Assembly: GCA_049515895.1 (NCBI GenBank)
Contig: JBEKTQ010000008.1
Coordinates: forward strand, 32,001-96,000
Length of the DNA stretch: 64,000 nucleotides
Origin: Candidatus Bathyarchaeia archaeon
GTDB lineage: Archaea > Thermoproteota > Bathyarchaeia > Bathyarchaeales > Bathycorpusculaceae
Direction: 5' to 3'
In this document: piece after piece, positions 1-64,000 of the stretch
Numbering within the stretch: position 1 is the stretch's first letter
Layout of the letters: the number at the start of each line of letters is the position of its first letter
Notes under the pieces: model-generated
What the model was told of the DNA's origin: nothing
Database searches by the model: none
The model's input: only the letters and a program-made list of their open reading frames with translations
Made by a program: the position numbers and the translations under genes

Positions 1-74
1 ACTTGGGCGTGCCCCTCTATTCTTGTGATGGGGCTGATTACGATTTGTTTGTTGTTTCTTTCTGTTTTAACCAT
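1..74 (-). CDS. hoxH: [NiFe]-hydrogenase large subunit HoxH, 5' end only (runs off window)
   Basis: ATG at 74 overlaps the hoxY stop; translates MVKTERNNKQIVISPITRIEGHAQ, containing the large-subunit N-terminal P.TRIEGH motif. Confidence 0.85.
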   Translation of the reverse strand, partial: MVKTERNNKQIVISPITRIEGHAQ

Positions 75-609
75 ATTTTGTTTTACCCTCCATTTTAGGC
101 GTTCGCCCTTCCAAAAGCTCGGTTAACACGTAGTTAATCAGGTCTGCATGTGGCGGACACCCTGGGATAAAGAAATCAACTTTAACAGCTTCATGAAGCG
201 GACGAGCTTTAATCAGAAGTTTAGGCACATCCGTCGGGATTGCAGCGTTCAAATCAGACTTTTCCTTGTATGCTCTTTCCAGCACTACTTGGTCACTGTG
301 ACGCCACGAGTTTCTCAAGGCAGTAACGTTTCCCGTAACTGCACAGTCACCAAGGGAAATCAAAACTTTTGTTCGAGCTCTTACCTTCTCAAGCATGTGG
401 AGTTGCTCTTCATTTGCGATTGCGCCTTCAATAAGTGTGACGTCAACGTTTTCGGGAAATTCTTTCACGTCAGCAATTGGGCTGTAAACTAACTGTATTT
501 TCTTTGCTAAATCAACAAGACGCTCATCTTGGTCAAGGAATGACATGTGGCAACCTGAGCAGCCGCTGAGCCAAACCGTGGCAACTCTGACTTTCGCGTT
601 CGCGGTCAT
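67..609 (-). CDS. hoxY: NAD-reducing [NiFe]-hydrogenase small subunit HoxY
   Basis: WLSGCSGCHMS, GDCA and PGCPP motifs; 180 aa with a single FeS cluster; hox gene order. Confidence 0.9.
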   Translation of the reverse strand: MTANAKVRVATVWLSGCSGCHMSFLDQDERLVDLAKKIQLVYSPIADVKEFPENVDVTLIEGAIANEEQLHMLEKVRARTKVLISLGDCAVTGNVTALRNSWRHSDQVVLERAYKEKSDLNAAIPTDVPKLLIKARPLHEAVKVDFFIPGCPPHADLINYVLTELLEGRTPKMEGKTKYG

Positions 610-1316
610 TTGCGTTGCCTCCTCGTCAAGACGAACTCGGCGATATCTTTACGCTTGGTGTGGTCAATTGGTTCTGCCTCAATGTATATAGCTCCCACAG
701 GACAAACTTTTGCGCATTTGCGGCAGGAAGTGCAGCTGCAAGAGTTAGCCCATTTCTCATCAAGATCCATTATTACTTGGCTGTCTTTCCCTCTTAATTT
801 GAGGTCGAGGGTGTGGACGCCTTCAATTTGGTCGCAGACGCGGATGCATCTTGTGCATAGGATGCATCGGTTACGGTCAATAACTAAGAAGTCATGAGTT
901 GAATCGACTGGTTCAGCTGTCCAGTTCCTCTCAAACATCACGTGTTCGACTCCAAGTTCCTTAGCCATGGCTTGCAACTCGCAGTGGTCATTGGCGACGC
1001 AGACTGCGCAAATGTGAGTTCTCTCGGCGAGAAGCATTTGCACTACCATCTTACGGTGATCCTTTAGCCGGTCGGAGTTAGTGGTGATTTCCATGTTTGG
1101 ACCCACCGGCGTCGTGCACGCAGAGAAAAGCTTTGGTGAACCGCTGATTTCAACGAGGCAAAGTCGGCAACCGCCGTAGGGGGTTAAGCCTTCAAGCGAG
1201 CAAATTGTTGGAATTGTGATGCCGTTTGTTTTGGCTGCGTTCAGGATGGTGGTGCCTTCAGGAACTGATATTTCAACACCGTCAATTTTGAGTTTAAGAG
1301 TGTTTGATACTGTCAT
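606..1316 (-). CDS. hoxU: Bidirectional hydrogenase diaphorase subunit HoxU
   Basis: 2Fe-2S (C..GGCRLC..C), H.C..C..C and two 4Fe-4S motifs (CILCTRC, CTSCRKC..CP); start moved to ATG 1316 after GAGGAGG. Confidence 0.9.
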   Translation of the reverse strand: MTVSNTLKLKIDGVEISVPEGTTILNAAKTNGITIPTICSLEGLTPYGGCRLCLVEISGSPKLFSACTTPVGPNMEITTNSDRLKDHRKMVVQMLLAERTHICAVCVANDHCELQAMAKELGVEHVMFERNWTAEPVDSTHDFLVIDRNRCILCTRCIRVCDQIEGVHTLDLKLRGKDSQVIMDLDEKWANSCSCTSCRKCAKVCPVGAIYIEAEPIDHTKRKDIAEFVLTRRQRK

Positions 1317-1318
1317 GT

Positions 1319-2989
1319 TTATTCTTCCTCCTCGTGCTTTTTGAAGCATTTACCTGCTTCGCATTTCTTTTCGACGATATGTTTTAGGTATTCGTCTTTG
1401 AAGTAGCGAAGAGTAGTCAAGACTGGATTAGGTGCTGTTTGTCCAAGACCGCAGAGACTTGCGTCTCTTATGAAAACGCCTGATTTCTCCAGAGTGTGGA
1501 TGTCTTCCATTTTTCCGTTGCCTGTGGTTATTTGGTCGTATATTTCTTTGACTCGGGCTAAGCCTGCTCTGCATGGCGTGCATTTGCCGCATGATTCGTC
1601 CACGCAGAAGTCGGTAAAGAATCGTGCTGTGTCGACCATACATGATTCATCGTCGAGCACAACTATGCCACCAGAACCCATTATTGCTCCAGCTTTTGTT
1701 AGTGATTCATAATCGATTGGGAGATCCAGCAATGTGTCAGGAAGGCAACCGCCTGAAGGTCCGCCCACTAAGACAGACTTGAATTTCTTTCCATCAGCCA
1801 CGCCCCCGCCAATTTCGAAAACAACTTCTCTGAGTGTGATTCCCATCGGCACTTCAATTAATCCCGGATTGTTAACTTTACCTGTTAATGAGAAGCATTT
1901 GGTTCCAGAACATTTCGGCGTACCCAACTTTGCGAACCATGCGCCGCCGTTTTGTATGATTTGCGGTATGTTGGCGAATGTTTCAACATTCTGTATAAGC
2001 GTCGGTTTTTGCCATAAACCAGAATTCGCCGGGTATGGGGGACGCGGACGAGGCATTGCTCTCTGACCTTCTACAGAGGCAAGAATGGCTGTTTCCTCTC
2101 CCGCTACAAATGCGCCGGCACCGAACCGTAGTTCAAGGTCAAACTTGAACGATCCCATTTCAAGAATGTTATCGCCAAGTAACGTCATTGCTTTTGCTTG
2201 AGCAATAGCTTTCTGCAAAGTCTGAATTGCTAACGGATACTCGGATCTAATGTAAATATAGCCTTTTTCTGCACCAACAGCGTAAGCAGCGATAAGCATA
2301 CCCTCAAGAATAGCGTGTGGGTCAGCTTCAGCCAAAGTTCTATTTGCAAAGACGCCTGGATCTCCTTCGTCCAAGTTAGCAACAATGTACTTAGGAGAGC
2401 TGTGTGATCTTGACACGAGCGCCCATTTTTGCCCAGTTGGGAAACCGGCGCCTCCACGACCCCTAAGACCACTGGCTCTAACTTCATAGATTACACCCTG
2501 AGAAGTCATAGTTGCAAGGCATTTAGCTATGGCTGAGTAGCCGCCCGCAGAAATGTAATCTTGAATTCTTGAAGGATCAATTTTTCCTGCATTTCGTAAA
2601 ACTAGGCGATGCTGCTTTTTGAAGTAAGATTCATTTTGGTACAACATGCCTTTGACAGGCAAGTCGAGGACGATGTGATCACGGACTATTTCTCTTACTT
2701 TTTCGGGAGTAACGTTTTGATAGAGGTAGTCGCCTGGTTCAATAAGTACCGCTGGTCCTACAGAGCATGTGCCTATGCAACCGGTGCGGGCAACCTTGCA
2801 TATATTTTCTACGCCTAATTCTTTTACTGCTTCTTCAAACGCTTTCAATACTTTGAAAGCACCGAATGGAACACACCCGCTGGAGCAGCAAACGTTAATT
2901 CGGTATTTGTACGCTCTTTGGAAATCGAGTTCCTGCTCAGCTATTCTTTGGAGATCATCAAGTTTCAGTTTTAACCCCTCCGAGTACAT
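1319..2989 (-). CDS. hoxF: Diaphorase flavoprotein subunit HoxF (NuoF-like)
   Basis: GLRGRGGAGFPTG, DEGDPG, GAGAFVAGEETA and SCGKCTPCR motifs; N-terminal thioredoxin-like 2Fe-2S domain; true start may be CTG at 2968. Confidence 0.9.
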   Translation of the reverse strand: MYSEGLKLKLDDLQRIAEQELDFQRAYKYRINVCCSSGCVPFGAFKVLKAFEEAVKELGVENICKVARTGCIGTCSVGPAVLIEPGDYLYQNVTPEKVREIVRDHIVLDLPVKGMLYQNESYFKKQHRLVLRNAGKIDPSRIQDYISAGGYSAIAKCLATMTSQGVIYEVRASGLRGRGGAGFPTGQKWALVSRSHSSPKYIVANLDEGDPGVFANRTLAEADPHAILEGMLIAAYAVGAEKGYIYIRSEYPLAIQTLQKAIAQAKAMTLLGDNILEMGSFKFDLELRFGAGAFVAGEETAILASVEGQRAMPRPRPPYPANSGLWQKPTLIQNVETFANIPQIIQNGGAWFAKLGTPKCSGTKCFSLTGKVNNPGLIEVPMGITLREVVFEIGGGVADGKKFKSVLVGGPSGGCLPDTLLDLPIDYESLTKAGAIMGSGGIVVLDDESCMVDTARFFTDFCVDESCGKCTPCRAGLARVKEIYDQITTGNGKMEDIHTLEKSGVFIRDASLCGLGQTAPNPVLTTLRYFKDEYLKHIVEKKCEAGKCFKKHEEEE

Positions 2990-3446
2990 TTTTTATTTTT
3001 CCTATAACTATTTCTTTTGTGGCTTTGCCCACGACTTCCTCGTCAATAACGATGTTAGGTGCCATGGCACAAGCGCCGATGCAGCGTGTAACAAGTAGGG
3101 AAAGTCTTCCGTCAGGAGTCGAGCCACCACGTTTAACATCAAATTCTTTTTCAACAGCCTCAAAAATCTGTTCCACCTCTTTCACGTAGCAGGCAGTACC
3201 CAAGCAACCAGTCACTACGTGTTGTCCTGGCTGCTTAAACTTAAAGAAGCTATAGAAGGTCGCTACCCCGAAAACATGGCTCGGCGGAATGTTAAGTGAC
3301 CCAGAAACATCCATAAGCAAATCCTTATCTAAATAGCCATAAATTTCTTGTGCGCGATGCAATATTTCTAAAAGGGCACTTTCTTGGTAATTGTATTCTT
3401 TCAAAACTTTTTCCAACATTAAACGTCTCTTGTCCATTTCAGCCAA
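2958..3446 (-). CDS. hoxE: HoxE / NuoE-like 2Fe-2S subunit
   Basis: VATFYSFF, CLGTAC and CIGAC motifs; first gene of the hox operon. Confidence 0.9.
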   Translation of the reverse strand: MAEMDKRRLMLEKVLKEYNYQESALLEILHRAQEIYGYLDKDLLMDVSGSLNIPPSHVFGVATFYSFFKFKQPGQHVVTGCLGTACYVKEVEQIFEAVEKEFDVKRGGSTPDGRLSLLVTRCIGACAMAPNIVIDEEVVGKATKEIVIGKIKNVLGGVKTET

Positions 3447-3760
3447 TCATTTGATCCTCCTTCAAGTGTGTTGAACCCATTACCGATCGAAGCCACTACG
3501 GAAATTACTGATATAAAAGCTTAGGGGCAACAATTCATAGGAAATCGTTGGAAACCTCGTAGTATAGCGTTGTTAAGACACAGCTCAATAAATCGTGAAG
3601 AGATTGGAAAAGTGTCGTATAGACCGTATATATGCTTACATATGGTATATCGTTGGTCTTTTTTCGTCTTTATTTCAGAAAGGAATAAATGGACCAGTAT
3701 CCATTCCTATGCAAAAAAGCAAGAAAAAGCTTGCATTAAGTTAGAGGAGAAGAGAGAAAG

Positions 3761-5674
3761 ATGCGTGTAATATCAAAGGAAGATTTTGCTCAGTTTGTCA
3801 ATTCTTTGATAAAAGATAGTTCGTTGAATGTTATGGGTGTCAAAGCGAAAGGCGATAAATTCGCTTTTGGGCCTTTAGAATCTGCAAGCGAGCTTCGAAT
3901 GGATTATGACGTTACCCTTCTTCCGCCGAAGAAGTATTTCTTTCCCCAAAGAGAAACTCTAGTGACTTACAACGTAGGAAAGAGTTTTTCTGCTAAAAGC
4001 CCATCTGAAATCAAGCCCATGGTATTAGTCGGCGTTCACCCATATGACATAGTGGCCCTTCTTCATATGGATGAAATCTTCAGCGAAACAAAATCAGACC
4101 CATATTATTTTGAAAAACGGAAATCATCAATAATTATCGGTGTAAATATTCAGAAAATGTCAAAATGGTGTTTTGCACCTTACATGGGCAGCGCCACTGT
4201 TGAGTACGGATATGATTTAATGCTTACTGACCTTGGAAACCGGTATGTAATCAACATTGGATCAGAAAAAGGTGAAAACCTTTTGGATAAATACGCCAAA
4301 AACGTCAGTGACGCGCTTGCAAGGGACACCCAGTTGGTTGGCCAGAAAAAACGGGAAGTAATGATGATGAGCCAGCAAAAGCTGGATTTTCCCACGGAAT
4401 TAATTCCTGAAATGTTAACAAAATTTTATACAGAAAGCAGTTTTTGGGAGAGACATTCAGAGAAGTGCTTAGCATGCGGTTCCTGCGTCCTCGTTTGTCC
4501 AACATGCTACTGTTTTGACGTCAAAGATAACCCTGACTTATCGCTTGAACAAGGCGAAAGAGTGAGAATATGGGATGGGTGCTTACTTGAAGACTTTGCG
4601 AAAGTCGCTTCAGGTGAAAACTTCAGGGCGACAAGACCAACAAGATACAGACACAGGTACTTTAAGAAAGGCAAATACCTGTATGACCGATTCGGATTCA
4701 TCTCGTGCGTTGGCTGCGGTAGATGCTCATCAAATTGTCTGCCCAACATTGCAAATCCAGTCAACCTATTCAACGATATGTACCAGGAAAGCGTGAGTAG
4801 TGGGCAGGTAACAACTGTATCGACTCCAGAAATTAAGATTCAAACCGAAGGCAACATAGACTACGTTCCTAAACTTGCAACAATCATAAGAAAACAACCC
4901 ATGACCGCTATGGAAACATTGTTTGAAATTAAGTTAGATGACGGTTCAGTTTTAGGTCACAAACCAGGACAATTTGTTGAGCTTTCCGTCTTCGGAATAG
5001 GGGAAGCTCCAATTTCCATTTCGTCGCCGCCATCCAAGAAAGATACTTTTGAACTATGCGTTCGCAAACTAGGCAACGTAACTACAAAAATGCACTCGCT
5101 TAAAATTGGAGACAAGGTAGGAATCAGAGGACCATTCGGAACCGGCTTTGATACAGAATTCCTGAAAGGTAAGGATTTATTATTTGTTGCAGGAGGGCTT
5201 GGCCTTGCGCCATTGCGGTCATTCTTTAATTATGTTCTCGACAACCGAAAAGACTATGGTCAAGTCACTCTGCTCTATGGCTGTAAAGAACCAAAAGAAC
5301 TACTTTTTGCCGATGAACTCCTCGCGCTCGCGAAGAGAGACGATGTAGAGTTCAAGCCTACGGTCGATAGATGCCCAGAGGATGAAGCCTGGACCGGCAA
5401 TACGGGAGTAATAACAACTCTGATTCCTCAAATCAAGATTGATCCTGAAAAAACTTACGCTGTGATTTGCGGGCCGCCAATCATGTACAAATTCGTTATC
5501 GCAGACTTAAAAAAGAGAAATGTCTCAGACGACCATATAATTATGTCCCTAGAGCGGAGAATGAAATGTGGAGTCGGAAAATGTGGACACTGCCAAATCA
5601 ACCAAATCTACGTTTGTAAGGACGGCCCAGTTTTCAACTATTCTAAAATTAAAGGTGTACCGGAGGCGCTATAA
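3761..5674 (+). CDS. Fused sulfhydrogenase beta (4Fe-4S) and gamma (FAD/NAD(P)-binding, 2Fe-2S) subunits
   Basis: N-half has CLACGSCVLVCPTCYC and CVGCGRC; C-half has PGQFV, RGPFG, AGGLGLAP, CGPP and MKCGVGKCGHC; single uninterrupted ORF. Confidence 0.88.
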   Translation: MRVISKEDFAQFVNSLIKDSSLNVMGVKAKGDKFAFGPLESASELRMDYDVTLLPPKKYFFPQRETLVTYNVGKSFSAKSPSEIKPMVLVGVHPYDIVALLHMDEIFSETKSDPYYFEKRKSSIIIGVNIQKMSKWCFAPYMGSATVEYGYDLMLTDLGNRYVINIGSEKGENLLDKYAKNVSDALARDTQLVGQKKREVMMMSQQKLDFPTELIPEMLTKFYTESSFWERHSEKCLACGSCVLVCPTCYCFDVKDNPDLSLEQGERVRIWDGCLLEDFAKVASGENFRATRPTRYRHRYFKKGKYLYDRFGFISCVGCGRCSSNCLPNIANPVNLFNDMYQESVSSGQVTTVSTPEIKIQTEGNIDYVPKLATIIRKQPMTAMETLFEIKLDDGSVLGHKPGQFVELSVFGIGEAPISISSPPSKKDTFELCVRKLGNVTTKMHSLKIGDKVGIRGPFGTGFDTEFLKGKDLLFVAGGLGLAPLRSFFNYVLDNRKDYGQVTLLYGCKEPKELLFADELLALAKRDDVEFKPTVDRCPEDEAWTGNTGVITTLIPQIKIDPEKTYAVICGPPIMYKFVIADLKKRNVSDDHIIMSLERRMKCGVGKCGHCQINQIYVCKDGPVFNYSKIKGVPEAL

Positions 5675-6411
5675 TGAAACCCAAAGCAGCTTTCTTTGAT
5701 TTTGCAGGCTGTGAAGGAGACCAACTGCAAATAGCAAATCTCGAAGAAGATCTGTTAGCTTTGCTCAGCCAAGTCGACGTTGTAAGCTTCAGAGAGGTAA
5801 TGAAAGAACACAGCGACAACTATGATATCGCTTTTGTTGAAGGTTCCTGCACGAGACTGCAAGATGAAGATAGACTAAGACAAATTAGAAAAAACGCTAA
5901 AATCGTTGTTGCAATAGGTTCATGCGCAGCGATTGGCGGAATAAACTCCCTCAAGAATTACAAGGATTTGGATGGTGTAAAGAAAACTGTTTATGGCGAA
6001 AATGCAAGACTGTTTGACTCTTACGCCGCAAGAGCTATAGATGCAGTTATTCCAGTAGATGCCTACGTTTATGGTTGCCCGATCGATAGAGAAGATTTCT
6101 TGCAGGTGGTTAAATCACTGTTGCTGGGAAAGAAGCCTGATACCCCCACATATCCTGTTTGCGTCGAATGCAAAAAAAATGAGAACGTATGCGCTTTTGA
6201 GCGTGGTCAGTATTGTGTTGGACCAGTAACTAGGGCCGGCTGCAACTCATGCTGCGTTAATGAAGGCACAATTTGTTGGGGATGCCGCGGCTTGGTGGAT
6301 AATCCAAACGAGAACTCCCACAAAGAAGTTCTAATAAAATATGGTCAAACAGTCGATGATGCAATAAACAAGTTTAGGTTATATTTCGGTTGGCAGGAGG
6401 CAAAAAGATGA
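5674..6411 (+). CDS. hydD: Group 3b [NiFe]-hydrogenase small (delta) subunit
   Basis: GCEGDQ, GSCA, GCP, CVECK, C.GPVTRAGC and CWGCRG motifs. Confidence 0.85.
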   Translation: MKPKAAFFDFAGCEGDQLQIANLEEDLLALLSQVDVVSFREVMKEHSDNYDIAFVEGSCTRLQDEDRLRQIRKNAKIVVAIGSCAAIGGINSLKNYKDLDGVKKTVYGENARLFDSYAARAIDAVIPVDAYVYGCPIDREDFLQVVKSLLLGKKPDTPTYPVCVECKKNENVCAFERGQYCVGPVTRAGCNSCCVNEGTICWGCRGLVDNPNENSHKEVLIKYGQTVDDAINKFRLYFGWQEAKR

Positions 6412-7712
6412 AAAATTCAAATGTAGAAGTAAACGTCCACCATGTAACCAGAGTTGAAGGACATGGAAACATCTCCGTAAATATTAAAGACGGCATCGTA
6501 GAGAAATGCGAGTGGAGCATTCCAGAAGCACCAAGGTTTTTCGAAGCCATGGTTGTCGGCAGGTCATGGTACGAACTGCATCACATTACCTCTCGAATAT
6601 GCGGCATCTGCTCAATTGGTCATACGCTTGCTTCGCTAAAAGCCACAGAATCAGCCTTAGGAGTAACAATTAGTGAACAGGATTTGAAACTTAGAAAGCT
6701 AGCGTTGCACGGCGAAAACATGCAAAGTCACGTTTTACATTTAGGTTTCCTCGTTCTTCCAGATTTGATGGGCGTAGGTTCAGTCATTCCGCTTGCCTCG
6801 ACGAACCCTGCAGAGGTTAAGATAGTTCTCAAACTTCACAGAATTGCAAATGAAATGTCAAACTTAATTTGCGGTAGAACAACACATCCGCAAAGACTAA
6901 TTCCGGGTGGATTTTCGAAAATTCCTTCAATGAATGAATTGACAACTCTCAGAAAGAAACTGCAAGATTCTATTCCTAATCTTCAAACCGTCGCAGGACT
7001 ATTCAAAAGCTTGGAAAGTAAGTTACCTAATTTCAAAAGAGAAACAGAATTCATTGCCCTAACTGACCCCAACGAGTACGCACTTTACGACGGGAAACTC
7101 GGCTCAACCGATACAGCCAGCGCACCAGTGAAAGAGTACCTTTCATACACCAACGAGTATATTGTACCGCAATCAACCGCGAAATGGGCGAAACATGCCC
7201 GCGGTTCATACATGGTTGGCGCTTTAGCTAGATTTAATCTCAATCATGATCGATTATCTCCAATGGCCAAAAAGACAGCTGCAACATTCAATCTTTCACC
7301 TGTTTGCTATAATCCTTTCATGAATAGTATTGCACAACTTGTAGAATTGGTTCACAGCTGGGAAGATTCGATACGACTTATAAACGAACTTGAAGATAAG
7401 GGCTTGACCACTCAATCCGAGTACAACAAACCAGAAATCAAGGTAAAAGCAGGTACAGGAGTCGGCGCGGTAGAAGTTCCTAGAGGAATACTGTTCCACG
7501 ATTACACTTACAATGCTAATGGAGTATGTACAAGAGCCAACTGCGTAATCCCAACTAACCAAAATCACGCAAATATTCAGTTAGACATGAACGCTCTTGT
7601 GCCACAGATTGCAGATAAACCCCAAAAAGAGATTGAGTTAACACTGGAAATGTTAGTACGGGCTTACGATCCATGCATATCCTGTTCAACGCATGTAACA
7701 AAAATCAACTAG
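6408..7712 (+). CDS. hydA: Group 3b [NiFe]-hydrogenase large (alpha) subunit
   Basis: RVEGHG, L1 motif RICGIC, L2 motif RAYDPCISCSTH; ATG 6408 after GGAGG. Confidence 0.92.
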   Translation: MKNSNVEVNVHHVTRVEGHGNISVNIKDGIVEKCEWSIPEAPRFFEAMVVGRSWYELHHITSRICGICSIGHTLASLKATESALGVTISEQDLKLRKLALHGENMQSHVLHLGFLVLPDLMGVGSVIPLASTNPAEVKIVLKLHRIANEMSNLICGRTTHPQRLIPGGFSKIPSMNELTTLRKKLQDSIPNLQTVAGLFKSLESKLPNFKRETEFIALTDPNEYALYDGKLGSTDTASAPVKEYLSYTNEYIVPQSTAKWAKHARGSYMVGALARFNLNHDRLSPMAKKTAATFNLSPVCYNPFMNSIAQLVELVHSWEDSIRLINELEDKGLTTQSEYNKPEIKVKAGTGVGAVEVPRGILFHDYTYNANGVCTRANCVIPTNQNHANIQLDMNALVPQIADKPQKEIELTLEMLVRAYDPCISCSTHVTKIN

Positions 7713-8016
7713 CAACAACAGTCTAAGCGACCAAACTTAATCAAAAACGTAGAGATCTGCAGAAGCGATCCACAGGACACACACAAATATAAGCAAACAA
7801 TTAGCAATCGACCAACACATTCTTCAATTTTTTCATGAGTTTCAATGGTTGAATACGAATAGATGATCCAAGCCACTTTCTTTGAGGCACCGAAAAATTT
7901 TTGCGAATTCCGCCTAAAGAGCGGACCTTTTGAGACACACTCAATAGCTTTCAGGTCTCTAAGCTCATTATTTGGTTTGAAAGACCGACTGAGGACCAAA
8001 TTCAAGTGAACGAATT

Positions 8017-8334
8017 TTAAAGATCCAAGTCGTTTAGAAATTTCCAAAAATCCTCAATGGATCTAATGATTCTAATCTCAAGATAAGAAGAAACCAAGTC
8101 TTCTTTTTCACTAACCGGCCCCTTGAAATAACCGAGGGTATGAGGATAATTCTTTTCGAACTCGGGTGTGTCTACAATTTCCGTTAGACAGACTTTTGTT
8201 CTTGCTCCGCGCTTGTTTAGATCTGTAAACTCCACGGAGTAATACAGGTATTTTCTGCCTTGATTTCCCGTGCTGGGAAAAAAGATTAGCCAATTCATCT
8301 CTTGAAGATGAAAAGTTTTCCAGCTTTCTTGCAA
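8017..8334 (-). CDS. Hypothetical protein
   Basis: 105-aa ORF with TTG start after GAGG; globular composition; no motif recognised. Confidence 0.6.
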   Translation of the reverse strand: MQESWKTFHLQEMNWLIFFPSTGNQGRKYLYYSVEFTDLNKRGARTKVCLTEIVDTPEFEKNYPHTLGYFKGPVSEKEDLVSSYLEIRIIRSIEDFWKFLNDLDL

Positions 8335-8566
8335 CGACTACTTAGACCTCAAAACTAAATGCAACCACCAATTAATTAGCGTACCCTTTCCAAGTCTGTT
8401 AATCAATATTCGCACCAAACACTAACACTTTTAAAACTTCCCCAAACGAAGCGTTAGAAAGCGACGCATACATCTACATGACTTCTACTATTCCGTTTTA
8501 GATATCCATGCAAACAAAATCACTTTTTTCTTTGAAAGCTCAATTGCAAACGGTGCCTCTTAACGA

Positions 8567-9253
8567 CTAGGTTCTAGCTTTGCATAGAATGGAAATCCCA
8601 AACAAGTAATTTGCTCTTGATTCGAAAAAGAGCAGTTTCTCAAGAAGTTTGGATAGTGTGGTTATGTTTGATACTTTTTCATGTGGATAGTCTCTTTTGG
8701 ATATCTTGGTCAAAACTGTGACGGGGAAAGCAAGCAAATTCCAGTGTCTGAAATATTCGATTTTGAATCCTGCTGCTTTAAGCTTGGTCTTAAGCTCGTT
8801 ATCAGAATATCTTCTTTTATGTCCCAGGGCGACGTCGTGTTTGCCAAACAAAAAAGGGTATGACGGCACGTTAACCACGATGCAACCGTTAGTTTTTAGC
8901 ATGTTGTGGATTTTTTTCATCACTGAATTGTCATTTTCAATATGCTCCAGCACATCGCCAAGAATTATACAGTCAAATTTCTCATCTATTTTCGAATAGG
9001 TAATGTCTGACAAGAATGCTGCAATGCCTTTCTTTTTTGCAATTTCAACGGCCTTCCAATCGGTATCTGTTGCCACTACGCTGTAGCCTCTATCTAAAAG
9101 GGTTTTGGACAGTCGTCCTGACCCGCAGCCGACATCCAAGACCCTTGCACCTTCAACGAGATCTAAAATTAGTTTGACTTTTACTTTGCTCCAAAAGTCG
9201 TTTTCTTCGATTCGTTCTAGGTCTTCTGCGTGACTATGTACGTTTTTAGCCAT
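8567..9253 (-). CDS. Class I SAM-dependent methyltransferase
   Basis: VLDVGCGSG, DVLEH and HKRRY motifs typical of glycosylation-cluster methyltransferases. Confidence 0.85.
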   Translation of the reverse strand: MAKNVHSHAEDLERIEENDFWSKVKVKLILDLVEGARVLDVGCGSGRLSKTLLDRGYSVVATDTDWKAVEIAKKKGIAAFLSDITYSKIDEKFDCIILGDVLEHIENDNSVMKKIHNMLKTNGCIVVNVPSYPFLFGKHDVALGHKRRYSDNELKTKLKAAGFKIEYFRHWNLLAFPVTVLTKISKRDYPHEKVSNITTLSKLLEKLLFFESRANYLFGISILCKART

Positions 9254-9924
9254 AATTTGAGAACACCCTTCCCCATTTTTAAGGTGTCATTAACAAGGTT
9301 AAGCTTTGAATCGGGCTTATAACTCCAAGTTACAGGCACCTCTTTTATCGTGTACCCGTTTCTCTTGCATTTAAACAACAGTTCAGCATCGAACTCGAAT
9401 CCGTTGCTTTCAACAGTATGAAGCACGTTTTGTAGGGCTTCTCTTTTGAAGGCTTTGCAGCCGCATTGGGTATCCTTCACGTTAAGATTGAACAGGGCAT
9501 TAAATATGTGAGAGAAAGCTTTACCCGCGAACACTCTTACAAGCGGAGGGTAAACCAAAATTCTTGTTCCATAAACCTCTCTTGAGGCAACAGCAACATC
9601 ATTTTGACCTACCCATGAAGCTACTTTCTCAACGTCTGAAATTGGTACAGGAAGATCTGAGTCAAGCAGCATAACGACTTCTCCTTGAGAGTTTTGAACA
9701 CCTTTCTTGAATGCTCCGCCTTTCCCAAGCCTCTTGGTTGATGTTATAAGTTTAATAACCGATGAATTTCTGGAAAATTGGGCCACAATATTGTTTGTTT
9801 TATCATTACTTTCAGACACGACTAGAATTTCACAAGACCCGTTGAATCGTTCCACCAAGCACTCCAAAGTACGCTTAATCCTTTTCTCCTCATTGTATGC
9901 GGGTACCACAATTGACAATTTCAT
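9217..9924 (-). CDS. GT2 glycosyltransferase, dolichyl-phosphate glycosyltransferase-like
   Basis: SIVVPAYNEE, GKGGA, DSD, DTQCGCK and FEFDAE motifs. Confidence 0.88.
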   Translation of the reverse strand: MKLSIVVPAYNEEKRIKRTLECLVERFNGSCEILVVSESNDKTNNIVAQFSRNSSVIKLITSTKRLGKGGAFKKGVQNSQGEVVMLLDSDLPVPISDVEKVASWVGQNDVAVASREVYGTRILVYPPLVRVFAGKAFSHIFNALFNLNVKDTQCGCKAFKREALQNVLHTVESNGFEFDAELLFKCKRNGYTIKEVPVTWSYKPDSKLNLVNDTLKMGKGVLKLWLKTYIVTQKT

Positions 9925-10133
9925 GTTTTGGCACTTGCCAACTTTTTTAAGGCACGCTTGGTTCCAATACATTTCAAGCTGCTACAATAAGACTCTTTTG
10001 GGTAAAAAACTGAATGCTCCTCTGCAATGTAGAAGAAAAGCAGATTTAACAAACGCTTTTTTACAAGGTATGAAATAATGCTTTTCCTTAGGGAGAGGCG
10101 CTGACCATTAAACAATTAAGCCCGCAGGGTTCA

Positions 10134-11759
10134 ATGCAACATTCAAGCGACATATCCAAAGTGTCTCGACTGAAACTGGCAATCAAAGCTAACAAGTGGC
10201 GGCTATCTTTTCTCGTCTTCGCAGTTTTCTACGCTTACCTGCTAACCCTGAGCATTGGTTACATGAGTCCCCAATGGGACGAAATGCCTCACCTCTTCGG
10301 CGGTTTACTCTTAGTTCGAGGACAAACACATACGTATCTTACAACGTATGGCTATTACCCGCCACTTTTTGACCTCATTACAACAGGGTACATGCAAATC
10401 ATCGGCATAACTACCGCTGCTGGCAGATTGGTTTCTGTGACCTTTGCTTTGCTCGCCATCTGGGCTGTATTTGAGTTAGGCACCAAAATGTACGGCCCGA
10501 AGAATGCTCTGCTCGCAAGCATTTTTCTCGGCACAACGCCTGGTTTTTTTTGGGTTTCAAGAGTAACAATGCTTGAAACAATCCTTATCTTCTTCTTTAC
10601 TGCGTTAATGTTTGTTTTCTATTCTTGGATAACCAGAAACAACTACAAAGCGCTAGTTTTCAGCGGCATAGTCTTGGGCATAGGTATCCTGGCGAAATAT
10701 CAAATGGCAGTAGCAGCCGTAGCAATGGCACTCAGCGTACTGACTTTGTCTAGAAAGCGATTGAAGATAAACTTGGCCAAACTCATAGTGATCTTCGTAA
10801 TCGCAATATTGGTCGTAGCACCATGGTTTTTAATGGTTTATCAAATTGATGGACAAACGAAATTCCAAACCATAACATCTGTCTTGGAGAGCGGGTCCCA
10901 AAATACGCCGGCATACAGCAACCGATTTTTTATTCCAGTTTACTACCTGGTTGAACTCACCTCGCCATTCCAAGACATCGCAGTTCACCCGATCTCAATT
11001 CCCATAATGATTCTAGGCTTGGCTGGCTTGGGCTTGTTTGCCTACAGAAGAAAAAAACAAGATATCTTCCTGCTAACATGGTTCTTGGCAGTTTACGTTT
11101 TCTTTACAGTAATTCCGAACAGACAATGGCGCTATGTCGACTCAGTCTTTCCGATTTTAGCTATCTCAGCTGCAGGTTTCCTCATTTTTCTTTATGGAAA
11201 GATCCATTCGTGGCAGTCCATGCAAATGAATCCGGGAAGAATCTCGGTCAATAAGTTGGCAGCGGCACTTTTCATTTTCCTTGCTGCATCAACGATTCTC
11301 TACTCTGCTAACGATGCATACCAAATGACCATTCGAGACGAAACATCTATTCCAATAGCAGAAACTACGACCTATCTAGCCAATCACTTAGATCAGAACC
11401 AGTCAGCTGTGCTTGTTTGTTCTTTCAACCTTTTAGACCAAGACATGTTCCGTTTTTACTTGCCTGCCAACATGTCAACAAACCAGATTTGGCAATACCC
11501 TAGCTTAGCAGTTGACGCTTACACAATCGACTTCAACATCACCCAATTCATAAACCTGTGCGAACAACGCAACGTAAAATACTTAATCCTGTACGATTAC
11601 GGTTCGAACACCCAGTTCTACAACACCACACTAACCTATGCAGACATTCTACAGATTATCTACAACACCGGTAGGTTCGGCGTCCCAACGGACCAGCCAT
11701 TCTTCGGCCAAATGCCCAACAGACTCTTCTTAGTACGGTTTAACCAAACCCAAACTTAA
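10134..11759 (+). CDS. GT-C fold membrane glycosyltransferase (ArnT/PMT-like)
   Basis: Multiple TM helices; WDE and YPPL loop motifs; LAKY; RY motif; divergent from GT2. Confidence 0.8.
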   Translation: MQHSSDISKVSRLKLAIKANKWRLSFLVFAVFYAYLLTLSIGYMSPQWDEMPHLFGGLLLVRGQTHTYLTTYGYYPPLFDLITTGYMQIIGITTAAGRLVSVTFALLAIWAVFELGTKMYGPKNALLASIFLGTTPGFFWVSRVTMLETILIFFFTALMFVFYSWITRNNYKALVFSGIVLGIGILAKYQMAVAAVAMALSVLTLSRKRLKINLAKLIVIFVIAILVVAPWFLMVYQIDGQTKFQTITSVLESGSQNTPAYSNRFFIPVYYLVELTSPFQDIAVHPISIPIMILGLAGLGLFAYRRKKQDIFLLTWFLAVYVFFTVIPNRQWRYVDSVFPILAISAAGFLIFLYGKIHSWQSMQMNPGRISVNKLAAALFIFLAASTILYSANDAYQMTIRDETSIPIAETTTYLANHLDQNQSAVLVCSFNLLDQDMFRFYLPANMSTNQIWQYPSLAVDAYTIDFNITQFINLCEQRNVKYLILYDYGSNTQFYNTTLTYADILQIIYNTGRFGVPTDQPFFGQMPNRLFLVRFNQTQT

Positions 11760-11762
11760 CCC

Positions 11763-12209
11763 CTAGCCCACTTCCAAAAGTTCAAAACCAGTTACGTCAT
11801 CTTTCGCCCTCCTAGCAGATGCCCCGGCAAGCTCAAGAATGACAATTTCGCCAATTTGCCAAACGTCTACGCCCAAGCGCACGCAGCCTGTAACCGCAGT
11901 GTCGTTTCTTCCAAAACTGGCGTGCATGTGGAGTTTTGGTTTGCCTTTTTCATCTGGGAAGAGTGTTCCCACGCCGCATGCTTCGTGGACGCCTTTAAGC
12001 AGGGTTACCATGGGTTCAGGAGGAAGCACCGCTCCATCTTTTGGTCCCACTACAACTTTGCTTTTGTCTTCCGCACCGCCCAAAAAGAAGCACAGTCCAC
12101 TTAAAATTTTTTTTCCGGAAGCAAATTTTTCTATTACTTCGTGAATGTGCTCTCCCTGACAAAGTCTGAGAATGAAGACTCTTCCCAAGTTTGCTTCGGC
12201 ATAATCCAA
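11763..12209 (-). CDS. PPC-domain (DUF296) protein
   Basis: GRVFILRL..GE, LHMHASFG and TGC motifs; TTG start after GGAGG. Confidence 0.8.
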   Translation of the reverse strand: MDYAEANLGRVFILRLCQGEHIHEVIEKFASGKKILSGLCFFLGGAEDKSKVVVGPKDGAVLPPEPMVTLLKGVHEACGVGTLFPDEKGKPKLHMHASFGRNDTAVTGCVRLGVDVWQIGEIVILELAGASARRAKDDVTGFELLEVG

Positions 12210-12309
12210 GTCTACAGACCCTCCTAACGCATTAAGCCGATGGTAATCAAGTATAAAAGAATTAAAGCGCATGAAAAAATGTTTTATGAACCGAGCGCTG
12301 TATTTTGGC

Positions 12310-12474
12310 TTATATCCTGTTCAGGTAAAGTGTTTTCTTGGCTTCTTCTTTTCTCTTTTGCAATGGCACATTTTGCTTGCTTTGCGCTGTAATAACCGCG
12401 CATCCAGTAGGGACGCTGTCGGCTAGCAGCTTGCATTTTTGGGTGGATTGTGCCTCTGCGCTTTCTTTAGTCAT
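12310..12474 (-). CDS. Small hypothetical protein (54 aa; not in ORF track)
   Basis: ATG with GAGG upstream; MTKESAEAQSTQKCKLLADSVPTGCAVITAQSKQNVPLQKRKEEAKKTLYLNRI; fills an intergenic gap. Confidence 0.5.
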   Translation of the reverse strand: MTKESAEAQSTQKCKLLADSVPTGCAVITAQSKQNVPLQKRKEEAKKTLYLNRI

Positions 12475-12620
12475 AATTTAAACCTCTTTGATGTTCCCCA
12501 TCGGTATTAAAGCAAGCTTATAAACGTTATCCTGATTTTAGAAGGGTTATTTTGAATACCTCAAATTATCGAACGAAACTAATTTGGGTGCAAAGTGTTA
12601 CTTATGCTAACCTCTACATT

Positions 12621-13217
12621 TTACCTTCTAAAACGGTCATTTTTCCATACGTCTGCACTGTCACTGTAGCCACGTCGCTCCCAGAAACCTAAAGCTTTAC
12701 CTCTGGTAAACTGCAAATGCACCACCCACAAAGCGCTTTTGTAGGCATATTTGCTTGGAACTACGAGGCGCACAGGAAACCCGTAGCCTTCTTCAAGAAC
12801 TTGATCATTAAGCTTGTAGGCCAAAAGCACATCGTTCCCTTGGAGCTCCTCTCGGAAAAGCGAAGTTGTATATGAGTCTGCTGATTCAAAAGTTACAGCT
12901 TTAGCGACATCTTTCGGCTTAGCGAGTTTTTCGATTTCTCGGATGCTTACGCCTTCCCATTTGCAGTCCGGAACGCTCCAGCCCTCCACACAATGGAAAT
13001 CGCTAATTGAAACGGTTTTGGGCAGCTTCATGAAGTCATTCCAGCTGAGCGCGACTTGGTTTTCTACTTCTCCGTCAATCGTTAACGTATAAGTTTCAAG
13101 TTTAAGCTGAGGATTAGTTGAGGTTATGCCTGGATGATCAATCTCCCAACGTAACAGGCGACCAGTCGCATGTTGGTCAGGCGGCAGTTTTTTCTTGTTC
13201 GGCTGTTTGAAATTCAA
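12621..13217 (-). CDS. Molybdopterin-dependent oxidoreductase (sulfite oxidase/MsrP-like)
   Basis: DFHCVEGWS, GFPVRLVVP, YAYKSALW and GFWE.RGY motifs. Confidence 0.85.
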   Translation of the reverse strand: MNFKQPNKKKLPPDQHATGRLLRWEIDHPGITSTNPQLKLETYTLTIDGEVENQVALSWNDFMKLPKTVSISDFHCVEGWSVPDCKWEGVSIREIEKLAKPKDVAKAVTFESADSYTTSLFREELQGNDVLLAYKLNDQVLEEGYGFPVRLVVPSKYAYKSALWVVHLQFTRGKALGFWERRGYSDSADVWKNDRFRR

Positions 13218-13270
13218 AGATGTGACCTATAAATCTAAAAGGTTCGCAACAATAAAAGTTTGCTCAGGTT

Positions 13271-14374
13271 TTAGCTTGCCTGGAAGAAATGTGTCAGCTG
13301 CTTCTGACGTCGCTCTTCCCTGCTGAACCCTGAGACTTTAACACCAACCCTTCGAACTTCGAGCGGGGTTTCATCTAAGAATTTTTCAAACAATTCCCCC
13401 ACGTTTCTGTCGATTGTTACTTTGTCTTTGGCTGGTTGCTCAAGCGTTACGGATCTAGTTTTGCTGCTTAAGTCGGTAAGAACAACGTAGATCGCCACCT
13501 GCCTAAAACTCAAATTCCTCACTGCAACGTCTTTCGCGACGTCTTCGGTTAGCTCAGCGGTTTTCTGGAGGATAAAAGCCAGGTCACGAGAATCCTGCTT
13601 CAAGGTACCGATTCTACTTATGGATTCAGCTTCGCCCTGCTCGTGAACAGGCTCATTATCAATAGCGTTGGCTGCGTTATGGAAGTAGACGCCCAGTATT
13701 TTTCCCCATATAGCCACGAGTCGCTGCACGTCAAAGATGGCTAGGTCTCCAACTGTTTTGATGCCTAAAGACTCCATAACTGCTGAGGTCTTCTTCCCGA
13801 CACCTAAGATTCGATCAACTGCTAACGGCGCAAGAAAAATCTTTGCTTCCTCAGGTCTCACTACGGTTAAGCCATCGGGTTTTTGGCTGTCGCAAGCAAT
13901 TTTGGCCACAAGCTTGTTTGTTCCAACGCCAATTGAAAAAGAAATTCCCACTTTACTCTTAACTTCATCTTTTATTATTTGCGCGTACTCCTTAGCCCTA
14001 TCAAAACTGCCTTGAACCTGCTCCGTAACATCCAGGTATGCCTCGTCAATGCTGACCTGCTCAAGGCTTGTTGCGTAGGTCTTGAGAATCTGCATGATGC
14101 GATTGCTTATTTGCTCGTAATATTCGTGGTCAACTGGCAGGAAAACTGCGGTGGTTCCCTCAAGCTTCCGCTTAGCCATAAATAGCGGCATGCCTGACTT
14201 AACGGCGTATTTTCTGGCTATGTAGTTGCTGGTGCTAACGGCTCCGCTTTCTTCCGTACGTCCTGAGTAGACGCCAACAACAACGGGTTTATCTTTGAGG
14301 GTTGGGTTGCGGAGCTCCTCGCATTGCGCAAAGAAATAGTCGAAATCCACAAGCATAACCACACGGTTCTGCAT
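13271..14374 (-). CDS. dinB: DNA polymerase IV (Y family, DinB/Dpo4)
   Basis: VDFDYFFAQ, SNY.AR, SIDEAYLD and K.AKIA..KPDG motifs; C-terminal PIP-like QLTHFF. Confidence 0.95.
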   Translation of the reverse strand: MQNRVVMLVDFDYFFAQCEELRNPTLKDKPVVVGVYSGRTEESGAVSTSNYIARKYAVKSGMPLFMAKRKLEGTTAVFLPVDHEYYEQISNRIMQILKTYATSLEQVSIDEAYLDVTEQVQGSFDRAKEYAQIIKDEVKSKVGISFSIGVGTNKLVAKIACDSQKPDGLTVVRPEEAKIFLAPLAVDRILGVGKKTSAVMESLGIKTVGDLAIFDVQRLVAIWGKILGVYFHNAANAIDNEPVHEQGEAESISRIGTLKQDSRDLAFILQKTAELTEDVAKDVAVRNLSFRQVAIYVVLTDLSSKTRSVTLEQPAKDKVTIDRNVGELFEKFLDETPLEVRRVGVKVSGFSREERRQKQLTHFFQAS

Positions 14375-14379
14375 GAGCG

Positions 14380-15249
14380 TCAGGTCCCCTTCGCCTTAGG
14401 CATAAGCCAAGAACCATCGCATGGCGCAGTGTTTAACTCAGTTAAGCCTTCCCTGCAAACCCCAAACCTCATTCCATGAGCCACCGCCAAGTCACGGATA
14501 CTTTTCAAAAGCTTGAACCTGACCTCTCTTGGCAAAAGCGTGTTGCCGCCGATTTTTTCGCCCTGTTGGAAATAGAGTGGTTTAAGCTTCTCCGCAACTT
14601 TTGGTAGTGCTTGGGTGAGCCGTATCCAATTGTCTGGTTTGGCCTTGTAAGTTGAACAAGTTAAATGTTTGACGCCTATGCACTCCAAATCCGCGATAAG
14701 TTCTTCCGGCTGATCATTCACGAGAGGTATGATAGGGTCTAACCTTACGGATACGGGTATGCCTGCTTTTACCAAGTCCTGAGCTGCCCTGAGGCGCAAA
14801 GAAGGCAAGGGCGCAAACGGCTCGATAAGCCTCGCTAAATGCTCGTCTTCGGTTGTTATGGTCAACGCAACAGTTGACGGCATATTGCTGAGTAAATCGT
14901 TATCTCGTGTTACCAAGTTGCTTTTTGTAATTATTTGAATTTTGCACTTGCTCCCGGCGAGGATTTCGAGACTTCGCCTAGTCAGGCCTTCTGAAGCTTC
15001 CACGCGTGGGTAAGGGTCTGAAGAGTTGGATAACGATATGGTTTCGCCATTAAGCTTCGCCGCTTCTCGCTTCAAAATGGTAAGTAAGTCCTTTTTCGGC
15101 TTGCAATCCTTGAAGTTTGGAATGTAGCTGGAGGCGTAGCAGTAGATGCATTTGTGGTCGCATCCTGTGTAAGGGTTAAAGGTAAGTTTTGGCGGGCAAG
15201 TACACAGTCCACTTTGCCATGGATCAAACTTCGCGATTAACGGCACCAT
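14380..15249 (-). CDS. Radical SAM protein, spore photoproduct lyase-like family
   Basis: NPYTGCDHKCIYCYA (CxxxCxxC), SDPYP, TKS and C.EG motifs; stop is 5 nt from the dinB start. Confidence 0.8.
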   Translation of the reverse strand: MVPLIAKFDPWQSGLCTCPPKLTFNPYTGCDHKCIYCYASSYIPNFKDCKPKKDLLTILKREAAKLNGETISLSNSSDPYPRVEASEGLTRRSLEILAGSKCKIQIITKSNLVTRDNDLLSNMPSTVALTITTEDEHLARLIEPFAPLPSLRLRAAQDLVKAGIPVSVRLDPIIPLVNDQPEELIADLECIGVKHLTCSTYKAKPDNWIRLTQALPKVAEKLKPLYFQQGEKIGGNTLLPREVRFKLLKSIRDLAVAHGMRFGVCREGLTELNTAPCDGSWLMPKAKGT

Positions 15250-15471
15250 TTTCCCTTACGGTTACTTATGCGATTGAGGTAAACAAAAAGGATTCGCAAC
15301 AAGAACGAGGTTTGAAGCCCAAAACCGCTTGCTTAAGTTCAGATGGGGAACCGCCAGTTATAATCTTGCCGTGGTTGATGATGGAGAGTTGCCGGCAGAG
15401 TCTGTCTGCCTCCTCCAGGTACCATTTACATTCGCTGAAACAATAATGTCAAAAAATCCGACAAAATCTTC

Positions 15472-15894
15472 TTATGGACAACATTTGCCTTTAGGGATGG
15501 GGTGCCCATGGGGGCATTTTGTCGGATGGTTTAACAACGTGCACAAGGCGTCCATGAACTCTTCATCCATGTGATGTTCCATGCCACAGACAGTTTCTTC
15601 TCGAATATCCGTCTTCAAGGTTTCTTTCATCAGCACTTCGGTTAGTCTATGAGCTCGAATTATTCTCCGCGCTATTTTTCGTCCTTTGTCGGTAAGTTCG
15701 ATACCTTGTCTTACTTTGTAAATTACGAGACCCTCTTTCTCGAGCTTTTTCAGCATTTCCAGCGCGCTTGGAGCTGCAACTCCCAGATGATCTGCTATCC
15801 AGGTTAGGTGTGTAATTTTTTCTCCGTGTTCTTCTGATATCCAGAGTGTTTCTAAGTATTCTTCTACACTTTCAGAGATGCACATTTGAGTCAA
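15472..15894 (-). CDS. DtxR/MntR family metal-dependent repressor
   Basis: EEYL, HTH, LT.KG, HRL.E, MEHH and CPHG.PIP motifs. Confidence 0.92.
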   Translation of the reverse strand: MTQMCISESVEEYLETLWISEEHGEKITHLTWIADHLGVAAPSALEMLKKLEKEGLVIYKVRQGIELTDKGRKIARRIIRAHRLTEVLMKETLKTDIREETVCGMEHHMDEEFMDALCTLLNHPTKCPHGHPIPKGKCCP

Positions 15895-15969
15895 TTAGTA
15901 GAGTGTTCTCGCTTGTCATATAAGTTTTGACTTATGCATTTCTTTGCGGTTCTGTTGATTGCGAAAGAC

Positions 15970-16022
15970 TTAGGAACACCTAAATGTTAATATTCAAGCG
16001 TGTGACTTAGGTAAACCTAAGT
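15970..16022. promoter_or_regulatory. Two DtxR-family operators flanking a TATA-like element
   Basis: TTAGGAACACCTAA (15970-15983) and ACTTAGGT-AA-ACCTAAGT (16005-16022), with TTAATATT between; lies between the divergent regulator and transporter. Confidence 0.8.
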
Positions 16023-16024
16023 GA

Positions 16025-17221
16025 GTGGGAAATATGAACCAAAAAGTGAGCGACTGGCTAAAAAACTTCGGACCAGCATGGATCGTAATGATAGCAGACG
16101 TAGACGTCGCCTCCATCATCACCGGGCTCCAAGCAGGCGCAAGCTGGGGCTACAGAATGATCTTTATACTGATAGTCTTAATTTTCCCACTCTTCATAAT
16201 ACAGGACGCAGCAGGCCGCCTCGGAATCGCCTCAGGCAGAGGGCTCGGAGAACAAATAAGAAACAACTTTGGAAAAAAAGCCGCGGTTTTGGCTGCTATC
16301 CCAATGGGTTTAAGCGACTTTTTGGAGTATATTGCACAGTATGCGGGCATCGCAATCGGCTTCGCATTGATAGGTTTCCCAGTGATTTTGGGGCTCCTCA
16401 TGGTGTTCGGGATCCACACGCTAATCGTTTTCGGGCGCCAGTACCATCAAGCCGAGAAGGTGCTCATACCTGTCAGCTTCTTGCTGATGATCGCAATTGT
16501 CAGCTCAACGTTTGTTTTCCACGTCAACTTTGGATCGTTTGTTACGCTGGGTCTTTCGCCCCTGCAACCCTACGGAAACCCTTCCTTCGCTTATCTGCTT
16601 GCAGCCAGCGTCGGTGCAGTCATCATGCCGTGGATGCTCTATTTCCATTCAGGTGCAGATTCCCGAAGACACAAGGAGGTTAAAGATCTAAAAAACGAAC
16701 GCTTAGAAACTTTAATCGGCGCAGTAGTTTCCGAAATCCTCATGATAATACTTGTCGTGGTTGGGTTAAACGTTTTCAGCGGAGATCGACTGATCAACGT
16801 TAACGAACTGTCGAAAGTGCTTCCTGTGTTTGGCAACTACGCCGTACCGATAATGGGAATGGGATTCATCTTCGCAGGCTTTCTAGCCCTCGTTGTGGTA
16901 TCTCTCGGTTCAGCTTGGGGTGTCCTCGAAGCAACGGGACGTGCAAATTCAAGAACTTCTTTTCTCACAATATACATCTTTGAAAGCCTTCCAGCGCTCA
17001 TTTTAGTTGCTGTCGTCACTGGTTACATTCAATTGATGCTTAACATGATGTTCATCTTCCCCATCGTTCTAATACCTTCCTTGTATTTCTTGGGCAGGCT
17101 TGTAACAAAAAAGGAAGTAATGAACGGGAACCAATACAAGAGATACGAGAAATACGCCTTCTGGATAGCCACGCTAATAGTGGTTGCTGGGGGACTACTT
17201 GGACTATTCAGCGTGCTTTGA
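16025..17221 (+). CDS. Nramp-superfamily divalent metal transporter
   Basis: FGP.W..MIADVD..SI..G.QAGA..GY, GAVIMPW; about 11 TM helices; ATG 16034 is an alternative start. Confidence 0.85.
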   Translation: MGNMNQKVSDWLKNFGPAWIVMIADVDVASIITGLQAGASWGYRMIFILIVLIFPLFIIQDAAGRLGIASGRGLGEQIRNNFGKKAAVLAAIPMGLSDFLEYIAQYAGIAIGFALIGFPVILGLLMVFGIHTLIVFGRQYHQAEKVLIPVSFLLMIAIVSSTFVFHVNFGSFVTLGLSPLQPYGNPSFAYLLAASVGAVIMPWMLYFHSGADSRRHKEVKDLKNERLETLIGAVVSEILMIILVVVGLNVFSGDRLINVNELSKVLPVFGNYAVPIMGMGFIFAGFLALVVVSLGSAWGVLEATGRANSRTSFLTIYIFESLPALILVAVVTGYIQLMLNMMFIFPIVLIPSLYFLGRLVTKKEVMNGNQYKRYEKYAFWIATLIVVAGGLLGLFSVL

Positions 17222-17304
17222 AGGCTTCCCGTCAAGATGGCGAATTTGACCCTAAAACTTTTATTGCACCGAGCACCCATTCTCAATTTCTAAGCTGAAC
17301 TGCC

Positions 17305-18153
17305 ATGACTATTATCCAGCTGCTGTACTCCATAATAATTGGGATCATCCAAGGCGTTTCCGAGTGGCTTCCGATAAGCAGTAAAACGCAGATTATTGTC
17401 TCCTCAACGTACCTGTTGAAGCTGACTTTTCAGCAGGCGTACACTTTCGGCTTGTTCATGGAGGTCGGGACATTGACAGCGGCTATAATCTACTTCCGAA
17501 AGGATTTGGTTAAGCTCGTGCAGGTTTTATCGGGTTCGAAGGATGAAATGAAACGCAAACTTTTCTTTTACGTTCTCATCGTCACCTTGATTACAGCCGT
17601 GATTGCTGCTCCTCTGTACCTTATCGCTGATTCTATAACGGGAATAGCGGTTGGCGTTCCCATGCTGGTTATAGGCTTAGTTCTCATAGGCGACGCCGCC
17701 TTGATCAGGTACTCCAAAAAGAGACAGCAAAATGGGGTAGCTCCACGAAAACTGAAAAACCTCACAGTCAAAGATTACCTAGTAATAGGAATCACACAGG
17801 GTATATCGGCGCTGCCGGGCGTTAGCAGATCAGGAATTACCACTAGCGCGATGCTTCTGCTGGGCATCGAACCCGACGAGGCGTTCAGATTGTCCTTTAC
17901 TGCAGGGATTTTCGCTGCCTTGGGAGCTTTCGGGTTGACCTTAATCGCCAGCAAATCAAACGTTGCAGCATCAATCGCGAGTATAGGAATAACAGGTTTG
18001 ATTGTGGCAATAATTACATCATTTATAATCAGCCTGTTTCTCATCGATTTTCTAATTAAATTTGCTGGAAAACAGAAAGTTACCTACCTAACGGCTGCGT
18101 TGGGAGTAATTGCCATAACCAGCGGCTTGTTGTACCTGGTTCTTGGGGTGTAG
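17305..18153 (+). CDS. uppP: Undecaprenyl/polyprenyl-diphosphate phosphatase (BacA family)
   Basis: QGVSEWLPISS and Q..SALPGVSRSG.T motifs. Confidence 0.9.
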   Translation: MTIIQLLYSIIIGIIQGVSEWLPISSKTQIIVSSTYLLKLTFQQAYTFGLFMEVGTLTAAIIYFRKDLVKLVQVLSGSKDEMKRKLFFYVLIVTLITAVIAAPLYLIADSITGIAVGVPMLVIGLVLIGDAALIRYSKKRQQNGVAPRKLKNLTVKDYLVIGITQGISALPGVSRSGITTSAMLLLGIEPDEAFRLSFTAGIFAALGAFGLTLIASKSNVAASIASIGITGLIVAIITSFIISLFLIDFLIKFAGKQKVTYLTAALGVIAITSGLLYLVLGV

Positions 18154-18275
18154 GTCACTTCCACTAAAAATTGCAAATTTCAAACTTTTTCATTGGGTAA
18201 GTTTTCCAAGATGGCGCCTAGAACAGGAGCATAACTTAGAAACCATTAAATCCCTTTGCCTTCCACTATTAGCGC

Positions 18276-19682
18276 ATGAAGAATTTTTTGGATTTCCTCA
18301 AAGAAGAAAACATGAGCTTGTTCACGGATTTTTACGAGTTAACGATGTGCGCAAGCTACTTTGACAATGAAAACTTTGAGCAAGCTACTTTTGATTTGTT
18401 TATCCGGAGGTTGCCCGAAAACCGCTCGTATTTTCTGTTCGCAGGTCTCGAGCAGAGTCTCCAGTACCTGCAAAATATCAAGTTCACCGACGAGCATCTG
18501 GATTACCTTAAAGCGCAAGGTTTTAATGAGGATTTTCTGGACTACCTCCATGGGTTCAAGTTTACGGGTGAAGTTTGGGCCGTTGCAGAAGGCTCGCTGG
18601 CTTTTCCAAATGAACCCTTAATCCGAGTTACGGCCCCGATAATTGAAGCACAACTTGTTGAGACTTTCCTGCTTAACACAGTCAACCTGCAAACCATGAT
18701 AGCCACCAAAGCCTCGCGGGTAGTGCATGCCGCTAAAGGCAGGCCAATAATCGAATTCGGATTAAGAAGGGAACAGGGCCTTGACGCTGGGATGAAGGTA
18801 GCACGGAGCAGCTATATCGCAGGTTGCCAGGGAACAAGCAACGTTTTGGCAGGGCAGGTTTACGGCATTCCAGTTTTCGGAACAATGGCGCATTCGTTCA
18901 TTATGTCTTATTCGAAGGAGATTGATGCATTCCGAGCCTTCACGGAAACTTTCCCGAACAAGTCGACGCTTCTTATAGACACTTACGATGATATATCAGG
19001 CGCAGAAAAAGCCGCAGTCATAGCCAAAGAACTTGAGGCAAAGGGCTGCAAGCTGGGTGGCGTTCGATTGGACAGCGGCGACTTGTCCAAGACTAGCAAG
19101 AAAATCCGAGAGTTTCTTGACGCACAAGGACTAAATTACCTAAAAATCTTTGCCAGCGGTGACCTAGATGAATTCAAAATTGAGGAACTCCTCGACAATG
19201 GCGCTCAAATCGATTCGTTCGGGGTGGGAACAAAAATGGGCACTTCAGCCGATAGACCTTACCTGGATGTGATTTACAAGCTATGCGAAACCATGAAAGC
19301 AGACGGTGGCTTTTCACCTATCATGAAGCTAAGCAAGGACAAAATCACTCTTCCAGGCAGAAAGCAAGTTTACCGCTTCAAAGACGCCAAGGGCAATTTC
19401 GAGAAAGACACAATTGCTTTGGCGGATGAAAAAATCGAGGCTGAACCTTTGTTGATTAAAGTAATGGAAAAAGGAAAATTGACTTATGCCCTACCATCGC
19501 TAAGCCAAATCCGAGCCAATGCAGCTGTGAGCTTATCTAAGCTTCCAGATAAGTACAAGGCGTTGTCCAGTGCACCTGTTTACACGGTTGAGTTAAGCAA
19601 AAACCTGCTGAACCTAGTGAAAACTCTTAAGCGCCAACTAACAATAAGCGAGATTAATGGTACTTCTTTTGTGCCTGCTTAG
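18276..19682 (+). CDS. pncB: Nicotinate phosphoribosyltransferase
   Basis: TDFYELTM, EFGLRR, GTMAHS, LIDTYD and VRLDSGD motifs. Confidence 0.95.
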   Translation: MKNFLDFLKEENMSLFTDFYELTMCASYFDNENFEQATFDLFIRRLPENRSYFLFAGLEQSLQYLQNIKFTDEHLDYLKAQGFNEDFLDYLHGFKFTGEVWAVAEGSLAFPNEPLIRVTAPIIEAQLVETFLLNTVNLQTMIATKASRVVHAAKGRPIIEFGLRREQGLDAGMKVARSSYIAGCQGTSNVLAGQVYGIPVFGTMAHSFIMSYSKEIDAFRAFTETFPNKSTLLIDTYDDISGAEKAAVIAKELEAKGCKLGGVRLDSGDLSKTSKKIREFLDAQGLNYLKIFASGDLDEFKIEELLDNGAQIDSFGVGTKMGTSADRPYLDVIYKLCETMKADGGFSPIMKLSKDKITLPGRKQVYRFKDAKGNFEKDTIALADEKIEAEPLLIKVMEKGKLTYALPSLSQIRANAAVSLSKLPDKYKALSSAPVYTVELSKNLLNLVKTLKRQLTISEINGTSFVPA

Positions 19683-19983
19683 TTTTTCTTTGTTTTGGCG
19701 CTTTTCTCTTGAGTCACCCGCATAACTGTTTCTCCTTGTGCATGCTGTGGCGGAATTTATCACATTGCTTTAAGTGCTTGGATCATGGGCGAGCCCATCT
19801 ATTTTTTTAGTGAAGAGCAGTAAGCAAATCCTTTACTTTCCCCAAGCAATCTTCCTATAGAAGAGATAAGTCGATTTTGCATGTTGTAATCACCTTTTCT
19901 CGCGTTTTTAGTGTGAAATATGGCAAACACTTAATAGCCTTTTCAGAAGAGGTTAAGTGCTACAGTAAAGGGAAGGCAGCATC

Positions 19984-21189
19984 TTGCAAAATCGACCAGC
20001 CATTGTTGCTGTTGGCAGAACCAAGTTCGGGGAGCATTATGGCAAAGAACCCGAGAAACTTATTGAGGAAGCTTGGCTTGCCGCTTCAAACGAATGCAGT
20101 TTAGAACGGAAGGACCTTGAAGCCTGCTATATGTCAGATTGTTTTCTCCCGATTACGAACAAGTTGGGTTTGGAAGAGGGCTTTCTTTCAGAGCTCACCG
20201 AGTTGCATGTGCCCATGGAGGTAACCCGTTCTTTCAGTGCTGCACTGTTAACCGCCTGCCACGCGATTCAGGCAGGAGTTTACAACACTGTCCTCGTCGG
20301 GGGCATCGAAAAAATGACGGATCGCTGGGACAAAATACGGGACGACCTTATGCTGCTGGAAGATCCGTGGAGCTACTTTGCAGGCGGCACTCCGGAAGCC
20401 AATCATGAACTGCTGTTAAGAGCCTACATAAAGAAGCATCACATAACAGGCGAAAACCTGAACAAGCTCAACATCGCCTTAGCACAAGTTTCTGTAAAAA
20501 ACCATGCGAACGCAACCAAAAACAAGTACGCACAGTATCAAAGACCAATCACGGTTGACCAAGTCTTGAACGCGAGGAAAACAGAGCATAAACCTTTAGG
20601 CATGTATGATTTTGCCCCGGTTTCCGATGGTGCCTCGGCGTTGATTCTGACAAGTGAAAGTACCGCCAAGAAGCGATGTGATAAACCAGTTTACGTTTTA
20701 GCGTGCACTTCAGCCACTGACTACTTGAACTACTCGGCGAGGGAGGATTTGTCTCGTTTTGTGGCGGGCGAAATCGCGATGAAGAATGCTGTTCAAGTAG
20801 CTAAGACTGCCTTGTCTGATATACAGGTTATCGAAATAAATGACCAGTCTACGATGATGGAGCTTGTTTCGCTTGAAGATTTAGGCTTCATTGAGTCAGG
20901 GAGCGCGTGGAAAAACATCTATGAAAGCTACGTGAACAATAGGAATTCTTATGAGGTAAACGGTAAGCAGCTTTTCGTTAATACTGATGGGGGGTTAAAA
21001 GCCGATGGGAACCCGTTTGGGGCCACTGGCGGGGCTCAGGTTTTTGAAGTCTATCGCCAGCTAAAAGGTCAGGCTGGAGCCCGGCAGGTTAGCTTCGTTG
21101 ATGGTTCACCGAAGACTGGTTGCGTTTCGGAGTTTGAAGGCTTCGGAACGAAGGCTTACGCGACTATCTTAGGAGAGAAGAAAGATTGA
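19984..21189 (+). CDS. Thiolase-family protein (archaeal/SCP2-type fold) with degenerate active site
   Basis: G.TKFG, GGIEKM, VKNH.NA..N..AQ, SDGA and N.DGGLKA.G.P.GATG motifs; catalytic Cys/His motifs altered. Confidence 0.85.
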   Translation: MQNRPAIVAVGRTKFGEHYGKEPEKLIEEAWLAASNECSLERKDLEACYMSDCFLPITNKLGLEEGFLSELTELHVPMEVTRSFSAALLTACHAIQAGVYNTVLVGGIEKMTDRWDKIRDDLMLLEDPWSYFAGGTPEANHELLLRAYIKKHHITGENLNKLNIALAQVSVKNHANATKNKYAQYQRPITVDQVLNARKTEHKPLGMYDFAPVSDGASALILTSESTAKKRCDKPVYVLACTSATDYLNYSAREDLSRFVAGEIAMKNAVQVAKTALSDIQVIEINDQSTMMELVSLEDLGFIESGSAWKNIYESYVNNRNSYEVNGKQLFVNTDGGLKADGNPFGATGGAQVFEVYRQLKGQAGARQVSFVDGSPKTGCVSEFEGFGTKAYATILGEKKD

Positions 21190-22694
21190 GTAGTGAACCG
21201 ATAGAGCGACGGGTTTCATATTTAGGTGACAGGTTACGCGCTAGCCAATGCCAGTGCTGCGGCAAAGAATATTTTGAAGTTAGAGATTACTGCAGCAACT
21301 GCGGCAGAAAAAGCTATGGAAAAATGGATAGCATAGACCTGTTTTATGACAGGGGAAAACTTGAATTATGCACATTCATCAATGAACCCACCAACAAGTT
21401 CATGAAGCTTTCAAGCTACGTTTACGGGATAATTTCTTTTCACAACGGCAAAATTCGTGTACCAGGAAGATTAACTGACCAGCTAATAGCGGACGGCAAG
21501 GATGTTGACTTGGCAAGCCTTGAAGGGAGAGAAGTAGTTCCCCGTTTCCGCAGGCGTTACTCGGTGGGAAAAAGCGAAGTCGTTCCAACGATTTCGTTGG
21601 CTTTCACTTTAGCCGATGAGTATTACCCACACCAAGAATATCGCATAACCGCACCCAACAAAGAGTATGAGTTACCGGGAGTCGTTGGCTACGGCGTTTA
21701 CTCTTCCAGGTTCCGAATAAAAGAAGCAGGATTAGAACGCGCTGTCCCATTCGTTGATGAAGACTCGGTAACGGCGGCTGTGGAGGCAGGAAAACTCGCC
21801 TTGATTCATTCAGGCATTGACAGCAGGCTAGTTGGCAAAGTTTATGTCGGTTCAGAATCCAACCCGTATTCAGTTAAGCCTATCGCGTCTAAGGTAGCTC
21901 AGGTGCTTAAGCTCGGCGAAGAAGACGGCGATGTTCAAGGCGTCGACGCAGTTGACACCGAGTTCGCGTGTAAAGCAGCTACAAGCATGTTTAAGGATGC
22001 TTGCGCCCTCGTCAGTTACCCACGTTCAGGCGTAAAATATGCAATAGTTATTGGCGCCGATAATGCCCAAGCAGCGCCAAGAGGCTGCCCAGGAGGCGAA
22101 TTGGACACGTTTGTCGGTTATGGTGGTGCCGCGTTCATTTTCGGAAAAAGCGACGTAATAGCTCAGGTGGAAGGGTGGTATTCCTGCACTTCTGATACAC
22201 CTGATTTCTGGCGTCGGGATGGCGAACCTTTCCCGATGCATGGCGGAAGATTCACAGGCGACCCTGCCTACTTCAAGCATGTCCGCAAGGCAACGTGTAA
22301 ACTTATGGAGCGGCATAACCTCAAAGCAAACGATATCGGTTATTTCGTTGCTCATCAGCCTAACCCTCAGTTCCCAGCTAGAATAGCTAAGGAGCTTGGG
22401 TTTAGGGATGAACAGTATTTGCCTGGGCTTATGATTAACAAATTCGGCAACACCTACTCCGGCTGTGTGCCCCTGAGTTTAGCGGCCGTCCTTGACATAG
22501 CGAAACCTGAAGAGCTTATTTTAGTCGGTAGCTACGGTTCAGGAGCTGGAAGCGACGCATACCTGCTTAGAACCACAAGCCAGCTTGTCGACAAGCGAAA
22601 ACAGCAGAAGGTAAACGTCAAATTTCAATCTGAAAACCCATTCATTGAATATGTAGATTACACGACCTATCGGCGTCTTAAACTTGGGATGTAA
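21186..22694 (+). CDS. DUF35 (Zn-ribbon/OB) - HMG-CoA synthase fusion
   Basis: N-terminal CQCCG..YF..RDYCSNC plus OB fold; then DEDS, GSES, EFACKA, HQPN, GNTYSG and SYGSGAGSDA motifs. Confidence 0.88.
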   Translation: MSSEPIERRVSYLGDRLRASQCQCCGKEYFEVRDYCSNCGRKSYGKMDSIDLFYDRGKLELCTFINEPTNKFMKLSSYVYGIISFHNGKIRVPGRLTDQLIADGKDVDLASLEGREVVPRFRRRYSVGKSEVVPTISLAFTLADEYYPHQEYRITAPNKEYELPGVVGYGVYSSRFRIKEAGLERAVPFVDEDSVTAAVEAGKLALIHSGIDSRLVGKVYVGSESNPYSVKPIASKVAQVLKLGEEDGDVQGVDAVDTEFACKAATSMFKDACALVSYPRSGVKYAIVIGADNAQAAPRGCPGGELDTFVGYGGAAFIFGKSDVIAQVEGWYSCTSDTPDFWRRDGEPFPMHGGRFTGDPAYFKHVRKATCKLMERHNLKANDIGYFVAHQPNPQFPARIAKELGFRDEQYLPGLMINKFGNTYSGCVPLSLAAVLDIAKPEELILVGSYGSGAGSDAYLLRTTSQLVDKRKQQKVNVKFQSENPFIEYVDYTTYRRLKLGM

Positions 22695-22745
22695 CAAATA
22701 CTTTAATAAACAACAGTGAAACACACATAGCGAGGAACCAAGAGA

Positions 22746-23999
22746 TTGCTTCTTAATGACCTCGCACAAGTAGTCTATGCACCTTCAAAAGCCTTTAAGA
22801 AAATTATTGAAAACCCCAAATACCTGGGTGCCCTTTTGGTTCTGCTCCTTTTTGTCGGCTTGGCTATCGGCTTTGAGTTTGTCCAGTTTTCGAGGATTTA
22901 CACTGAGAACACCGTGCCTCAGGTTGGCCAGCTACAGGATTTCCTTAACTCGACATCTTGGAGGAGCAGTTCAAACGTGGCTCTAAGCGACAATTTCGCT
23001 GACCCATTCAACTACAGCATCTTCGTCGCTGCACTAAATACCAATTACAGCATGTTTGGAAACAGCAGCCTCGAAATGGGTGCTATCCACACTAACAACA
23101 TAACGACGGCGTTAGGCAACGTGTTCAACGTCGATTGCAACCCGTCGGGCTTCCAAAACCTTTCTATTACCATAAAACAGGTGGCACCCTCTTCCGCACC
23201 TCAAAATGCAGCTTTGACTTTGTTCTCCCTTAGCGATACGAGTTTTTACACTTATGACCTAACTTCGTCCCTAAACTCAGCCCCCGTTGGCGCGTGGAAC
23301 AACTTAACCATCCCTCTAGGACCCAAATCGTCAGGTTGGACGACAACAGGTACCCCGTCATGGGGTAACGTTACCGCTTTACAGTTAAGCCTAAATTATC
23401 CAGCTAATTCAAACATCACCGCCCGCATCGGCGCTTTGTTCTTCCGAGGACAATACCAGACACCTGTGCAAACTGACAGCCTTGGTCTTGTTGAACAGTT
23501 TCTGTCGTCGTATGGTTTCGAGTTCATTTTAGTCTGGTTCGTGTTAACTGGAATAATCTACCTGTTCTTTTACGGAATGAAAACCTCTCACGTTTGGAAA
23601 CCACTCTTTGTCGCCACTGGTTACGCGTTGATCGTATTGGACATCAGAGCATTGATTAACATTATTGCAGCAGCCACTTTGCCAACCCTCTATTATCCCT
23701 TCGACATAACGCTTGGAGTTCGCTTCAACTTTTATGGAGCAACAGTCTATGCAGGAGCAGCAAGCAGCTTAACAACGCAGTCCCACGCCATCCTCAACAG
23801 CATCAACACCGCAACCGCTGGCTTCGGAACCATAGTTTTCCTGATGTTCGCCGTCTCCTACATCTGGATAGGCTTCTTATCCACAATAATAGTAGGAACA
23901 CTAAAACCAGAGTTCTCAATGACAAAGCGAATTACAATCGCCGTAGTCAGCGTCGCCGCAACGGTCTTCCTGTCTCTTCTGCTAGTAGGACTGGTTTAA
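22746..23999 (+). CDS. Yip1-domain membrane protein with large extracellular insert
   Basis: V..APSKAFKKI..P N-terminus; TM helix; about 200-aa Ser/Thr/Asn-rich domain; further TM helices. Confidence 0.6.
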   Translation: MLLNDLAQVVYAPSKAFKKIIENPKYLGALLVLLLFVGLAIGFEFVQFSRIYTENTVPQVGQLQDFLNSTSWRSSSNVALSDNFADPFNYSIFVAALNTNYSMFGNSSLEMGAIHTNNITTALGNVFNVDCNPSGFQNLSITIKQVAPSSAPQNAALTLFSLSDTSFYTYDLTSSLNSAPVGAWNNLTIPLGPKSSGWTTTGTPSWGNVTALQLSLNYPANSNITARIGALFFRGQYQTPVQTDSLGLVEQFLSSYGFEFILVWFVLTGIIYLFFYGMKTSHVWKPLFVATGYALIVLDIRALINIIAAATLPTLYYPFDITLGVRFNFYGATVYAGAASSLTTQSHAILNSINTATAGFGTIVFLMFAVSYIWIGFLSTIIVGTLKPEFSMTKRITIAVVSVAATVFLSLLLVGLV

Positions 24000-24145
24000 A
24001 ACAAAGATGAAATGCCTTTTTCCGCGGCTTTTTGCTTGCTTTCCTTGCTGTTTAGCGCTCAGGTTATTTCTTAAGCAAGATTTATATGATTGAAATTCAC
24101 CTTTGCAATTGAAAACCTTAGCGAAGAACATAGTTTAGGTGATTT

Positions 24146-24442
24146 GTGTTGACGGCAATTAAAGATTTGCAAAATGGGATGAAACGGGTGAGCGTTGAAG
24201 CCAAAGTTGTTGAAAAAGGCGAGCCCCGCGAAGTTAAATCCCGCTTCAAAGACGAAACCTACCGCATCGTGGACGCTGTGGTTGCAGACGAGACAGGCAG
24301 CATCAAGCTGACGCTGTGGAACGAGCAGATTGATCAGGTCAACGTTGGCGACAACATAAAAATAGACAATGGCTACATAACCAGTTTCAAAAGCGAAATC
24401 CAACTTAACGTCGGCAAATTCGGCACACTAAAAGTCTCATAA
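24146..24442 (+). CDS. ssb: Single-stranded DNA-binding protein (single OB fold)
   Basis: IKDL..GM, VADETGSIKLTLW, NGY..F and LNVGKFG motifs. Confidence 0.85.
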   Translation: MLTAIKDLQNGMKRVSVEAKVVEKGEPREVKSRFKDETYRIVDAVVADETGSIKLTLWNEQIDQVNVGDNIKIDNGYITSFKSEIQLNVGKFGTLKVS

Positions 24443-24599
24443 GGTACCAAGCACTTGACCATCGGTTTTTCTTGAAAGATTAGACGCTCTTCTTAATAAC
24501 ATAATTCGTAAGCTAAAGAATGGGAACAGTGAATAGACTATTTTTAGAACAGCCATTCTATTGCGAAGGATTAAGAGTTTTAGGAACTATACCTTACTT

Positions 24600-25211
24600 A
24601 TGGCAAACCCTAGCCAAAAGGCAAATCAATTCAACAAGAAAAACAAATTAATCATCGCCGCATTGGCGATCGTTGCAGTTTTATTGGCTTCATTTTGGGT
24701 AACACAACAAATCTCCTTTTGGCCATCCAATGCTGTCAAACCCGATGTTACAGCGGTGCCGCCCATCACCGGGTACTACTTGAACTTCCAAGGCAACACC
24801 ACCAAGATATTTGTTGGTTCGGCAACCGTGAGTTCTGGTTCTTACCCTTACCCCACACGCTCAGCTCTTGGGAGCAAATCAGGCAGCCCGCCAGTAGTGG
24901 AGAAGGGTGAGCCATGCGTCATAATCAATGTTACAATTCGCAATGATTATTCTGAACAGTCACCAGTGCCTGACCATTTTCCAGGTCATCCAACTTTGGC
25001 ATATGTTTTCTTGACCGCAAAAATATTCAACGGAGACAAACAAATCAATTCAGTCGATTTAACGCATGTAGGTCTGCCCCCTGATGCCTGGTCATTGGCA
25101 GGTTTACAAGGTGGGGAAAACGAGACCATTTCCATTTACCTGGCGACCACAAGCAGAACGGAAATAACGGGTTTCGAGATTGTTCCCATGTTGATCGGTG
25201 GGCTTCCGTAG
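24600..25211 (+). CDS. Hypothetical membrane-anchored exported protein
   Basis: Basic N-terminus plus one TM helix, followed by a beta-rich domain. Confidence 0.65.
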   Translation: MANPSQKANQFNKKNKLIIAALAIVAVLLASFWVTQQISFWPSNAVKPDVTAVPPITGYYLNFQGNTTKIFVGSATVSSGSYPYPTRSALGSKSGSPPVVEKGEPCVIINVTIRNDYSEQSPVPDHFPGHPTLAYVFLTAKIFNGDKQINSVDLTHVGLPPDAWSLAGLQGGENETISIYLATTSRTEITGFEIVPMLIGGLP

Positions 25212-25348
25212 GCATAATTACTAAACTGTACGGTAACCTCCTTTTAGGCATCTATGACACGTGTCATGAATTATACTGAACCTGAGAAAAAACCTTATTA
25301 GTTGAAACAGTTGGGTTCATTTCTTAGAAGGGTGTTGGAGAAGCTAAA

Positions 25349-27292
25349 TTGCAGTTTGAACTTATCGCTCCATACAAAATGTCGCCTGGACAGGCTGAAG
25401 CCGTTGAAAAGCTAGCCGCCAACATCCCCAAGAAACAGAAGCAAACCCTTCTCGGCATCACAGGCAGCGGCAAAACCTTCATCATGGCAAACTTGATCAA
25501 CCGCCTCCAAAAGCCGACATTGATTATTGCGCACAACAAGATTTTGGCGGCTCAACTTTACGGCGAGCTAAGAGAGCTTTTCCCCCACAATCGAGTTGAA
25601 TTTTTCATTTCGTTCTACGATTTTTATCAGCCTGAATCTTATTTGCCGGCTCAGGACATGTACATTGAAAAGGACTCTGACGTGAACGAGGAGATCGAGA
25701 AGATGCGTATGCACGCCGTGTCCAGCCTGGTAAGCCGGAACGACACGATAATTGTTGCCAGCATCAGCTGCATTTACAGCCTTGGAAACCCAGAAGACTT
25801 CAGAAGTATGGCGCTGTACCTGTCGGTTGGAAAGCAAATCGGAAGGCAAGAGCTCATCCGCTCGCTAGTTGAGATGCAGTATGAACGCAACGACATGGAG
25901 CTTGAGCCAGGCAGGTTCCGTGTGCGAGGCAACACAATTGATGTTGTGCCCTCCTACGAGAACGACATTTTACGCATTGAACTCGACGGAAACACTATTG
26001 GCAAACTCAAAGAAGTCCACCAAATAACAGGCGACGTAAAAGTTGCGGTCGACAGGCTAACGCTTTACCCTGCACGCCAATACGTTGTTCCAGAAGAGAA
26101 ACATGCACTTGCACTTGAACACATCAAGCAGGAGCTGGAGCAGAGGCTTCCCGACCTACCGCCGCTCGAAGCACAAAGGCTTAAACAACGCACAAATTAT
26201 GATTTGGAGATGATTAGGGAAATCGGTTTCTGCGCAGGCATGGAAAACTACAGCCGACACTTCGACGGACGCAGACCAGGCGAACCGCCCTTCACCTTGA
26301 TGGATTACTTCCCTAAAGATTACCTGCTAATCATCGACGAGAGCCACCAGACGATTCCCCAATCCCGTGCCATGTACAACGGCGACTACGCAAGAAAAAA
26401 GAACCTTGTAGACTTCGGCTTCCGACTTCCCAGCGCACTCGACAACAGACCTCTCAAGTTTGACGAGTTCGAGGGCAAAATGGGCAAAGTCCTCTTCGTC
26501 TCCGCAACCCCAGCTGAGTACGAGTTGGAAAAGAGCGGTTCACCCGTCGAATTAATCACGCGGCCAACAGGCCTTTTGGACCCTGAAGTTGAGGTTCACC
26601 CCATTGTTGGGCAAATGCAGCATCTGATGGCTGAAGCAAAGAAAACCATCGAGCGGGGAGATCGAATCCTAATCACAACCCTCACAAAGCGAATGGCTGA
26701 GGATCTGGCGGATTATCTAGTTAAGGAAGGCTTCCGCGTTAGGTATATGCACTCTGACATCGACAGTTTAGACCGCATTGAGCTTGTGCGGCAGCTTCGA
26801 GTGGGCGACTTTGACATTTTAGTTGGAATCAACCTGCTGCGTGAAGGCTTAGACATCCCCGAGGTCGCAACCATCTTCATTTTAGACGCCGACAAGGAAG
26901 GGTTCTTGCGGGACGAACGGAGCCTCATCCAAACTATCGGACGGGCAGCGAGAAACGTAAACGGCAGAGTCATCCTGTACGCCGACATTGAAACAAGCTC
27001 GATAAAGCGAGCCATAGAAATAACCAATTACCGCCGCGCCTTCCAGAAACGCTACAACCAAATCCACAACATCACCCCCACGACCATAATTAAAAGCGTC
27101 TCACTCAAGGAAGGAACCATCAAAGGCACAAAGCACCTTCCCAAGTCAGACATTAGACGGCAAATAATCGAGTTGGATGCTAAAATGAGAGAAGCCGCTG
27201 AAAAACTCGATTTCGAACGGGCTATTGAATTGCGGGACACGATTGCCCAGTTGAATTCGGCTTTGGCTAGGAAGATGGAAATTGAAAGCTAG
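25349..27292 (+). CDS. uvrB: Excinuclease ABC subunit B
   Basis: GITGSGKT, YDFYQPE, DESH, VSATP and INLLREGLD motifs; C-terminal UVR domain. Confidence 0.97.
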   Translation: MQFELIAPYKMSPGQAEAVEKLAANIPKKQKQTLLGITGSGKTFIMANLINRLQKPTLIIAHNKILAAQLYGELRELFPHNRVEFFISFYDFYQPESYLPAQDMYIEKDSDVNEEIEKMRMHAVSSLVSRNDTIIVASISCIYSLGNPEDFRSMALYLSVGKQIGRQELIRSLVEMQYERNDMELEPGRFRVRGNTIDVVPSYENDILRIELDGNTIGKLKEVHQITGDVKVAVDRLTLYPARQYVVPEEKHALALEHIKQELEQRLPDLPPLEAQRLKQRTNYDLEMIREIGFCAGMENYSRHFDGRRPGEPPFTLMDYFPKDYLLIIDESHQTIPQSRAMYNGDYARKKNLVDFGFRLPSALDNRPLKFDEFEGKMGKVLFVSATPAEYELEKSGSPVELITRPTGLLDPEVEVHPIVGQMQHLMAEAKKTIERGDRILITTLTKRMAEDLADYLVKEGFRVRYMHSDIDSLDRIELVRQLRVGDFDILVGINLLREGLDIPEVATIFILDADKEGFLRDERSLIQTIGRAARNVNGRVILYADIETSSIKRAIEITNYRRAFQKRYNQIHNITPTTIIKSVSLKEGTIKGTKHLPKSDIRRQIIELDAKMREAAEKLDFERAIELRDTIAQLNSALARKMEIES

Positions 27293-27387
27293 CCCAGAAA
27301 ATGAGGGATTTGCGGCAAAAAGGTTCTAATCTCTCCTACTCAAACAAGTTACAATTTACAGAAGCGGAGAAGGAAACTGGTTTCGTT

Positions 27388-30291
27388 ATGAGAGACAGCA
27401 TCTCGATAAAGGGTGCAAGAGAGCATAACCTCAAAAACATTGATGTAGAGTTGCCCAGAAACAAGTTCATAGTCATTACTGGGCTGTCAGGTTCAGGAAA
27501 ATCCACCCTTGCATTTGACACTATCTACGCTGAAGGACAACGAAGGTACGTGGAGAGCCTATCCGCTTATGCGCGACAATTCCTCGGCTTAATGGACAAA
27601 CCCGACGTTGACTCAATCGAAGGGTTATCTCCCGCAATCTCGATTGAGCAGAAAAGCACAAGTAAAAACCCACGCTCAACCGTTGGCACAGTCACTGAAA
27701 TATACGATTACCTAAGACTCCTCTACGCGCGGATCGGCACACATCACTGCCCAAAATGCGGCAGCTCAATTCACCCACAGAGCCCCGAAAACATAACCAG
27801 CCTCATCATGTCCGAAAAAGAGAAAACACTCATTTTCTTAGCCCCGATAATCCGTGGCATAAAAGGGACACACGAACAAGTTTTCGACGACCTCAAAAAG
27901 CAGGGTTACACCAAAATAAGGGCGGACCAGAAAATCTACGATTCCGATAGCATCAAGGAAGAAGTTAAACTTGTTCGGTACGAGAAGCACTGGATTGAAG
28001 CTGTCATCGACACAGTAAAAATCGCGGATGAAGAACGAAGCCGCATCAGTGAAGCCGTGGAGCAGGCACTTCAATTCGGCAAGGGAACAATGATAGTTAT
28101 CGACGCCCAAAAGGAAGCTGAGGCGGAAAAGAAAAAGGAGCTTGAACGCTTCCAGGACGAAACCATGTACAGCACCTTCGGAGCATGCCCAAACCATCCC
28201 GAAATCGTTTTCGAAAGCCTTGAGCCACGGATGTTCTCATTCAATTCGCCTTTCGGTGCTTGCCCAACATGCCACGGTCTCGGAGAGATAACGGAAATTT
28301 CAGAAGACAAAGTAATCCCTAACAGAAACCTCTCCATCATAGACGGAGCACTCGCAGTCTACGGCAGCATGGACCTTAGCTGGCGTGCCCAACAGCTTGC
28401 TATGGTCGGCAAAAAGCACGGGTTCGACGTTTTCACTCCGATTAAAGATTTCACTGAACCGCAACTGCACGTGCTCATGTATGGTGACAGGGAACCTTTG
28501 AATGGTCAATGGTCCAATGGAGCGAGCATGTGGATGCGGGATGGCTGGGAAGGCGTAATCCCACAAACCATGAGGCTTTATCGTCAGACTGAAAGTGAAT
28601 GGCGAAAAGAAGACATTGAAAAATTCATGACATCCAGACCATGCAACGCATGCAAAGGAAAAAAACTGCAGCCCGTTGTGCTCGCAGTTAAAATTTTAGA
28701 TAAAAGTATCATTGACGCAACTGACCTTTCAATCGAAGAAGCGGTTGACTTCTTTCAAAACTTACCTGCGCAACTCAACGAAAAAGAATTAGCCATAGCC
28801 AAGCAGGTGCTCAAGGAAGTCAACGAGCGGCTGGGCTTTTTGAAGAATGTCGGTTTAGGTTATCTTTCGCTTTCAAGAGCGGCGAAGACTCTTTCAGGCG
28901 GCGAAGCACAGAGAATTCGTTTAGCCACGCAGATCGGCAGCAACCTTATGGGTGTTCTGTACATTTTGGATGAACCCAGCATTGGCTTGCACCAACGGGA
29001 CAACGCTAAACTGATCAGTACTCTACATCGCTTACGCGACTTAGGCAACACATTGATTGTGGTTGAGCATGATGAGGAAACCATACGGAAAGCTGACTAC
29101 ATTATTGATATGGGACCAGGCGCAGGAGTCCACGGAGGACACGTTGTAGCCGAAGGTCCGCCAGATGAAATAATGGCTAACAAGCGAAGCCTCACAGGCA
29201 AATACCTCTCGGGCGAACTGAAAATTGAGGTGCCAGAGTCAAGGCGCAAACCATTAGGCTGCATCACAGTTAAAGGCGCAGAAGAAAACAACCTCAAACA
29301 CCTCAACTTGCAATTACCGCTGGGAGTATTGTGTGGGGTCACAGGGGTTTCAGGCTCGGGCAAAAGCACACTGATGAATTTGACCGTTATTCCCAAGTTG
29401 CGGGAGATGTTCGGGGAGAAAATCGACAAAATTGGCAAACATGAATCAATCAATTTCCCTTCGTTTGTCAGAAACGTAATAGTAATCGACCAAGATCCGA
29501 TTGGCAGAACACCGAGAAGCAACCCAGCAACCTACACCAAGCTTTTCGACGAGATTAGACGCATTTTTGCTTCAACCAAAGAGGCAAAAGCCCGCGGCTA
29601 CAAAGAGGGACGTTTCAGCTTTAATGTGAAAGGCGGCAGATGCGAAACCTGCCAGGGCGACGGCGTCTTGCGCATAGAGATGAACTTTTTGCCAGACGTT
29701 TACGTGCAATGCAGCGACTGTAAGGGTAAACGTTACAACAAAGAAACCCTAAGCATCCTCTTCAAGGGTAAGAACATAGCTGAAGTTCTGGATATGACCG
29801 TGGAGGAAGCAGCTAAATTTTTTGAGAATACACCGCGGATTTCGCGCAAATTAACCACCCTTCTTGATGTCGGCTTAGGCTACATTAAACTTGGGCAAAG
29901 CTCAACGACTCTGTCGGGAGGAGAAAGCCAACGTATCAAAATCACCCGCGAACTAAGCAAAAACAAGTCAGGCCACGTTGTCTACATGCTTGATGAGCCA
30001 ACCACAGGTCTACACTTTGATGACACTAAACGCCTCATCAGGGTGCTGAACAGGCTAGTTGACAACGGCAACACCGTTTACATAATCGAACACAACTTAG
30101 ACGTCATAAAAAGCTGCGACTACCTTGTGGATTTAGGTCCTGAAGGCGGAGCCGCAGGAGGCGAACTGCTGGCACAGGGAACACCTGAAGAAGTCGCGGA
30201 AATCAACTCATCGTATACCGGCAAATTCTTGCAGAAAATACTTAACCGCCCACAACAAGAAATAGGTTTGGCAGTGAAGCAGACTGCATGA
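27388..30291 (+). CDS. uvrA: Excinuclease ABC subunit A
   Basis: GAREHNLKN; two ABC ATPase domains (GLSGSGKS, GVSGSGKS, LSGGE); Zn fingers. Confidence 0.97.
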   Translation: MRDSISIKGAREHNLKNIDVELPRNKFIVITGLSGSGKSTLAFDTIYAEGQRRYVESLSAYARQFLGLMDKPDVDSIEGLSPAISIEQKSTSKNPRSTVGTVTEIYDYLRLLYARIGTHHCPKCGSSIHPQSPENITSLIMSEKEKTLIFLAPIIRGIKGTHEQVFDDLKKQGYTKIRADQKIYDSDSIKEEVKLVRYEKHWIEAVIDTVKIADEERSRISEAVEQALQFGKGTMIVIDAQKEAEAEKKKELERFQDETMYSTFGACPNHPEIVFESLEPRMFSFNSPFGACPTCHGLGEITEISEDKVIPNRNLSIIDGALAVYGSMDLSWRAQQLAMVGKKHGFDVFTPIKDFTEPQLHVLMYGDREPLNGQWSNGASMWMRDGWEGVIPQTMRLYRQTESEWRKEDIEKFMTSRPCNACKGKKLQPVVLAVKILDKSIIDATDLSIEEAVDFFQNLPAQLNEKELAIAKQVLKEVNERLGFLKNVGLGYLSLSRAAKTLSGGEAQRIRLATQIGSNLMGVLYILDEPSIGLHQRDNAKLISTLHRLRDLGNTLIVVEHDEETIRKADYIIDMGPGAGVHGGHVVAEGPPDEIMANKRSLTGKYLSGELKIEVPESRRKPLGCITVKGAEENNLKHLNLQLPLGVLCGVTGVSGSGKSTLMNLTVIPKLREMFGEKIDKIGKHESINFPSFVRNVIVIDQDPIGRTPRSNPATYTKLFDEIRRIFASTKEAKARGYKEGRFSFNVKGGRCETCQGDGVLRIEMNFLPDVYVQCSDCKGKRYNKETLSILFKGKNIAEVLDMTVEEAAKFFENTPRISRKLTTLLDVGLGYIKLGQSSTTLSGGESQRIKITRELSKNKSGHVVYMLDEPTTGLHFDDTKRLIRVLNRLVDNGNTVYIIEHNLDVIKSCDYLVDLGPEGGAAGGELLAQGTPEEVAEINSSYTGKFLQKILNRPQQEIGLAVKQTA

Positions 30292-31898
30292 TCCAAATAA
30301 AGTGCGCCTCAGATTTCAAAAGTTCTGACATACCAAGACACCCTGGAGTTTACATCTTCAAAGACGAGCATGGCGAAATCCTCTACATCGGCAAGGCTAA
30401 AAACCTACGTTCCCGAGTCAAAAGCTACTTCTTAAATAAGGATCAGCCAGCAAAAACGAGACAGCTGGTTTCCAGAATCCGCGGCATCGACTGGATAATT
30501 GTAAACAACGAGGTTGAAGCTCTACTTTTGGAGAACAAGCTGGTTAAGCAGCACACGCCCAAGTACAACATTGACCTTAAAGACGCTAAAACCTTCGCTT
30601 ACATCTCTCTGACAAGGGAACCTTACCCTCGGGTGCTTACCAGCCGTAAAGTGGCACGCAAACTCGAATCGTTCGGACCTTACACCGAAGGCTTCATACG
30701 GCAAGACCTTCAACGTCTCGTCGTCCGCGTGTTTAAGCTGCGCACATGCAAAACCATGCATAAACGCGCCTGCCTGAACTATCACATACACCTCTGCACC
30801 GCCCCATGCATTGGAAAAGTCACCGCCGAAGAGTACGGCGAGCAAATCAAGCAGGCGCGATCCTTCCTGAACGGAAATTACCAGCAAACCATAAAACAAC
30901 TCAACTCCCAGATGGAACAAGCCTCCCAAGGCCAGAAATACGAAACTGCCCTTGAACTTCGCAACCAAATCGCCTCCATCAGGCTTGTCACTGAACACCA
31001 GATTGTAGACCAAGAACGGCGATTCGACCAAGACATCTTAGCCTTCAAGCAGGTCGGCGACAAAATGCTCGCTGTCCAAATGGGAGTCAGGAGAGGCGTG
31101 CTACTTGGGAAAAAACAGTTCAGCGTTGACCTGCAGCCTCAAGTTGAACAGGAATTCCTAAAGGCTTTCTATGCGAGCAATCGAATCCCACGAGAAATCC
31201 TCCTAAACAAGCCTTGCTGGCAAGAACCCGAAGAAAAGAAGGCTCTCGAAGAATTCCTATCGACAAAACGGTTAGCGCCAGTCTCTTTGATCATCCCCAG
31301 AAAAGCAAACAAACTTGCCCTAGTCCAGTTGGCAGAGAAAAACCTTGAGTCAACCTTGGAAGTTGACAGCTCACTGGTCGATCTGCAAAACGAACTTAAA
31401 CTTCCAACCCTCCCGCGGATAATCGAATGCTTTGACATCTCCAATTTGGGGCAGGAACATGTTGTTTCAGGCATGGTCAGCTTCAAAGACGCCAAACCCG
31501 ACAAGAAAAACTATCGGCGATTCAAAATCAAAACCTTCACTGGGCAGGATGACTTCGCCGCCGTCAACGAAGTTGTGGCACGAAGGTACAGGCGGTTGCT
31601 TGAAGAAAAAACCCAGCTGCCCGACTTGGTGCTTATAGACGGCGGACCCGGGCAAGTTAAAGCGGCAAAAGCGGCGCTCCAAACTGTCGGCTTAAATCTC
31701 CCGGTGATGGGGTTAGCGAAGGAGCATGAAGAAATATATTTGCCAGGAGACTCAGCGCCCAAAGTCTTCGACAAGAACAGCCGAATGATGCTTTTGCTTA
31801 GAAAGATCCGTGATGCAGCGCACGACTTCTCTCTGGGTTATAACCTGAAGCGGCGGCAAATGAAAACAAGAGAAGAATTCAAACAAGCCAAAAAGTAA
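30288..31898 (+). CDS. uvrC: Excinuclease ABC subunit C
   Basis: GIY-YIG (GVY..YIGKA), IECFDIS and DGG.GQ motifs; ends without an obvious HhH tail. Confidence 0.95.
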   Translation: MIQIKCASDFKSSDIPRHPGVYIFKDEHGEILYIGKAKNLRSRVKSYFLNKDQPAKTRQLVSRIRGIDWIIVNNEVEALLLENKLVKQHTPKYNIDLKDAKTFAYISLTREPYPRVLTSRKVARKLESFGPYTEGFIRQDLQRLVVRVFKLRTCKTMHKRACLNYHIHLCTAPCIGKVTAEEYGEQIKQARSFLNGNYQQTIKQLNSQMEQASQGQKYETALELRNQIASIRLVTEHQIVDQERRFDQDILAFKQVGDKMLAVQMGVRRGVLLGKKQFSVDLQPQVEQEFLKAFYASNRIPREILLNKPCWQEPEEKKALEEFLSTKRLAPVSLIIPRKANKLALVQLAEKNLESTLEVDSSLVDLQNELKLPTLPRIIECFDISNLGQEHVVSGMVSFKDAKPDKKNYRRFKIKTFTGQDDFAAVNEVVARRYRRLLEEKTQLPDLVLIDGGPGQVKAAKAALQTVGLNLPVMGLAKEHEEIYLPGDSAPKVFDKNSRMMLLLRKIRDAAHDFSLGYNLKRRQMKTREEFKQAKK

Positions 31899-31998
31899 AC
31901 GCGGCTTTCCCGTTTATGCAAACCGTTTTAGCGTTTGAATGCTTAAATCTATATTCTCCTTAAGACAAACTGTATCCTGCACGTTAGAGGTCAATATT

Positions 31999-32616
31999 GT
32001 GGCTGAGGAAAAGGAAAGATCGACGCCGAAATCCCGCATAGAAACTCTATCCGACTTGATTTTCGGGTTAGCCCTCTCCATAGGCGCCCTTACTTTAATT
32101 GGGCAGGCGCCAAGCAGCTTTGAGGATTTGGTTGTATCTATAGGGTATTACGCGTTTAGTTTTCTCATACTCATCAGCGTCTGGTACGGGTACACTCGCA
32201 TTATGTCAAACGTGCGCATCGAAACGCGAAGAGAAGTTGAACTAAATATTCTGCTGTTGTTCTTGGTTTCAATTGAACCCTTCCTGTTTAACGAACTTAA
32301 TTCTTCTAGCCTTCCAACACAATATGTTTCAATACTTTACGCTTTGGACTTGGGAGGATTATTTGCAATCCAAGCGCTTCTTGCCAACTCCATTTTAGCT
32401 GACAAGAAAAGACCAGAAGAGTTGCTTCGTCATTATGTAGCGGTGAGAAACTCGCAGATAGTGGGTGCAGCAATCTTCTTCATTTCAGTCCTTCCCTTCT
32501 TTTGGAGCTTAGCAATACCTATAACCAGCAAAGCAAGCATCCCCTCAAGATTCATTCTCTGGATAGCCCCCTTGTTCTTACGCTTTATCCGACGCTTGTG
32601 GGAGAAGCGCGGTTAA
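31999..32616 (+). CDS. TMEM175-family (DUF1211) potassium channel-like protein
   Basis: RIETLSDLIFGLALSI resembles the RxxxFSD signature; SF..LI.VW; about 6 TM helices. Confidence 0.75.
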   Translation: MAEEKERSTPKSRIETLSDLIFGLALSIGALTLIGQAPSSFEDLVVSIGYYAFSFLILISVWYGYTRIMSNVRIETRREVELNILLLFLVSIEPFLFNELNSSSLPTQYVSILYALDLGGLFAIQALLANSILADKKRPEELLRHYVAVRNSQIVGAAIFFISVLPFFWSLAIPITSKASIPSRFILWIAPLFLRFIRRLWEKRG

Positions 32617-32667
32617 GCTTGAACCCAAAAAACGATTTAACTCATGGACAAATAATAAGGTGGTTTT

Positions 32668-32745
32668 TGGCGGGCCCGACGGGAATTGAACCCGCGGCCT
32701 ACGGATTAAGAGTCCGCCGCTCTGGCCTGACTGAGCTACGGGCCC
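32668..32745 (-). tRNA. tRNA-Lys(CTT)
   Basis: GGGCCCG acceptor stem, anticodon loop CT-CTT-AA, GTTCAATTC T-loop, encoded CCA. Confidence 0.95.
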
Positions 32746-32872
32746 GCATGGTTTGCTTTGAAAAAAGTTTCATTGGCTAATATAGAGCTTGCGGTATCGT
32801 TGTGACTGCAACCTGATGCAATCAAAAACTAATAACTACGTTCCCCTTTTATGTTTTTATGAGCGTGTTCTT

Positions 32873-33799
32873 ATGGCGAATTCTTTGAGCAAAGTTTTTG
32901 TTCTAAAAACAACCGATCGAACCTCAGGCATCCCGGCATTGCTTAAAAAATTCAATTTAGCCGACTACTCTGGAAAAGATGTGGCTTTGAAAGCGAACTA
33001 TAACAGTGCTGACCCGTTTCCAGCGTCAACCCACCTTGACACGTTAAGAGCCTTAGTGCTTGGCTTGAAGGGCGCCGGAGTAAGCTGGATAACTTTGGCT
33101 GAACGCAGCGGCATGGGCGACACCAAACAGGTTCTGGAGGAAATGGGCGTTTTAGCCCTCGCAAAAGAAATGGGATTTAAAGCGGTTGTCTTAAACGACG
33201 TCGGCAAGCAAGATTGGGTAAAGATAGAGAAAAAGGGCAATCACTGGCTCCGTGGATTTTACATTGCTAGAGTGTTCCGTGAGGCTAGCAAAGTGGTCCA
33301 AACGTGCTGCCTAAAAACGCACAGGTTCGGCGGTCACTTCACGCTTTCATTGAAGAACTCAGTAGGCTTAGTTGCAAAAAAGGTTCCAGGCGGAATGTAC
33401 GATTACATGTGGGAGTTGCATGGTTCACCGTATCAACGCCAGATGATCGCTGAGATAAACAGCCATTACAACGTGGATTTTGTTTTGATGGATGGAATAA
33501 AAGCCTTCGTCACGGGCGGACCTGAAAGTGGAACACTGGTTGAGCCGAAGCTTTTGCTTGCTAGCCGAGACCGTGTAGCCATTGACGCCGTCGGGGTAGC
33601 TATTCTCAAAATGCACGGTGCAAAAGGCAAGGTCGGCGAAGCAGGCGTTTTCGAGCAGGACCAACTCAAGCGGGCTTCAGAGCTGGGTTTGGGAGTAAAG
33701 TCAGTTGCTGAAATAAAGTTAACGCCGTTGAATGATGAGAGCCGTGTGGATACAGAAAAGATTGAACGGTTTTTGGACTCGCGGCGCCTTATGCGTTAG
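32873..33799 (+). CDS. DUF362 domain protein
   Basis: VALKAN, STH, AERSG, LKTH, TLSLKN.VG and D.VAIDA motifs. Confidence 0.8.
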   Translation: MANSLSKVFVLKTTDRTSGIPALLKKFNLADYSGKDVALKANYNSADPFPASTHLDTLRALVLGLKGAGVSWITLAERSGMGDTKQVLEEMGVLALAKEMGFKAVVLNDVGKQDWVKIEKKGNHWLRGFYIARVFREASKVVQTCCLKTHRFGGHFTLSLKNSVGLVAKKVPGGMYDYMWELHGSPYQRQMIAEINSHYNVDFVLMDGIKAFVTGGPESGTLVEPKLLLASRDRVAIDAVGVAILKMHGAKGKVGEAGVFEQDQLKRASELGLGVKSVAEIKLTPLNDESRVDTEKIERFLDSRRLMR

Positions 33800-34475
33800 G
33801 CTTGGGTTTAGCTTTCGTAAGTATGTCTGGTTTGTCGCTTGTGATGCCGTCCACGCCTTTCTTGGCGTACAATTCGACTTCCTCGGGGTTGTTTATGGTC
33901 CAAACTACCACTTTCAGACCGTTCTCGTGAGCTTTCTCAACGTTAGCCGTATGCACGAACCGGTACAGAGCGACAAGATAGTTGGCTTTCAGATCCAGCG
34001 CCGCTTTTAGAGGATTCTTGTGTTTCGCGTAAATCAACCCCGTCTCTATGTCACCGTCTAATTCTCTGACTTTCCGGAGCGCATCTTCCAAGAAAGAAAC
34101 GACCACAACGTTCTTCTCCAAGTTCCTATCGTGCACAACCGAGAGCACCTGTTTCTCAATGCCGTCTTCCTTCAACTCCACAAAAACTTTGACCTTCTTA
34201 TCCAGAAAATCCAAAGCTTCCTCCAACGTCGGAATCTTCTCGCCACCCTCAGAGGAAAACTCCTTGATTTCCTTAAGCGTTAGCTCGCTCACCAAGCCTT
34301 CGCCGTTCGTTGTCCGCTTAACGTCTGCGTCGTGGATTACGACAAGCTGGTTATCCTTTGTTTTCCTAACGTCTAACTCGACTGCGTCTACACCGATTTC
34401 AAGCGCTTTCCTGAAACTTGCCAGTGTGTTTTCAGGCGCATAAGCTCTAGCGCCCCTGTGGCCAATACGTAACAT
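33789..34475 (-). CDS. Glycerophosphodiester phosphodiesterase
   Basis: GHRGA, PENT, ELDV, HD, WTIN and VDGITSD motifs. Confidence 0.92.
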   Translation of the reverse strand: MLRIGHRGARAYAPENTLASFRKALEIGVDAVELDVRKTKDNQLVVIHDADVKRTTNGEGLVSELTLKEIKEFSSEGGEKIPTLEEALDFLDKKVKVFVELKEDGIEKQVLSVVHDRNLEKNVVVVSFLEDALRKVRELDGDIETGLIYAKHKNPLKAALDLKANYLVALYRFVHTANVEKAHENGLKVVVWTINNPEEVELYAKKGVDGITSDKPDILTKAKPKPNA

Positions 34476-34595
34476 AATAGACTGTTTCAACAAGAAGGAA
34501 TAATATGTTTTGGCGAACAAGAGTAGAGTTCCAACCTATAGGTCGAAAGCTTAAAATCTTGATTAATCAGTGAAAAGCATGGAGCAGAGCAACCG

Positions 34596-35045
34596 ATGTC
34601 TTCTCGGCAGGAAATGGTTTTGAGTCCAATCGGATATGTTAAAACCGACGCGGTCGGCAACGATGTTAAAGATAAAACGAGAGTTTCAAAAATCATACTC
34701 AACTCCGAGTTATTAGAAGCCTTGGATGGTATTGATGGCTTTTCACATGTGTTTGTGCTTTTTTGGCTCAACGAGGTAACCAGCCAGCATCGGGCTCTAA
34801 AGTTTCATCCAAGGGGTAGAATGGATATGCCTCTTCTGGGTGTTTTCGCGCTTAGAACTAACCAACGACCAAACCCAATCGGATTAACGCTTGTTGAACT
34901 CCTAAAGGTCGAAGGCAACATCTTGACTGTTCGCGGCTTGGACGCCTATAACGGAACGCCAGTCTTGGATATCAAACCCTTCGACTCTTGGGACTGCGCC
35001 GCAAACGCAAAGGTTCCTGACTGGTGGATTAAACTAAACCAGTAA
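34596..35045 (+). CDS. trmO: tRNA m6t6A37 methyltransferase TrmO/TsaA
   Basis: PIG.V, GVFA.R..RPNPIG and D...GTPVLDIKP motifs. Confidence 0.9.
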   Translation: MSSRQEMVLSPIGYVKTDAVGNDVKDKTRVSKIILNSELLEALDGIDGFSHVFVLFWLNEVTSQHRALKFHPRGRMDMPLLGVFALRTNQRPNPIGLTLVELLKVEGNILTVRGLDAYNGTPVLDIKPFDSWDCAANAKVPDWWIKLNQ

Positions 35046-35054
35046 AAACCTAAA

Positions 35055-35561
35055 CTAAAGCAGACCTTCTATTCCATACTTTGCATCAAAAACCTTCAAA
35101 AGTTCTTTTCTAAGGTCTTCGCCCTTCAAATCTGCAGCCGCAACGCGCTCAAATTCGCTGGCAAGCTCAGAGTCCTTCCAAACATCTTTGAACCAGTTTC
35201 CAAAGTCGCCACGGTAAAAGTGGAACTCAATGGATTCAACACTGATCTGTTTGATAACTCTGTAAAACTGGTCAAGTGACTCAGCAGTAAATTCTGAAGG
35301 TCGATCGATACCGAAATAGAAGTGGAAGGCACTCTCTTTCGGAACAGGCGTGAAGACTTTAAGGGCTGCTTTTCCCTTTTGAGTTATCCCGTAGCCGCTT
35401 CCGACCTTCTGCAAAAAGCCCTCTTTAGCGAGCTCTTGGATCTGATGGATAGCCTGGTCCGGGGTCGAATTGACTTTTTGAGCAAACATAGCCAAATCCA
35501 TGCGGCTTGTGATTTCGCTCAGCGCTTTTAGAACTTTAAACTGGTCTTCTTTCAAGAGCAT
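35055..35561 (-). CDS. wHTH plus DUF5752-like domain protein
   Basis: N-terminal wHTH (Y.IT.KG); FHFY, A.SL..F and SIEFH..RGDF..W motifs. Confidence 0.65.
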   Translation of the reverse strand: MLLKEDQFKVLKALSEITSRMDLAMFAQKVNSTPDQAIHQIQELAKEGFLQKVGSGYGITQKGKAALKVFTPVPKESAFHFYFGIDRPSEFTAESLDQFYRVIKQISVESIEFHFYRGDFGNWFKDVWKDSELASEFERVAAADLKGEDLRKELLKVFDAKYGIEGLL

Positions 35562-35778
35562 CCCTACTTGACAGTATGTCGAACGGAAATTTAAACCTCT
35601 TAATCGCTCACTGCGTAAGAAAGATAAGTGTTCACATGGCTAGAGCTCATTTAAGAGCTTTCAGTCTAAGAGAAAATGAAATCAAAAGCAATAGAAAATA
35701 AAACACTATATAGATTACGCTGGGTACCCCTAAAAATCTCTACTCCTTCTTAAAGAACTAGAACAAGGAGGCAAAACC

Positions 35779-35913
35779 ATGTGCAATTTACCAATCCAAA
35801 TTCATGATGACACAGAAACAAGAATTGCTGCAAAAAAAGCGAAAACATCCAAACAAAACGATCTGGAGATTTCTATATCTCACCTAGTGACTCTGTACCC
35901 CGTAGTTAACTAG
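35779..35913 (+). CDS. Small hypothetical protein (44 aa; not in ORF track)
   Basis: AGGAGG 7 nt before ATG; MCNLPIQIHDDTETRIAAKKAKTSKQNDLEISISHLVTLYPVVN; T-run follows the stop. Confidence 0.5.
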   Translation: MCNLPIQIHDDTETRIAAKKAKTSKQNDLEISISHLVTLYPVVN

Positions 35914-36049
35914 CATGCATTCTTATTTTTTTTAGCCCTGAACATTCGTCAAACATTTTTGGTGCTATAAGCGCCGGTGAGCTTCGGCAAACAGGTTTCT
36001 GAACATGTAAGTTTTTATCCCTAAAAATCGACTTTACCTAGTGAAAAGT

Positions 36050-36376
36050 ATGAGCGATTACATCATCATATTGGTTACTGCGAAAGACAGGGAGGAAGCT
36101 GATAAGATTTCGCAGTTGCTTGTGAAGGAACGTTTGATCGCTTGCGCGAACATTGTTAATCCAGTGTCTTCGTTTTTTCATTGGGTTGGGAATATTGAGA
36201 AGGCGGAGGAGTGCTTGATTGTTATGAAGTCGCGCAGGGATTTGTTTGCCGAGGTTGTAGGGCATGTTAAGCGTTTGCATAGTTATGAGGTTCCTGAGGT
36301 TTTGGCTGTTCCGATTGTTGATGGGTCGAAGGCGTATTTGGATTGGATGAGTGTTGTGCTTAAGCCCAAGCTATAA
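36050..36376 (+). CDS. cutA: Divalent-cation tolerance protein CutA
   Basis: LIACANI, S.F.W.G and HSYEVPE motifs. Confidence 0.93.
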   Translation: MSDYIIILVTAKDREEADKISQLLVKERLIACANIVNPVSSFFHWVGNIEKAEECLIVMKSRRDLFAEVVGHVKRLHSYEVPEVLAVPIVDGSKAYLDWMSVVLKPKL

Positions 36377-36451
36377 TGTACGTTTTTGTGCAGATAAGCC
36401 TTAAATAATACATTGAAGTATGTTTCTGAACCATAGGGAGCTCAAATCTAA

Positions 36452-36499
36452 ATGAGGAATTACATTTGGCGCAGCCGCCACACAAACCAAACCAGCTAA
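36452..36499 (+). promoter_or_regulatory. Trp-containing leader [18 protein letters not shown] overlapping the trpE frame
   Basis: ATG 36452 after GGGAG (36436-36440) and TATA-like TTAAATAA (36401-36408); single TGG at 36467; stop at 36497-36499. Confidence 0.65.
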
Positions 36500-37865
36500 C
36501 CCCCTAAAAATAAAGAAAATCACCCTAAAAGAGCAACCCCTCGAAATATTCTCAAGACTCCAAAAAAAATACCGAACAGCCTATCTTTTGGAGTCAATCG
36601 AAGGACCGAAAAAGCTTGCACAGTACTCATTCATCGGGTTCGACCCAAAAATAACCATAATAGCCAAAAACGGCAAAGCCAAAATCAAAAACGAAAAAAC
36701 AGGCGAAACAACCACTGAGAAAACAAGCGACCCACTCCAAACTTTAGAACGCCTCCTCAAAGAAGAAGCGGTTCCAAACACAGAATTCCGATTTGTAGGC
36801 GGAGCAGTCGGCTACATTTCTTATGACTCCGTCCGTTACTGGGAACGCCTGCCCCAGACCAGCGTGGATGACCTCTGCTTTCCCGACTTGGAAATGGGCA
36901 TATTTGACAACGGCTTTGTTTTCAATCATGTAGAGAAACAGGCCTTTTACTATTACCGTGGCGAGAATCGGCTGACTGAAGTTGAAGGACTACTCAGGCA
37001 ACAAATCGATCCGGAGCAGTTGTGGTACACGCAACCTAAAGTAAACATTAAAAAAGAAACGTATGAAGCCGCGGTGGAAAAAGCGAAGCAATACATAACG
37101 GCAGGCGATATTTTCCAAGTTGTCCCATCAAAAAGATACCAGTTCCAAATAAAGGGTAACCTAATCCCGTTCTACCAGACGTTAAGAACCATTAACCCTT
37201 CGCCATACATGTATTACTACACTTCAGGCGAACGCCAAATTGTTGGCGCTAGTCCAGAAATGCTTGTCCGCGTCGAGAAAAGAACCGTCGAAACCTTCCC
37301 GATTGCAGGCACCCGACCTGTCGTCGAGAACCCAGACGAGAATAGTAAGTTGGTCGCTGAGTTGCTTGCCGACCCCAAGGAACGCGCCGAACACGTCATG
37401 CTTGTCGATTTGGCACGCAACGACGTCGGAAGAATCAGCAAATATGGAAGCGTCCACGTACCCGAGTTCATGCAGGTCCACCAGTACAGTCACGTGCAAC
37501 ATATAGTCTCCCGAGTAGTGGGGCACCTCAAGGACGGCCTTCAAAGCTACGATGCCTTACGCGCTGTTTTTCCAGCGGGAACAGTTTCTGGAGCTCCAAA
37601 GGTGCGAGCAATGGAAATCATCGATGAACTTGAACCAGTGAGGCGTGGGCCATACGCTGGAGCCGTTGGCTACTTCTCCTACAACGGCAACGCAGATTTT
37701 GCCATAACAATCCGAACCCTCTTCGCACAAAAGAACCAAGCGTACATTCAAGCAGGCGGTGGAATCGTGGCTGACTCAGTGCCTGAGCAGGAGTGGTTTG
37801 AAACCGAGCACAAAGCAAGGGCGCTGATGCAGGCGCTGGAGCAGGCTGGAGGCACAGGACAATGA
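36456..37865 (+). CDS. trpE: Anthranilate synthase component I (frame open from 36456; first canonical start is an internal TTG at 36588)
   Basis: [42 protein letters not shown] and GTVSGAPK motifs. Confidence 0.95.
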
Positions 37866-38449
37866 AGGTGCTAGTAATTGACAATTACGATTCGTTTGTT
37901 TACAACCTTGTTCAGTACATCGGCGAACTAGGCGGTGAACCTGTGGTCTATAGAAACGACAAGGTAACCTTGGACCAGTTGAATGCGCTTAAATCTGACA
38001 GAATTGTGATTTCGCCAGGTCCAGGCATGCCTGAAGACGAGCGTTACTTTGGGGTCTGCACAAGAATCCTGCAAACCATGAGTCGAACAACGCCGACCTT
38101 GGGAGTGTGTCTTGGCCATCAGGGAATAATCCACGCTTACGGCGGAAAAATCATCCATGCCAAACGTCTCATGCACGGAAAAACCTGCACTATAAAGCAT
38201 GACCAAAAGGGGATCTTCGCAGATGTCCGCAACCCCTTCACTTCGATACGGTACCATTCGCTTGCTGGAGAACGCTACTCTTTGCCGTCGTGCCTGAAAA
38301 TTTCGGCAGAGTGCGTTGAAGACGGGGAAATAATGGGTGTCCGCCACGTCAAGTACCCGATTAACGGCGTCCAGTTCCACCCTGAATCAATCCTATGTGA
38401 GGACGGCAAGCTCATTATCAAGAACTTCTTGGAGGGCAATCAGCTATGA
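37862..38449 (+). CDS. trpG: Anthranilate synthase component II
   Basis: IDNYDSF, SPGPG, GVCLGHQ, RYHSL and QFHPES motifs. Confidence 0.96.
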   Translation: MKVLVIDNYDSFVYNLVQYIGELGGEPVVYRNDKVTLDQLNALKSDRIVISPGPGMPEDERYFGVCTRILQTMSRTTPTLGVCLGHQGIIHAYGGKIIHAKRLMHGKTCTIKHDQKGIFADVRNPFTSIRYHSLAGERYSLPSCLKISAECVEDGEIMGVRHVKYPINGVQFHPESILCEDGKLIIKNFLEGNQL

Positions 38450-39507
38450 TTCGGGAAGGCATTCAGAAACTCATCGAAGGCATCAGCTTAACCAGCGTCG
38501 AGTCAGGCGAAATCATGCGTGAAGTCATGTCGGGGCAGGCAACAAACTCACAAACCGCCGCGTTCTTGACCGCTCTACGGATAAAGGGTGAGGCAGTCGA
38601 AGAGCTTATCGCCTTTGCGTCAGTCATGCGTGAACAAAGCACTCAAATTCATCCCTGTGTGATGGGCCGCCTCGTGGATACCTGCGGGACGGGCGGAGAT
38701 AAAATAAAAACTTTCAACGTGAGCACGGCAGCTGCCTTCGTGATTGCTGGAGCAGGTGTTTCGGTTGCCAAGCATGGAAACAGGTCAGTGACCAGTAAAT
38801 GCGGAAGTGCCGATGTGCTGGAAAAACTTGGGTTAAACCTGTTTTCCGAGCCTAAAGTGGTCGAAGCCATGATTGAAAAGGTCGGGGTTGGCTTCATGTT
38901 TGCGCCAGCATTCCATCCAGCCATGAAGTACGCGGCTGAGACCAGACGGGAAATTGGCATCCGAACCGTATTCAACCTTCTCGGACCATTAACAAACCCC
39001 GCAAGCGCCAACGCTCAACTACTCGGTGTGTACGACCCCAAACTCACCGTTCCTCTGGCATACGCGTTGGGTCGGCTAGGATGCGAAGAAGCCATGGTTG
39101 TCCACGGGTTAGATGGTCTGGACGAGATTTCAACTGTTGGTAAGACGGCGGTTGCGTGGTTGAAGGATGGCAAAGTCACGGAACTGGAAACTTCTCCACG
39201 AGACTTTGGCGTAAAGCAGGCAAGCGTCGCCGATTTGAAGGTGTCCTCAGCTGAGGAAAGCGCGGACGCATTCTTCAGAATACTAAGCGGCAAAGTAGTA
39301 GCCGACGACTCGAAAATGGAGTTTGTGCTCGTTAACAGTGCGGCGGGAATTATCTTGGGCGGGAAAGCGGATGACTTCTTGGGCGGCATGGAGATAGCCC
39401 GCAAGTCAATAATGAGCGGCGCAGCCTACGACAGGCTAAAAAAGTTGATTGAGGCTTCGGGCGGAAACCCTTCTAAACTTGAGGAGTATGAAGCCAAGTA
39501 TGAGTGA
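38446..39507 (+). CDS. trpD: Anthranilate phosphoribosyltransferase
   Basis: DTCGTGGD, NVST, KHGNR and GLDE motifs. Confidence 0.96.
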   Translation: MIREGIQKLIEGISLTSVESGEIMREVMSGQATNSQTAAFLTALRIKGEAVEELIAFASVMREQSTQIHPCVMGRLVDTCGTGGDKIKTFNVSTAAAFVIAGAGVSVAKHGNRSVTSKCGSADVLEKLGLNLFSEPKVVEAMIEKVGVGFMFAPAFHPAMKYAAETRREIGIRTVFNLLGPLTNPASANAQLLGVYDPKLTVPLAYALGRLGCEEAMVVHGLDGLDEISTVGKTAVAWLKDGKVTELETSPRDFGVKQASVADLKVSSAEESADAFFRILSGKVVADDSKMEFVLVNSAAGIILGGKADDFLGGMEIARKSIMSGAAYDRLKKLIEASGGNPSKLEEYEAKYE

Positions 39508-40279
39508 CTACCTTGATGTATTGGCGCGTGTCGCCCAAGTAACCATTGATAGCGAATACTACGAGATGGCAAAATCCGCAGACACTATGCACCTGAGCCT
39601 GCGCAAAGCGATTTTGCAAAGCCAAAACGTGCCGGTTATAGCAGAAATCAAAGCTGCTTCCCCTTCAGCAGGGGTAATCAAGAAGGACCTTAATCCCGGC
39701 GAGGTTGCGCGAGCGATGCAGAGAGGCGGAGCGGTAGCTTTGTCAGTTTTAACTGAGCCGAAACATTTCGACGGTAGTTTGGAAGCTTTAGCCGCTGCAA
39801 GAGAAGCAGTGGAAATTCCGCTTCTAATGAAAGACATTGTTCTCAGCCCCGTGCAGGTTTATGCTGCAGGGAAAATGGGAGCCAACGCGGTCCTTCTGAT
39901 TAAGGCGCTTTTTGACCGTGGCTACTGCGAAAAAACCCTCGACGAAATGATTGATGGAGCCCACATCCTGGGGCTTGAGGTTCTGCTTGAAACCCACACT
40001 GAGGCAGAGTTTCAATCAGCTGTGAAGGCAAACGCGGATTTGATTGGAATAAATAACCGTGACCTTGCGACCTTTAAGGTAGATTTGAACGTGACAAAAA
40101 ACATTTTAGAGAAAAACGGTTCAAACGGCAAACCAGTGATAAGTGAAAGCGGAATAAAAACACCTGCCGACATACATTTCCTCCGTGAAAGCGGCGCCAG
40201 TGCTTTCCTAGTTGGATCAGCTATCATGTCAAGCAGCAACGTGGAAGGAAAAGTCAAGGAGTTTGTAGAGGCAAAATGA
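39500..40279 (+). CDS. trpC: Indole-3-glycerol-phosphate synthase
   Basis: IAEIK.ASPS, SVLTE, GINNRDL and SESG motifs. Confidence 0.95.
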
Positions 40280-41472
40280 AGTTAACCGAATATCCAGTAG
40301 ACGGAAAATACGGCAAGTACGGCGGACGCTTCGTTCCCGAAATCCTAATGGAAGCAATCAAGGAGCTTGAAGAAGCCTATGAAAAAGCGAAAAAAGACCC
40401 CGCCTTCCACAAACAGCTCGATTATTACCTGGCAGATTTCGCTGGGCGACCCACACCGCTGTACTACGCTGAAAACCTATCGAGGGAACTGGGCGGCGCC
40501 AAAATCTACTTAAAACGCGAAGACCTCGCCCACGGCGGCGCACACAAAATCAACAACACTTTGGGGCAGGCGCTGCTAGCTAAGCGAATGGGCAAGACGC
40601 GAGTAATCGCTGAGACAGGAGCAGGTCAGCATGGCGTGGCAACCGCCATTGCGTGCGCTGCCTTAGGGTTGCGGGCTGAAGTTTATATGGGCACAGAAGA
40701 CTGCGAGCGTCAGCGTCTGAACGTTTTCCGTATGAAGCTTCTTAACGCGCAGGTACATCCTGTGGAGACAGGCTCAAAAACGCTTAAAGACTCGATAAAC
40801 GAAGCCTTCCGCGATTGGGTAACCAACTTGGAAAGCACCTATTACCTGATCGGCTCCGTCGTCGGACCTCACCCGTACCCGATGATGGTTCGAGATTTCC
40901 AAAGCGTCATAGGCAAGGAACTCAAAGATCAATTCCAAAGAAAAGAAGGCGGCCTTCCAAACGCGCTGGTCGCATGCGTGGGCGGCGGAAGCAACGCAAT
41001 AGGCACGTTCTACCCGTTCGAAGACGACTTGGAAGTTGCGCTGTACGGGGTGGAAGCGGCAGGTGAAGGTTTGGAAACGGGCAAGCACGCGGCGTCTCTT
41101 GGCGCTGGAGCCGAAGGGGTCTTCCACGGCATGCTAACCTATGTTTTGCAGGACAGCAACGGGCAAATCCAGAACACAAGCAGCGTTTCAGCGGGCTTAG
41201 ATTACCCAGGCGTTGGACCCGAACTCTCCTTCCTCAAAACACTCAAAAGAGCACAGTACACTTCAGCCACTGACAAGGAAGCCGTGGAAGCTTTCCTGAC
41301 CCTATCCAGAGAAGAGGGAATCCTACCGGCTTTAGAGTCAGCGCACGCCGTAGCTTACGCAATGAAACTTGCCTCGAAAATGAAGAAGAACCAATCAATC
41401 GTAGTGACTCTTTCCGGACGCGGGGATAAGGATGTCGAAACAATCGCTGACTACATAGGTGCGAAAATATGA
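40276..41472 (+). CDS. trpB: Tryptophan synthase beta chain (TrpB1 type)
   Basis: [32 protein letters not shown] and LSGRGDKD motifs. Confidence 0.97.
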
Positions 41473-42287
41473 ACGCGATTGCAAAGGCATTCCAAAAAAC
41501 CAAAGAAGGGGGAAACGGCGCCCTAATCGGCTACGTCACCGCAGGAGACCCCACACCCGAGTTGACACCCAAAATCGCTGACGCCCTAATCCAAGGCGGA
41601 GTAGACATCTTGGAACTCGGGTTACCGTTTTCTGACCCTATAGCCGATGGACCCACAATTCAGGCGGCGAGCGTTCGAGCACTGGTTGCGGGAACAACGC
41701 CCCTAAAAGTGCTGCAGATTGCAAAAGAGATACGCAAAAGCCACGAGACGCCAATTGTAATAATGACCTACTACAATCCAGTCTTCAGAACTGGGTTGGA
41801 GAAATTTTGTCGTCTATCCAAGGAATTCATGGTGGACGGTGTCATTGTTCCCGACTTGCCGGTTGAAGAATCCGGCGACTACAAAAAGGCAGCGGCAAAG
41901 TTTGGGTTGGACACGATTTTCTTGGCCGCGCCGTCCACAACCCCTGAGCGGCTTAAGGCTATTGTTCAGTGTTCCTCGGGCTTTCTTTACCTTGTTTCTC
42001 ACTTTGGCGTGACGGGAGCCAAAACTGCAGTAGAAGATTCAACAATTCAACTCATCAAACGAGTTCTGCCAGTTACTTCAGGAAAGATCAATCTGGCAGT
42101 CGGCTTCGGAGTCTCAAAACCGCAACATGTAAAACGAATCGTTGCCGCAGGAGCTGACGGCGTAATCGTTGGAAGCGCCTTCATCGACCTAATCCAAAAA
42201 ACCCAGGACGACACTGTCGCCATGCTTAAGGAGTTGGAGGCAGTAGCCTCAGAAATGAAAAAAGCCACAAAAATATTGGAAAAGTAA
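41469..42287 (+). CDS. trpA: Tryptophan synthase alpha chain
   Basis: [24 protein letters not shown] and GVIVGSA motifs. Confidence 0.97.
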
Positions 42288-42295
42288 AGAGCCGC

Positions 42296-44794
42296 TTAAG
42301 TTTTCTGGCTGGCGACTAGGGGCTGATATTCCGCAACGAAGTGAACATTTGGGAACTGTGTCAACGCTCTACCCGCTCCTTCGGAAGGCAGAACCCTTAG
42401 GTTTTCCACTTTGCAGGCGCCGCAAATGTCCACTAACCCGTTTCTGATCGCTTCGGCTGCCGATTCTTCACCAGCGTAAACCTTTAGGATTTTGACGGGT
42501 GTGTTGAGGGGCATGCGTTTTTCTGCTTTTTCCCGTCGAACTTCGCCGATTAATCCCAGAACGATGTTGCCTTGCTTTTCCGCTTGCTCATCAACCATTG
42601 ACTGGTTGCATTGAGGCCAAGGAGAAACGTGGAGGCTACCAAAGCCCATTGCCTTGGCGTAAATGCATTGGTATATCTCTTCAGTCAAGTGGGGAACAAC
42701 AGGCGACAGAAGTTGCAGTACACGATACAAGACGTTGTAAAGGACGTGTTGAGCGGCGACTTTTTGGGCTTGCCCACCCAACTCGGGTCTGTAGAGCCTG
42801 TCTTTGACAGCTTCCAAGTAGGAATCGCAGAGCATATGCCAGGTGAAGTTGCGGATTTCTTCGACTGCAATGTTGAATTGGCATTTCTCGTAGGCTTCAG
42901 TTACTCTTTTAATGACGTTTTCAGCTTGGCTAATCATCCATCGATCCAGAAGCTGCAAATCCATTGGCGCCTCGTTGCTGGGTTGGTAATCGCTTAGGAG
43001 TTTACTTGCGAAGCCCGATGCATTCCACAGCTTAACCAAAAATCTTCTGCCATATTCGACGTCCTGCATTCGATAGGGAATGTCAGAGCCCGTTGCGCCT
43101 CCGGCTGCTGCCCACTGTCGAATAGCGTCAGCACCATACTTGTTGAGGGCTTCAGGTGCCGCCACGTAATTCTTGAGGGATTTGCTCATTTTTCTGCCAT
43201 CTTGGCCCAGCACCATCCCGTTGATGAGAACGCTTTTGAAAGGCGTTTCATCGAACAGCGCCAAATGCCTAACCATGAGATAGTAAGCCCAAGTTCGGAT
43301 GATGTCAGTACCTGAAGGATGCATGCTGGCGGGAAAAAGCCGGTGCCAATCCGCGCGGTCTGGCCAACCTGCGTGCACAGCGCAGGTTATCGAGGAATCC
43401 ATCCACGTATCGAAAACGTCAGGTTCGGGGGCGAATTCTTTTCCACCGCATTTGGGGCATCCGCTGATGCGCGGGACTTCAAGCTTGGGGTCGATAGGCA
43501 CCCATTGCTCATCAGCGAGGATCAGTTCTCCGCATTTTTTGCAGTACCAAACTGGGATCGGTGTTGCGAAAATCCGTTGGCGGCTGATGACCCAATCCCA
43601 ATCAAGCGATTTTGCCCAGTCGACAAGTCTGTTCTTCATGAAGTCAGGGTACCAATCAATCTCGTTCGCCGTTTTCTCAACTGCATCTGTCAGTTTGCGC
43701 GTTTCCATAAACCACTGCTTCCGCTCAAGGATCTCCACTTGGGCTTTGCAGCGATCGCAAACCCCGATCTCCTGACTGATTTTCTCGGTTTTCTCAATCA
43801 GGCCAGCGACCGTCAAGTCTTGGACAATGGCGGCCCGTGCTTGTTTTGTAGTTAAGCCCTGGTATTTGCCGCCGTTTTCGTTGATGCGGCCGTTCTCGGT
43901 CAGCAGTGTGATGACTGGAAGCTTGTTCTGGAGTACCGTTTTGACGTCTTCTTTGTCGCCGTAGGTGCAGATCATGACCACGCCGGTGCCGAACACTGGG
44001 TCCACACATTCATCGGAAATAACCGTTACGGGGCGATTTACAATGGGAACGGTAATCTTCTTGCCGACGTACTTGCAATATCGCTCATCTTTCGGGTTCA
44101 CTTCAATCGCCACGCAGGCGGGTATGAACTCGGGCCGTGAGGTGGCAATAGTCAGAAAATCCTGCGTTTTCGCAACTTGGAAGCGGATGTAGTGCAGAAC
44201 GCCGTCGCGTTTAATGTAGTCCACTTCGGCGTCGGCTATGGCTGTTTCGTCGTGGGGGCACCAGTTGACCGGATGTGTGCCCTGGTACATGAAGCCTTTC
44301 TTATGGAGAAGAATGAAACTGAGTTGGGTTCGGCGCCAGTAGTCTGGGTCCATGGTGCGGTACTCTGTGGTCCAGTCGATGCTGCAGCCCAACTTGAGGA
44401 TGCCGTCTTTCATCATGGCAATGTACTTCTCAACGAGTGCAATGCACATTTGTCGGAACTGATCGGTCGGCAATTCTCTTTTGCGTATGTTATGTGTTTT
44501 TTCAACTTGGATTTCTATTCCTAAACCGTGGCAATCCCAGCCCTGGGGAAAATGGACGTTGAACCCACGCATCCGCTTGTAGCGGGCGACCATGTCGAAG
44601 TAGGTCCAATTTAGAACGTTACCCATATGCAACTCACCCGAGGGGTAGGGCGGAGGAGTGTCTATGCTGAATGGAACACGCCGGGTGTCTTTCCAGTCGT
44701 AGCGGAAAATGCCTGTTTCGTCCCATTTCTGCTGCCATTTACGCTCTATCTCGAGGAAATTGTATTCTTTAGGCAAGGGTTGCATCGGTTTCAC
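42296..44794 (-). CDS. valS: Valine--tRNA ligase (archaeal type)
   Basis: DTPPPYPSGELHMGN, GWDCHG, DWVISRQR and KMSKS motifs. Confidence 0.95.
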   Translation of the reverse strand: MKPMQPLPKEYNFLEIERKWQQKWDETGIFRYDWKDTRRVPFSIDTPPPYPSGELHMGNVLNWTYFDMVARYKRMRGFNVHFPQGWDCHGLGIEIQVEKTHNIRKRELPTDQFRQMCIALVEKYIAMMKDGILKLGCSIDWTTEYRTMDPDYWRRTQLSFILLHKKGFMYQGTHPVNWCPHDETAIADAEVDYIKRDGVLHYIRFQVAKTQDFLTIATSRPEFIPACVAIEVNPKDERYCKYVGKKITVPIVNRPVTVISDECVDPVFGTGVVMICTYGDKEDVKTVLQNKLPVITLLTENGRINENGGKYQGLTTKQARAAIVQDLTVAGLIEKTEKISQEIGVCDRCKAQVEILERKQWFMETRKLTDAVEKTANEIDWYPDFMKNRLVDWAKSLDWDWVISRQRIFATPIPVWYCKKCGELILADEQWVPIDPKLEVPRISGCPKCGGKEFAPEPDVFDTWMDSSITCAVHAGWPDRADWHRLFPASMHPSGTDIIRTWAYYLMVRHLALFDETPFKSVLINGMVLGQDGRKMSKSLKNYVAAPEALNKYGADAIRQWAAAGGATGSDIPYRMQDVEYGRRFLVKLWNASGFASKLLSDYQPSNEAPMDLQLLDRWMISQAENVIKRVTEAYEKCQFNIAVEEIRNFTWHMLCDSYLEAVKDRLYRPELGGQAQKVAAQHVLYNVLYRVLQLLSPVVPHLTEEIYQCIYAKAMGFGSLHVSPWPQCNQSMVDEQAEKQGNIVLGLIGEVRREKAEKRMPLNTPVKILKVYAGEESAAEAIRNGLVDICGACKVENLRVLPSEGAGRALTQFPNVHFVAEYQPLVASQKT

Positions 44795-44924
44795 TCTTCT
44801 TTTTTAATAAGTCAAGGTAAGATAATATAAACACTATATTAAGTCACCTTAGAGTTTCTCATCTCAGAATTAAGACCCGAAAGTGAATTTTGCACGAATT
44901 GTCCAAAAGGTTGCGAAGCGAAAA

Positions 44925-45000
44925 TGGAGCCTAGGAGGGGAATTGAACCCCTGTAAAATCGCTCTGCAGGCGATTGCTTATGCGACTCGGCCACCTAGGC
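44925..45000 (-). tRNA. tRNA-Cys(GCA)
   Basis: GCCTAGG/CCTAGGC acceptor stem, ATCGC-CTGCAGA-GCGAT anticodon arm, GTTCAATTC, U73, CCA; D arm atypical. Confidence 0.85.
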
Positions 45001-45137
45001 TTAGCCTGCCATCAAATCTTTCTCAGTCTTTTATTTAAGCTTGTTCAGACTACGTTTGCGAAAAGGACAATCTAAATTCATCCAAGAAATTCCAGAAAAT
45101 TAAATTGTCTCGCCGATTCTTGGGGTTTATGCCAAAA

Positions 45138-45158
45138 AGCTGGGGATGGGAATTGAAC
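45138..45158 (-). repeat. Isolated tRNA 3'-end fragment, candidate att site
   Basis: Minus strand reads GTTCAATTCCCATCCCCAGCT (T-loop plus acceptor 3' strand) with no matching 5' half nearby. Confidence 0.5.
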
Positions 45159-45346
45159 TCTCAGCCAGTGGAGAAATCACCCGCAAAACCCCATTTCTTT
45201 TTTTGTGTAAATGAATCTCAAGCTGAAATTATTGTGTATAAGCTTTTATACCCTGTCCCATGGCGACACCTTTGGCATCTCCCGCACAACCCCTCCTTTT
45301 TCTTTAAGCTCATAACTTGACTGAAAACAACGAGGAGACATAAACA

Positions 45347-45544
45347 TTGGAACCCAAGATCATTGATTGCCCGCATTGCGGCAAAATCATCCCTGAGTAC
45401 GTTCTCAAAGGGGGATCAATGAGAACTACCGTAACCTGCCCTGATTGCGGCAGCCGAAGAAACTACAAGAACGGGATGAGGTACACCCGATCTGGGCAAA
45501 TTCAGACTTACGTATGCCGCCACTGTTACCGCAGGTTTTCGTGA
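45347..45544 (+). pseudogene. Zn-ribbon ORF, probable truncated integrase/transposase N-terminus
   Basis: CPDCGS.R.YKNG.R....QTYVCRHC.RRFS (InsA-like Zn ribbon), similar to the ORF at 63795; stops right after the ribbon. Confidence 0.5.
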
Positions 45545-45763
45545 CCACTCAAAATTCTCTGTTTTTTTTTGCCGCTTCATTCTCACGAGTTACTGCATTA
45601 CGAGGTGAAAGACAAGTTTGGGCGGAGGCGGAAACTTAGGTCAAATCAAGGCGGCTTGCACTGCGCAAAAATTCGGGCAAACCTTCGGAGGGCGGGCGAG
45701 ACAATAGTCATTCGAAGTGATCCGAGGGATTTTTTTCTAATACTGGAAGGAGAGAATGAGCAT

Positions 45764-46099
45764 TCAGTTGGAATGACCCCGCTCAATCTCTCTTACCTTA
45801 ATTACAGCAGAAGGCCCCAGCAAATATGAAATGAAACCCAAAGCAAGACCGACGGCCACACCAATTAATCCACCCACAAAAAATCCCCCGATTGGCCAAC
45901 CGAAAGTAATAGCAATAATTAACCACTTAATTTTTCGGTTTCCCTCGAAGAACTCTCGTCGTTTTTCCCAGTTTAAAGAATCTTTAAATGCGATATAATC
46001 AATCAAAGTCTTAGATTTATTCTTCGCCAAGTTTCCGCATTTTGGACAGGGCCCAGTGTAATCCGATGCCATAATTTCGCCACATTTGCTGCAGACCAC
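45764..46099 (-). CDS. Hypothetical Zn-ribbon membrane protein
   Basis: CSKCG..CPKCG followed by two TM helices. Confidence 0.55.
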   Translation of the reverse strand: MVCSKCGEIMASDYTGPCPKCGNLAKNKSKTLIDYIAFKDSLNWEKRREFFEGNRKIKWLIIAITFGWPIGGFFVGGLIGVAVGLALGFISYLLGPSAVIKVREIERGHSN

Positions 46100-46380
46100 C
46101 TTCGTTTCTAGCTCTTTACTCGATTTTCAGGTCCCTCATGCATTCCTTAGATAGGCATTGATCATGTGTTAAGATAATAAGAGGGTTAAATGACAAATTT
46201 AAGGTTAGCATTTCGCGGCGGGCGGGGAAGGATCCGATCCTACGCCCTGCAAGCGATTTCACCCAAGAATTCCTCTTTTTCATTAATAATGTGAAGCGCG
46301 CTTGCCCTGCCCGAAAAGGATGAGCATATATTATTATTTAATTATGACAATATAACATTTGGTTGTCAGGATTGTTTACT

Positions 46381-47724
46381 ATGAAAAAGTCTAATTATGC
46401 CCTCGTCATTTTTACTTTTGTTTTGACTTTATCAGCGTTTTTCTGTCTTGTATTGTCTCCAGCGGCACTTGCATCCGGTAATTCTTCCTCGGCTGATTGG
46501 CCGATGTTTCACCATGATCTTACTCATTCAGGTTACTCAACCAGCACGCCAACTGCAACTAACGCCACTTTACTATGGAACTATACGACCAACAACCCAG
46601 TTGGCGCTTCGCCTGCAATCGCCAACGGTCGCGTATATATAGGTTCTGACGGTGGAATCGCCTACTGCCTTAATGCCTCAAGCGGGTCCGAAATATGGAA
46701 TTTCACAGTCGTTACTACAAGCAGAGGGCTTCAAGGCGAGGGAGTCCCAGCAATTAGTTCTTCGATGGCTGTTGCTAATGGTTACGTCTATTTTGGATGT
46801 TACGACCGAAACGTGTATTGCCTGAACGCTTTAACTGGCGAAAAGGTTTGGAATTTCACAACCGGAAATGCTGTGGAGTCTTGCCCCTCAGCCGCTAATG
46901 GGTACCTATATGTGGGGTCATGGGATGGGAATGTTTACTGTTTTGATGCTACTACTGGTGCCAAAATATGGAATTATTCAACGGGTGGACTTGTAGAGTC
47001 TTCACCCGCATATGTGGGCGGTCACATCTATGTTGGTTCAATAAATGGTAATGTTTATTGTCTTGACGCTTTATCTGGCGCGAAAATTTGGAACTATACC
47101 ACTGGGAACGTTGTACAGTCTTCTCCTGCGGTTGTTGACGGTCGCCTCTATATAGGATCAGAGGACGATAATGTCTATTGCCTTAATGCGTCAAATGGAA
47201 TTAAAATATGGAGCTATCCAACTCAGGGTTGGGTTGACTCTTCCCCTGCAGTTGTCAATGGGTATGTTTACGTTGGGACTGGAGAGTCTGCGAACCCGGA
47301 CAAAAATGTTTACTGCCTCAACGCGTTAACTGGGACGAAAATCTGGAACTATACTACGCAAGACGGGGTAGATTCCTCTCCTGCAGTGGCTGGCGACTAT
47401 GTTTACGTTGGAGGGTGGGATGGAAATGTTTATTGTCTAAACGCATCCACTGGGGCAAATATTTGGACCTACACCACTGGAAATCACGTGAGTTCTTCTC
47501 CTGCTGTTTGGAACGGGATCGTTTATGTCGGATCATGGGACCATCATGTTTACGCTTTCGGCAACCCGCTGGTAACGTCCACACCTTCGTCAGGAATGCT
47601 CTCGCTTACAGCAGAAATCATTTACATAGCAGTTGTTGCAATCGTCGTTGTAGTCATCGCTGCGGCAGTAATAATGCTTCGACACAAAAAACAGTCCATT
47701 AGCGAGAAACAAGCTATCCATTGA
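46381..47724 (+). CDS. Surface-anchored PQQ-like beta-propeller repeat protein
   Basis: Signal peptide; WPMFHHD..HSG; about 8 repeats of SSPAV..G.VYVGS.D..VYCL.A.TG..IW; C-terminal TM helix and basic tail. Confidence 0.9.
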   Translation: MKKSNYALVIFTFVLTLSAFFCLVLSPAALASGNSSSADWPMFHHDLTHSGYSTSTPTATNATLLWNYTTNNPVGASPAIANGRVYIGSDGGIAYCLNASSGSEIWNFTVVTTSRGLQGEGVPAISSSMAVANGYVYFGCYDRNVYCLNALTGEKVWNFTTGNAVESCPSAANGYLYVGSWDGNVYCFDATTGAKIWNYSTGGLVESSPAYVGGHIYVGSINGNVYCLDALSGAKIWNYTTGNVVQSSPAVVDGRLYIGSEDDNVYCLNASNGIKIWSYPTQGWVDSSPAVVNGYVYVGTGESANPDKNVYCLNALTGTKIWNYTTQDGVDSSPAVAGDYVYVGGWDGNVYCLNASTGANIWTYTTGNHVSSSPAVWNGIVYVGSWDHHVYAFGNPLVTSTPSSGMLSLTAEIIYIAVVAIVVVVIAAAVIMLRHKKQSISEKQAIH

Positions 47725-47759
47725 ACAGGTCAAAAACTTACTAACCTCTGACCGGAAAA

Positions 47760-48089
47760 CTAAGTCGTCCAGAAAGAAAAAATCTCCAAGTTCTCTTTTT
47801 CAAACTCTTTCTTTAGAATAACCTTGACTTCGTCTTCATCTAGGTTCCAGAGACCATTTTTGCCTTTGCGCAAAGGAATCCCTGTCTCTCTCAGAGACTG
47901 ACCTTTGGGGAAATCCAGAAAAATGTAGTACCGCTTGTCATGCATCAATATTATTCTTAATGTTGTAAGTTCTTTGTTTGGAGAGAGAGCATTTTGCTCA
48001 AGAATATAGACTATCGATTTCGGCTTCTTTTCCCTAACTAAGCGTTTGAATTCCTCCCAGCTTCTAACCCTGATATGACCTTCACTCAT
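47760..48089 (-). CDS. Hypothetical protein, translationally coupled to arsC
   Basis: Start overlaps the arsC stop; 109-aa globular ORF. Confidence 0.7.
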   Translation of the reverse strand: MSEGHIRVRSWEEFKRLVREKKPKSIVYILEQNALSPNKELTTLRIILMHDKRYYIFLDFPKGQSLRETGIPLRKGKNGLWNLDEDEVKVILKKEFEKENLEIFSFWTT

Positions 48090-48477
48090 TTTCTTCGATT
48101 AACCTTTTGACCTTGTGCTCAATTTCGTCTCTAATTTCTCGTACTAACGTTAGGGGCTTTCCTTTAGGATCCTGAAGTTTCCAGTCAATTGTTGGCTTGA
48201 AGAAGGGACCAGGGCAGATCTCCTGATCATTACAACCCATTGTGACAATCAAGTCTACATCTAGAGCCATTTTGGCAGTGAGTAATTTTGGTTTGTTATT
48301 AGATATGTCAATGCCAACCTCTTTCATTGCTTCCACAACCACAGGGTTAACGTTGCTTGCAGGTTTGTTGCCTGCACTAAACACCTCAAACTTGTCCTTT
48401 CCAAACTTTTTGGCAAAAGCCTCAGCCATTTGACTCCTACCTGCATTTTCAACACAGACAAAAAGGATTTTCTTCAT
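48082..48477 (-). CDS. arsC: Arsenate reductase ArsC (LMW-PTP fold)
   Basis: CVENAGRSQMAE, TMGC..CP and W.L.DP motifs. Confidence 0.85.
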   Translation of the reverse strand: MKKILFVCVENAGRSQMAEAFAKKFGKDKFEVFSAGNKPASNVNPVVVEAMKEVGIDISNNKPKLLTAKMALDVDLIVTMGCNDQEICPGPFFKPTIDWKLQDPKGKPLTLVREIRDEIEHKVKRLIEENE

Positions 48478-48540
48478 CTTACTTCCTCACTGATCAATCA
48501 GTACTACTTTCTATGGGTTAAAGAAAATAGTAAGCTGAAA

Positions 48541-48825
48541 TTAGGTTTTGTCTTCTTTTATTTTGGTTATTATCTTCTGTGTTTCCTCCTCCGAGGGATG
48601 AGTGATAGCACCGGTAGGACAAATGTCCTCACAACCTCTGCAAAATACAACACATCTGTTTGGGTTTACCACAGTTCGTTTTTCACCATCTTTTTCCTCT
48701 ATTCTAAAGGCACTCGTATGGCAAAAATCAACGCATTTTCCGCATGTTACACACTTTTCATAATCTATCTTTGGGTCCCAAGGTATTTTGCCTCTGGGGA
48801 TACCTTCGTATGTTTCCTCGGACAT
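48541..48825 (-). CDS. 2[4Fe-4S] ferredoxin-like protein
   Basis: CVTCGKCVDFC and CVVFCRGCEDICP motifs. Confidence 0.85.
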   Translation of the reverse strand: MSEETYEGIPRGKIPWDPKIDYEKCVTCGKCVDFCHTSAFRIEEKDGEKRTVVNPNRCVVFCRGCEDICPTGAITHPSEEETQKIITKIKEDKT

Positions 48826-48992
48826 TTTTCGCTCTTCCCTTGTTCGTCGAGTAATAATTAATGGTAGTCAATTATTTTATGCTTAACTCTTTCCTAGCGG
48901 CTGGCCTTTAGTTCTTCTTTGCAAAACGACAACACATGATAATTGAGACAATGGCGCGCGCGTTTACATAACGACTAGCCACATTTGTGCTC

Positions 48993-49736
48993 TTATTCGA
49001 TCCTTTTCTTGAGTACGGCAGTGGCTATCGTGAGAAATATAACAGTAAACACGAATAAGGCGGCTATATCGATAAGGTAAATGTTGGTAACTGCAGAACT
49101 AGATATGCATTTTTGTAGGGCTTCAATGGAGTAAGTGAGTGGAAGGAAACGGGCAACAACTTGCAGCGGTAGAGGGTAAGTTGTCAAAGCTACAAAAGTT
49201 CCGGAAAGAAAAGTCATTGGGAACCTCAAAAAATTAGCATACATCTGCGCGTCCGGAACCCACTTTGCATAAACAGAAGTTATTATCCCGAGCGCCGAAA
49301 ACGCCATCGAGGCAAAGGCAATTGCCACTACAGCGAGCGATGGATTCATTACAGTTACTTCTGCAAAAGCCGCTAGTGGAAAAATCGTTACGGCGGCAAG
49401 TATGAGCCCAAAGAAGAAACCTGCTATTGTTTTTCCCAAGATTATTGTAAACAATGAAACCGGCGCTACCAGTAACCTGTCAAAGGTTCCTGTCTGTTTT
49501 TCCAAGACAACCGCAACTGCTTCGATAGAAGTTGTGCCGAAAAGCATTGATAGCGAAGAAAGCCCAGCCACTATCAGAACTGGACTTATATTCCCAGCCA
49601 TACTAAACGCTAAGAATAGCGAAATTGGAATCAAAAGTCCAAATGTAAAGTTCGGTGCCTTGAAGTAGTAAACCTTCGCATCTTTCACTGCAATGTAAAA
49701 TGCTTTAATTAACGGGTCAGCCCACGATCTAGCCAA
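48993..49736 (-). CDS. ABC-2 type exporter permease
   Basis: EK..GTFDRLLVAP, FLSG.F and PLTY motifs; 6 TM helices. Confidence 0.9.
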   Translation of the reverse strand: MARSWADPLIKAFYIAVKDAKVYYFKAPNFTFGLLIPISLFLAFSMAGNISPVLIVAGLSSLSMLFGTTSIEAVAVVLEKQTGTFDRLLVAPVSLFTIILGKTIAGFFFGLILAAVTIFPLAAFAEVTVMNPSLAVVAIAFASMAFSALGIITSVYAKWVPDAQMYANFLRFPMTFLSGTFVALTTYPLPLQVVARFLPLTYSIEALQKCISSSAVTNIYLIDIAALFVFTVIFLTIATAVLKKRIE

Positions 49737-50709
49737 GGTTCGCCGCCTTCTTTCCTTGTTCCTTCTCAGTCTTCATGACTTCTGCGCTTAGCCCTGTCAA
49801 TTCCACAAAAACATCCTCTAAACTCGGGTTTAAGGTGTTTATCGAGACAATTTTTAGGTCATTCTCTTTGGCGAAATCAACTATCAGAGGGATTGCTTCT
49901 GAAGTGCTCTTAAAGTGAAGTCTGAATTTGTCTCCAAACTGCGCCACCTTTTCCATGTCTCTTAAGCTTGTCAGTTTGTTTTCGAGACTTTTTGTCTGAT
50001 CAAAAGATACTTCAACGATTGGATGCTTTTCAATTGAAGCTTTCAGTTTCTGTGGACCGTCTAAAGCAACTATTTTGCCTTTGTTAATCATGGCGACGCG
50101 TTGACATAGCTGGTCGGCTTCTTCAATGTAATGCGTAGTCAGAAAGACAGTAACACCTGTCTCATTGAGGTCTTTAATCAATTTTCTTATCATGCGAGAA
50201 CTTTGGACATCTAACCCCGAAGTAGGTTCATCCAAAAAGAGTAAGCTAGGTGAATGAACTAGAGCCGCTGCTATTGTTAATCTTCTCTTCATGCCCTTAG
50301 AAAAGACTCCCGTCCGATCCCTTCGACGTTCATAGAGTTCGAAGAGTTCCAGCAGCTCCTTTGCCTTTTTTTCTCTCTCATTCTTGGCCACTCTGTAAAG
50401 TTGCGCAGCAAAAATCAAGTTGTCCCAAGCGCTCATCTCATCATAGACGTTCGAGTTTTCAGGCACGACACCTATGGAACTCTTCGCCTCAACCGGTTGC
50501 CGAAGCATATCTAAGCCTGCAACCATAAGGGTTCCTGAAGATGGATTGGTTTGTCCAGTAAGCATCTTAGTTGTCGTCGTTTTACCAGCACCATTGGGAC
50601 CTAAGAAGCCGAAGATTTCGCCTTTCTTTACCTGAAAACTTATGTGGTCCACTGCCAAAAAGTTGGCATAATATTTCGTTAAATCTTTAACCTCTATCGC
50701 TTCAGTCAT
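49729..50709 (-). CDS. ABC exporter ATP-binding protein (DrrA-like)
   Basis: GPNGAGKT, FSKGM, LDEPTSGLD, TTH and SLEDVF motifs. Confidence 0.93.
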   Translation of the reverse strand: MTEAIEVKDLTKYYANFLAVDHISFQVKKGEIFGFLGPNGAGKTTTTKMLTGQTNPSSGTLMVAGLDMLRQPVEAKSSIGVVPENSNVYDEMSAWDNLIFAAQLYRVAKNEREKKAKELLELFELYERRRDRTGVFSKGMKRRLTIAAALVHSPSLLFLDEPTSGLDVQSSRMIRKLIKDLNETGVTVFLTTHYIEEADQLCQRVAMINKGKIVALDGPQKLKASIEKHPIVEVSFDQTKSLENKLTSLRDMEKVAQFGDKFRLHFKSTSEAIPLIVDFAKENDLKIVSINTLNPSLEDVFVELTGLSAEVMKTEKEQGKKAANLG

Positions 50710-50924
50710 GGTTCTATGCCTTATTTAATCCGTTGACTTCAAAAGTTTGTAAGGTCTGAGGCTTTTATTAGACTATTGCTAACAAAAAAGCATGGCAGTC
50801 TAATCTTTCTCAGCACGATAGCCTTCACCTTTGTCATTAAGCGAAAACTAAAATACCATAATTCGACCGATCGAAAAAGAGTAAAGAAACAAAAAAAGAA
50901 CGTAAGAGGGTAAACCTTAACGGT

Positions 50925-51113
50925 TTAGCAGTTGTCGTGACTGCAACTGCAGTTTTGACTTGACGAGTTACCGCCGATGTATTTTTGGGGGTTTGCTTCG
51001 AAGGATTTTTTGCATCCTGGAGCACAGAAATAGTAGTATTTGCCTTGGTAGATTGTTTTGTATTTTGCAGTTTTCTCATCAACTTCCATATTACATACTA
51101 AATCTTTAGCCAT
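50925..51113 (-). CDS. YHS/TRASH-domain metal-binding protein
   Basis: D.VC.M.V and Y.G..YYFC..GC..F..NP motifs; Cys/His tail; directly downstream of copA. Confidence 0.85.
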   Translation of the reverse strand: MAKDLVCNMEVDEKTAKYKTIYQGKYYYFCAPGCKKSFEANPQKYIGGNSSSQNCSCSHDNC

Positions 51114-51154
51114 AACTTTTTCACCTCCCACCAACATTGCTTAATTTTTTATGA

Positions 51155-53572
51155 TTATATTTTAGGTCTAAATCTCCTAAGGAGTGAAGCGTTGGTAACT
51201 ACTGTTACTGAGCTGCTTGCCATGGCCGCTGCCGCGTACACTGGATTAAATAGCACATGTAAGATGGGGTAGAATGCACCTGCTGCCAAGGGAACGAGGA
51301 TGATGTTGTAGAAGAATGCCCAGAATAGGTTCTGCCGGATTTTCTTCATCGTGGCGCGGCTCAACTGAATAGCTACAACTACATCCCTCAAATCATTCTT
51401 AATCAAGACAATGTCCCCTGTTTCAATAGCTACATCTGTTCCGCTGCCAACAGCAATTCCAATGTTTGCTTGCGCCAAAGCCGGAGCATCGTTTATTCCG
51501 TCTCCAACCATAGCAACAACTTTGCCTTCGGATTGCAGCCGCTTTATCTCGGTGCTTTTTTCACTAGGAAGAACCTCGGAGAACACGCCATTAACACCCA
51601 ATTGTTTTGCTATAGCGTTGGCTGTTCTTTGATTATCACCTGTAATCATGATGACCTCCAGGCCCATTTGCTGAAGGGTTTTTACGGCATCACCAGAGTG
51701 TTCTTTTAAGGTGTCAGCCACGGCTAATAATCCTGCAAGCTGAGTGTCAACTGCAAGGAGCATTGCGGTTTTTCCTTCTTCCTCAAGCTCCTTCATTTTA
51801 ACTTCAAACGAGCCAATGTCAAGGTTGTTTGCTTCCATGAGTCTGCGGTTGCCTAGCAATATTTTAGTGCCTTTATGCCCTACTTCCACGCCATATCCCG
51901 GGAGGGCGTTGAAGATGTCAGGCTCATCAATTTGGAGGCCTTTCGCTTTTGCCTTTTTTACAATAGCTTCACCAAGTGGGTGCTCAGAGTTTTTCTCTGC
52001 GATGCTGGCTAGCTGTAAAAGTTGGTCTTCCTTGAACGCTTCTGTTGGGATAATATCTGTGACTTCAGGCTCGCCTTTTGTGAGTGTTCCTGTTTTATCA
52101 AAAACTACCGTTTGAAGCTTATAAGCCGCTTCCAATGTTTCGCCGTTTTTAATTAAAATTCCGTTTTCTGCTCCTTTCCCAACCCCAACCATAATGGCCG
52201 TGGGGGTAGCAAGTCCAAGAGCGCAGGGACAAGCAACAATTAACACAGCGATGAAAACTGTAAGGGCAAAAATGAAGGTCGCGCCAGTTATGAAATACCA
52301 TGCCAACGCTGAGATCGTGGCAGTTATTATGATAATTGGAACAAAATAACCTGACGCGATATCTGCCAGTCTTTGAATAGGTGCTTTGGAACTTAAAGCA
52401 TCTTCAACCATGCTTATGATCTGGGCAAGAACTGTGTCTTTGCCGACTTTGGTGGCTTTGAATTTCAGCACCCCAGTTTTATTCATGGTGGCACCCACCA
52501 CTTGGTCGCCGCTCTTTTTTTCAATGGGGATACTTTCGCCCGTGATGACTTTCTCATCTACTGCTGAGTAGCCTTCGGTAACGATGCCGTCAACAGGGAT
52601 TTTTTCTCCTGGTCTAACAACCACAATATCGCCTACTTGGACCTCTTCGATAGGGATTTCCTGTTCTAGGCCATTTCTGATTACTCTGGCAGTCTTTGCT
52701 TGGAGCCCCATGATTTTTCTGATGGCTTCTGAGGTTCTGCCTTTTGCTATGGCATCTAAGAGTTTTCCCAGCAAAATGAAGCTCATAATCATTGTAGCTG
52801 TATCGAAGAATACTCCTGCGCCTGGAAAGGTGCTTGGTGCAAAAGTAACTGCGGTGCTGTAGAGCCAAGCGGTGGATGTTCCCATAGCAATTAAGGTATC
52901 CATGTTAGTGGTTTTGTTTCTCAAGCCCTTGTATGCGCCTACGTAGAAGGTCCATCCGACAATGAATTGTACTGGAGTTGCTAGGATAAACATCAAAATG
53001 TTGTTTTGTTCCTTGGGCAAAACGGGGAACCACATCAAGAGGATGATAGGGATAGTCAATGCAACACTTGCTGTCAAAAGGATTTTTAGCCGTTGAATGT
53101 GGCGTTGGCGCTCTTTGCCTTCAGCATCCTGAACGGTTTTTTCGGGTTCAATGACTTGATATCCAACGTCTTGTACGGTTTTGCTGATTCCAGCGAGGCT
53201 TATTTGCTCTGGGTTATATTCAACTGAGACTTTTTCCGTTGCAAAGTTGACCGTTGCATTATAGACACCCTCTTTGCTGTTTAATGCTTTTTCTATGCTT
53301 TGGGCGCAGTTAACGCAGCTCATTCCGCCTACTTGAAGCATGATTTTCTCATGGATAACTCGGTATCCTGCTTCAACGACGGTATTTTCTATGGTTTTCT
53401 GGTCAACGAGGTCTGGGTTGTATTCTATGATTGCTTTCTCGGCGGCAAAGTTAACGGTGGCGTGTTTTACGCCATTTAATTTAGAGAGCGCCTTCTCTAT
53501 GGTAAGTGAGCAGTTTATGCAGCTCATGCCGCCGATGTTAAGAGTGATTTTTTTGTTTTTTTCTCGGCTCAT
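51155..53572 (-). CDS. copA: Cu(I)-translocating P1B-1 ATPase
   Basis: Two HMA domains (GMSCINC, GMSCVNC); [24 protein letters not shown] and MASS motifs; upstream in-frame ATG at 53644 also possible. Confidence 0.95.
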
Positions 53573-53640
53573 ATATTGTTTGCCTTCACTTGAGTCTTTT
53601 TTGCGTTTAACTTGGTCAAGTCCATTTTTAGATAATGCTG

Positions 53641-54621
53641 TCATTCGAGCTGGTAAATATTTCCAACGCTACTGCAAGCAAAGGCATTTGGGAACGTTTG
53701 AGCTATCGAGATTATTGCTCGCCATCCCGTGCAATGCGAGGGTACGATTAATTCAGGATTAATGTCTTTTAGCTCTTCTATCGTAGGTTCAATTCTCTTC
53801 TCAAATTCTTTTCCAGCTAAATGAAAGCCGCCCAATATCGCGTGAACCTTTGTTAATCCGGTAATCTGTTGAGCATATCGTACAGTGTTAATAATGCCAG
53901 CGTGAGCACACCCAGAAATGATAACTAAGCCCTTGTCCTTGATATTAATGACTAAGGCACGGTCATCCAGAACTAACGGATCGGGTAGCCAAGAATTATC
54001 ACTATAGATTTTATTTTGCATTAAACCCTTTTCAAAAGTCACTTTTCTCGGAATTTCTCCGGTGATGCAAACCAAATCATTGGCAATTAAACACGGTTTT
54101 TTTGTGTTTACAATTTTTGCTGGAGTTAGCTGTTCTGAACTCGGAAAAAGTGGATACTCTCTTATATCTCCGCTAAAACTGGCGGTTCCTCTACGTTTAA
54201 CCATATCTTCGTGAGTTATTATTGGTAGGTCGATTTTGTTAACAGCTTCAACTATTGCTTGTAATCCGCCAAAATGATCATAATGACCATGGGAAAGGAC
54301 AACATAAGAAACTTCGCTTAAGTCAATGCCCATACGCTTAGCATTTATAACGACTCCGTTAGAACTGATGCCGGTGTCAAAAAGAATTGTGCACGTTTCT
54401 TGATTTCGAAAAACTCTAACAAGCATACAAAAACCGTGCTCTGCAAACGGCAACTCTGTATGCGCCTGAGCCCATTCCGATCCATATTGCTCTTTAGTCC
54501 AGTGTCGAAGCGATTGCACTTCTTTTCTAACATTGCTTGAAAGAAAATCTACATTGTTGTCCACTAAGGAAACAATTTCCAGCTTTGATGCTTCTTTCAA
54601 GTCCACGGTTTCTATCGCCAA
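53641..54621 (-). CDS. Metallo-beta-lactamase-fold hydrolase (MJ0301-like family)
   Basis: [29 protein letters not shown] and HCTG motifs. Confidence 0.85.
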
Positions 54622-54633
54622 ATACTAACCCAA

Positions 54634-55221
54634 CTATAGAGTTCCTCGGTAATGTTCTGTGCTTGGGCAGCCAACACATTTTTGAATCTCGTATCGGTTG
54701 CATGGGTCGCAATCAACATTGCACGGTGAAACCTTGTTTTCTTTATGTGCAAGCTGTTCCCTTATCTGAAGGAACGGTGAAAAGTAAGTTTCGCTTACAG
54801 GGTAGAATTCTGAACGGCGTATGCCTCTGCTGCATCTGAGAGAGCATTTTTCCATGGAAATGCTTTCAAGCGTTTCTTCAGTTTCTGCCACCACGAGCGC
54901 AATAAGGTTGTAGCCGCCCACTGTTTTGAAAATCTGAACTATTCTGGGGCACTGCTCAAACCGTTTTAGGAGTTCCTGCATTGCTTCTGCGCTTTCCATT
55001 TCGAGCATTACTATTGCCGGGTGAAGCTTGAGTACGCTTGGGTTGATTAGAGCTGACACTTTGATTGTGCCTTTTTTTAGTAGTCGCTCTAGTCTTTTCT
55101 TGGTTCCCATACTTGTGAAGTTTATGGATTTTGCTAGTTCTTTCAGGGTCATACGTCCGTCCACTTGAAGTTGTGAGATTATTTTCTTATCGATTTCATC
55201 CATTTTGCTCATTTCGGCCAT
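54634..55221 (-). CDS. Lrp/AsnC-family regulator with Cys-rich C-terminal domain
   Basis: DEIDKKII..LQ.DGR HTH; RAM-like domain (GGYNL); C-terminal PCNVDCDPC..CVGCP. Confidence 0.85.
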   Translation of the reverse strand: MAEMSKMDEIDKKIISQLQVDGRMTLKELAKSINFTSMGTKKRLERLLKKGTIKVSALINPSVLKLHPAIVMLEMESAEAMQELLKRFEQCPRIVQIFKTVGGYNLIALVVAETEETLESISMEKCSLRCSRGIRRSEFYPVSETYFSPFLQIREQLAHKENKVSPCNVDCDPCNRYEIQKCVGCPSTEHYRGTL

Positions 55222-55234
55222 TTGACAATCACTT

Positions 55235-55280
55235 GTTTATTTTATAAACAAAAAGTATTAATAAGGTTTACGTATTAAAC
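55235..55280. promoter_or_regulatory. Composite operator/promoter, copy 1
   Basis: GTTTATTTTATAAAC (55235-55249), TATTAATA (55256-55263), GTTTACGTATTAAAC (55266-55280). Confidence 0.8.
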
Positions 55281-55401
55281 TGACTCACATTCCAGCATGG
55301 TGAAATGAAAAGTATAATCAATCAAGCTAACACTTCAGAGCAATGCGAAGCTGAATGCGATTCCTGCCTAAGGAATCAGGACCCTGAAAGGAGGTGAGTG
55401 A

Positions 55402-55779
55402 TTGACAGATAGAGTAGTAGTTCCAGTCGAAGATCAAAAAGGCTTGGATGCTTGTTTAGCACAGCATTTTGGAAGAGCTCCTTACTATGCAATCGTTGAC
55501 TTAGACGAAAACGGAAATGTTTCAAACGTTAAAACCGTTCCAAATACGGGTGAACACTTTGGCGGCACCGCAGATGCTCATAGCCAGCTCTTGGAACTGA
55601 AGCCAAACGCAATAGTAGCTTACGGAATGGGACCCCGAGGATTAAATAGTTTTCAAAGCGCTGGAATTTCAGTGCTTCAAACAACCGCAAACACAGTTGC
55701 TGAAGTGGTTAACGCCTACAAAGAAGATAAGCTCCCAGACCTTACAAAAGGCTGCGAACATGCACATCACCACCACTAA
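55402..55779 (+). CDS. NifB/NifX-family (FeMo-cofactor-binding-like) protein
   Basis: HFGRAP and GMGP motifs; C-terminal CEHAHHHH; GGAGGTGA RBS. Confidence 0.85.
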   Translation: MTDRVVVPVEDQKGLDACLAQHFGRAPYYAIVDLDENGNVSNVKTVPNTGEHFGGTADAHSQLLELKPNAIVAYGMGPRGLNSFQSAGISVLQTTANTVAEVVNAYKEDKLPDLTKGCEHAHHHH

Positions 55780-55862
55780 ATTAGAGAATCGCTTCTAAAC
55801 CAATTTACTAAAATCTTTCTTTTATTTTACAAATACTCAAAAGGGAACCATGAGGTCCATAA

Positions 55863-57119
55863 ATGGTCGAAAAAAGGGTAACCCTTAAAAAAGGCGAGGA
55901 TGCAGCAAGACTTTCCACTATTGTTGTTCTAGTGCTCAGTATTCTGAGAGGCATTGTTTCCGTCGCAAGTGGCAGCGTTGCGCTTTTGGCAGGCACAATC
56001 GACTCATTCTCGGATGTTTTTTCTTCTGCAGCCGTTTGGGCAGGTCTTAATATTGCCAAGAAGAAACCGACCGAGAGGTTTCCTTATGGATACTTTAAGG
56101 CAGAAACTTTTGCTTTGCTAATAGTAGCCTTGATACTTATGGCTTCCAGCGTTTTGATTATCTGGGAGTCTTTTCAGAAGTTGTTTGAGGTATATGTTAT
56201 CTCATTTTCCAACGTCGCGCTAGGAATTGCAGCCTTCTCAGCGGTCGTTTATTATCTGCTTGGCAAATTCAAGGGCAGAGTGGGACGCCAGATTGGTTCC
56301 CAGGCTCTGATAAGTGAGGGTATGCATTCTATGGTTGATGTCTACGCTTCTTTATTGGTTTTTGTCGGCGTTTTTCTTGGAGTACTCGGTTTTCACTTCG
56401 GTGAGGCCCTTATTGGCTTCATTATTGGTGTCTATGTTCTAATCAGGGGCTTACTTTTCGGAAAAGACGCAGCGTTGGTCTTGATGGATGTTTCGCCAAA
56501 CCCGCAAATGGTTAACAAAATGAAAGCGATAGCTGAAAGTGTTCCCGGAGTTAGAGGGAGCCACGATATTAGAATGAGAAAATCTGGACCCGTGTTTTTC
56601 GGGGAAATGCATATCGAACTACAAGAGGGTCTTTCTTTAGAAAGAGCCCATGTGATATCAGAGGATGTAGAGACAAGAATCAAGGAAAATTTCAAAGACA
56701 TTGAATTAGTAACCGTTCACGTAGGGCTTGCGCATAAGAAAAAAATTCTAATTGCGACTCCTATAATGGAAGACAAAGGATTGGACTCGCTAACTAGTAC
56801 CCATTTTGGCAGTGCTCCTTACTTTGGCTTCACACAGGTTGAAGAAAGTCAAGTATTAAGCTTCTATGTTAAGGAGAATAAAGGAGCAAAGTTACAGCAC
56901 AAAAAGGGGATACAGGCCGCAGATTTATTGGTTGAAGAGAAAGTAGACGTTTTACTCACGGTAGACGTTGGCGAAGGTCCCTTCCACGTTCTGGGAAATA
57001 ACTTGATACAGATTTATCAAATTCAAAGACCCCTTAAAATCCGTGAAGCAGTAAATCTTTTTAGTGAACGTTCGTTGGAAAAACTAGTAGCACCGACCGA
57101 GGAGGATACGACTGAATAA
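55863..57119 (+). CDS. Cation diffusion facilitator fused to a C-terminal NifX-like domain
   Basis: DSFSD, FPYGY.K.E, HSMVD and R.RKSG motifs; then HFGSAPYF domain. Confidence 0.88.
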   Translation: MVEKRVTLKKGEDAARLSTIVVLVLSILRGIVSVASGSVALLAGTIDSFSDVFSSAAVWAGLNIAKKKPTERFPYGYFKAETFALLIVALILMASSVLIIWESFQKLFEVYVISFSNVALGIAAFSAVVYYLLGKFKGRVGRQIGSQALISEGMHSMVDVYASLLVFVGVFLGVLGFHFGEALIGFIIGVYVLIRGLLFGKDAALVLMDVSPNPQMVNKMKAIAESVPGVRGSHDIRMRKSGPVFFGEMHIELQEGLSLERAHVISEDVETRIKENFKDIELVTVHVGLAHKKKILIATPIMEDKGLDSLTSTHFGSAPYFGFTQVEESQVLSFYVKENKGAKLQHKKGIQAADLLVEEKVDVLLTVDVGEGPFHVLGNNLIQIYQIQRPLKIREAVNLFSERSLEKLVAPTEEDTTE

Positions 57120-57265
57120 ATGTTAATCTTTTGTCTTATCCTGACGAAGTTCAATTATGGAGCTTTTAGTTTCAGGATCATTTATTTCGCCACTTAACAT
57201 TCAACAAAAAATGATTTTAGTCAGGGTTTAAAAAAAGAATTTGGTAACATCTTTTATATTAATTG

Positions 57266-57311
57266 GTTTATTTTATAAACGCAAGATATTAATATCGTTT
57301 AGCAATTAAAC
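57266..57311. promoter_or_regulatory. Composite operator/promoter, copy 2 (cdhA)
   Basis: GTTTATTTTATAAAC (57266-57280), TATTAATA (57287-57294), GTTTAGCAATTAAAC (57297-57311). Confidence 0.8.
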
Positions 57312-57333
57312 TACCTTCCAATGAGGGTTTAAC

Positions 57334-59682
57334 TTGACAAGCAAAAATGTACATTTAAAAATTGGCGAACTTAACACTAACATTGGTCAAGTAAAGAATT
57401 TAGAATTATCCGTTGGAAGAATTATTAACGATTCATGGGAAGAGCAGATGGGACCAACTCCAATGCCTGGTCTAACAACCTTGCGGAGTTGGGACATGAA
57501 ACTTCTTAACAAATACAGACCATTCTACATGCCTGATTGCGACGTCTGCTGTTTATGCACTTATGGTAAGTGTGATTTGACGGCAGGGAAACGTGGAGCC
57601 TGTGGACTGGATATGGCCGCGCAGTCATCCCGCATAGTTCTTTTAGCTTGCAGTATAGGCGCGGCAACCCACACTGGTCACGCTCGACATGTAGTTGATC
57701 ACTTAATCGAGAAATATGGTCGACGGTATCCATTAGATGTAGGTGGATTAAACGTTAAAGTAGAAGCTCCAGTTATCAGGCTTGTTACCGGAATAAAACC
57801 TGAAACTCTCGGTGACTTAGACGAAGTTTTGGAATATTGCGAGAAGCAAATTACTCATTTACTATCTGTTGCACACACTGGTCAAGAAGCAAATAACTTG
57901 GATTTTGAATCTAAGGCATTACATGCAGGGAGAATCGACCAAGTAGGCATGGAAGTTGCAGATGTTGCTCAAATCTCAACACTAAATTTTCCAAAAGCTG
58001 ATCCCGAAGCACCGCTCATTAAAATGGGAATCGGATCAGTTGACATAACCAAACCTGTTATCATGTGCATCGGTCACAATGTTGTTCCCTCGGTTGGAAT
58101 TATCGATTACATGAAAGAAAGCAAGCTGGATGATAAGATGGAAGTCGTGGGGCTATGTTGCACCGCCTTCGACAACACCCGATATTACGATAGGGCAAAA
58201 ATCGTTGGTCCAATCTCTTGGCAATTAAGATTCATACGCGGCGGATTTGCAGACGTAGTTGTACTCGATGAGCAATGCGTCCGCACCGACTGCTATGACG
58301 AAGCTCAAAAAGTCCGTGCTCCGGTAATCGCTGCCTCGGAAAAGAACTGCGTCGGCTTCCAGGATCGCACAAACGATCCAGCCGATGAAATCGTCGCCGA
58401 CCTCGTAAGCGGAAAAGTTGCTGGTGTATTGATTCTTAATCCAGAAAAAGTCGGTGAAGTAGCAGTTAAAGTTGCAAAGCAAATTGCCCCTATTCGCAAG
58501 AAGATGAAAAATCTTCCAAGTTTGGATGAAATTAAACAAATAGCCAAAACATGCAGACAATGCAACCTTTGCCAAAGAAGTTGTCCACAAGACCTCAAAA
58601 TTCCTCCAGCTCTAAAGGCAGCAGCCGAAGGAAACATCGGGCCACTAACAGAATTATATGAAGAATGCATCGGATGCGGACGCTGTGAAGAAGCATGCCC
58701 ACAAAAAATCATGATCCACAGCCTCATCGTTAAAGCAGGCGAAAAATTCATGCTATCAGAATCTAACTTATGCCGTGCAGGCAGAGGAGCAGTGCAAGAC
58801 ATAGAAATACGCACTGTCGGTAGCCCAATCGTTTTAGGTGAAATCCCGGGCATACTTGCAGTTGTTGGCTGCGCCAATTACCCTCATGGCGGCAGAGACG
58901 TATACGAAATATGCAGAGAATTTGCCAATCGACGCTTGATCGTTGTAACATCAGGATGCTCAGCCATGTCTGCAGGCAGTTACCGAAATAACGAAGGTAA
59001 AACACTTTACGAGGAATTTCCAGGCGGCTTCGAGGCTGGAGGAGTTCTTAACGTTGGTTCATGTGTTGCAAATAGCCATATTGCAGGCGCAGCCATAAAA
59101 GTCGCTAGCATCTTTGCAAAGAGAAACCTGAGAGGTAACTACGAGGAAATCGCTGATTATATTCACAACCGCGTCGGTGCAGTGGGCTTAGCATGGGGTG
59201 CATACTCACAGAAAGCTGCATCAATCGCATCAGGTTTCTGGAGTCTAGGCGTTCCAGTTCTTGTTGGGCCTCATGGGAGTAAATACCGTCGTATGCTTTT
59301 GGGCAGAGAAGACAAACCCGAAGGCTGGGAAGTCTATGATGCACGCACAGGCGACAAAGTTAACGTTGGTCCAGCACCTGAACACTTGTTCCAAACGGTT
59401 GAAACACCACAAGAAGCAATGGTGTATATCGCAAAACTATGCATCAGACCAAATGATACATGGAAGGGACGCAGCATAAAGCTAAGCCACTATATTGACC
59501 TGCACAAACGTTACTATGGATGCATGCCCAAAGACTTGCACTTGTTCGTTAGAACAATGGCTGACGTACCAATGACCATGAAAGATGAATTCGCTAAGAT
59601 CCTTGAAGCTCATGACTGGAAAGAAACAGTAATTCCGGACCCAACTTTGCTTCCAAGAATGGTCCGTAAAATGAAGGAGTGA
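57334..59682 (+). CDS. cdhA: CO dehydrogenase (ACDS) alpha subunit
   Basis: CD.CCLCTYGKC..GACG, H..H..H, GHN, GLCCT, two 4Fe-4S motifs, GCAN, SGC and GSCV motifs. Confidence 0.96.
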   Translation: MTSKNVHLKIGELNTNIGQVKNLELSVGRIINDSWEEQMGPTPMPGLTTLRSWDMKLLNKYRPFYMPDCDVCCLCTYGKCDLTAGKRGACGLDMAAQSSRIVLLACSIGAATHTGHARHVVDHLIEKYGRRYPLDVGGLNVKVEAPVIRLVTGIKPETLGDLDEVLEYCEKQITHLLSVAHTGQEANNLDFESKALHAGRIDQVGMEVADVAQISTLNFPKADPEAPLIKMGIGSVDITKPVIMCIGHNVVPSVGIIDYMKESKLDDKMEVVGLCCTAFDNTRYYDRAKIVGPISWQLRFIRGGFADVVVLDEQCVRTDCYDEAQKVRAPVIAASEKNCVGFQDRTNDPADEIVADLVSGKVAGVLILNPEKVGEVAVKVAKQIAPIRKKMKNLPSLDEIKQIAKTCRQCNLCQRSCPQDLKIPPALKAAAEGNIGPLTELYEECIGCGRCEEACPQKIMIHSLIVKAGEKFMLSESNLCRAGRGAVQDIEIRTVGSPIVLGEIPGILAVVGCANYPHGGRDVYEICREFANRRLIVVTSGCSAMSAGSYRNNEGKTLYEEFPGGFEAGGVLNVGSCVANSHIAGAAIKVASIFAKRNLRGNYEEIADYIHNRVGAVGLAWGAYSQKAASIASGFWSLGVPVLVGPHGSKYRRMLLGREDKPEGWEVYDARTGDKVNVGPAPEHLFQTVETPQEAMVYIAKLCIRPNDTWKGRSIKLSHYIDLHKRYYGCMPKDLHLFVRTMADVPMTMKDEFAKILEAHDWKETVIPDPTLLPRMVRKMKE

Positions 59683-59688
59683 TAAGAT

Positions 59689-60258
59689 ATGTCATGTGAA
59701 CCTTGGCAATGTGCAGAAATAGCCGCAACTAAAAAAGCAAACCCAATTCAAAAACCTGAGATAGCAGTAGCAATGATCAAAAAAGCCCAACGTCCCCTTC
59801 TCATTGTGGGAAGCAACGCAACTGAAAGGTACATGGAAGGCAAACAATTAATCGAATACCTAATCGACTTCGCTAACGCCTCCAAAGTACCGATTGTAGC
59901 CACAGCTCACATGGTTGGCGAATTCCTAAAGCGCGGCTACCAACCAGCAGATTTCATGCCCGCAACGGATATCGGCAATAGGCTTGTAGACCCAGACTGG
60001 CAAGGGATCGATGGAAATGGACACCCTGACTTGGTGTTATTCGTCGGACTGCCATATTATATGGAAGCTTTAATCTTATCCGGTCTAAAGCACTTTGCAC
60101 CAAACCTCAAAACCATGACCATAGACAACTTATATCATCCGCATGCAAGCTGGTCTTTCCCAAATGCAACTCTCGAGGAATGGGCCTCAAATCTCAAAGT
60201 CATAACCTCAAAGTTCGAAGAAGCGTCCGAAAACATTTTGAAAAGCTCGCTAAGGTAA
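59689..60258 (+). CDS. cdhB: CO dehydrogenase (ACDS) epsilon subunit
   Basis: A.RPLLIVG, DPDW.G.DG.G..D, LKHFA and HPHASWSF.N motifs. Confidence 0.92.
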   Translation: MSCEPWQCAEIAATKKANPIQKPEIAVAMIKKAQRPLLIVGSNATERYMEGKQLIEYLIDFANASKVPIVATAHMVGEFLKRGYQPADFMPATDIGNRLVDPDWQGIDGNGHPDLVLFVGLPYYMEALILSGLKHFAPNLKTMTIDNLYHPHASWSFPNATLEEWASNLKVITSKFEEASENILKSSLR

Positions 60259-60499
60259 AAGTGGAGTGTGTGAATTAGCGCAATCGCTACTCGACGATAT
60301 GAACTTAGCTCGACTGGTGCTGATTGCCACAAAACCTTGGAAAAGAAATTTTTAATTCCCCCTTTATCTTTAAAACAAAATTTTATCGGATAAAAAGCAT
60401 GTGCAAATCCTTTTGCGATCTGCAATTTGTGGCCAGACAACAGCAATTGCTATTTAAATTAAACATAAAGAAACTTTAAGGAAGGCGCTATTGCAAAGT

Positions 60500-60545
60500 G
60501 TTTACTTTATAAACAAAACCTATTAATAGCGTTTACGCACCAAAC
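60500..60545. promoter_or_regulatory. Composite operator/promoter, copy 3 (OsmC gene)
   Basis: GTTTACTTTATAAAC (60500-60514), TATTAATA (60521-60528), GTTTACGCACCAAAC (60531-60545). Confidence 0.8.
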
Positions 60546-60599
60546 ATTATAGTCAACTAAACACGAAAAGAACAGAAATAAATTGAATTGGTGAGTAAA

Positions 60600-61016
60600 A
60601 TGCCAAAAATTAAAGCAAAAGCAACATGGGTTGAAAATGTGCGTTCAAAGGTTGATAATCAAAGAAACCATAGCGTAGAATGTGATCTCTCGACTGCTGC
60701 AGGCGGAACTGATTGTGGTCCAACCGCGGTTGAACTTAGTTTAATGGCGCTAGCCGATTGCGGAGTTACAATTTTCGCGGATGTTTGCAAAAAAAGCAAC
60801 ATAAAATTGACCAAGGTTGAAGTAATTGCCGAAGCCGATAAATCTCCGGATTCGCCGATTATTAGCGGCGTTACCATGAAGGTCAACGCTTCCTCAAACG
60901 CTAGAAAAGAACTGCTGGAGGCAGCATGGCGAAGAACCGAAGCAAACTGTCCGGTTTTGTACATTTTCAAAGACCCAATTCCCGTAAAAGTTGAATTCGA
61001 AGGAAAATCAGAATAA
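60600..61016 (+). CDS. OsmC/Ohr family protein
   Basis: D....GG.D.GP..EL...ALA.C and CPV motifs. Confidence 0.85.
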   Translation: MPKIKAKATWVENVRSKVDNQRNHSVECDLSTAAGGTDCGPTAVELSLMALADCGVTIFADVCKKSNIKLTKVEVIAEADKSPDSPIISGVTMKVNASSNARKELLEAAWRRTEANCPVLYIFKDPIPVKVEFEGKSE

Positions 61017-61059
61017 ACATCTGATTTTGCTTATTCAAGAAAAAATGGGAGGTGATTCA

Positions 61060-61344
61060 GTGTTATTTGAGGCAACACATAAACACAAAGCGTCTCAGTG
61101 CCCACTGCTGACATCTGAAGGCAAAGGCATGCTCAAAAAACTGTTTTCCGAAGAGAACGCCAAGAACGCAGGGGTCAAAATAGTCGCGGGCTACATGAGC
61201 TGCCCGAAAGACACAGCGGATGATCACAAAGGTTTCTTCACGTTAGAGGCGGACACCCCTAATGCAGTTTCAAAATTTTTCGGTCAGATGGCTGTTGAAG
61301 TGAGGCCAGTTCAACCCTTGAGCGAAGTTGCAAAAAATCTATAA
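61060..61344 (+). CDS. Hypothetical protein (ferredoxin-like alpha+beta fold suspected)
   Basis: GTG after GGAGGTGA; H.H....CP and H.GF..LEAD patterns. Confidence 0.7.
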   Translation: MLFEATHKHKASQCPLLTSEGKGMLKKLFSEENAKNAGVKIVAGYMSCPKDTADDHKGFFTLEADTPNAVSKFFGQMAVEVRPVQPLSEVAKNL

Positions 61345-61929
61345 CAAGACAAAACACAATTGCCACTCCTTTTACCGAGCAAGCATACCAATATCCAAAC
61401 AATCCCTCACCCATCAAGCCATCGATGGCGTGGTAAAAGTAAAGTGCGAACAGGCGGAATGTGCGATGCGTCTTTAGGGCTTTAAGGTGCGTACTTACTT
61501 TAAACATATTAGACTTCAAATAAGCTTAATCTGGGCGGCCAGGCTCCCACATCTGGTCCAGAATTCCCTTTGCCAGAAAATCGGTCGAATATTTAAGCAG
61601 CTCAACTGGGTTAAGGTCTAAAGTTGGAGTCGACCATCGCTTGGTCTGCAACGTTTGCACCCTAGTGCTGAACGCGTCATACCATCGATGGTTTGGCATA
61701 AAGCAACAGTAGCGTCTTTTGCAAAATATGCCTTTAAGTGATGGGTAATCATGCGCTTTGAGGCTTGGCCTGGTACTGCTTCTACGATATCATCGATGAT
61801 ATGGCACAAAGTAGTGTAAGTAATTTTGTGCTTTCGAATGTTGGTGCAATGGAACGCTATCCTCTATGGCGTACTATAAGCCAACAAGCGGGAGAATTGG
61901 GGTCTGATTGTTCATCTGCATAACGACTG

Positions 61930-62643
61930 TTACTCAATTTCTGGGTGCTGTATCTGCATTTTTGCCTTTAGCCGCCTTGCGTCTTCTTGTTCAAGTATCC
62001 TTGTTAATTCTGATACTGTCCTTGGATGCTTATACAAGAAATCCCACATAGTCATGAATTCGCGCACTAAATTATTAATTTGATTCTGAAGAATATCCGG
62101 CAGTTCTTCATCTTTGACCAAACGAGCAAAAACCGTTGGATCTGTTAACGGCTGGAGACAAGCTTTCACTAGCGCATCATATTGTTTGTAAAAGGTCTTC
62201 ATTTCTTTCTTGCTAATCTTTCTGTTAAGGATGTTATTGATCGCTGTGACAAATGCTTCATCGTTGTCTTCATCGTTATAATGAGTCTTTGAATCAATTT
62301 CACGCCAAACTTGATTGTATATATGTTCCGTCATTTCCTTGGATTCAGCGATGGACTTGCCAAGAGCTTCTATTATGTAATTGCCGATAAGGCCAAATTG
62401 GCCCTTTGTCTTCTTATATTCTTCACTAAGCTTGTAAACCACTTGTCCGTGGCCTTTTTCAATTCTTTCAAGTTTGCCTTGTAGCCTCAAAATACTCAAT
62501 CGCCTCCAAGCTGTCCGTTTTTCATTTTCTTCAAACTTGTTGACGATAATGCTGGCTGCAAACTCCTCACTTTCATTTTCTCCAGTCCATAATTGGAGAA
62601 TTTCCTTGTCTAATTTGCTCCCGCGCAAACTTTTTGACCTCAA
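61930..62643 (-). CDS. Hypothetical protein with N-terminal winged HTH
   Basis: KRTAWRRL..L...GKLERI..G....YKL pattern; 237 aa. Confidence 0.6.
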   Translation of the reverse strand: MRSKSLRGSKLDKEILQLWTGENESEEFAASIIVNKFEENEKRTAWRRLSILRLQGKLERIEKGHGQVVYKLSEEYKKTKGQFGLIGNYIIEALGKSIAESKEMTEHIYNQVWREIDSKTHYNDEDNDEAFVTAINNILNRKISKKEMKTFYKQYDALVKACLQPLTDPTVFARLVKDEELPDILQNQINNLVREFMTMWDFLYKHPRTVSELTRILEQEDARRLKAKMQIQHPEIE

Positions 62644-62846
62644 TTTGGATGTACTGACATATACAAACTTATAAAAAAACTACATTGTCATCAGAAGGCT
62701 AATGGGTTGGCTTAGAAACAAGGAATTTTCTGAATTAACCATGTTTCCATAGCTTTCAAGTATCTTCAAGTGTCAAGTAAACAATTTGTAATATATACAA
62801 AATGTCAGAGAATGTTTGTATATTTAATGAATAAAATTAGTAATCA

Positions 62847-63323
62847 GTGACTAAAATGCAAAAAAGTAATGAAACAAACGAACAAGAAGTTCCCATTATC
62901 TTTGTGGTAGCCGAAGTGCCTGAAAAGAAAAAACCCGAGAGACGATTTGTTTGCTGTTTAGAAGGCAGGCCCTTTGAAAAAATGAGTATCGGAAACCTGC
63001 TTACATTACCGTTTATCTACATTAACAAAACAACGGATGAATGCTCAGCAGGGCATCGTTGCTTAAACCTGTCCTGTTATTATAACAAAACGACGTTTGA
63101 TAGCTATGCTGACTTCCATAATGAACCAGTAGCTTGCAGACCAAAACTTTTGAAAAAATGGCCTAAATTAACGCAAAACGGACAAGACCTTATTCAAGCG
63201 GCGGAAAAATGCAAAGAAGCGCACGCCAAAAACCCGAATATTCGCGTTTTTTGTGTTAGAAACGGTGTACTGCTAGAGACTAAAACGTCGGTAAAAAAAG
63301 CGACCAACCAAAAGAAGGCTTGA
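62847..63323 (+). CDS. Hypothetical Cys-rich protein
   Basis: CC..G, CSAGHRCLNLSC.YN; divergent from the wHTH gene. Confidence 0.6.
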   Translation: MTKMQKSNETNEQEVPIIFVVAEVPEKKKPERRFVCCLEGRPFEKMSIGNLLTLPFIYINKTTDECSAGHRCLNLSCYYNKTTFDSYADFHNEPVACRPKLLKKWPKLTQNGQDLIQAAEKCKEAHAKNPNIRVFCVRNGVLLETKTSVKKATNQKKA

Positions 63324-63325
63324 AT

Positions 63326-63755
63326 ATGGAAGAAGGTGTTCATAAACAGCTCCAGTGGGTTCATTATTGAAATGGCCAAAAATCTCCAATTGCGTGGCTA
63401 TAAAGAGGTAACAATTGATAATTACAGATTCGACGTTGTATGGCGAAAACGTGCAGATTCTTGTCCATTCGCAGTTTTTGAAATTAGCTCAGTTCGTGAC
63501 ATTTCCATAGCTGTTGCTCGATTAAGAGCTGCAAGAATTAAATTTGGAAATCCATTACTCTATCTGGTTATCGAAAAGGAAGACATTGAAAAAGCACAAC
63601 AAATAATCGCAAATTCTTTCGCCGAACTATTGAATCAACTTAAAGTTCTAACGACTAAAGACATTCTAACATATAGCAAGTTGCTATCGCAATACGATGA
63701 CATGATGGGCAGGATATTTCCTGAAAAACCAACTCTGTGGTTTAGAAGAAAATGA
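63326..63755 (+). pseudogene. PD-(D/E)xK restriction-endonuclease-like protein, apparently frameshifted near the 5' end
   Basis: E......RFDVVW...AVFE motif in the 63336 frame; ATG 63326 gives MEEGVHKQLQW in another frame, ending at TGA 63368. Confidence 0.5.
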
Positions 63756-63794
63756 CAACCTTAAGAAATAATGGTCCGGCTAGCTGACCGTAAA

Positions 63795-64000
63795 ATGTCT
63801 AGTTTCGCCCCCGCCCCCTTTTGCCCCGAATGCAGATCAACAAAGCTCTTTAGGGACGGTTTTCGTACTCTTAAAAATGCTATTAAAGTTCAGCGTTGGC
63901 TCTGCAGAGAATGTGGTTACAGATTTAGCAAGCCTTTACGCTTACGAAAAATTCAGCAACGGCGGTTAAATACGGCAGATGCTCTACAGTTTAGCAACCA
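63795..64000 (+). CDS. Zn-ribbon N-terminus of a probable integrase/recombinase (runs off window)
   Basis: MSSFAPAPFCPECRSTKLFRDGFR...VQRWLCRECGYRFS; frame open to the window end; catalytic domain not visible. Confidence 0.55.
   Translation, partial: MSSFAPAPFCPECRSTKLFRDGFRTLKNAIKVQRWLCRECGYRFSKPLRLRKIQQRRLNTADALQFSN

Follow-up and report, generated by a model that had tools for sequence, protein, structure and literature searches.

A putative programmed +1 ribosomal frameshift at a tryptophan codon ahead of trpE in Bathyarchaeia and related archaea

The tryptophan operon in the window analysed here (64,000 nucleotides of a Candidatus Bathyarchaeia archaeon contig) raises the question of how ribosomes enter its first gene, trpE. 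The preliminary description of this DNA held that the trpE frame is closed upstream by a TGA and contains no ATG, GTG or TTG before a TTG within the conserved LLES motif. Both points hold: the stop lies at 36453-36455, the frame is open from 36456, and its first canonical start is TTG 36588. Initiation there would, as had also been said, remove the N-terminal part of the protein. The Pfam match to Anth_synt_I_N covers profile positions 3-139 of 140 and begins at residue 26 of the trpE-frame reading, so that about 20 positions of the domain would be lost if translation began at residue 45. Both TrpE domains are matched in this frame (Anth_synt_I_N, E-value 7.6e-37; Chorismate_bind, 4.4e-98).

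What initiation signals there are lead into another frame. An ATG at 36452, preceded by a Shine-Dalgarno (SD) sequence complementary to the genome's own 16S 3' end (...GGATCACCTCCT), opens a 15-codon leader that ends at TAA 36497-36499, and within it the heptamer ATT-TGG-C at 36464-36470 has trpE as its +1 frame; here too the sequence agrees with what had been described. The two frames differ by a single base, and if ATTT is read as a single step, the product begins MRNYI-GAAATQ.... Another TTG, at 36466, begins a third-frame ORF that runs for 13 codons. The elements of this region are as follows.

36436..36440, + strand: Shine-Dalgarno GGGAG of the leader ORF, 11 bases before ATG 36452, read from the sequence
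36452..36499, + strand: leader ORF of 15 codons with stop TAA 36497, giving the zero-frame product if the ribosome does not shift
36454..36461, + strand: internal SD-like element GAGGAATT (consensus RGGNAT), ending 3 bases before the slip codon, a putative +1 stimulator
36464..36470, + strand: putative shift site ATT-TGG-C, with TTTGG invariant in aligned cassettes
36468..37865, + strand: trpE, anthranilate synthase component I (Pfam), from GGC, the first post-shift codon, to the stop; N-terminus predicted

An assembly error would be the simplest way to break a frame, and the preliminary description had named an indel, such as a sixth C at 36500-36504, as an outcome that would overturn its proposal. 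Contigs from three runs of three studies cover 36342-36551 or more without a gap and differ from the window by 0, 1 and 0 letters, so that no such indel is present.

We compared 158 genomes, 128 from the same class and 30 from other classes of the phylum. Since they were hand-picked from hit lists and are mutually related, the counts given here are not independent events. The unit of comparison, hereafter the cassette, consists of a start codon (ATG, GTG or TTG), mostly four further codons (within the class always four, but for one genome with six) and NTT-TGG-N, with the +1 frame running into trpE. The test named at the outset asked whether (Y/A)TTTGG is conserved, whether a start in the leader frame precedes it and whether in-frame starts are lacking; the outcome went beyond that expectation, the cassette being present in 142 of the 158 genomes. 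Within the class it was found in 122 of 128, with an intact +1 relation to trpE in 121 genomes from 15 families; one genome (G388) carries the cassette plus a later frame break. Another 20 cassettes come from the 30 genomes of other classes, and the tool-assigned names of the metagenome-assembled genomes that have it include Bathyarchaeia, Ca. Wolframiiraptor and Nitrosopumilaceae. The recurrence of the cassette is far above chance. Five loci missed by the LLES pattern (L036, L099, L109, L123 and L125) all proved to have it when checked by eye. As the search patterns required NTT-T and TTTGG, other A-site codons would go uncounted; reading the 15 resolved cassette-free loci by eye gave none with a variant A-site codon, L059 (contig end) and L232 (no clear reading) being left out.

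The conserved island is sharp and spans 18 bases. In 120 aligned cassettes, TTTGG reaches 2.0 bits per position and the flanks fall to 0-0.6 bits. Codon usage at the site was counted in a script-scored subset of 118 genomes: leaders begin with ATG (111), GTG (5) or TTG (2); the codon in the P site is CTT (64), GTT (36), ATT (14) or TTT (4); and the +1 codon is GGC (87), GGA (14), GGG (9) or GGT (8). Neither TTC in place of TTT nor NTC as the P-site codon was ever seen among the cassettes found with patterns that required NTT-T; TTC makes up 56% of the Phe codons in this genome. Leaders have one Trp codon, as in the window, except for a single locus (L221) with two, and in other lineages 3, 6 or 7 codons can precede the TGG. 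The leader ends anywhere from 1 to 28 codons after TGG, and its tail is not conserved. Most related loci have GGAG, GGAAG, GGTG or GGAGG 9-11 bases before the leader start. Within the genome of the window, a relaxed version of the 18-base pattern has 4 matches where 4.6 are expected, and a long +1 frame follows only the one at trpE. A broader scan (start codon, 1-10 codons, NTT-T and a long +1 frame) yielded 91 candidates, among which a cursory inspection left only trpE convincing. One of the candidates for a second cassette, C7, looked TrpE-like but proved unrelated, its start being an ordinary internal ATG.

Where the frame changes can be narrowed down from the distribution of stops. From TTT on, the trpE frame is stop-free in 121 of the 122 cassette genomes over a spacer to LLES that varies from 34 to 50 codons; of the other two frames, one is closed within 15 codons in 95 and the other in 91 of 121 genomes. 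Upstream, a trpE-frame stop lies within 5 codons before TTT in 52 of 121 genomes of the class and, among all of the genomes compared, directly before it in ten (G087, G142, G072, G629, G745, G685, G647, G720, G675 and G558). On the leader side, the stop comes one codon after TGG in 7 genomes. One further genome, G006, has an in-frame fusion with the junction exactly after the NTT codon and no TGG (MRNHL-DNQ...), which is the pattern expected of a shift-free derivative. The ten upstream stops, the seven early leader stops and this junction together confine the shift window to NTT-T. These comparisons strongly support a +1 frame change that is required and is located at NTT-T. Initiation at ATT 36459 or at an ATA, another outcome that the preliminary description had named as refuting, is excluded as a general solution by the ten stops directly before TTT.

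Codons 2-3 of the leader carry the SD-like element, whose positions hold 1.7-1.9 bits. For the 44 unique segments from the start codon to codon 4, the predicted pairing with the 16S 3' tail has a median energy of -8.1 kcal/mol, compared with -2.6 kcal/mol for random 12-mers of the genome, of which 2.2-2.6% reach -8.1 kcal/mol. In some lineages the element reads GGTGATC, a perfect complement of the 16S sequence (-13.8); the window's own segment pairs modestly, at only -5.6 kcal/mol. Base-pairing of this element with the 16S 3' end probably favors the slip. Read in the trpE frame, the same bases give G-[I/V/M]-x-F, a pattern that looks selected, with the Gly codon using all four third bases and Ile using ATC, ATT and ATA. 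We tentatively attribute it to the SD-like element. Genes for tRNAs with the anticodons GAG, GAU, GAC and GAA are present in the genome, together with three Gly isoacceptors. ARAGORN found no tRNA-Trp gene, with or without its intron option, and we draw no conclusion from this. The same program reported one odd tRNA-like match with a four-base anticodon (ataa), which does not fit the shift site.

We consider it likely that trpE is expressed through a programmed +1 ribosomal frameshift acting as a translational sensor of charged tRNA-Trp. The slippage mechanism itself, its stimulation by the SD-like element, its dependence on Trp-tRNA and the gating of the whole operon are what we infer from the arrangement just described. 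Ribosomes would start at ATG 36452 and read four more codons, at which point the P site would hold peptidyl-tRNA paired with ATT (in relatives NTT) and the A site the sole Trp codon, TGG. With Trp-tRNA plentiful, TGG would be read, the 15-residue leader would end at TAA 36497 and no TrpE would be made. With Trp-tRNA scarce, the A site would stay empty and the P-site tRNA (tRNA-Ile with anticodon GAU here; anticodon GAG, GAC or GAA elsewhere) would re-pair one base on, onto UUU, probably aided by the SD-like element three bases before the slip codon; a Gly-tRNA would then read GGC and translation would enter TrpE. We count in favor of Trp sensing that the A-site codon is the only Trp codon of the leader and that it heads a Trp operon; that leaders contain just one such codon (two in L221) also weighs against it.

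That operon continues without a gap, and Pfam matches after trpE (GATase, Glycos_transf_3, IGPS, PALP and Trp_syntA) identify a trp gene cluster.

37862-38449, + strand: trpG, start overlapping the trpE stop
38446-39507, + strand: trpD, start overlapping the trpG stop
39500-40279, + strand: trpC, start overlapping the trpD stop
40276-41472, + strand: trpB, start overlapping the trpC stop
41469-42287, + strand: trpA, start overlapping the trpB stop

The start-to-stop overlaps noted previously are thus real, with 4 bases each for trpE/G, G/D, C/B and B/A and, if trpC starts at ATG 39500, 8 bases for trpD/C. Through such overlaps, translation of trpG to trpA may depend on that of trpE by translational coupling, and since all of the downstream trp genes overlap in this way, little of the operon would probably be translated without the shift. 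With somewhat less confidence, we think it probable that the cassettes of the Bathyarchaeia, the Wolframiiraptor-type loci and the Nitrosopumilaceae-type loci represent one ancient, phylum-wide "frameshift attenuation," in which ribosomes five codons past the start would have to slip by +1 at a starved Trp codon, with help from the internal SD-like element, to turn on TrpE and, via coupling, the operon.

Control at other levels was looked for around the leader. As the preliminary description had stated, there is no attenuator hairpin with a U-run: the stretch 36300-36700 has 0 terminator-like sites, and no mutually exclusive terminator and antiterminator hairpins with a U-run, as in trpL-type attenuators, were found. 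Covariance models, T-box and riboswitches included, gave no Rfam match at an E-value of ≤1 on either strand of 36200-36800. No unusual folding was found near the leader (z = -0.69), and the sequence downstream of the site is A/C-rich and variable. The same description had seen no transcriptional control, and in this respect it is to be qualified: candidate operator boxes flank the promoter.

36377..36392, + strand: two TGTAC-like boxes (TGTAC ... TGTGCA) between the CutA stop codon and the promoter, a candidate Trp-repressor operator

In 104 of 117 loci, TGTAC or GTACA occurs in the 130 bases ahead of the leader, and 77 have two separate boxes; a repressor may therefore also act. The boxes resemble TGTACA, the TRP box bound by TrpY. 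Our literature search brought up no relevant paper giving TGTACA together with TrpY. TrpY does bind "TRP box" sequences, according to PMC6737238. What stands of the earlier statement is that no TrpY gene is visible nearby: the scan of neighboring ORFs found no regulator gene within about 2.5 kb on either side of the operon.

The most serious challenge to a Trp sensor accepts the shift. A +1 shift required at NTT-TGG could be constitutive, or could respond to something other than Trp-tRNA, setting a fixed low TrpE level or reporting the general state of translation, with Trp control then only transcriptional, for example through the TGTAC boxes. Everything that the genome comparison offers for a shift is equally compatible with this reading, most loci have the boxes around the promoter, and UGG could be fixed simply because U serves re-pairing on UUU and GGN serves fast decoding in the +1 frame. 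If any slow codon sufficed, the A site should sometimes contain a stop or a U-starting codon other than TGG; TGG is found in 142 of 142 cassettes, albeit with patterns that required TTTGG, and the resolved cassette-free loci read by eye offered no A-site variant (L232 allowing no clear reading). The cassette moreover heads the Trp operon and, by the two scans described above, occurs nowhere else in this genome, and a constitutive shift would be a cost without obvious benefit, yet it has been retained across several classes. We regard this reading as unlikely, while giving it some weight. Less credible still, and in our view improbable, is that the leader is an independent regulatory uORF and that TrpE starts by itself, perhaps by re-initiation, at ATT 36459, ATA 36510, ATC 36519 or a variable canonical codon. 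Such near-cognate codons do exist in the trpE frame of the window. Among the 118 scored genomes, ATG or GTG is the trpE-frame codon just before TTT in 20, and canonical starts at unconserved positions between TTT and LLES are present in 44. In loci of the Nitrosopumilaceae type, ATGGGTGG contains an in-frame GTG. Some shift-independent initiation may occur in genomes of these kinds. As a general account it meets 46 of the 118 genomes in which a canonical start is wholly absent between the upstream stop and LLES, the ten in which a stop directly before TTT bars any start upstream of TTT, and a spacer in which no canonical or near-cognate start is conserved at any position (0.1-0.6 bits). Nor would a self-starting TrpE need a frame relation kept over spacers of 34-50 codons, or a frame opening exactly at TTT in 121 of 122 genomes, and leader stops at 1 to 28 codons after TGG fit no fixed re-initiation site.

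Two further readings would move or abolish the slip. Were the frame to change directly after the start codon (AUG, a skipped purine, then GGN ATH ...), the protein would begin M-G-I-x-F-G and TTTGG would be kept only as Phe-Gly. The synonymous variation of GGN and ATH in the trpE frame and the skipped base, which is always a purine, agree with this, and the reading looked serious from the first 90 loci, in which G-[I/V/M]-x-F-G seemed selected; it was rejected on the stops directly before TTT, which in ten genomes lie between the start codon and TTT. It also leaves TTT never replaced by TTC despite the usage of TTC in this genome, the in-frame derivative G006 keeping leader-frame residues and not G-I-x-F, and leaders with 3, 6 or 7 codons before TGG, and we give it almost no credence. 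An artefact, a pseudogene or a non-ribosomal correction (assembly indel, decaying trpE, transcriptional slippage, RNA editing or a four-base-reading tRNA) is very improbable. Nothing specific speaks for it, the four-base anticodon reported by ARAGORN being unsuited to the site. Against it, the window is in agreement with three independent assemblies, 142 genomes share the architecture, some of them assembled as a single contig, and the remainder of trpE is intact and conserved. In most loci the T run at this site has only three bases, too short for known cases of transcriptional slippage; a four-base-reading tRNA would act at every such codon genome-wide.

The Trp-responsive frameshift has its closest parallel in bacterial prfB, the gene of release factor 2, which is autoregulated by a +1 frameshift at CTT-TGA-C with an SD-like element three bases before the slip codon. 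The commonest trpE cassette, CTT-TGG-C, is one base from that site. In both, a P-site NUU followed by U allows +1 re-pairing (ATT-T in the window), an SD-like element, for trpE a putative stimulator, lies three bases upstream of the slip codon (with a pairing of only -5.6 kcal/mol in the window), the zero frame ends soon after the site so that a full-length product needs the shift, and the decoding speed of the A-site codon would report the regulated quantity. Unlike the UGA stop of prfB, the A-site codon of trpE is the sense codon TGG, which would sense charged tRNA-Trp in place of a release factor. Further differences are that trpE encodes a biosynthetic enzyme and heads an operon, that the site is at codons 5-6, right after initiation, and that the organisms are archaea. 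Because of the TGG in the A site and TrpE as the product, the cassette would work like prfB but stand outside that family. Yeast Ty1 and ABP140-type genes shift +1 at CUU-AGG-C, where a tRNA that is always rare makes the codon hungry and the two products are made in a fixed ratio. There, as proposed here, the peptidyl-tRNA slips from a wobble-paired CUU at a "hungry" A-site sense codon, and downstream RNA structure is not needed; none is seen at trpE. In contrast to those genes, trpE without the shift gives no full-length product, and since its sole Trp codon precedes Trp-synthesis genes, the site suggests a regulated response. With bacterial trpL attenuation the cassette shares a short Trp-codon leader ORF before trpE (15 codons with one TGG here), in which ribosome speed is the proposed sensor. 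It differs in lacking alternative hairpins and a U-run terminator, in having one Trp codon instead of two, and in its output, a change of reading frame and not continued transcription.

Frameshifting at "hungry codons" is itself described from laboratory constructs in E. coli, in which an empty A site lets the P-site tRNA slip (PMC5009743 and PMC8211752). These texts treat it as an error or an experimental effect; the trpE case would be built into a gene and conserved. One of the two, a 2016 review, states that no natural example of a starvation-specific trans-frame protein is known. The archaeal precedent for Trp control of a trp operon is TrpY of Methanothermobacter, and palindrome-like boxes beside the promoter are a feature of the loci studied here as well. 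According to PMC6737238, TrpY acts on transcription through a protein, unlike the trpE cassette, and Crenarchaeota mostly lack TrpY and Tar homologues, so that a third mechanism may serve there. In the freely accessible literature searched, we found no description of a frameshift in trpE or at a Trp codon.

Should the proposed mechanism be true, it would be a first in nature on two counts, as a frameshift that senses an amino acid and as a use of hungry-codon frameshifting, and in archaea it would be the first programmed +1 frameshift with wide conservation; it would also settle the question, raised in the frameshifting field, of whether a starvation-induced shift naturally makes a useful protein. 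How amino-acid synthesis is regulated in most archaea is largely unknown, and the cassette is a concrete, testable candidate. It also has practical sides. As canonical starts alone cannot give a full-length trpE, gene finders are likely to shorten the gene or to mark it as broken, and such misannotation may lead to faulty reconstructions of the metabolism of uncultured archaea. As a compact Trp-responsive translational switch, the 18-base cassette could, in addition, be useful in archaeal genetics.

The transcript that would carry the leader has a recognizable promoter.

36392..36408, + strand: archaeal promoter, with a purine-rich BRE-like AGATAAGCC followed by the TATA box TTAAATAA (36401-36408), identified by conservation
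36411..36431, + strand: conserved element CATTGnnGTATGyTTCTGAAC, downstream of the TATA box and ahead of the inferred transcript start (by-eye alignment of 26 loci)

CutA lies directly upstream of the trp locus, and the six neighboring ORFs scanned comprise TrmO, GDPD, DUF5752, a class I tRNA synthetase and two without a family. RATAAGCC-TTAAATAA is nearly invariant within the genus, and the median distance from the beginning of the TATA box to the leader start codon is 50 bases in 108 loci; the usual archaeal spacing would place the transcript start near 36430. In Nitrosopumilaceae-type and Wolframiiraptor-type loci, the position of the TATA box suggests that the transcripts may be leaderless. 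The element CATTGnnGTATGyTTCTGAAC is conserved at the level of the genus only, with 0-0.4 bits across the class.

The 5' end of a trp operon lies at 36401-36600; Pfam profile matches give the gene order trpE, G, D, C, B, A, and each downstream start overlaps the preceding stop. Re-reading of the sequence agreed with the preliminary description of the first gene: its frame is closed by a TGA and lacks a canonical start before a TTG in the conserved LLES motif of the TrpE N-terminal domain, and an ATG preceded by a Shine-Dalgarno (SD) sequence opens a 15-codon leader in another frame.

36376: end of the CutA gene, upstream of the trp operon
36377-36392: pair of TGTAC(A)-like boxes with a gap of 5-6 bases, immediately upstream of the trpE BRE/TATA
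36436-36440: SD sequence GGGAG, preceding the leader ATG
36452: leader start ATG, one base upstream of the TGA closing the trpE frame
36453-36455: TGA closing the trpE frame, which reads open from 36456 on to LLES
36497: leader stop TAA
36588: TTG, the first ATG/GTG/TTG of the trpE frame, inside LLES

This TTG lies about 20 positions inside the Anth_synt_I_N domain (Pfam). Leader codons 5 and 6 are ATT TGG, with C as the next base, and the +1 frame from there is trpE; conceptual translation gives the TrpE product reading when ATTT is taken as one step. An assembly indel is excluded because contigs from three metagenome runs, belonging to three studies, span this position gap-free and differ from it in 0, 1 and 0 letters.

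Whole-genome searches with the TrpE reading as the query found trpE in 28 of 41 relatives, 214 of 401 genomes of the order and 152 of 301 of the class; the close relatives are Candidatus Bathyarchaeia MAGs. For the class, 130 loci of 128 genomes were read at their 5' regions: 30 came from the relatives search and 100 were picked by hand across genera and families. This sample is neither random nor complete, and the genomes are kin. In 121 of these 128 genomes, from 15 families, a cassette stands in +1 relation to trpE: a start codon is followed by four codons (in a single genome by six), then by NTT, TGG and N. One more genome (G388, locus L089) carries the cassette and a further break of the trpE frame about 25 codons downstream with an in-frame TAA, which reflects an assembly indel or else decay of the gene. 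In G006 the cassette gene is in-frame, a contig edge cuts off the locus of G404, and four genomes (G434 of family f30; G449, G511 and G521 of f24) have ordinary in-frame starts without a leader.

Detailed tallies refer to the 118 genomes scored by script; three more, added by eye, all have an ATG start and a GTT P-site codon. The leader begins with ATG (111), GTG (5) or TTG (2), as is to be expected for a real start. The presumed P-site codon is CTT (64), GTT (36), ATT (14) or TTT (4), and the codon that would be read after the shift is GGC (87), GGA (14), GGG (9) or GGT (8). Between the upstream stop and LLES, 46 of the 118 lack any canonical trpE-frame start. Conservation at the class level forms an 18-base island (120 sequences, all different), with 2.0 bits per position in TTTGG, 1.7-1.9 bits in the GG and AT of codons 2-3, and almost no information in the flanks except the SD sequence. 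The same peat and wetland metagenomes (runs X2 and X4) also yielded contigs from other strains, with the commoner cassette form (…ATGGGGAATCGCCTTTGG…), and several variants therefore coexist in one habitat. Open trpE frames of 657-668 residues in G022, G223, G238, G305, G213, G540 and G720 suggest that trpE and trpG are fused in some relatives.

The place of the frame change is delimited by three independent lines of evidence: stops, open frames and a shift-free derivative. A trpE-frame stop directly precedes TTT in ten genomes (G087, G142, G072, G629, G745, G685, G647, G720, G675 and G558), in about half of the remaining ones the TGA overlapping the start codon sits three codons further up, and in seven the leader frame ends a single codon past TGG; the change is thus confined to NTT-TGG-NNN. 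In 121 of the 122 cassette genomes the trpE frame stays open from TTT on, which is the fair figure since a zero stop count is partly built in by the filter. The stretch from TTT to LLES, of twelve different lengths (34-50 codons), is hardly conserved. Stops close the other two frames within 15 codons in 95 and in 91 genomes out of 121, and the trpE frame itself has a stop within the five codons before TTT in 52 of the 121. Shift-free relatives of frameshifted genes usually look like the in-frame gene of G006, which keeps the leader-frame residues MRNHL and passes directly into this spacer, one T and the TGG being missing. Together, these observations rule out both a TrpE start at ATT 36459 or further upstream and a shift right after the AUG, considered as a rival in the interim. 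Comparison shows that the predicted full-length TrpE can be read only if the frame changes by +1 at NTT-T.

TTC was never seen in place of TTT, nor NTC as the P-site codon, and TTC makes up 56% of the Phe codons in the window's own genome. Such constancy would be expected if the P-site tRNA must re-pair on UUU and the A-site codon must be UGG; protein coding by itself would not predict it. The bases RGG NAT that separate the start from the slip codon resemble a conserved Gly-Ile in the trpE frame, yet they seem better explained as an SD-like element. Segments from the start to codon 4 pair with the 16S rRNA tail (3' end in the own genome, ...GGATCACCTCCT) at a median of -8.1 kcal/mol, compared with -2.6 for random 12-mers, only 2.2-2.6% of which reach -8.1 kcal/mol. 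A perfect GGTGATC (-13.8) occurs in some lineages, the same ones that have a trpE-frame stop there. The gap between the element and the slip codon is three bases, as for the prfB stimulator; the window's own copy, a putative stimulator, is weaker (-5.6).

When the search was widened to the phylum, 136 of 251 genomes gave a trpE match. Among 30 loci of other classes, picked by hand, 20 carry the cassette (15 by script, 5 by eye), with 3 to 6 codons before TGG; nine have ordinary in-frame starts (six in family f41, one in f48, two in f51) and one is ambiguous. The cassette is present in a Ca. Wolframiiraptor allenii MAG (L136) and a Nitrosopumilaceae archaeon MAG (L163), and in a Nitrosopumilus MAG (L146) the start is an ordinary ATG. 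In loci of the Wolframiiraptor and Nitrosopumilaceae types, about 30 bases separate the beginning of the TATA box from the leader ATG; their mRNA may therefore be leaderless, beginning at that ATG. The distribution of the cassette in archaea is very wide, and it is ancient. The +1 frameshift originally proposed for trpE is supported as far as sequence comparison reaches (121/128 genomes of the class, 20/30 of other classes). A lineage with a different leader comprises L221 (G580), L222 and L240; in L221 the leader MPRLWGMCLWQ has two Trp codons, the second at a CTT-TGG slip site, and a short alternative start, ATG TGC CTT TGG, is also present.

In the mechanism that we propose, the peptidyl-tRNA would slip onto UUU while UGG stays unread in the A site, and GGN would then be decoded by Gly-tRNA. 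All four P-site codons would be read by G34 tRNAs via G-U wobble; genes for tRNAs with anticodons GAG, GAU, GAC and GAA are present in the own genome (ARAGORN). Slippage would increase when charged tRNA-Trp is scarce, such that shortage would yield TrpE and plentiful Trp the short leader. Since every later gene begins in overlap with the stop before it, translation of the entire operon may be under the control of this switch. Trp sensing is argued chiefly from two points: the A-site codon, which is invariant, is the sole Trp codon, and pattern scans of the own genome place the cassette nowhere but in front of trpE. What weakens the argument most is that mechanical constraints alone might have fixed U-GG; a constitutive frameshift is therefore kept as the chief rival. 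We consider it highly probable that TrpE synthesis depends on a programmed +1 shift at NTT-TGG, and likely, with somewhat less confidence, that this required shift also responds to Trp.

In its mode of action the cassette would correspond to the frameshift of prfB, the stop of which is replaced here by a Trp codon, and it is similar to the CUU-AGG-C sites of yeast, where the hungry codon is likewise a sense codon. It is a member of neither family, because the A-site codon and the product differ. With bacterial trpL it would share the reading out of ribosome speed at a Trp codon, whereas the terminator and antiterminator structures of trpL are absent: a terminator scan and folding found no such hairpins in the trpE 5' region, where no Rfam family matched either. 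In kind, the cassette would be autoregulatory +1 frameshifting with a new sensor and a new biological role. The accessible text of a 2016 review of frameshifting (PMC5009743) considers that hungry-codon shifting could yield starvation-specific trans-frame proteins, of which "no examples are known", and that of a 2021 review of archaeal recoding (PMC8211752) mentions neither tryptophan nor anthranilate. A full-text search, with subscription journals mostly outside it, found no description of a frameshift in trpE or of a Trp-sensing frameshift.

The paired boxes at 36377-36392 may be the operator of a Trp repressor. We take TGTACA to be the TRP-box consensus, although the literature search found no paper giving it as such. 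A transcriptional layer, compatible with the frameshift and not exclusive of it, is possible, because TGTAC/GTACA boxes flank the trpE promoter in 104 of 117 loci and TrpY of Methanothermobacter binds "TRP boxes" (PMC6737238). A scan of roughly 2.5 kb to each side of the operon found no regulator gene. Another element, CATTGnnGTATGyTTCTGAAC (36411-36431), separates the TATA box from the inferred transcript start; it is near-invariant within the genus and not beyond.

ARAGORN, intron option included, detected no tRNA-Trp, tRNA-Tyr or tRNA-Asp in the own genome, which may be due to unusual introns or split tRNA genes; one tRNA-like match has a four-base anticodon (ataa). The operon (37862-42287) contains no trpF and its IGPS gene is single-domain (Pfam); trpF must lie elsewhere in the genome or have been replaced. 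Converging on the operon end, on the minus strand at 42296-44794, is a gene for an 832-residue class I aminoacyl-tRNA synthetase of the Ile/Leu/Val/Met type (Pfam).
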